The notes under the pieces: model-generated
Told to the model about the DNA's origin: nothing
Seen by the model: the letters and a program-made list of their open reading frames with translations, nothing else
Database searches by the model: none
Part shown: positions 1 to 64,000 of the stretch, one piece after another
Position numbering within the stretch: the stretch's first letter is position 1
Layout of the letters: each line of letters opens with the position of its first letter
Origin: Iphione sp. A-MEVVRFRX5
Lineage: Eukaryota
Reading direction: 5' to 3'
Assembly: GCA_976226885.1 (NCBI GenBank)
Contig: OZ320317.1
Coordinates: forward strand, 70,866,001 to 70,930,000
Length of the DNA stretch: 64,000 nucleotides
Program-made: the position numbers and the translations under genes

Positions 1-12400: not shown

Positions 12401-15400
12401 GGTACTAAAGCCTCGACATTATGCGGGATTTCATACACATGGATAACCAGGTATCTTGATGTGACTAGACTATAAGAAGGCCTCACAGGTAGACACTATG
12501 ATGAACCAGAACTAAGTTTATGACAGCTTATCAAAATACACGACTTCATGAGTATGGCTAAGTATCCCGATACTGTGAAAAGGCTCCAAAGGTGGGCACG
12601 ATGTAGAAACTGCTGTCCAACCTACACATAGGTTTCAGCTAACTGCTTCTGTACAGGGAGCAAGCAGCTGATGTCATAGATGATGGTGGGACCAGTCTTG
12701 GCTTTCTTCTTCGGTGAGCGTTGAGTATCCTTGATGCGAGTATCAGAGCTCTCCTTGGGACGTGTCTTACTACGCACTCTTTGTTTCTGTACTAAGAACT
12801 TCATAAGTCAAATGAAAGAAAAATCATCTGAACATTAACATGGAATACATGTACACAGGTCTTTCTTCTACTCTCTCTCTCTCTCCTCTAGACGCAATAT
12901 GCTTTTAAAAACTGCCCCATAAAGTTAAGAAATTGTTGATACTGACTGATACTAACTACTAATGTACAGCCATATCGGAAACTACAAGTAAAACACCAAT
13001 AAATGTAATTTATATATTTCACTACACTACCTGGAGGTCATGTACCGGAGTACACCTACCAAAGTTTCATTTGACGAAGGCAAAAGTACCATTCAATTCC
13101 TCATAAATTGCAGCTTAGTTTAACAACCTGATGCAGACTATCTCACTGGGGCATTAGACAGCACGTCCGGTTAGACTGTATTTGTCAAGGACCTCCATAA
13201 CTTAACAGGTCTTTATTGCTGGAGAAGTTTGCTAGTGAGAAGCTGTCCGCGGACGAGCTATTTGCCATGCAGTTATTAGACAAGGGACTCTATTACACTC
13301 CACAGCTTACCCGGTCTTTATTATTGTAGAAATTTGACAGAGAGAAGCTGTCTGAGGGCGGGCTGTTTGCCACGCTGTAGAAGTGTGTGTTGAATACGGG
13401 CTGAGAACCTTTGGGTGTCATTGTGCTGTGCCCAAAGGTAGAGAGTGCTGTTAATGCCCTGAAAAAAACAGCAGGTATAGAAAACATACATTCATGACAT
13501 CCTTAACTTCTCATTCTAGTGACAGATCAGTTCATCTTCATCTAGTAAATGTATTAATTGAGTTCAATCACGTCAGGTGCATGAGAAAGCAATTTTTTGC
13601 GACTGCTTCCGTACACGTCATGCTACATATTTAGCCAATCACTGGTCGCCCAAAGAGAGGACTTAGCTTCAGAGCTTCACCTACCAGAAGGTCAGTGTAC
13701 ATTACACATCTATAGACTACATGTATATAAAAAGACAGTTGGTAAGAGATGTACCTGGGAGTGAGGTCCGTGTTGGACGATGTTCTTCGAGCGATGGGGA
13801 CTTCAGTTTGACGGGTAAAACATACTAGAAAACCTACAAAAATCAACAGGAGAGAGCTTCAACCTGTGTACAGAGAATGGGCCTTAGGTGCTCTGTTGAG
13901 TAGCGTGAAACTTCTCGCATTATCTGATTTTATACACGAATAAAGAGGAAGACAAATTATACATACTGCTTTAAGGGGATTTTCTGAGCAATACAACACA
14001 AGGTTGCAGTCAATGTGAGTTCGGAAGAGTTTATATGCTATGATGAGCCATGTACCGCATGCAAGCGTCTGGAAACTACAGCAGTTCATATCGTTTTGAG
14101 TGGTTGACTGAATTTGTTACTTTCTGTATGTTTATCACTCCCACGTAAGTTGATCAAAGATGGGGCTTTGTGACTGAAAAGGTTACTGTTCACACTTATG
14201 TTAAAAAGTTGCTCATATCATGGTGCCAGCAATCAGTTAAGTCCAGCCCAAACTAGTGTGGACACAGGAGACCACATAAATGAGGCTTCACTCTATATGT
14301 ATAAATGTCCACATGTAAATACGATTTTAGTTCTGTATGATACTCACCTGCACCGCAGAAACGAGCACCAGAGGTTCTTGGAAACGGGACGGAAACAGTG
14401 TTAAATGAGCCTGAGAAGATGGGTAAGAAGCTAGGTGGTTGTTGCAGATTATTACCACTCTGCAAAGACAGAATAGACACAATGACAGATACAACAGCAT
14501 ATCTGGGTCTTAAGGTCAAAACAAGCGCAACCTTTTTTTTCTCAGTGGTCAGTGTAACAGCCTGGCCATATCGATTGAATCATACTGCTAGCCGCCTTAA
14601 CAAGTAGCTGCTGGTTCACACTTAATGAAAACAGTTTACCTGAGTATCCGTCAGCGAGTCTAGACTGCTGGTCAGTTGCCGCAGGCAAGGTTCAATACAA
14701 GATCGATTATGTTTAACATGTTGCAGTGAGGCATCGCGAAGTCCCTGAGGATTGAAACGACAGAAAAATATTCAAGCAGATTCCATCTTTCAGAAATTTA
14801 TCTCACTAAAACGTAAAAAACGCCGAGTTAGACCACAGAACTGAATGAAAATTTGGACTTTGTATATATAAAAACATACTTCATTTATGAAGTATAATCA
14901 ATACAGATATATATCCCATTGTGATCACAACGGTGTGGGTCAGTCAATATACAAATTTAGTTCAGGAATAGTATGACTTCCTACTATCTATTTTAACCGA
15001 AATAAAAATATAAACATGACGCATTTAAGTTAAGATGAATCCATTTATTAAACAATTTTTTTTTTTGGGGGGGGGGGGGCACAGAACTCCAACTTCGTCC
15101 TTATTGATCCATTTATTAAACAGACTGACACTGACATATCTTGGACAATAAACGAATCAATTGAAACTTATAATCACTGCGAGTGTGCAGAAAAAAATGG
15201 CGTACCTTGGTCAGTTTCGTTTGCATGGGCGTGTCTAAGGTAGTTTTGCCTAGGGTAAAGGTTGGTGGGGTGTTGTTTGGGTACGTCTCCGGGAAGGTCA
15301 TAGTCAGCTGAACTATGTGTTTACCACTTACAGCTGTAACGGTGAACTTTCGGTTTAGTGGATCCATCTAGGAAAGAGGCAGCAACCATTGTATTAGAAT

Positions 15401-18400
15401 AGTTACACTGTATAGTGTGCAGCTGCAGTGGCTACGTGGAGGTAATGGATCGAGAGATAGAAAGAGACAGACATATAGACAGATAGACAGACAGACAAAC
15501 AGAAAGAAGGCCGCCAGAACCTCTGGCACCCAGTGAGCTGGTGACGGCAGAGCAGGCAGCACCTTGACCCTATCCCCACCCCAAAAGTGCGCCCGCCCGC
15601 CCGCTCGAGGTCAGACTTTCTGCTCTCTAACACTCAGCACTGTGGCCGTTCTGAACTCTACTGATCAAGTGATAAAGACAACTGTATTTGCTGCTTACAG
15701 CAACAAGAGAACTTTTGCTAAAGCTGGTCCATATAGGGAAAAGGCAAAACCATCTTATTAGATCAAGTAAGACACAATATTTCTGCTGCTTACAGCTGTA
15801 ACAGAGAATTTTCCATTCAATAGATCCATCCAGGGAAAAATCGCAATAAGCAACTTTAATAAACCAAACAAAACAATGTTTGCTGCTTGCAGCTGTAATG
15901 AGCTTTCGCCTAAGCAGATATATACATGTATAGGGACACAAAGAGCAGATATTCAACTGAGGTCTATGCTCCGAACAAGCATCGAAATAAAGACTACACA
16001 TTCGCGTCTACTATACTGGATGTGTTGTTTCCCTATTTCTACAGAAAAAGGCACGTCCTTAAAAATACAAGTAGCGTAGTCAATAAGCATTTCAATAAAT
16101 ATTCTACATATTCTTTGACTGCTGAGTGCACAGTCTAGTATGAGAGAGTGAACGGTTCAATAACTAACCTCATCCACAGTCACATTCGGGATCTCACAAT
16201 TGACAAGATGAAATTCTTGCTCTAACGTCTTTGGTAACTGCGGGGAATGGATCTCCTCTCTCCGCCGCAAAATTCTGGAACCAGTTGAAACATTGTTTAA
16301 AAACTGAATGTGTGTGAAAGTTCGAAAACAGGTACTATAAGATCTACAAAATAAAAAGGTAAATTGAAAGTCTGGAAATAGTTAACCACTACGTGTCATG
16401 TTAAGTTCACGTTTTTAAAACCCAACATATTCTATCAATCTTCCCTTCCAGGTACTGTTAAAAGCGCTACTTTCTACATTCGTTTCTGAACTTTTGAATG
16501 GGATAACACAGGTAATTCAAGCAAGCAGGCCAATCAGTCTGAGTAAATGAAAACACGGTTCGTTCAGAACCCCGACAAATCACAAGTAGATTGGGATACC
16601 GAGCATTTGCTACACAAAAATGTAACTATTCGCTTTCCCTCACTTTTATACTCACACACACAATCATACACACTCGCACACAGCATAATGAAAACATAAT
16701 TTTAACTTTAAAAAGCCGGGCGATGATACAAAAATAAGCCAGTGGAAAGAATGTATACAGGAGATTACCTACTCTAAAATCAAAGAAATTTATTCAATAA
16801 TTTAGATGTAGTTAGATCCAAAAAGATTATGACGGAGGGTCAGGCGAGGGGACAGTCAAACAGCTGTGATCCTAAGGTCCTCTATGAGGCAGGGGACAAG
16901 CAGACAGTTGTACTATCAATAGGAACGGACTAGAGATGAGATATTAAACTACATGCTATACGACTATGTTAATACAGTGCACGTAGCTGGGAAAAAGACT
17001 GGAGATGGAGAAAGGACCGAGAAGGGGAGGCCAGGTGATTCCCCTGATAAGGATACAACTAATCTAAAAAGGACGTGACTAACAAGTCTTGGTTCTGTTG
17101 ATGCCACCTTTGGAATGCAGCAGAAGGTTTACAATGTCACTGCCGCTGTTATGTGGATCATGGGGTTGTTGGAGACATCATAACATGCAAATCACTGTCT
17201 AAGGGGAAAATAACCAGAGTATAATTATTGTTTATATGGTTGGTTACCACTGAATAATTGACCTGCGATAAAATGAGTGACATGGATGTAACTATCCTGG
17301 GTTAAGATGTACTTATGGCTGAAGGGTTTGCTCAGTTAAACTCATCAGGCAAATTCAGATGGGTTTCAATGTATTCAACTGGTGGTGACGATGTAGGAGG
17401 GCTTCCTCCATGTCCCTTTATGATCTAGAGTAGCTCAGGTGTCATGATCGAGAGTCCTGGTATTGTCCGACCTCCAGGTGGCTCTCCCCCGTAAACAGAA
17501 ACTTTACACATCAATTTACCCACATGATCAGCATATCTTGCTTGCAACACCCACCATATCTAAGTATCCTGTATGTTACCTGTTTGGTGGAGTAGATGAC
17601 ATCATGACATCCTCAGTAGCGAGCAGCTCCTGCTGAGCATCAACTGCCACCGGGAGAGGGCCCGGCAGCTCATTCTCACCTGCTTCCTCAGATTCATCTA
17701 CATCGCCTCTGCATAGACTAAGGTCAGGGGAGCCCGACCCTGCACCAATGTTATGGCCACACAGCTGGTAGATAAGAGCAAAAACAAGGCTAAATAGCAG
17801 ATAATTTTGAATTTCTCTTCAATTTCTTCCACGAATGGAAAATGTGAATTATGGGAAGAACCTAAACCGAGAAAAAGTGTTTGTGGTAAAGGTAACAGTA
17901 TTGTTCAGACAGGATGCACTAGATGTAGATTGGTCTACATACATCGTAAATATGTTTAAGTTGGAAAACTGAAATATAACTGAAATATGAATTTCCAGCC
18001 TTTGCTTCATTTTGAAATATGGCTGTTGTACGGTCCATCATGGCTAGTACTTATGAACCTAATTATAACAGACACCAATGAGAATGAAAATGGAATTGGC
18101 TTCCCGATCATTCTTGTTCATGAAGGGTAACGACTCTACTTAAATAATGTGGCACTTCTTGCTACCCACCTGACACATACATTACATGTACTTGCTGTGC
18201 CCTAATATTTACACATGGAGAAGTGGGCATCAAAACCCAAATATATATCCTTACCTTTTGCAGCTGCGAGTCAATACGCCACAGCCTAAGACTCTGGTCA
18301 CGAGACCAGGTTACCAGGTGGTAATCAGCACAATCTGGGATAAAGAATAAATAGGGAACACTGACGAGATCATCATTAACAGTTTGCCGCGTGAGCCTTA

Positions 18401-21400
18401 CTTTAGAAGTACTGCAGAGAGTCACCTTAGGGACATGTCTCCAATAGGGACATGTCTCAACCTGGGACATCTTAGAGAAAAGCAGAGAATACTTTCTACT
18501 GTATGTGTACTACCAAGTCTCTACCTTGGGTAAGAAACAAGGATATCCTTATTATTCCAGGCATTCCACTGTAATTAAAACCCTGACTCCTGATGACGAC
18601 TCTCCCAACGAGTCCAAACTCTGATGACTGTTAATAGCACATCAACTAGAAAACCTCGTTAACCAAAGATATTTCCATGGGTCCTGATGTGAAGTCTTTC
18701 TAACTCGAAGGCTTACCAGACTCTTTTCGCCATTGGAACTCCAACACCACATCACTGTGGCCTACGAACGTGTGTACAGGCTGGTGGCGGTCGTCTATAT
18801 GCCACAGGAAGAGACTGTTCTCCCCACGACGTAGCTGAGGTACCACGACTGTCACCAGACCATTACCGAACGGCTGTGGAGAGTGAGAGGAAAGTCAGAT
18901 ACAACACACCTGTACCGTTCACTCTCTACAGACAGCTCCTTATTGAGAGGTGACCTACAGAGATGTTTGAAGAACAAACTTGAATTTGACAGAAAATCTG
19001 TGGATGAATATCGATATGTTTGATAAGGCACAAGGGTTTCTACATTCCATGCAATCTGCAGCACTTTCCTTGTTTAGTAAAACAAATATTACTGAACACG
19101 CATAAATCACAGGAATAAGTACACCGCACTGTGAGTGGCCAGAAACAAGCAGTATCTAATACTTAGTTTCTTCAAGTTGATAAGAGGGGAATAGTCCATT
19201 TCAATAATAACACACCATCTTAAATGGAAAAGAAATCTCTAATTTTACATTCTCAATGTGATACTAGGTTTATAAAATGAAGGGCCGAGTTGTTTATACT
19301 TACCGTGTAGCGAGCCCGCCAGACGGGGGAACCCGAGGGAAGCTTACTTTCTGCCTGTCGTGGATTAGTGATATCCCAAAACTGAAAATAAAATGAAATC
19401 TTTAAAATGCTGGCCGGTCCGTGTACTAAAATTCAGCTGTCTTCTTTAAGGATATCGTAACAGATCATCCTATATAACCACTAGCTGACATGAAAGGACC
19501 TACTGGATTTCATTATAAGAAGGAGGGGGGGCACGGGAAGAGCTAGGAAGATAGAGGTAAAGGGCGAAGGAAGGGCGATTGGGGAGGACTGGGAGGAAGA
19601 GAGGAAGTGGAGAGGGGTAGGCATATTTAGTGAGGAATAGAAGGTGGAGAGAAGGGATGGGGAGAGAACAAGCAACAGGGGGAAGTGGAGATGAGGACGA
19701 GGGGAAATGGAAGGAAGCGGGACGGGGATGAGAAAGATGAGTCATCATACGGTCAACTTGAACCTGGCAACTCACCTTTACTGTACAGTCCTGACTGGAA
19801 GTAGCCAAATGAGTCTCAGAAGTGCGGCACCAGTCCAGACCATGGATTTTGGACAGGTGCCCAGCTATATACACAATTGGTGAGGTACCATTCTGTCAAG
19901 GAATATCAAGTACATTGCTATGCAAGTCAGTCCTTCAAATTTCTAACGGAGAGAGAGAGACAAGCGTTTCAGACATATTTTGACTTTAATCTTTATGTAG
20001 GGACCGATACTTCTGAAGCATCTACGGAGGGAATGCAGTTAAAACCTAATTTGACCCGCTGATTTGCTATCATGGAATTTACAGATAAATGGATGTGAAA
20101 CTTTACAAATCAGATTCTACTCATGACGGTCCATGATAACTTACCCTGGGGTCCCAAATCCGTATGTCACCATCATGAGTTGTTGCGATCAGGTTGGAAT
20201 TAACTCTATTATATTTCACCTGAGAAGCACCGGCTGTCAAAAAATCCAAAGCACGGTACTACATTAAATAATTCCACATAAAATATTATAACAAAGGATA
20301 ATATACTATCAAATGAGTACCTGTAATGTAAATAAGAATACTGCCATAACTCAACAAAATTTACAGTAAACAAGGCTGACGAAGCAGTTAACGTTATCGG
20401 TTCCACAGATATATTACACAAGGTTAAATTAACCCTTAACCTGAAGTAGGACCGAAACTAAAAATCAAACTGACTATCATTCTTTCTGATAAGAAGACTG
20501 TTAGACTATACGCAAGGAAATACTCACCCACTGCCTGCAAAGACACGGTCGGTTTCCGATACTCTCTGTAAAAAAACCAATGGGGCATTATGAAACACAA
20601 AATTGATAATGCCATATGAAAAACGCCGATGGTCGCCAGCTGCTAAACCATGCTGTCCCATGTATCTTAAAAAGCGTGACTACTTGTCCTTATTTGCTTT
20701 TTGTTTTCTAGAAATAGATGCAATGTATTTCGTCTTTGAATCAAAAGCCCTTCCCCTACCCCAACCCATATACACGCATGTATATCTAAAGACAGACACA
20801 CATATCAATACTTGTCGCAGTCATTATGTGTTTTTTTTTTCTAATTTTATTCTTCTATCAGCAGGGAAACGAAATCTGGGTCACAACTGAACAATGTCAT
20901 CCAGAACAACAATTGTTTATTGTCACTTACAGAATCTCGATGTCATTGTTTATAACATCAGACGAGGCCTGACACGAGGTGGCGACAGCAGTCAGAAATA
21001 AGTACATGTATTAGTCTTCACATTTTCAAGGTAAGATCCTGCATTTACCAGATGTTGTGGCCAACTCTTACAGTTCCTTTTGCTTACCTGATGTCCCATA
21101 GATAGGTGAACGTGTCGACCGAGCAGGTGGCCAGTCGTGTCGGCTCCTCAGGCGACCAGTCAAGATCACTGTGGACAACACAATAAATATTCAACACACG
21201 TCCAGCCCGGTGGAGATTAGCTTACCAGTATCCTACCAGCCCAGGAGAGACAAGACTCCCGGTATCCTACCACCCCAGAGGAGACCAGTCTCCGAGTGTC
21301 CTACAAGTCCTCAACTTATGAATAATCTGGGCAAGTCAAATAGAGTCAATTCAGAGACAAAATGGTTATTTTTATATTTCAATTAGAGAAATTACAAGTT

Positions 21401-22740
21401 CTATGGCAGGAGGGGAGGAAAAGAAGTGAGTGTCGGCTGTAAATCTCACCTAATGACCCTAGTATGAGCCTTCAAGGATCCTTGATGTTCGCAGCTTGCT
21501 TCTCCCCAAGTGCACAGGTCAGCTCGTTGATTGCACTAAATCACATAAAAACACAGCAACGTTGATATACATGTCTGATATCGGGTCAGAGACTTTCAAA
21601 GGTGGTACTGTACTGAACGCACATAGTTATTGAGTGGTGCCAAACTCTGTTTAAATCAGTAGCACAAAGCGAGGGCTGGAAAAAATATCAAATTTAACTT
21701 TAAATCTTGAAAAAATTTGAGCCATTTGAATATTTCTGTTCTTTTTTGAAAGATGATAGTATTTCTGACATTATTATAAAATTATAGTAGGAACGACATC
21801 AAATACGATATGGAATTTCATGAAAGGATCAGGAGTCTCTGACACTTACAGCTGTTACAAAATAATTATGGTGACTTTGGTGAGGACTCCATTGGACAGC
21901 ACTTATCTCCCACTTGCTTTGCCGCCCTACTTTCTGGACGTTTTCCATTGGCTTGTCCAGTCCCACCAAAGCAAGAGCCCTCCGACTGAAAAGAAAAAGG
22001 GTGGATTCCTAGGACGTTCTTATATTTTTAGACTGCAGCATCTTACACTAGTGGAAGATGCAGCTGTGAGCTGCGATGTGGAGATCGGGCAGCCTCAACC
22101 CCTACAGCCATACCCAGTAGCAACCCCAGACGAATATAATATTGGATGTTTGAGTATCACTTATGCCTACGGTCCCAATGCGAGGACCTCCTTATATTCT
22201 GAATGGTTGCCCTATTCAATGAGTCAGATAAGGAGAAAGGACAATTTTAGTTGTAAGGGACCGTAACCCCACGTTATATGGTTTAATACTTGGTAACAGA
22301 TAGGAACGGTGAAATAACTGCATTCTGTGACCAAAGTTGAGGATCTTTAGACTAGGATACATCACTTACCCTGCAAGAAGAGCGTACTGCCCCTTACAGT
22401 CCACTGCCATGGCGTTGGCCTGCATAAAACAAGGTGACCTATCATTTGAACAGTTCATGTATTGCGTAATAACTTCCAATACAAACCAACTTTTAGAAAA
22501 GGAGGATAATATACTTGATAGAAGCTTTTCATACTTAAATGATATGCACACCTGTAATTTTTTTCCCAAAACTTACTAGTAACACTGTTGAAAATACAAA
22601 AACATGCGATGGAGCGAATCCGATTTCCAAATATTCTCGATGGCCTTATAATGTTGGTAGTTAATATACTTCACCTGTAGGTCTCTGTACTCAGCGACGA
22701 CATGCTCGCTGCTCCACCTACTGGCCGTCACGCCCGTCAT
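8134..22740 (-). CDS. WDR59: GATOR2 complex protein WDR59 (WD40 repeats, RWD domain; C-terminal zinc-finger exons not found in window)
   Basis: Exons (minus): 22740-22675, 22419-22370, 21985-21850, 21535-21450, 21168-21088, 20565-20528, 20233-20145, 19892-19776, 19381-19304, 18873-18717, 18334-18255, 17764-17580, 16274-16169, 15367-15206, 14744-14640, 14459-14348, 13833-13755, 13458-13311, 12786-12626, 11897-11816, 11640-11531, 11254-11110, and probably 8191-8134 (YSPYHTIHPSDTALKGWNF). All are GT-AG and in phase. Peptides match WDR59: RWSSEHVVAEYRDLQ, HLSKIHGLDW..LATSSQD, PQLRRGENSL, HTFVGHSDVVLEFQWRK, YHLVTWSRDQSLRLW, PFPRTSGARFCGAG, DVQTVAMLCCVF. Confidence 0.96.
9228..9512. repeat. Compound microsatellite cluster (TC/TGTCTC, TA, GA) around a dispersed repeat head
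   Basis: Read directly. The segment GCAGCGCATGCTGCATGTGGAGGTCACACTCT at about 9340 recurs at about 33590 (+) and about 63330 (-). Confidence 0.85.
12105..12600. repeat. Degenerate repeats of about 100-115 bp (3-4 copies) in a WDR59 intron
   Basis: Recurrent core ATGGAT.ACCAGGTATCTTGATGTG..TAGACTAT..AAGG.CC.A.AG.TGGACAC.AT.ATGAACCA near 12137, 12252 and 12440, with a partial copy near 12560. Confidence 0.75.
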
Positions 22741-25645
22741 CTTGAATAGTGAGATCTCGTTACCTTTCCTGATTCATTGGTGTCATCTTGAATGCATAAG
22801 ATTACAATTTTATATCAAAGCTGTCATCGATATCTAGGAGTAAAGAAACCAACAACGCTGTTGCGCTTTGTGGGTGTGTACACTAATACATGTATATGTA
22901 TACCATCTCCTGGCCTTGCCGACTGCATACCATAATTACCTGATTGCCGCCTATTCTTTCATAAACACTGATGACCTTCCTATTCCGAATGCACGGTGCA
23001 CGCCTGACAACAGTCTCACTATTATTAAAACCAGTAACTGCAAAACATCATTCCTTTCAGACACCTTTTCCTGTAAGAACGATCTTTCTTTGTCGTAAAT
23101 TTCACACAAATTTATAACAATTCAGTGAGCAAAAGAGCTCAGTTACTGTTTTCTGGCACAGCGACCATCACAGATCTGCCTGGACAGTCTGAAGTACGAA
23201 TGACTGGGCACAATGGTCATAACCACGTGTGACCTAATACATTGTACACAAAGGCAGCCTAATGCCTGATATCCAATAGATGGATCGCTGAACGTTGAAG
23301 TAACGGGTACCGCGGACGTGACTTTTACTAATTGTGATGTTAAAATGAGAATCCACTAAACGAATTGCTTTATTTCCACACATTGTCTGAAAAAATGGTA
23401 AAAATATACATATGTGTGGCTGTCACTTTGGCGATAGGTCCATTAAGGGTTTCTTCCATCCTAACCAGCATAGCCTGTCTGCCCATGCTACCAGTTATTT
23501 AGCAGTACAGTCAACTGGCACATGGCGACCACCCCTCTGTTCTGAGCTTAAGCGGTCATATTAGTGGTTTTGGTCGCAATGTGGTGAAAGCTCAGATTAC
23601 ATGGGAATAAAGTGTGTTTTACATTGTATCTTTAACCCTGATCTAGATAATTAGCTATCGCTTAAGCTGTTCTTCCATTTCCTCCTGGGATAGCATACTA
23701 CCATCTATTATTGAGAACTGAGAGACCAAAATATCTGGGGTTGTCCCCTATTCTTATTTTGAATGTGTTTCTGGTGTCTTTTTGAGCATTGGGAAATCAT
23801 ATACACCCAGTCTTTTTTGTGAGTTGTGGACCACTCTGGGTTGGCGCTACAGTAAATCTGTCTTATTTTGTCAATAGGTAGGAAGGAACTGCTAGACAGA
23901 TTTACTTTCAGCCTACTTCCGGCAGCCAATTTAAAAGAGGGAGTGTAAATATTCCTTTAACGCTTTGAGCTACTAGGACATCTGAGATATGCTCAGAGGT
24001 ATTAGGGAGGTGTGTAGAGGGCTATGAATAGTCATGCTAACACCACTGGTTGCACCGCATCATATGCTCTGAGTAATGGACAGTCGCAGTGACACATTTG
24101 GTCGCATTGTGGCATTGGATTCGTACAGATATGGCCCTAAGACATGTGGTCACAGGCTGGTATGGCCACATTACAGTCTGGTCGCATGGTGACATTATTA
24201 TGCATAGGTTAACAGAAGCCAAAAATTCCGTTTCAAGCTCCTTTGGGTGTATCTAAGGTTTTGATCGCTTTACAGTCTCATCGCATTGTGGTATCTGACT
24301 GTATATGGGTGTGGCTTGTGATACATCCCTTATCTAGTGTGCTCCATGCATAGCAAGTGCAATTTACACTCAACAGACAAGAGTGGTCAGTGAGCATTAT
24401 TTCACAGACTCATATTTTGGAAATCAATTTTAAAGATGAATTCAGGTTATGCTTCTTTATGACGCCATTTATTAGCTGATGTAATGACAGCATATGTACT
24501 CTTAGACATCAATAGTACCAGTATTTACATTACCTATTAAAACTGTTGCCCGAAAGTAGTCCGTCCCCATGAGTCTCAACTCATGGTTGCATGGCCTTAC
24601 AGAGAGTACACTAGTTTCTTATTTAAACATGCCCTTTTAAAGAAATTATGCATGGTAATGGTATTTCAGCAGATGTATGTTTGAGAATACACCATGATTG
24701 TGCCGGCAACAAGACGTGTCTGGTCATTTGCACCCCATAATCTAGTGGGACATCCTGGGATAACACCCGGGCTTGTGTGGCTATAAGTTAATACAATACT
24801 GTCCCTAATTTATCAGTTAGGCATATTAAGAGCCATCTGCAGCTCGGGTAGTTGATGTTAAGTGCAACCTTTGAATAAGTGCTAACTACAAATTTTCACA
24901 GGTTTGCCATGATTACAAGCTGGTGCATTAAACCAGGTCACTATGATACTGTCGTAGCAGTGGTCTCCAAACTAACCAGCAGAATGTAAACAGTGTTCTA
25001 GCATCATTTTGGCGGAATTCGAATCTACTCGGCCTCAGCCCTCCTCAGCCGCAGATTGTTTCAGCCTTGGCCCTTCTCAACAGTTGACTGATTTGGCTAC
25101 CCACCAAATCCTTACACAAAAATGCTTACAAATACTTAGATTCTCTACTCACTAGTGGCCAAAATAATGTTGGGTGGAGGGGGAGAGGAGGTGGAAGCGG
25201 TGTTCCTTGCAGCATGGTCAGGTGCAGACTTATCACCAGGGAACAGGCTACTACTGACCAATGAAGCCCCATAAGGGTAGCCACCCCAAGTGGCCACATA
25301 AATTACAAGTAGTGACCTGGGCTTTAAAGATACTTATTTCATGTCACATGAATAAGAAAATACACGAAATTTATATGAATTATTAATCACATGGGCTAAG
25401 ATGACAAACGCCTGTTAATAGATAAAATATAATACACACAGAGAGGTTATAGAAATAGTTTACCACAGCAGACTTGGTCAGTGGCCAATTTTGCCATGGC
25501 CGACACGGTCAGCAACTGAGGCGATCGGTTAATAGCCGAACCATGTTGAAGTAGTCTAAGAATCGATACTAACTAGGAATTGGAGACTGGAGATTGATCC
25601 ATCACTAGGAAGCTGGGACATTGCCTGACTTCACTTATTCTTGAC

Positions 25646-26332
25646 GGTATCAGGTCGACTGCGCCCGCAACACTTTGCGCGCAGACGTTTGCGCTTGTAA
25701 ATCCTCAAGCGCGACAACACCCCGGTGACTTCCTCAGGCCTAGTCCCCGTTTGTCAAGACAAGACGCCCATAAATCTTTATGAATCCATGAGAAAGTAGT
25801 CCCATCCTAATTTCATTAAAATGCCCTGATTTTGATGCAACTACTGTCATTTTGAAGATAATCATGCAAGGAATATTGTTGGACTGACTTGACCATCCAT
25901 TTTCGCATTAACACTCAACAAGGCCTCCTCTCTAGTGTTAGCGCGAACATCCCCTGCTCCCGTAGGCGATACCGGAGGTGTCATCAAGTTCCCATGGTCA
26001 TGGGCACCTAACTACCAGCACCAAAAGTTTGTAGCACCTACTGACGCATTCCCAGTAGGAGGGCCTTAGTAGTCCCACCCTAACTTCCCTGATAATTAAT
26101 GCTCCGATTTTCATGAAACAACCATCATACGAAAGCTAATTGTGCAACAACACTAGACTCTTCTATCTACCTTATTTATGTACCAATGAATGAAAATGTT
26201 AAATATAGCCTGAATTATCTGAAAGTGAAATGACTCATACTTCCCCGGCACATGCACTAGGGAGTCCGGTCACTATTGTTGGGGTGCAAGTGACTGGGCG
26301 CAAACGGTCGCGGGCGCAAGCATCATGTATTC
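25646..26332. mobile_element. MITE, MULE-like
   Basis: Imperfect TIRs with GCGCCCGC..TTTGCGC repeats at both ends. Flanks ATTCTTGAC (25637-45) and ATCTTTGAC (26333-41) form a 9-bp TSD with 2 mismatches. Confidence 0.55.
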
Positions 26333-27101
26333 ATCTTTGACTGATAGGGTCAGTAAAGCATTTCCCAGGTAAAAAAAAAACCAGGCCCTCTTGCCAGGGT
26401 AGGCCACCACGAAAGTTGGGGCGCATACGCCCAAGCACAAAGTGCCACAGGCGCAGATGTTACAGCAGAATGTATAAGGCATGGTATATTATACAGAACA
26501 AATTACTACGCACCACAGAGAAGTTAGAAATCTACCTACATAATATGGCACCAACATACAATAAACAATCGTGACAGGTCAGACTCGAGAGAGAGCTTCA
26601 CAGGATGCATAGTAGGAGACGTCAACAATGACGATACACTAAAAAACGAGGGTTCGTCTGAAGAAGGAAAACAAGCAAATCATAACGCTGGAAGCATAAT
26701 GTATTCAACTGTTATTAGTGAATAGTGGCAAAGATAAATGACAACTTACATATTTTCTCACCTCCAGTCCCCTCCTGTGGACAGTGGTGTCTCATCTGTT
26801 TATGCCCCCAAGGAAATGAGTGGTACCCTGTTTAGTAGCCAGGAGCGCTGTCAGTTATGTCAAGTAACTCGCCTTATACTAAGATACTTATGCCAAGTAT
26901 CCGCTTCAAATAGAACGTGACTGGTTCTTTACATATCGATAGTAAATATCACTGAAAGACAAATTATGCATCAAGAAAAAGAGAGAATCTAAAAATCACC
27001 ATTGTGCCTCCATGCGGCAGGTTGGGGAAGCTGGCCGTGTAATCTGAAGGCCGGCCGAAAGGCAAAGGTTGACCGGCGGGTGTCAAAAACATCTTGAAGT
27101 C

Positions 27102-40685
<13,584 letters not shown>

Positions 40686-43350
40686 GTGAACACGAAGCAA
40701 ATCTCTTGAAGCAACCATGGCAGTGAGATATCTTACGAACGTTTTAGCTAGTCCGTGGAACTGATATTGAAATTAAGGTTCCTACAACCCCCCATCTTTG
40801 TAACTGTATGAAAGTGGCCTCTATAATGATACGTCTCAGGAAGTCTCATGGGCCAACACTCATCTAGAGTCTTGTCTATGGCACTGTTTCAAAACAGTTG
40901 CTTTTACAACGATGCATCGTTAACATATGCATGTGAATCTGGCCTTGTCAGTGGAATCTAAAACAGTTCTTCACTATGGTCGATCTCACTCAGCGCCAGA
41001 CAGTGGAACGAATATCAAAGCAGATGTTGATCTCAGCATTCTGCTATCTTTCGTTTGTGGGTCGTCACATGTACGATTACACTGTATACCATGAAAAGAT
41101 TGAAAAGATGTCAGAAGGTTGAAATACCACACTCCTCCGCTCAGTGCTAATAAATGCGTTCTTACTGCTATGTTGCTTCTAGAGTGACATGTTATTTCAG
41201 CTCTACTGGAAAGTAAACGGGGGCGCTTCTTGAAGAGGCGCAGAGAAAAGAAATGAGACACTCTTGAATCTGGCAACGTTCGACTTGCATTAGAAAATAC
41301 ATGTAACCTTAATGCGATGATGGAATAACCCACTCTCGAATTCACACGTTTGACATTGCATCTTTACCACTTTGCTATTTTCATAAGGTGAACTTACATA
41401 TTGCAGTAATTTTGCTGTAATTATTGAATAATTGATATTTGCTGACCTGTCTTCGTAAACTATTCAAGAAAGTATATTTATCCGAATTAGATGTTAATCA
41501 AATCAATCCGTTTTTAGGGGTATCATAATAAATCCAAATTTGGAGTATTATCTGAAACTTTCGACTTTCCTTCCCTCAGGAGCCCTCTTCTGCCAAGTGA
41601 TTCCTCTACACACGTGCGCCCAATAATTACAATAATTCGACAGTCCTATAAAATATTTTTTCTTTTATTTTGCATAATCTATCACTATGTTAAAGTTACA
41701 TGACATACGACAAAACGTAACTATCAGCCAAGGGGCACTAAGGAAAAAAACGACGCCGTTGTGCGTCCGTAGGTACACGTGGTACATAGCACATTTTTCA
41801 TAGCAACAAGCGAGGAGTGGGCGCGAAGGAGTGCTCTCTTATCATATCATACCAAAACGAAAAGCAACGCGAGGGTGATAGATAAAAAAAAGAAACAAAA
41901 GGGTATACAACGGTCAAGTGCAATCTGTTGACCTGCGAAAAGGAAAAAAAATCAAGGTGTGACTAGTGTCAGCACATGAAAAAGCTTCTGTATCACCATC
42001 GATTCGCCGAGTCATTCTCCCTGCCATACGAGTTGGATGGGATCATAGAAGGACGTCAGAAACTTCTTTGTAAAATCTCTCTGTAAAAAGAAATCAAGTG
42101 GAGGGGGGGGGGGTTAATTAAAAAGAAAAATGTAATCCCACTAACGTAGAGGCGGTCACAGATACGAAGTCAACAAAATTTGACACGATGGTAAGTACGT
42201 TTTAACGATGAAAACAAAAAGCAAACTGCAAGCACTTTTTTCTTTTTGAAAAAGTGCGAATTGCGCTAATAAAAAATCCGGCACATTGCTCCAATTTGGG
42301 CACGACAAAGTTTTCACCACTGCCATTCCATCTCAGATATCTTAAAATTTTCTTGAAGTGACTTATCCGGGTCAGACATGTTTGAAACTTCTCCTTTCAG
42401 CACTGGAGATGGTTAAAACTGGCCGCCTCTGTTATAAAATGAGCATTCTGAATGAGTATAGCATTCACAACCGCTTTTTTCATGGAGATACCACGAAAAA
42501 GACATCCAAACAAAAACTCAGTTAACATAAAACAAAATAGCAGTCAATTATTTGTCAAACAAGTACAAAAAAACTAATGAGTTCTGGGAATAACCCAAAT
42601 ACGATGTAATAACGAAGAAGGAACAGAACAGAGCAAGGCCTAAATGAACTTTTTTTTTTGCCAATAATATACGTGCGCATATATGGTAGGGATACCTGAG
42701 CACATCTACTAGCAACACCTGAAAGTAGTTTGTAATTATGGTACTTTGTATTTTCGTGTCAATTTTGCTTAGTCAAAGTATCATCCACACTAAGTTACGT
42801 TGTACGTAACAAATGAAACGGAAGTTGGTTTCTTTAGGGGGGCATTCTAACAACAAATGCTGCTGCCTTTTCAACGTGGTTCGAAAATGACAATGAACAG
42901 TACATGCACCAGTTTAACCTGCGGGCAGGATCTGTCGAACTTGTAACTACACAACAATCATAGTCTGCATATACATCAATACAAACACATTCCCCTAAGA
43001 CCATTCCAAGCGACGACTCCATGAAGATTTTCCCTCTAACATGTGGCTCCAGCGCTAACAGAGGACAATCTAGCACGATAAAAGCACTCACAAGTTTGTG
43101 TGTGTAAATATATACATGTATTCGTAATGTCTTGTCCATGATTAAAAACAAAAAGGAAAGAGCGGACTAAAGTATGTGTCTTTGCTTTATAATACAAGGG
43201 TTATTTTTAAGACTTGTCTCTGTAAAGGACTATATGACACTGATGTGCTGCCACTCGGTCGGCTGGTATGCTGCCTAGTGGACAAACCAGCATGGTTTGG
43301 GTTGGGTCTGTCCGGAGAGAGACTGCTGGCAGCAGGACTATGTATCCACC

Positions 43351-46300
43351 TCACTTTTTCCTACCACGTGGCTTTGGTGCTGGTGCGGAGCGCTGTTTCT
43401 TGGCAGCAGGTGTCTCCACCATGGGCCGTTGTGGGATCTTGTCACTCATGTCTGTCCCTGAATCAGAGTTATAATGGCTGTCACCCTGCTTCTTTGCTGC
43501 CGGTGTTCGTACCCGGCCTGAGGGTATTGGTTGGGACTTCCTATGGGGACTTCGTGCTGGTGAGGTCTCTGATGATGGCCGTGCACGGTCACCCCCACGG
43601 GAGCGGGAAGGTGTTGGTTTGTATCCATCTACAACTTTGGGACCTTCATCCATGTCGGAGGCATCAGAGGAGCTGTCACGATAGTTTGGCTTTTTGTAAG
43701 TTTTGCTCTGAGAGCGTCTGTTGGTTGCCTGTGTGGATTTTGCTGAAGGTTTCGATTTGTTGCTGTGAAGTGGAACCCGCCTGGGTGCTCGCATGTCACT
43801 GCTTGAGTCCTCATCAGAGCTGTCTGTGGGCTTACTGGAGCGTGGGGTCCTTTTTGCAGGTGGCTTCCTGGGTTGTGCTGCTGGTGCAGGTGCTGCTGCT
43901 GCTGTTGAACGTCCCTTCGGCTTCTTCCCTCCTGAGGCAGCTTTGGCCCTGCTCTGTGCAGGAGCCTTCCTCTTGTTGCTTCTCTTTGGTGGTGCTGCCT
44001 CTACACTTGAGGCTTCACTGGAACTCTCACTTGATTCTTCTTCCTCTTCTGATGAGGATTCATCTGAACTATCTGAATCTGCATGGCGACCCCGCTTTCG
44101 GGCGGCACGTATGGCCTGACGATGTGCCTTTCGTTTGGGCTTTCGCTTGATCTCCTCAGTCACCTCTACTGGAGGCTTCGCATGCACTGCCTTGATACGG
44201 GCCATACCACGGCGCCGTGAAGGACGGGGCTTGTATTTGTCTCCATAGCCACTGAAGTCATATGATTCAACAGCCTCTGAATCGGATGATTCCGATTCAG
44301 AGACCTCATAGTCACTGGGGGTGTCCTGACCTGCGAGGATGAGGGGTGAGGGGCAAAACTGCTTTACCAACTGGAAGGTTCCCGAGGCCCCTATACCGGA
44401 GAGCTGCCTGTAGACAGTGGAAAGAGGTACAACGGGTCACTGGTTGTAATGAAGATAAGACCATGACTGATTTACATGTACCAGTATTCAGTGCACAACA
44501 TTAGTCTCATACGGTATGCTGAAATATCCTTAGATGCCTAGCATCTTTCCATATCTCGTTTCAATACACACTTAAAAAGCTCTACTGACGTCCTAGTCAA
44601 AGCCAAGATTAAAGACACTACAAAGCGACAAAAAGTAGTAATATTACAAACTACAAGTGCATGCTTCTTAATATGTCAGTTATTTTCTGGTCGATACAGA
44701 AAACATGGTGCTGAAGGTACAATTTTGAAAATGATTACCTATTTGGCTGATAACCCTATGAACTGCCCTAACATAGCTTTCCTCTGTCCACAGGATTTAT
44801 AGAGAGGATAACAAATTGTCTTATAAAAGGCTTCTCTAGCTTTGTTCCATCGCAACAAAACCGCTTTGCTGAAAGAATCTCATCTTAATCGATACAAGTA
44901 CTTATCTTTTACAATAGTACCATTATTAGTTCGCAAAATATGGTTATGGTCAGTATTCCATGGAAAACATTTTTTTACTTTGCCTGGAGAAGGCCTAACG
45001 GCCGAAAGCTTGCAGATTACACCCTTAAGAATATCAAAGCCACCTTTTCTTCAAGTAGTTGTGATGTTTTCCTTTCACTTTCTTTTTTATAAATCGAAAT
45101 AGGTCAGAGGTGCGTCAGCAAAGAAATCTTGTATCTTACTTGATTTCCTGGTTCACCACTGCCCGCTCGAGAGCCTTCTTGAAGAGTTGAGGCCTTTCTT
45201 CCACCTTGAACCTGTCTGAGTACCACTCAACCACGTACTTCTTGAGCAGATTGGCCGAGCACATCTTGGGCTCAGTACATGCCATGATGGCGTTGATAAC
45301 CATGCCAGTCATGTCCTCATCTGGAAGGAAACAAGAATTGTGCTGAAAAAGTACTGGTTCAAAGATGTTTTTCCTCTCTAACTAGGTCTCCTGGCTTACA
45401 AAATACACAAGATGAACGGTATTCTCTATACCATGGGTTAACAAGGGAAATTATTACAAGCGTGTATAAATCAGAAAAAGCCAGTGTTAAGAACTTAGTA
45501 ACAAAGACATTTCTATGTTATGGTGTCGACTTATGGAACACGTTGGCTGACGGTGCCAAGAAACTACCAAGTGAGCAGAGTGTAAAGAAAGCATTGAATG
45601 ATTGGAAAGTATAATCATGTAAAACTTTATTGCTGAAGAACCCATCACAGGTTAAAGCAGATCCAAAAGTGGCCATCTGGTGGCAAGGATGGAAACACAC
45701 AATACATTGAGAAAGGGCCATTATGTGGCAACAGTAAATGCAAACATGTACTAAAAAGAAAAAAAATGTACACTAGACTAACAGGAAAAGTCTGACTATA
45801 GGAACTAAACTAAGATAGCGCTCATAGGATGTACGGTAAACTACAGCATTTAAAGTATCAGATCTTGTTTGGAATGCATGGTGAGCCCCCCCCCCCCAAA
45901 AAAAAAGGTGTGTTTCTGGTAATCCACCCCTACCTAGTGAAACCTCACCCTACCTAAAAATTGTTTGGCCCCAAAGAGTTTCCAAGGCTGAATTTCCTTA
46001 GATATGTATTTTCATGGTGCATGTCTTTGGTAAATTCAGTAGAAAAACAACAAAATCCATGGAAATTCACAAAAAACTGTAAAACTTATACAGATTGGTC
46101 AAAATTCTTGATATTGCCTTTATTATTATTGAAAACCAGAGGAAGAAACTGGAAAAAAAATCTAAAAAAAAGACAGAAAAGTCTCTACCAATGCGACCTT
46201 CAGATGTCATGAGGAACAAAAATTTCACTTCATTTGAAAGGTTAATGAAATTTTAACCACTTTTGCAGGCAGAGGCATAGAGAGTGGCCTGGTCACTTTG

Positions 46301-49300
46301 GTAGGCTGAGCAGATAGTCAAGAGGTGGACTTTGTTTTCCACTCTACCGTTGTTGCACATGACATTATGTTTGGGTACACTGCTTTATTGTAATGTCACA
46401 TTTTGAAAAGCTTGATCTTTTGTATAAAGAGAACTGACAATATATCATATCATAGATCACTTCCCGAATTTATGCGATGTATTCCATTCACAGAGTTTAA
46501 TGAACACAATTTCCAATAAAACAGTGAAATAATAAACGGTTGCTTCAGTTTCTATAAAACAGGAACACACATAGAGACTTGGTTTAAAAACAAAGAAAAC
46601 ATGTAAAAGCTAATAACTTTGTGACAATGCGTGAGCGCGTTATTGTACTTACCATCGGTTGGGTCAAAAGAGTCAACTTCCAGGCGAAAGCGCCCAGAGT
46701 TGGCAGAGCTACCAGAAACCTGCTCCCAATATCCTTTTTCTTTGCCTGCTTCGAGACAACGTCCTAGTCTGCATACAAAGAAAACATCTGTATATTAAAG
46801 GACCCAGTCCTCATGAACGAAATATGCAACAAAATAATACTAACAATCGGCTGCAATAGTCCCCGGCCCCTTCCAAAGATATACTAAGTCTGATATGCAA
46901 TGGATTTATCAAAATTATTACAGTTTGAGGCTTCAGAGGTGGCTACCAAAATTTAATTATACAACAAACAGTAAGGAAATATCACCACATCTTCAATTTT
47001 AGCAACAAGCGAGGTGTTTCTTATATGATAATACTTAAACACCATAAAATATAATTTTCATATACAATCTGGACCAGTTGTTTTCTGCTGCAATACATGT
47101 GCACACATTGATTTCTCTAGAGAAACACTACGCAGCCACTGAGAATGGGAAAAAAATTATACCTTTCGACATTGGTGTCTGGGTAGTTCTCTGCGACATA
47201 TTTCTTAATCCGAATAACTGATGCCTCTTTGGGTTCAGACATGAACGTCATGGCCAAGTAAAATGTGTCCTCAAGGCGGCTTGGGTTGCCATGGTGGATG
47301 AAGCGGTTCTGCGGCCGACTTGACCCTGTAGGATTGCAAAGGCAAGAACTCTCAAGTACAAGATGAGACAGCAAGTAAAGGTTAATATAGACACAGGACC
47401 TGAGCATATACATATATGTACTGGATGTGAACAAACACAAATCCAAAATAAAACCAAACGTGAACGGTGTATGTGTATATGGATCAAGAATCAAATCGTA
47501 CACGGATATACATGTACATGTATACGGCCCAAAATAAGAGTAAACATGAGTGCATTTAGATCCAAGGCAAGGACAGGTACAACAGCTAAAACAGGTTAAT
47601 TTAGATGAAGGATAGGAGCAAATGTAATTACAGTTATATGATGGTACATTTCAGTTATGACAACAATTACATATATCATATGTCACCACAGTAATAGTAG
47701 TTTTGAGGCAAATAATACATGGAAGAAGAAAAACAAAGCTTACTTTTCTTTGCCTTCTTTGCAGGAGTTGCTTTTTGGTCTGTTCCATTTTTGTCTTCAT
47801 CCTTCTTTTCTTCCTTCTCCTTACCCTCTTCTGCGCTCTCCTCTGCCGACTAAATTGAAGAAGGGTTTAATACTAAACTAGGGGAGGATGCAGCTGTAAG
47901 TTGCAATATGGAGATCAGGCACCCTGCAGCTATCCTATCCTCTACCTCACTGCCAATAGCCGTGCTAACCCCTCCGTGACCACCTACAGCTATGCTATCC
48001 CCTCCCTGACTGCCTACGGGCGTGCTAACACCTCCCTGGCGACCTATGACCATGCTAACCCCTCCCTGGCCATTTATGGCCTTGCTTAACCCTCCCTGGC
48101 CACTTATGGGCTTGTTAATCCTCCATGGCTGTCTGTAGCCGCCCTAACCCTTGCTGACTACCTACAGCCATCCTACCCCCTCCCTCGCTGCCTACAGCCA
48201 TCCTATCAACTACCTAACTGCCGAAAACTGTCCTCCTCTCTCCCTAGCTGCATACAGCCAGCTGACCACAACCTGCAGACCCACCAGGAACATGCAGTAG
48301 GTCCAGCTGCCACACCCCACAAGTCCCACCAGCCAATAGCAGCCGATCCGATGTAATCCCCATTTTCACCAGCTGGGCAATGAAAGACTGGTTCGTGACA
48401 GGTACACTTGTCAGGGCCCTTTCACAGGTGTAACAAACGTCTGTATACATGTATTGAGTCGACCCTCTCTAATCGACAAAGCAACCAACAAAATGCATTT
48501 ATCCACAATGTTGGAAGGGAACTAGCTGTCCGATATTAACTGTGGCTTGTTTCATCAACCAATAAAATTTATGCAAATGACAATATTACAAGCGATGGCA
48601 GCTTGTTGGATACAAGCGGTTAACCGTATACTTTTATCTGACAAGCATACAACCTTAATTTAATGTGTCTGGATGGACAAATGCACACATGTACCCACTT
48701 TTTCTTCGTCTTTATCCTCCTTTTCGTTGTCGTCCTTATTATCCTTACTTTTCTCATTGGTATGTACAGGTTTCACATCTTCGTCTCCAACAAAGCGGCG
48801 ATAGAAACCGCACTTTCCGATACCACGCTCCTTAAATGCAAATTTGTATTGAAAACATTTCTTCCAGTTTGCCTAAACTACGAAAATAAATCAAACCGGA
48901 ACACAAGTTTATCCCTTGGGAAATCCTCTGAATTTCACTTGTTGAGGGCCCAACTCATAAACCTTTAACGAAATTTAAACTTGATAATGGTCTCAATATA
49001 AGTAGTGTTAAAAAGATACAATCCTTTTAAAACAACTGTTTATCAGATATGGGTGCGGAACATCATTTGATGTACCCGCTGAGGTTATATATCTCAGCAA
49101 CAGATTAAAGAGATGTTATTATGGCACGTACGCAGACGAGGTAGCCAAAACGTATGCCTCTCTGTAATGCAGCCAGCAACACCTTGGGCCGCAGTTCGAT
49201 TCGAAGTGCGGGGTACTTTCCAGCGATGTAAGTAAGTAGTTTATTGAACCGAATACCTCCAGCCTTGTCACTCGTCAAGGGTAATCAATTCATGAGTGCG

Positions 49301-50575
49301 ATTTTCATGTTTTTTTCTGTAGATTGAAATCATCACTGAAACAAGCACAACAGGAAAAGGAAAATCTTGACTACAAGCAAAGGATACAGGGTTGCCCATA
49401 TCATTTAGTGAATTTTCAATGATATCACGGATTTTAAGGGTAAGTGTGTCCGCTTTGACTTTGGGCTCCTTCTTCTTGACCTTCTTTTCTTTTACACGGT
49501 GCGCCAGAGGGGAACCTTCTTTAAAAGTGTAGCCAGTGGGAAACTTCTGTCGAATTATCTGTGAGAAGAACAACATTAAGTTATTGACTTCATGAAAGAT
49601 TACGATATGTGGACTATCTGGCCTTTAAAAAAAATCTTATCGATAAATGCAATGTACATAGGTAGTATCTACAGGGTGTCAGATATGAGGGGAAACTGAA
49701 CCTTGAACAAGCTGAAACTTTCATTAGTCTTTCAACGCAAACATAGATGCTAGTATTATCCCCAGCAGGACTACCTATCTTGATACAAGCCAGGACTGAC
49801 TACCGTATTCCTAGGCCATCAACAGCTTAATTTACCTTGTTGAAAAAGACTTGTTCCACTGCCGTGGAAGCTTCCGCAACACATTTTTCCAAGTACAAGG
49901 TATACACTTCGCCCAAGGGCAACTTCACTTCAGATTTTTCTTCAAAGTGTTCTGCGATCCTTTTGTGGAGCGGGAGAAGGAGAAAAACTTGTATCAATAA
50001 CAATTTAATTTCCACCGAAATAAAATATTTACAAGCAATTGGAAGATCTAGCACAGCAAAGTATAACAGTAAAATATTGACTGAAATTATCAATCTTATC
50101 TCAGATTATTGTCTCAGATTACATAGCCGTTACACCGAGTATTGGCCACGTGTATGTACGAAAATGAACTCGTTTACACACTCGTTTTCGTTCCCTCTGT
50201 AACTGGCAGTCAGACAACCTCTACACTTTAAACTTTATAAATTGTCTGAGCTTCACTGAACATTACCCATGTTGGACTGGGCTTTGAGCATGGATTCAAA
50301 TAATCGGCAAACTTAGACAAAGCTTTGAGAAAATGAAATATTTACCAATCTTGGACTGAGCTTTCCGGGGTATAGACTAGTCGTTTTCGCTTTCCTTCAA
50401 CTGTGGTGACATCAAAGATGTTGAAATGTTTCTTTTTGACGGGTAGTTCTGGTTCATCTTCAGGTTCAGGGGTGGGCTCTATGGATTCCCTTTTATCCTC
50501 TACTTTCTCATTATTTTCCATATTGTCAGTTCGTGCTGCCTTCGATTTCTTCGGTGGCATCATTTTGATAGACAT
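43351..50575 (-). CDS. HP1BP3: HP1BP3-like linker-histone protein: N-terminal RFX-like winged helix, three H15 globular domains, long basic low-complexity tail
   Basis: Exons (minus): 50575-50346, 49959-49836, 49558-49388, 49263-49132, 48830-48699, 47849-47744, 47325-47163, 46768-46653, 45320-45140, 44407-43351, all in phase. HP1BP3-type signatures: KYPALRIELRPKVLLAALQRG; LEDTFYLAMTFMSEPKEASVIRIKKYV; AIMACTEPKMCSANLLKKYV...RPQLFKKALERAV...QLSGIGASGTFQLVKQFCPSP. Confidence 0.88.
47915..48260. repeat. 30-bp minisatellite, about 11-12 degenerate copies (CACCTACAGCCATGCTAACCCCTCCCTGGC-like)
   Basis: Read directly; it explains the spurious 10-aa-repeat ORFs 47901..48089 and 47850..48053. Confidence 0.9.
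49264..49387 (-). other. U12-type (minor spliceosome) GT-AG intron in the HP1BP3-like gene
   Basis: 5' splice site GTATCCTTT; branch site CCTTGAC at 49280-49274 with the A about 11 nt from the 3' AG; no polypyrimidine tract. Confidence 0.85.
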
Positions 50576-51037
50576 TCAAACTCCTTTGAAGTGAACCTGA
50601 TAAGGAAACGAAGAGGGACAAGTTAACCCGTGTGCATGCATTTAAGAGCTTAGCGAGCGTAACTAAGTGAGACTGACAGAGAGTTAGTACGATATGCCCC
50701 CCTTTATAATTTTCAATGCTATTAAGTAGATCTTTGCTTCTATAAGCATACCTCTCTAAACGAATCCCCTTGAAACGAAACTATTTTTATAAGTTGGCAA
50801 TTTTTGTAGACTTTGTGGCCGGGTGCGACATTTTAAAGCCCATTTTGTAAAGAATAACCGAAAATGTAAGGGACAAAATGCATACATTTAGTTCCTCAAC
50901 TGTTAATTGTTTATTAGGAAAAAATAAATACAAATTTATGCCAATGTACCTCTGATAACTACGTTTCCTACAATGAAGTGATATGGCAGACAGAAGAAGT
51001 CAAAGTACAAACAATTTAACTGTTTTCAGCCTGAGAA

Positions 51038-51195
51038 CTGACCACCACGATGCCTCATGTTGACCACCATGATGGCTCATACTGTCCACCATGATGGCTC
51101 AAGTTAAGCGTCATGATGACTCACACTGACCACCATGATGGCCCATGCTGACTGTCATGATGGCTCATAGTGACTATCTGTTTGGCTCATGTTCA
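51038..51195. repeat. 22-bp tandem repeat, about 7 copies (TGACCACCATGATGGCTCATAC)
   Basis: Read directly. Confidence 0.9.
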
Positions 51196-51499
51196 TTGGA
51201 TCATATATCCATGGACCATACTGACCATGCCACTGAGATGATGATGTTTGCGTGCATATGTACTGTCTGTAGGGGCAGGCATCCTATCTATGCTGTGCAT
51301 TACTCTAAGGGCTAGGTCGGTCATCTCAAAAACTTATCACAGAAGTTGAGGCAAATATGAATCTGGTATGCCCATGTTACTTTTACTTGGATAGTTAAAC
51401 GAATTTATGTAGTTTGCCTATGAATCATCTTGTGATATAGGTGACAGCATATCAAGGGATGAGCTGTGCGCCATCTAGTTATCATTTAGTAAGTTTAGT

Positions 51500-54300
51500 G
51501 CCAGGATACAAACCCTTAAGAACAGGGATGTGGAGGAAGGCTAGGCCTATAATAATGTGACCTTGGACTTCCCATGGAAGGCCCTTGATATGACATCACT
51601 TATCACTAGCTTAATTATAATTGCCAAGTCCATGGTGAAATAAGAGAAAATCGACTTACTTTTGAGATACCTGACGAAGATCTCAGAGTAAATCTCTTAG
51701 ACACTGCTAATCCTATGAGATAGTATAGAGATAGTAGAGAAAATAAGATAATAAAGGTGATTTATCCTTAAGTGAGACTGATAGGTCTGAACCGAGTGAC
51801 TGCTGAACTAAAAGTGAGATTTAAGATGGCTGACTGTGGTGGCGCCACCTGAACTACACCTCAGGTAGACACCTTGTGTCCTATCCTTGTACTAAACTTA
51901 TAGTTGGTTTGCTTAATTAGTTAATTGATCATGTAATCAGTGATATCATTCATGGGATGCTTTGTATACTTCATCTGCATCATGATAACCAGACTACTGT
52001 TTGACTCTCTAAACAAGGGTCACATAGCCCAAGTAGCCCAGTGGCTGAAAGGGAAAAAGACAAGTGCCCTTATCCTCCTAAGAAAGGGAACAAAAGTCTC
52101 AGATTCAAGGAACAAAGACCACTGGTCAGTTTCATCTGAACAACATGACCCCATAAGGAAGGGCAAGTAAAAATCAGTACAAACAAAGACAGAAAGACTG
52201 GGGGAAACACAATCCTTAAGTGCGAACAACAATGTTTATGCATGTACAAATCAGTGGTAAGCTGAGGAAAGCTGACTCGAGGCAGTACTCTCCAGGAGAG
52301 ATGTGGTGACCCTTCACGGCACTGGTCTCCTAAAGAACCTTGAGAAGGTTGAAATCTGAATCCTCTGACCAGCACCCCTCCTTGAGGATCATGTCCAACA
52401 GGATGTCTTTCTGGAGAGCCTTACTTGTAGAGTACCTAGTGCCGTGCACTGTAGAATGGATAGGATCTAGCCCACTACTTGTCAGCATTCTTATATGTAT
52501 TTGGACAGGGTACCACAGGGCATGTGTATCTTGTGAGAGATGCCTATAAACAACGCACCTTTTAAGGATGAGGGTGTCCATGGCAGCAAGATATGTTGCT
52601 GAGTACTTGTAATGCACAGTATCTTGTTCAACCGGAAAATAAATATACTGGGATCCCAGGTTCAGTGAGGAGCAGACAAAGAGGTCATACTGGTTCTAGG
52701 GCCAAAAAGCCAATAATAGAGCCAGCAGCTATCCCTGTGACAAAAAGGAGGGAAGGGCTAAACATCCCTCCTGAGACTGGGTTTCCAGCCATGCTGCCTG
52801 AGCTTACATGACTAGTTTTGTAAGCTATGGCGAAATTCTACTGGGGAACCAAGGTTGTGCCAAGCCCAGGACCCATGTCCTCACACCAGAAGAGGTTGGA
52901 AGCACTAAGAGTCTCATATGAGTGCTCTGTGTGGCCCTTGGGCCTGAGAAGCTTCTGAAGCAAGGAGTCTCAAGGTGAGAAGAGAAGGGAAAAGTAAGAG
53001 GCAGCATGGTGAGTGAGCCTGCATGAGCACCACGTGCACAAGGAGAAAGGTCATGCGTATGACTAGCACTGTTGCTATCACCTCAGCCCACCCAACAGTG
53101 GAGGAGTTCCTTGAGGGTTTTAGTTTGTATGCTGCTTGAAGCAGTAGCCATCAGGGACACAGGCCCTTTGGGGAGGAAAAAGACCTTTCTGTAAGGACTG
53201 TGTCTAGTGAGCTCATTTGTAGAGGACACTATATACAGTGGAAACCCTATTTACGACCACACCTGAGGTGGGAACTAAATGTTGATTTCTATACATTTGA
53301 TACCCTATATACTACCAACTTCAAAACGCACCCACTTAAGGGTGGTCCCATTTGATGGTCACAAATAGGGTTTCGACTGTATCGAGAGCACTAGTGTGCT
53401 TGCATGCTGTGAAATTTCTGAAGTTGGCCCTCAGTCAGTCAGGGGCTGCTATGCAGGTGCCTGATTATGTTCAAAGGGGGAGTACACCCATCCCCACCAG
53501 GGGTGAGCCTGTGACAAAGTTACATTAACTAATACCCCTTAGACAGAGACTCTGACCTGAGGGGGCATGGTCATCATAGGTCGAGCTAAAAACTTTAAAG
53601 TGCAGCCTACTCTTTGGCACCTCTTGGTTCAGGGTAGGCTAAGGGAAACAAACGCCTGGCTAACAGCAGGCGGTCTACCACACTGAAAAGGATCTATGCA
53701 CATATCGACAATATGTCCTGTAGACGAGGGGGTATGCCAGCCAGCCTCTGAGGCCTGGGGCTTAATTGACACAGGGCTGACCTATGTGTGTAGAAAAGAA
53801 AATGAGCCTCAACCAGAATACATGAGCCCCCATCTAAACTGATGGAGATTGACTGAGATGGGGCAGTCCTACATGATCAGGGCTTTCCCTCTAAGCACTC
53901 CAAACATCATGTGACTCCCCTCTCCTCTCCAGGAGTGGGTGCTGGGGGAAACCACCCAGTGCAACTGTCACTGCCTTGACCTTGGGAGAAAGCCACGGCT
54001 TAACAGTCAAAGAGAGCCCACAAGACTATCCACTTCAAGGTGGTCTGGAGCCACCAGTAGCCTACCACCAGTCTGGAACATCCCGAGGTAAAGGATGGGG
54101 CATAGTGTTTTGCCCCTATCATCATGTACACTGAGGCTACGACGTTGGTATTAAGCATGTGCTTGGATTAGGTTTTCTTCAAAGGTCTGTCCAAGCCAAT
54201 CCATGGCCTCGGGAAATACTCCTGTGTCTGTCTCTGCAAAGGTTCTGACAAACATTTGGCTCTAATTCTGACAGAATAACACAGCAACATTGGATTTGGT
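51500..54300 (-). mobile_element. Decayed DIRS-type (tyrosine recombinase) retrotransposon; boundaries approximate
   Basis: Minus strand, in order: RT-like remnant (about 53800-53560, degenerate), AQPWFP (about 52850, the end of the DIRS methyltransferase-like region), LLALLLA, then a YR C-terminus LTSSGLDP..VHGTRYSTSKALQKDILLDMILKEGCWSEDSDF (HxxR...W motif) at about 52480-52345. Confidence 0.7.
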
Positions 54301-54687
54301 GTGCACTTGGCCCCGAGTACCCCAGATGATTCATATCTGAAATTTCAGCCTAATTGATGTGGAGGAGGCTGATCCACCAGTGGGGGAGTACTGGGTCAGC
54401 GCCCACCTAGCTAGTGGTCAGTGACCTGCATGGTTATTTAGTTGTTTTTAATGTTGAGAAATCAAATATAGATCAACCGAACTAAAAACTTTCAATATGT
54501 CCTTTTACATTTTTTCATGTTTCTCCCTAGCCAATAACATTAACAAATATTCCGTCAACATACATTGTATTTACAAATTATGCAGATATACACTACCCCA
54601 TTAGGTAGACTGGTGAAAACACATTTATGATCGCATCCAAATATTTTCAGCTCTGGATTCGCGAGGCATTAGCATAGGGCCTTGAAA

Positions 54688-54950
54688 TTTCACAGGCATG
54701 TGTCCCGGACCCAGGCCCAGGCCCAGGTACATCCAGAGTTGGGAGTCCCAGCTCCCAGGGTGACCTGACTGTTTGCTGAAAACCTCCGGGGTGGCTTAGA
54801 ACCATTCAGCATCTCTGCTCTAGATTTTCAAGAAATCACCATAGAGCTTTGAAATGTTCAGGCATGTGCCCCAGGCCCACGTACCTACCGGTACTGTGTT
54901 TGGAGTCCAGTCTCCCAGAGTGGCCTGACTTCTAGCTGAAAAAAGTGTAG
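54688..54950. repeat. Two diverged copies of about 100 bp, spaced about 165 bp apart, probably within a non-autonomous DNA element
   Basis: GAAAT.T.CAGGCATGTG.CCC...GGAGTCC...CTCCCAG.GTG.CCTGACT...GCTGAAAA at about 54688 and about 54851. Confidence 0.6.
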
Positions 54951-56216
54951 ACTGGCTGGGGCCAGTCAGAGATGCTTTAGATTTCCGAGGATGTACACAT
55001 GGTGGAATGTAGTCCAGAGGTGTCTGTATCTTGAGAGCATATAATGTCCGTAAATTTCTCCGGAAACCCACATGGACCATAAGTATACAGCAGATTGTCT
55101 TTGGAGCAGGGGGAACCGTATCTAACATATTGTTTGATTTGCATATAATTTGCATAAAAACTCAAGTTTACACAGAATTGGGCAGAATTCCTCAAGATCA
55201 ACACACAAAAAATCTCAGTTTACAGCATTAAAAAAAAATCTTCCAGTTTACAAAGAATCAGACAAAACAAACACTATAGGCCTACTCCCAAACACTCACC
55301 CAGCCACACAGCTGCATATATACATACACCTGGCAGATGAATACCACAAATCGGTGGGTTTATACCACAAAATGGCAGGTTTATGCTGCCTCTCCCCTAG
55401 ACACATGGAAACTCCTCTCTCTGGATGGGTCCAGAAGAACTAGCCAAATCTCTGGACCTCCACATACACCTCTGGTCACATGGAAAACAGCCCACAGAGA
55501 AAGAGGGACAAAGGTGCTTATTTGCTGTATCAGTGAATGCCCCCATATTCCAAACCTGGTTAAATTTCACGAACAATCAGTCTCTTGTATTACGAGCATG
55601 TCTTCTTTTAATGTAGTTTGAATTACAGTAAATTTTTCCTTGCATAAAAAGAGTTCGGTCGCTGACCTCAAATTTGGTGCCAAGTTGGGATAATCCCTCC
55701 GTCGCTGGCGCAACCGTGCCAGGTTACAAGAACGATTTCTATTGGCGTGGGCCAATTATGTTGCTGTAATTTGGTCTTTTCAAATTCTTCACCTGCAGGA
55801 GGTAAGACTTTTACGTCTCCGACGTGATGCAGGTCAACTATGCCCTCTGCTTTCACTGCCATCTGGCATTTAATGATCGCAGTAATCAAAACACTTCCCA
55901 AGGTACTCGCAGCACATCTGCAGCTTGCTACCCCATTATCGCACCATGCCCAAACGAATCGTTCAGTGACTCTCTTCCGAAGAATATTGCGAAATGACCG
56001 ATATCAAAGTTCACTAATGTACCCACAGCGCAAATAACCCTTTACCATCTAATCACAAATCTAAAATTAAAGGACTAACACTTTAAATCTTCGAAGAGCG
56101 AGACTTGCAACTGCAAGGGCGGTGGACATTATTTATGCACAAACATTTCGAGAAGCAGAGCATGTTGCTATAATATTTCAATATGCACATGATATAGCGC
56201 AATGATATCTACTCAC

Positions 56217-56440
56217 CGTTATAGCAAAAGACAATATTAAATTGTAGCGATGCCTCTCCTAGATATTGCCTAAAATTACCCCGGAGTCTGAGGAGATGCA
56301 ATTAAGAGCTTCAGTGATGAAGTGACGCCTGCGATCTGATTGGCCAGTTCTCCTCATGATGGCCACCGTGACTGAAATGATCAGATGCGTTTCTTCATGA
56401 TATTGTCACTTCGTAGAAGACAGGCTGACTGATAGAAACA
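56217..56440 (-). promoter_or_regulatory. Candidate promoter and non-coding first exon of the HP1BP3-like gene
   Basis: Strong donor ACG|gtgagt at 56217/56216 could pair with the free acceptor ttccttatcag|G at 50597/50596 ahead of the ATG. CCAAT box (gattggcc, about 56338) nearby. The pairing is inference. Confidence 0.35.
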
Positions 56441-57208
56441 ACGTTATTTCAACTTATCTTGCATAAGTGACACGCCTGAGAGAAGCAGAGTTTTCGTATA
56501 AAGTGTCCTATTTGAATGAAGTTCTTTGTTCAAGTATTTTGGATTAAGTTGCATGCCTTTTGACATGTTCGGCCTCACACGTCCATTATATCACACTGTT
56601 ATACATGACAAGAGGTCTACTCTATCTTATAACATGTTATTGCCTGTGCACTGGTGTTAACATGGCCTATAGAATCAGGAATCCTTTACTTCGAAGTGTG
56701 GTGAATAGAATGTACACTGACGAAGAAGAAAGAAAGCGAGACCACTGTACAGTAAGTTTAATGATAGGCTTGTGTGTAAGTCTTTACACCTATTATCGCC
56801 TACTTTGTTTGATTTGCAAAACCTTTTCACAGTGTGAAGAATCTTCCCAGCTGCCAGGGCTCTACACAGAGCTTAGTATCCCAAATAGTGGCCCGAACCT
56901 GATCTGAACATTAGAGGTAGACTGAGGCTTGCCTTAATGCTTAAGCGCTTTTGATTCCATCATTATTCTGGAAAACAGGAAAACCACAGACCCCCAGGAT
57001 AGCCATTGAGAGGTGAATAGGCACTCTCCCTCTCTAGGTATCGACGCAATAAAACTATCGTCAGTCATAAAAAAATATACCTTGACAGAGTGTAGAATGC
57101 CTGTAGGGTCAAGCAAAACTGCAGTCAATGCCAATAGAAAGTCAAGGAGCTGATCCATAGTAGGCTAAAGGATATCAGGTCATTTGCACTGTGCCCGGCC
57201 ATTTGCAG

Positions 57209-57802
57209 GATTTACCGCAATTTCGGACCTGGGTGATTTCAGACCAGGTGATTTCGGACCAGACATAGTGATTTCGGACCAGCTTTGATGTAGTCAGGAT
57301 TACTTATATGTTAAGAACAAAATTAGTATACAAGTACTAAGTATATGATCATAACTTCACAATGCCTACTCGTCTAGCACTGCATACTTCTATACCATAA
57401 AGAAACTGTCTAGTTTACTGGTCTATATAAGCAAGAACAACTACATAGCAGCTGGATCATATAACCCGGCCTACGATAACCCACTGTATATCGAATCCCA
57501 CAATATTGGAAGGACACTTTATCGATAGGACGTTATATTGAAAGACTCTTTATTCGATAAAAAGTCGTACACAGAGCTGGGCACCCAAGAAAACGTCGCA
57601 TTTTGTAACCTCCCTGTCGCAACAAAAGAAATTAGTTCAGTGCTGAAGCAATGAACACCCGCGGCCTTCCCCCCCCACCCCCACCCCCGGCCACGCGACA
57701 ACACGCTATGGTCCGAAATCACTTTCCCTATGTGGTCCGAACTCACTATTGTGGTCCGAGGTCACTGGTCCGAAATTGTCGCGGTCCGAAATCGCCAGAC
57801 AC
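57209..57802. mobile_element. MITE (MULE-like), 594 bp
   Basis: Perfect 9-bp TSD CATTTGCAG (57200-08 and 57803-11). Arrays of GTGATTTCGGACC at the left end and GGTCCGAAAT at the right end. Confidence 0.85.
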
Positions 57803-57853
57803 CATTTGCAGCCCCCAGTAGTTTTCCCATCCTAGGGTATGGATGTTTTGTTA

Positions 57854-58450
57854 ACTAGACAAGCGCCTTCGCCGCTTGCACTCATAGTTGATTCTTAGAG
57901 CGGCCGCCACCATCACCCCCCCCCCCCCCGGCTGCTTGACAACCCCCTATAAAACTTCCTGGCTATGGGCCTGCATGCACCCATGCACACACACACACAC
58001 ACACACACACACTGAGCACAGTGATACTACATCTCGTAAAGTCACACATCTGGGCGCGATTTCCCCACTACCAGACTACTTTCGGGCAACGTTTTATATA
58101 GGTAGTGTAACAAGCGCCCTCGGCACTTGCACTGAGCCTGGACAGTCCTGGCAGGGAGGGGTCAAAGTACGGATTGCTCGTAGTATTTTACAACCCTCAG
58201 TAATGCTTGACTGCACATACATAGGTGTAGTGATAGTATACCCAACTGAAAAAGTAGTCCCAAAGTTCTGTGCTGCTTTCTTTTATATTCTGATTTCTAC
58301 CTTAAAACATGATAGTATCTATTATCCTAAAAAGGATAATCTTAGCATGTGAGAGAAAACATATCATGAGGTTTTGAAATTCTCATTCATATGAGATTTT
58401 ACCCCATGGCTGGACTACTTTCAGGCAACGTTTTATATAGGTAGTGTAAT
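57854..58450 (+). mobile_element. Two head-to-tail copies of a non-autonomous Helitron/Helentron-like repeat; a third partial copy at about 36683-36860
   Basis: Each starts with the small hairpin ACAAGCGCC.TCG..(G/A)CTTGCACT and ends GACTACTTTC.GGCAACGTTTTATATAGGTAGTGTA (about 58110 and about 58450); (CA)n inside. Family call by architecture only. Confidence 0.5.
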
Positions 58451-58724
58451 AATAGACTGAATGTTTCGTCAAATGGCAACAGTGGTGGTTGGGGCAGTGG
58501 TAGAGATGGGGAAATCAAGGTAGACTAGTTTCTATTTGCATAGTCAGGCGACTTCTAATTTATTTTATGGACCCAGTTGGCACAGTCTAGACTACTACTC
58601 CACCCTTAGGGTCACCATCCCCCCCTCTCGCTCCATGTGAACTATGACTTTATTATCCCTACCTATTTTACTTGTTCAAATACTGACAATCTAGTGGAGG
58701 TTGGCTTGGAGTACAGTACAGTTA

Positions 58725-59486
58725 GGCTAGGTTTCCACGTGTGCGTGTTGCTGTGTAGCCATGTTTTTTTTGCAGTGGAAAGTTAATCTGATAACCACTG
58801 TATAAACAAAGTACAGAATATGTACATGTTTTTCGGCTGTGGAAATGGAAAAAAAAACAGTAGAAAAAGGCAAAATCAAGCAAATTGACCGGAAACAAGG
58901 CAAATAACAGGCAAACTGGTTGAAAAACAGACTGAGGAAAGGTGAGGAAATGTAAGGAAACACACCATATCACCCCTTCTTTTGGTGTGCTACTATGGAA
59001 AACAGCCATGTTTCCCTGAAAAATGTGACTTGTCCCACTTTGTGAACACTGCCACAGTGACACGCTACATGTGACACATTACATGCTACATTGAAACACT
59101 CCTGCTGTTAACATTGTTCCCCAAAATCACAGTACAAACACGCTTACATACATCACAGTGACACACATAGAAATTTAGCCTACGGGAGGGTTTCCATGCA
59201 CACATGTCAGCATGCATGTCTGTGTGTATTTCAGTGCATTTTTTGGGGGAACTATGATAAACACAATGAATGTGTATTTCAAAAATGGGAAATTTTCCAT
59301 TTTCCACTGTTCATGGTGCATGTTAGCATGTGTTTGTGGCATGTATTTTGGGAAAACTTGTTATCACAGAAGTGGAAACACAGTAAATTCATGCACCATG
59401 GCATGTATACAGTGGTGATCAGATTAGCGAAAATATGTCCTGACATGCTCACGCATGGACTGACATGCATGCATGGAAAGGCTGCC
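58725..59486. mobile_element. PIF/Harbinger-type MITE
   Basis: TTA TSD on both sides. TIRs GGCTAGGTTTCCAC / (rc) GGCAGCCTTTCCAT, with a shared subterminal TAATCTGAT.ACCACTGTATA. Confidence 0.7.
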
Positions 59487-60749
59487 TTAAAGGCTAGCGT
59501 TGCAGTTATTAAACCTTGTTAACAGTAGACCACAGCACACTACATTGTCTAAAAATCTGTAGGGGTGCAAACATCTTGCCTAGGCCCAAAGAAGACATTG
59601 GGATGTTGTTGCGGGAAGTCCAGCCACTCTAGGAGGACAGATGACCAGATGTAAATTTTTATAATCACAAGTGTATTCCGCTAAACTCGCTCATTTTGGA
59701 GGTATGAATCAACTGATGTTGATGAAGTCATTCCCATCAGTGTTGGGATAAAGACAGCTACCACCTTTGTTCACATGTCAGTGGTCGTGTAAGGTTGTTC
59801 ACTAGTTAGTCATGTTAGTGTGCAACCGAGGCTGCTCACCACCGTTATTCGCCCATTAGCATGTGGATGACCTCAGGTATTCATTTGTGTACAGTCGACC
59901 CTTTGTATCTGACACTGAGCTGATGCAGACATTTATGTCAGTGATAAGGATATTGTTAGTTTGTTAGTCTCATATCTTAGCCAATACTACAAAGTGCTGC
60001 TAGAAATGATTTCAATGTTTTCATATATATTGAGCTTTATTGGTATAGTATCGTTAGTATGACTGTACATGTATTATGGTTATTTTTTCAACCTGTGGGA
60101 AACTATTACTCATTATAACATCAAACCACACGTGATTCTAGTGACAGCAGCATCATATGCACATGTCACCAAAACAATATCTGTCGTTTGTGAGGTTTCA
60201 CCAGCAAACCACCATTTTGTCCCCAGTCACATCACTGGTCATCGGCATGGCCCCTTATTAAGGATGTATCGATTATGATGTGGTAAATGAGAAGCTAATC
60301 CCTTGCAGGAAGAGAAATTGCCCAAGCAATAGGAAACAAACCAAGCCTGTAGTGGGGAGAAACAGTGGAGGGGAAAAGACAATACAAAATAGAGAGCCTG
60401 CACATGGTCTTAACCATGAGACAAGATGGCAGCGATACCTTGCTAGAATAGTTAGAATAACGAGAGTAGAACAAAAGGGTACAGAAGAGGGATGAAGTTA
60501 GGAAGAGCCTGGAGCTAGCAGATCTCTAAGACAATTCAATCGAAATGAAGGTAGATGTTACTGAAAATCCAAATTAAATTTGTCATATTCAATGTCGTAC
60601 GGAGTATATGTATCTTCTATGACAATGTGTTGACAAAACATCAATACATGTTCATTGTTCCACTTTGTGACAGTTGTTCCTAGTTGCTCATAGAGACTAT
60701 TTAGCTAATCCCCGCCATCTTCCCATGACCTGTGGTTCTCTACACACAC

Positions 60750-61507
60750 ATTTCGAGCGCAAGGTGCCCTGGACCTCTACCGCACATAAGACTATTAAGA
60801 GGCAGATCCGCACTTCCTTTGAACCTAAAAAAAAGTAAACAGTTCTTTTAACAACCTAAATAAAGTATATGAAGTAGATTAAAGCCACCGAAAAAACCAG
60901 TATGTAAGACCCGACACAATAGAAGATCAATAGGAATCGTTAATCGGGTACAAAAAGAAATATACCGCAACTCAATAGACTATAGAGGAAACATGTTATG
61001 GTGTACTTTGCCTAAGGAGATAGTAGAAGCACCTGATAATGAATTCAAGACAAAGCTGAAAAGGTATACTTATGATAAGTATATGTCTGAAAATTTCGAT
61101 ATTGGATGATCCGAAATGAATATAAGTCATAGGTGATACATTGTGTTTACTCTTCCTCTTTAGTTACTTAAATATAGAATTCGTGGTTATTCTCCCCGAT
61201 GTATTTTAATACTGTGTAACATTTTATTTACTCTTCTTCCTTATTTACTTAAATATGGAATTCGTGGTTATTCTCCCCGATGTATCTTAACACTGTATTT
61301 AAAATCAATTAGTTCTTTGGAAGAGTTGACTGTGCTTTAATAAAGAACACAACATATTACTTATACATTTTAGTAATACGATAATTATATGTCACATCTC
61401 ATCTCATCTCATCAACGGTACTTATCTGAAGCAATCCTGGTACCTAAATACATATTTATGTATAAATCACACCAGGGAAAATAAAAGTTCTAAAAAAAAA
61501 AAAAAAA
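60750..61507 (+). mobile_element. LINE 3' end (same family as 36140-36650), with a tandem duplication of about 81 bp in the 3'UTR (61146-61300) and a poly-A tail
   Basis: KEIYRNSIDYRGNMLWCTLPKEIVEAPDNEFKTKLKRYTYDKY..*; A-run at about 61492-61507. Confidence 0.8.
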
Positions 61508-62399
61508 GTAGCGTAATGGTAACTCAGGAGAATAGTTAAAGTAGCTTTCTACTGCTTGAATAGTAATTTCCAACCTACACCCACAAGCTTTTATGGTGTG
61601 TCAAAAACTTCTTCAGGCGGGGTTATGAATTGAACCATAGGAAAACAAGACCTTTTATAGGCTGCTGGTTACTAAGGGTTTACAACATGGAAACCAATCA
61701 TATTGTAGTATTTGAACCGTATCACAAGTAATTCTTGGAATGGGGAATCTGGGCATTTGCAGCAAGTAGCATGTAAACAGGCAGTTTTCAGAGCTGATAT
61801 CTTACAAATTTAAATAGCATCATATAGTTTCATTGTGAAAAATGTATAAGTTAACCCTGAATGTAAATGATCATATTAGTGGATGGATTATAATCCTCCT
61901 CTAAAAGTTTTAATTTTGCAAAAATACTGCAGAGATGAAGAGTGGGTGATTACCTACACATTCTAATGCCTGGTGAAAACAAGCTAATGATAATTTTGAC
62001 ATCTAGAGGTAGTTCTACATGTGTATTTATTATAATATCAGTGTTAGCTTTGAAATCATTGCCAAATGATTAGTATGGGCATAAATATTATAATTGCATC
62101 AAGAGAAAAACCCACTACCTTTCACCTCCACACTGGGTACACTGACCTACATATATTTAACCTGGAGATGAAATACATATAAATATGTAAATGAGACCAG
62201 GGCCAGACTACATACAGTAATGTAATGAATGAATGACTAAGTATCATATCTTATAGCAACCTTATCCAGTGTCATTATTCAAGTTGAACAACCAATCTTG
62301 TAATTCATATAATGTTCAAGTACCTCATTGATATGAATAGTGAAATGAATAGAGGGTGTACAAACATATGTTTACAAAAATAATCTATTGTTCCTCTTT

Positions 62400-63020
62400 C
62401 AATTTGTAAAATAACTGTTACTAATAAAGTTCGTTTTTTGTTTCTTTTTGTCTGTCTTATTATGTTTGTTATAGATTTCTTCGTACTTGGTATATTGACT
62501 CATTAACTTACACGCAAATTCTCCGATTTGTATTTTTCATAGATGAATTGTTTCAGTTTTCCTTTGAATTTTCTATCATCATTTTCACATTTTATACAGT
62601 CTGGTAGTCCTGACCATAGGTGTTGGCCGCGATATACAACAGAGTTTCTAAAGATTTCTCTATGAACCATTTCCCTCCCCCCCCAATGAATATCGTGTTC
62701 CTCAAGTTTGATAACTAACAGATATTGGTACAGGATACATTTTTTTACTTTTTTTGTATAACTGTACTATCTGAACTTCTAGCCTATAAGCAATTGGCAT
62801 CAAGCCCATTATAGACATCAGATCGTTATTGCTTATATCTAGGACTCCATAACCTAACAAACGCCTATACATCTTTCGTAGAGTAACATCCAATTTCTGT
62901 ATTATTCCTCTACTGTTAGGAAGTAAGAATATACCGTATTCTGCAATTGGCTGCAGGAAGGCCTTTATCAACTGTCTCATATAATCCTTAGTTATATATG
63001 GTCGTATTCTCATCAACTTA
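62400..63020 (-). mobile_element. LINE ORF2 C-terminal fragment, related subfamily
   Basis: RIRPYITKDYMRQLIKAFLQPIAEYG...; after a stop, REIFRNSVVYRGQHLWSGLPDCIK...FKGKLK. Confidence 0.8.
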
Positions 63021-64000
63021 CTTAATATCTAATTATAAAATGATCCATATGACTAAGGATACCAGGCTTATCAGCCACCGTGACATCATGTCCACATGAA
63101 GAATAGTGCATTTAAGAGATGGATGAGATCTGATTGGTAGAAAATACTCCAAATAAAATGTTATAACAAGAAAGAATAGAACAGAACGTCATCCATATTC
63201 TCATGTTCTCACTGACACTCATGCTCTCGCTGGAATCATACTCTCACTCATGCTCTCACTGACACTTAAACTTTCACTCATACTCTCACTATTTGAGAGA
63301 ATATGACCTCCACATGCAGCGTTCGCTGCAATGTTACCTGTTTCTTTTGCCCCTCAGTATACATGTATGCAGATATAGTAGTGATACTGGAGCACGTCTA
63401 CTAGCCTCTTGCTCATTGTCGGTAAGGCTTCCAAGAATGCCTGTTATGGGATGGGTTGGTACCTACCTGTTATCATCCTATGAAGGGATACCGTAGCTAT
63501 ATAAATTAGTACCTAATGGGACCATTAGTTTTGAAACTCGCCCTCTTCACAGGTGGATCATGCACCACCCAGCTCAGCCAGCCTCATGACACTGACTAGA
63601 CGACCGTGTGAGCCCCCACATGGAAATTCTGATTCCCGTAGGTTTTCTCTTATGGCTTCCTGATGTGCGTTACGCACTTTGTGACCTCACTTGAGCATGG
63701 AAATAATTGGATTGACACTCATTTTTGGTCATGAGGTTTGGTACTCACTTGGCATGTATGTTTCTTTTCCTCTATATGTGGAACGGTTGTACTTTGATTG
63801 GAGAAATCTTGCCTTAAACACTCTTACTAATTGTGAGAAAAAGGCCTATTTTTCCCAATCGCTACCCAAATTCACATAACCAGGCTTTGATTTATTACAG
63901 CAATATTAGTAACTTTATCAGTGAATCTTAACCTGATTGTTTGAACTGCCATGCATAATCAACTAGAGTCTCTAAATGCTTCAACAATAAACGCGTCTTC

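What the first reader, a model, noticed from the sequence alone, without database searches (positions are those of the whole stretch)
49388..50400. HP1BP3-like linker histone with an extra N-terminal RFX-type winged-helix domain
Before the first H15 domain the spliced protein reads VQDWIAEHFEEKSEVKLPLGEVYTLYLEKCVAEASTAVEQVFFNKIIRQKFPTGY. This fits the RFX/ARID2-type winged-helix pattern (W...F/YE....LP...Y..Y...C......V....F.K.IR..F). The RFX-specific DNA-contacting wing (RRLGTRG) is not evident. As I recall it, vertebrate HP1BP3 has only three H15 domains and a disordered N-terminus. An RFX-like WH plus 3xH15 plus a roughly 340-aa basic tail would be an unusual four-winged-helix chromatin protein, possibly an ancestral or lineage-specific form. 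The exons are seen in the sequence; the domain call is pattern recognition.
Basis: partly seen in the sequence, partly recalled or inferred. Interest (0 to 1): 0.72.

Follow-up and report, generated by a model that had tools for sequence, protein, structure and literature searches.

The report
RFX-type domain on triple linker histone
The window holds an intact ten-exon gene for a chromatin protein that joins a true RFX-type winged-helix domain to three linker-histone domains and a long basic tail. The layout is real, but it is shared by many molluscs, a brachiopod and an annelid, is already partly machine-annotated, and is missing from the vertebrate counterpart HP1BP3.

Summary
On the minus strand, 50575-43351, ten GT-AG exons give one open frame of 799-803 aa. 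Between a basic/acidic N-terminus and the first H15 domain lies the quoted peptide.

**RFX-type domain**
- It matches Pfam RFX_DNA_binding above the curated cut-off (37 vs 27 bits).
- A family profile hits RFX5, RFX1 and ARID2 among solved structures.
- The AlphaFold model's two best structural matches are RFX5 and RFX1 (Z 8.5 and 7.0; next 5.0).
- Exon 2 (124 nt) has the same boundaries, intron phases and length as the DNA-binding-domain exon of canonical RFX genes in this genome. This points to descent from an RFX gene.

**Distribution**
- The layout is not peculiar to this genome. Kin of 35-43% identity with RFX + 2-3 H15 domains occur in gastropods, bivalves, cephalopods, Lingula and Owenia.
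- Most named entries are called "HP1BP3-like", and about a quarter to a third already carry the RFX Pfam tag.
- The four fish HP1BP3 tested lack the domain.
- I found no paper describing the fusion.

**Function (inferred)**
- The arginine-rich RFX wing is gone and the domain core is charge-neutral.
- I infer a low-specificity DNA or nucleosome contact, at about even odds.

No RNA data were listed.

The parts
50346..50575 (-). Exon 1: start codon (50575, or 50563 for the MMPPKK start), basic/acidic N-terminus, conserved KRKR motif, and the first residues of the RFX-type domain up to two bases of the Trp codon
   Evidence: ORF and donor GATTG|GTAAAT; aligns with the N-termini of P0001 and P0075
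49836..49959 (-). Exon 2, 124 nt: helices H1-H2 and the start of H3 of the RFX-type winged helix
   Evidence: Pfam PF02257 profile positions 8-48; same boundaries, phases and length as the DBD exon of RFX genes L005, L006 and L007; conserved exon in a relative's genomic contig L010
49388..49558 (-). Exon 3: rest of H3 (IIRQKFP), degenerate wing (TGYTFKEGS...), lysine-rich linker, and first helix of H15 domain 1
   Evidence: the weak donor CCT|GTATCC is conserved as CCA|GTATCC in L010; strongest own-genome hit of profile A2
49493..50355 (-). Span of the RFX-type winged-helix domain (about 70 residues, interrupted by introns 1 and 2)
   Evidence: AlphaFold model with pLDDT 85-90 over residues 11-70; best structural matches are RFX5 and RFX1
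49132..49263 (-). Exon 4: middle of H15 domain 1
   Evidence: homologous exon in L010
48699..48830 (-). Exon 5: end of H15 domain 1 (ERGIGKCGFYRR) and start of the acidic/basic linker
47744..47849 (-). Exon 6: Glu/Lys-rich linker
47163..47325 (-). Exon 7: first part of H15 domain 2
46653..46768 (-). Exon 8: second part of H15 domain 2
   Evidence: spliced domain 34.3 bits
45140..45320 (-). Exon 9: most of H15 domain 3
   Evidence: Pfam Linker_histone, 31.6 bits
43351..44407 (-). Exon 10: end of H15 domain 3 (QLSGIGASGTFQL), 338-aa Ser/Pro/Ala/Lys/Arg-rich stretch and stop codon

Best explanation
Shown (about 0.9): the window carries the single-copy orthologue of a lophotrochozoan 'HP1BP3-like' gene. 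Its product of about 800 aa has four parts. First comes a short charged N-terminus with a KRKR motif. Second comes a winged helix homologous to the DNA-binding domain of RFX transcription factors. Third come three linker-histone (H15) globular domains. Last comes a long basic tail. The RFX-type module most likely came from a canonical RFX gene, because it keeps that gene's exon boundaries.

Inferred (about 0.5): the protein is a nuclear architectural chromatin protein that binds nucleosomes and linker DNA through its H15 domains and tail, as H1 and HP1BP3 do. The RFX-type domain, with the lysine-rich stretches on both sides of it, would add a fourth contact to DNA or the nucleosome with little or no sequence preference. 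It keeps the basic residues of helix 3 and a few wing positions. It has lost the arginine-rich wing that reads the X-box.
For: **Gene model**
- Ten GT-AG exons with one open frame.
- It is colinear with full-length relatives.
- An uninterrupted 900-aa ORF lies on a 3.8-kb Logan contig of a relative, apparently a transcript; it carries the RFX-type and H15 domains.
- Exons 2-4 and their splice sites are conserved in a relative's genomic contig while the introns are not.

**RFX identity**
- Pfam gives 37 bits against a cut-off of 27.
- The family profile hits RFX5 (5.7e-6), RFX1 (2e-4) and ARID2 (3e-4) among solved structures.
- The AlphaFold model has H1-S1-H2-H3-hairpin order.
- Its top two Foldseek matches are RFX5 and RFX1, both with probability 1.00. 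VIA-align gives Z 8.5 and 7.0 against 5.0 for the next match.
- The window domain is 22/58 identical to this genome's own RFX domains.
- Exon 2 has the same phase-2 split of the Trp codon, the same phase-0 end after F-x-K, and the same 124-nt length as in L005, L006 and L007.

**Family**
- All ten full-length relatives scanned have RFX + 2-3 H15 matches, except one with a single H15 match.
- Named ones are molluscs, Lingula and Owenia.
- Only one locus of this type exists in this genome.

**Link to HP1BP3**
- The family profile hits fish HP1BP3 at 1e-44.
- The flank of H15 domain 2 is shared.

**Mechanism**
- Positions that I map to RFX1 K45, R48, R57 and R62 are K/R in most members.
- S65 is invariant and Y67 is mostly Y.
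- The flanks carry about +3.5 charge each.
- A PBAF cryo-EM preprint suggests ARID2's RFX-like domain may account for a density on extranucleosomal DNA.
- A solved RFX5 complex is nucleosome-bound, going by the entry title.
Against: - No RNA from this species was available, so the junctions are predicted.
- The weak exon 3 donor GTATCC rests on conservation in one relative.
- The RFX-type core has net charge 0 to -1 here and -1.2 on average in the family. The genome's RFX factors have +3 to +10. A neutral core is unusual for a DNA-binding surface.
- The position of RFX1 R19 is Leu. In this particular protein the positions of R57 and Y67 are Thr and Leu.
- Pfam aligns only profile positions 4-56 of 79, and the wing is modelled at lower confidence.
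- My mapping of the nine RFX1 contact residues is inferred. It uses a verbal description in PMC2533330 together with RFX5 and RFX7 sequences recalled from memory. I did not check it on coordinates.
- H15 domain 1 is below Pfam's cut-off in this protein.
Confidence: 0.55

Rival explanations
1. The RFX-type winged helix has become a protein-protein interaction or scaffold module, with no direct DNA contact. Chromatin binding is left to the H15 domains, the lysine-rich linkers and the tail.
For: The domain core is neutral to acidic (0 here, family mean -1.2) while true RFX domains of the same genome are +3 to +10. The arginine-rich wing RRLGTRG is replaced, and a conserved Glu sits in the hairpin (K-E-x-S). 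Winged helices often serve as protein-binding modules (general knowledge).
Against: Basic residues persist at the positions of RFX1 K45, R48, R57 and R62 in most members, and S65 is invariant. This is hard to explain if the DNA face were released from constraint. The domain is bracketed by conserved basic stretches.
Confidence: 0.3
2. The domain still reads a specific DNA motif (X-box-like or a new one). It would make this a sequence-targeted linker histone that delivers H1-type compaction to chosen sites.
For: Homology to the RFX DNA-binding domain, including gene structure. Conservation of several contact positions over a deep divergence between phyla.
Against: Most Arg are replaced by Lys or lost, and the position of R19 is Leu. 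The wing, which makes the major-groove contacts in RFX1 (PMC2533330, citing Gajiwala et al. 2000), is the least conserved part and fails to align to the Pfam profile beyond position 56.
Confidence: 0.1
3. The RFX-like exons belong to a separate upstream gene or are a chance ORF, and the fusion is an artefact of reading exons together.
For: No RNA evidence from this species. One weak donor site (GTATCC).
Against: Phases fit across all nine introns. More than 30 relatives carry the same N-terminal region on one polypeptide with the H15 domains. These include ORFs on short intron-free Logan contigs, apparently transcripts. Exon 3 itself encodes both the end of the RFX-type domain and the first helix of H15 domain 1. 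The weak donor is conserved in a relative.
Confidence: 0.03

Closest known systems
[quoted passage not shown] 2015, PMC4344522)
   Same: Three tandem H15 globular domains followed by an acidic patch and a long basic tail. The profile of the lophotrochozoan family hits fish HP1BP3 at E 1e-44. The flank and first helix of H15 domain 2 (L-x-D...EPKEAS...KKY) are shared.
   Different: The vertebrate N-terminal domain is about 100 aa, glutamate-rich and described as unstructured (PMC4344522). The four fish proteins scanned give no RFX match in Pfam at E up to 1, and one of them (P0080) gave only 0.6% probability against profile A2. The window protein has an RFX-type winged helix there and a tail about three times longer. 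No PxVxL motif precedes H15 domain 2 here, but the fish proteins in hand lack it too.
DNA-binding domain of RFX transcription factors (Pfam PF02257; structures 1DP7 RFX1-X-box, 8ZJR RFX5)
   Same: Sequence profile above the cut-off. Same fold: rmsd 1.7-1.8 A over 59-65 residues, 27-31% identity. Same intron positions and phases, and the same 124-nt exon, as RFX genes of this genome. Identical IIRQ-FP stretch in helix 3.
   Different: The wing motif T-R-R-L-G-T-R-G is replaced by T-G-Y-T-F-K-E-G. The core is not basic. None of the other RFX domains (dimerisation, B, C) was seen. It is fused to linker-histone domains.
RFX-like domain of ARID2 (PBAF remodeller; structures 7VDV, 7Y8R)
   Same: An RFX-type winged helix embedded in a chromatin protein that is not a classical transcription factor. 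It is hit by the family profile at E 3e-4. A PBAF structure preprint suggests it may account for an unassigned density on extranucleosomal DNA (10.1101/2022.05.20.492795).
   Different: The window domain is closer to canonical RFX domains than to this genome's ARID2-like one (36.5 vs 16.8 bits). It shares both exon boundaries with canonical RFX genes, while the ARID2-like gene shares only the first.
Public lophotrochozoan 'HP1BP3-like' / 'H15 domain-containing' entries (e.g. Lingula XP_013394716.1, Haliotis XP_046352492.1, Argopecten XP_069125140.1, Owenia CAH1775449.1)
   Same: Same layout and colinear alignment over the whole length. These are the true family of the window gene.
   Different: Only 35-43% identical. 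The window protein falls outside the molluscs, with Lingula, Owenia and unnamed transcriptome sequences. Its RFX-type domain scores higher against Pfam than any of the twenty relatives scanned (37 bits vs 17-36).

Membership tests
RFX DNA-binding domain (Pfam PF02257 / InterPro IPR003150) | Profile match at or above the curated gathering score | tested here: met
   37 bits vs cut-off 27, E 5.4e-9, profile positions 4-56 of 79. Most relatives score 17-36 bits, many below the cut-off.
RFX DNA-binding domain (Pfam PF02257 / InterPro IPR003150) | Winged-helix fold with H1-S1-H2-H3-S2-wing-S3 order, superposable on solved RFX domains | tested here: met
   AlphaFold2 with a 38-sequence alignment: pLDDT 85-90 over residues 11-70. 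Foldseek's top two matches are 8zjr_M and 1dp7_P (prob 1.00, TM 0.67/0.65). VIA-align gives Z 8.5 and 7.0; the next match is 5.0. The wing is modelled with lower confidence.
RFX DNA-binding domain (Pfam PF02257 / InterPro IPR003150) | Arginine-rich wing (R-R-L-G-T-R-G) and the set of DNA-contact residues kept in RFX1-7 | tested here: not met
   The wing is replaced. Of the positions I could map, K45, R48, R62 (as Lys) and S65 are kept here, while R19, R57, R58, K66 and Y67 are not. The mapping is inferred from PMC2533330 and recalled sequences.
RFX DNA-binding domain (Pfam PF02257 / InterPro IPR003150) | Common descent with RFX genes (shared gene structure) | tested here: met
   Exon 2 has the same acceptor (phase 2 in the Trp codon), the same donor (phase 0 after F-x-K) and the same 124-nt length as in L005, L006 and L007.
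RFX DNA-binding domain (Pfam PF02257 / InterPro IPR003150) | Binding to the X-box motif | not testable with these tools
   Needs gel shift, SELEX or a protein-binding microarray.
HP1BP3 / tri-globular H1-related proteins | Three H15 (Linker_histone, PF00538) domains in tandem | tested here: met
   Domain 2 scores 34.3 bits and domain 3 scores 31.6 bits, both over the cut-off of 22.4. Domain 1 scores 15.9 bits, under the cut-off, but spans profile positions 3-71. The orthologous first domain of P0001 is that protein's best Pfam H15 stretch (residues 147-218).
HP1BP3 / tri-globular H1-related proteins | Long basic, low-complexity C-terminal tail | tested here: met
   338 aa after H15 domain 3, with 74 K+R against 43 D+E, rich in Ser, Pro and Ala.
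HP1BP3 / tri-globular H1-related proteins | Sequence homology to vertebrate HP1BP3 beyond a generic H15 match | tested here: met
   The family profile hits fish HP1BP3 at E 1e-44 to 1e-25. The flank of H15 domain 2 is shared. Orthology, as opposed to independent triplication, was not tested by a tree that includes H1 proteins.
HP1BP3 / tri-globular H1-related proteins | HP1 binding through a PxVxL motif before H15 domain 2 (mouse V257; PMC4344522) | tested here: inconclusive
   No such motif at that place in the window protein or its kin, but the four fish HP1BP3 proteins in hand lack it too. HP1 binding itself is not testable here.

The most novel reading that the evidence does not exclude
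Lophotrochozoans have a 'targeted linker histone'. An RFX DNA-binding exon set, captured from a canonical RFX gene, still reads a defined DNA motif and brings a tri-globular H1-like compaction module to specific sites. The fusion might be the ancestral bilaterian state that vertebrate HP1BP3 lost.
Probability: 0.1. Interest if true: 0.7.

Novelty: new member of a known kind. Interest (0 to 1): 0.4.

Why it matters
HP1BP3 is treated in the literature I could search as a vertebrate elaboration of histone H1 with an unstructured N-terminus (PMC4344522).

These data show three things:
- Tri-globular H1-related proteins are present across Lophotrochozoa.
- There they carry a fourth winged helix taken from the RFX transcription-factor family.
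- The exon structure still records that origin.

This is a clean example of domain shuffling between a sequence-specific factor and an architectural chromatin protein. It also yields a testable question: what does an RFX-type domain without its arginine wing do on a nucleosome?

It does not overturn anything. The proteins are already in public databases and some are tagged with both domains. For annotation, the practical point is that most family members fall just under Pfam's RFX cut-off, so the domain is missed in about two thirds of them.

Tried and rejected
**RNA evidence**
- No RNA run was listed for 44650-50640.

**Organism**
- It was not identified.
- Earlier notes on this genome speak only of a mollusc-type gene and a 'worm' dynein.
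- The run accessions of the nearest relatives occur in no searchable paper.
- The tree places the protein with Lingula, Owenia and unnamed sequences, at weak support.

**Kin outside Lophotrochozoa**
- The exhaustive single-sequence search gave 42 hits. All named full-length hits that carry H15 domains are lophotrochozoan. The named outsiders are a fish RFX7-like protein and a Zingiber protein.
- Three word-based searches added only lophotrochozoans and fish HP1BP3.
- The word searches are insensitive. The first was swamped by low-complexity words and did not even return Owenia. This is therefore no proof of absence in echinoderms, hemichordates, amphioxus, ecdysozoans or cnidarians.

**Weak hits not pursued**
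- Pfam Pox_D5 (E 0.01).
- Metagenomic proteins with four to eight weak repeats of a similar helix pattern (P0013, P0024, P0037, P0038).
- A Zingiber protein (P0036).
- Per-repeat scores are 2-12 bits.

**Other readings**
- The separate-gene and chance-ORF readings were rejected (see rival explanations).
- A hidden RFX remnant in the vertebrate N-terminus was rejected for the fish tested.
- PxVxL as a membership criterion was dropped because the fish HP1BP3 proteins lack it as well.
- No paralogue of the domain exists elsewhere in this genome.
Full report
**1. What is in the sequence**

The finding lies on the minus strand. Three-frame translation of 50620-43300 shows a chain of open segments. 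I joined them through canonical sites. The result is a ten-exon model:

| Exon | Coordinates |
|---|---|
| 1 | 50575 (or 50563)-50346 |
| 2 | 49959-49836 |
| 3 | 49558-49388 |
| 4 | 49263-49132 |
| 5 | 48830-48699 |
| 6 | 47849-47744 |
| 7 | 47325-47163 |
| 8 | 46768-46653 |
| 9 | 45320-45140 |
| 10 | 44407-43351 |

Every intron is GT-AG, and the phases fit. The joined frame of 2400 nt from the second ATG has a single stop at its end. It encodes 799 aa, or 803 aa from the first ATG, which follows an in-frame stop directly.

Exon 3 alone encodes both the end of the RFX-like region and the first helix of the first H15 domain. The two parts are therefore physically one coding unit.

**2. Support for the gene model without RNA**

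No RNA run was listed for this stretch, so the splicing is predicted. Three lines of evidence support it.

- tblastn of three full-length relatives lays all parts down colinearly on these exons.
- The nearest relative, P0075, is an uninterrupted 900-aa ORF on a 3775-nt Logan contig with flanks on both sides. The window gene has nine introns, so that contig is most simply a transcript. It carries the RFX-like and H15 parts on one ORF.
- A genomic contig of another relative (L010) contains homologues of exons 2, 3 and 4. The exons align well and the introns do not. Exon 2 again starts ag|G-ATC and ends before gtgagt. The one weak donor in my model (CCT|GTATCC) recurs there as CCA|GTATCC. Exon 4 starts one codon before the same G-G-x-R-F.

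**3. Is the N-terminal domain an RFX-type winged helix?**

*Sequence.* The spliced 114 aa match Pfam RFX_DNA_binding at E 5.4e-9 and 37 bits (curated cut-off 27), over profile positions 4-56 of 79. Exon 2 by itself gives E 0.0025. A profile of 38 family members (A2) finds the following among all solved structures, and nothing else below E 0.5:

| Structure | E-value |
|---|---|
| RFX5 | 5.7e-6 |
| RFX1 DNA-binding domain | 2e-4 |
| ARID2 | 3e-4 |

*Fold.* AlphaFold2 with that alignment gives mean pLDDT 74.8, with 85-90 over residues 11-70. The order is helix, short strand, helix, helix, then a hairpin.

- Foldseek's two best PDB matches are 8zjr_M (RFX5) and 1dp7_P (RFX1). Both have probability 1.00, TM 0.67 and 0.65, and rmsd 1.6-2.0 A. 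The E-values are weak (0.04-0.07), as expected for 76 residues.
- VIA-align gives Z 8.5 (65 residues, 1.8 A, 31% identity) and Z 7.0 (59 residues, 1.7 A, 27% identity). The next chain scores 5.0.

*Gene structure.* I looked at the RFX genes of the same genome. In three of them (L005, L006, L007) the exon for the first two thirds of the DNA-binding domain shares three properties with exon 2 of the window gene:

- It starts with the third base of the Trp codon (phase 2).
- It ends in phase 0 right after F-G-K.
- It is 124 nt long.

The next exon of L005 and L007 begins I-I-R-Q-x-F-P, as here. Other RFX-type genes differ:

- An ARID2-like gene (L008) shares only the first boundary.
- An RFX1-3-like gene (L003) shares neither.
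- An RFX5/7-like gene (L004) is split elsewhere.

The window domain is 22/58 identical to L005 and L001. The family profile scores L005 best (36.5 bits) and the ARID2-like domain near the bottom (16.8 bits; only the exon fragment of L006 scored lower). The subtype names are my reading of the motifs, not a tested classification. Together these results show homology with canonical RFX domains. They suggest that the module was captured from such a gene at the exon level.

**4. What the domain has lost and kept**

RFX factors read the X-box mainly with the wing in the major groove, while helix 3 touches the minor groove. Nine contact residues are almost invariant in RFX1-7 (PMC2533330, citing Gajiwala et al. 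2000). The figure marking them is not held. I inferred three of them (R19, K45, R48 of the 1DP7 numbering) from the paper's text together with RFX5 and RFX7 sequences that I recalled from memory. The others I took as candidates in the wing.

Positions were mapped through the HMMER alignment and counted over the 38 sequences:

| RFX1 position | Family (38 sequences) | This protein |
|---|---|---|
| R19 | mostly Leu | Leu |
| K45 | R/K in 37 | Lys |
| R48 | K/R in 31 | Arg |
| R57 | Lys in 33 | Thr |
| R58 | variable | Gly |
| R62 | Lys in 30 | Lys |
| S65 | invariant | Ser |
| K66 | variable | Pro |
| Y67 | Tyr in 26 | Leu |

The hairpin carries a conserved Glu. The domain core has net charge 0 here and -1.2 on average, against +3 to +10 for the genome's RFX factors. 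It is flanked by stretches of about +3.7 and +3.4.

This is the pattern of a DNA face that is still under some constraint but no longer built for base-specific reading.

**5. The rest of the protein**

- H15 domain 2 (spliced) scores 34.3 bits.
- The exon for H15 domain 3 scores 31.6 bits. The cut-off is 22.4.
- H15 domain 1 scores only 15.9 bits but spans profile positions 3-71. The orthologous first domain of P0001 is that protein's best Pfam H15 stretch.
- The stretch after domain 3 is 338 aa, rich in Ser, Pro, Ala, Lys and Arg, with net charge about +31.
- A conserved K-R-K-R precedes the RFX-type domain. That it acts as a nuclear localisation signal is my inference.

**6. Relatives and distribution**

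The exhaustive search of 1.84 billion representatives with the 114 aa gave 42 hits at E up to 1e-3. Eleven are full-length proteins of 540-820 aa, 30-42% identical over the whole query. All ten that I scanned have RFX_DNA_binding (18-31 bits, mostly under the cut-off) plus two or three Linker_histone matches; one has a single match.

Named members:

- Gastropods: Haliotis, Patella, Bulinus, Biomphalaria, Aplysia, Lymnaea, Elysia, Littorina, Pomacea, Batillaria, Arion, Plakobranchus.
- Bivalves: Argopecten, Pecten, Mizuhopecten, Ylistrum, Mactra, Ostrea, Saccostrea, Pinctada, Solemya, Tegillarca, Mytilus.
- Cephalopods: Octopus, Argonauta.
- The brachiopod Lingula and the annelid Owenia.

[quoted passage not shown] Nine of the 33 already have PF02257 precomputed next to PF00538. 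The layout is thus visible in public resources, but only for a minority, because most members fall just under the Pfam cut-off.

In a tree on 554 columns the window protein sits outside the molluscs, with Lingula, Owenia and unnamed transcriptome sequences. Support is weak, and its best identity is 43%. The species itself is not in the protein collection and I could not name it. The domain type occurs once in this genome.

**7. Vertebrates and the literature**

The family profile hits fish HP1BP3 at E 1e-44 to 1e-25. The flank and first helix of H15 domain 2 are recognisably the same in fish and in the window protein.

The four fish HP1BP3 scanned show no RFX match in Pfam at E up to 1. One of them (P0080) was also compared with the profile A2 and gave 0.6% probability. 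Their first H15 domain starts at residue 124-146.

Garfinkel et al. 2015 describe the human N-terminal domain as about 100 aa, glutamate-rich and unstructured. They present HP1BP3 as an addition to the vertebrate H1 family (PMC4344522).

Full-text searches for HP1BP3 with RFX, for the RFX domain with linker histone, and for HP1BP3 with invertebrate or H15 found no description of this fusion. I found no member outside Lophotrochozoa, but my searches cannot exclude one (see Tried and rejected).

**8. How it most likely works**

*Shown:* the gene, its domains, their homology and their conservation across three phyla.

*Inferred:* the product is a nuclear architectural protein that sits on nucleosomes and linker DNA through three H15 domains and a basic tail, as shown for H1 and mouse HP1BP3 (PMC4344522).

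For the RFX-type domain I judge a low-specificity contact to DNA or the nucleosome, made together with its lysine-rich flanks, to be the most likely role (about 0.5).

- The basic positions of helix 3 and the hairpin, and the invariant Ser, are kept.
- A PBAF structure preprint suggests that the RFX-like domain of ARID2 may account for an unassigned density on extranucleosomal DNA (10.1101/2022.05.20.492795).
- A solved RFX5 complex is nucleosome-bound, going by its entry title.

The main rival is a protein-binding role (about 0.3). The neutral core and the lost arginine wing favour it. Retained motif-specific targeting is possible but unlikely (about 0.1). An annotation artefact is close to excluded (about 0.03).

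**9. Verdict**

The added value here is the structural match, the shared exon structure with RFX genes, and the phyletic spread.

This is the local orthologue of a conserved lophotrochozoan family that public pipelines already name HP1BP3-like and sometimes tag with both domains. I file it as a new member of a known kind that has so far been described only by machine annotation. Interest is moderate.

Noticed in passing
window 47923-48222 (intron 5 of the gene) and 51037-51193 (about 460 bp upstream of the start codon): Two minisatellites. One has a 30-nt unit in about 9.5 copies (69% matches). The other has a 22/44-nt unit (ACTGACCACCATGATGGCTCAT) in about 7 copies. Both create long spurious ORFs in several frames.
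   Followed up: partly
window 33135-33689 (+): Open frame with a short-chain dehydrogenase match (adh_short 39 bits, adh_short_C2 33 bits). By eye it resembles a 2,4-dienoyl-CoA reductase exon. It is a neighbouring gene on the other strand.
   Followed up: partly
window 43176-44150 (+): A 324-aa ORF antisense to the last exon. It most likely comes from the biased composition of the Ser/Pro/Ala/Lys-coding tail and is not a gene.
   Followed up: no
window 4001-6000: A GC-rich island (54% against about 40% elsewhere in the window) with overlapping ORFs on both strands.
   Followed up: no
G000:C10:86599245-86599697 (L002/L003): Two RFX DNA-binding-domain matches lie only about 250 bp apart on the same strand, and one has two stop codons. 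This could be a tandem duplicate exon or a decayed copy in an RFX1-3-like gene.
   Followed up: no
proteins P0013, P0024, P0037, P0038 (metagenomic, 800-1060 aa): These proteins have four to eight weak repeats resembling the helix 1-helix 3 part of the domain (2-12 bits each). One carries the source name 'YozE (UPF0346)'. They may be arrays of a winged-helix-like repeat.
   Followed up: no
Pfam scores across the family: Of the twenty relatives with an RFX match that I scanned, thirteen score below the RFX_DNA_binding cut-off of 27 bits (17-27 bits). The domain therefore goes unannotated in most public entries, although the homology is clear with a family profile.
   Followed up: yes
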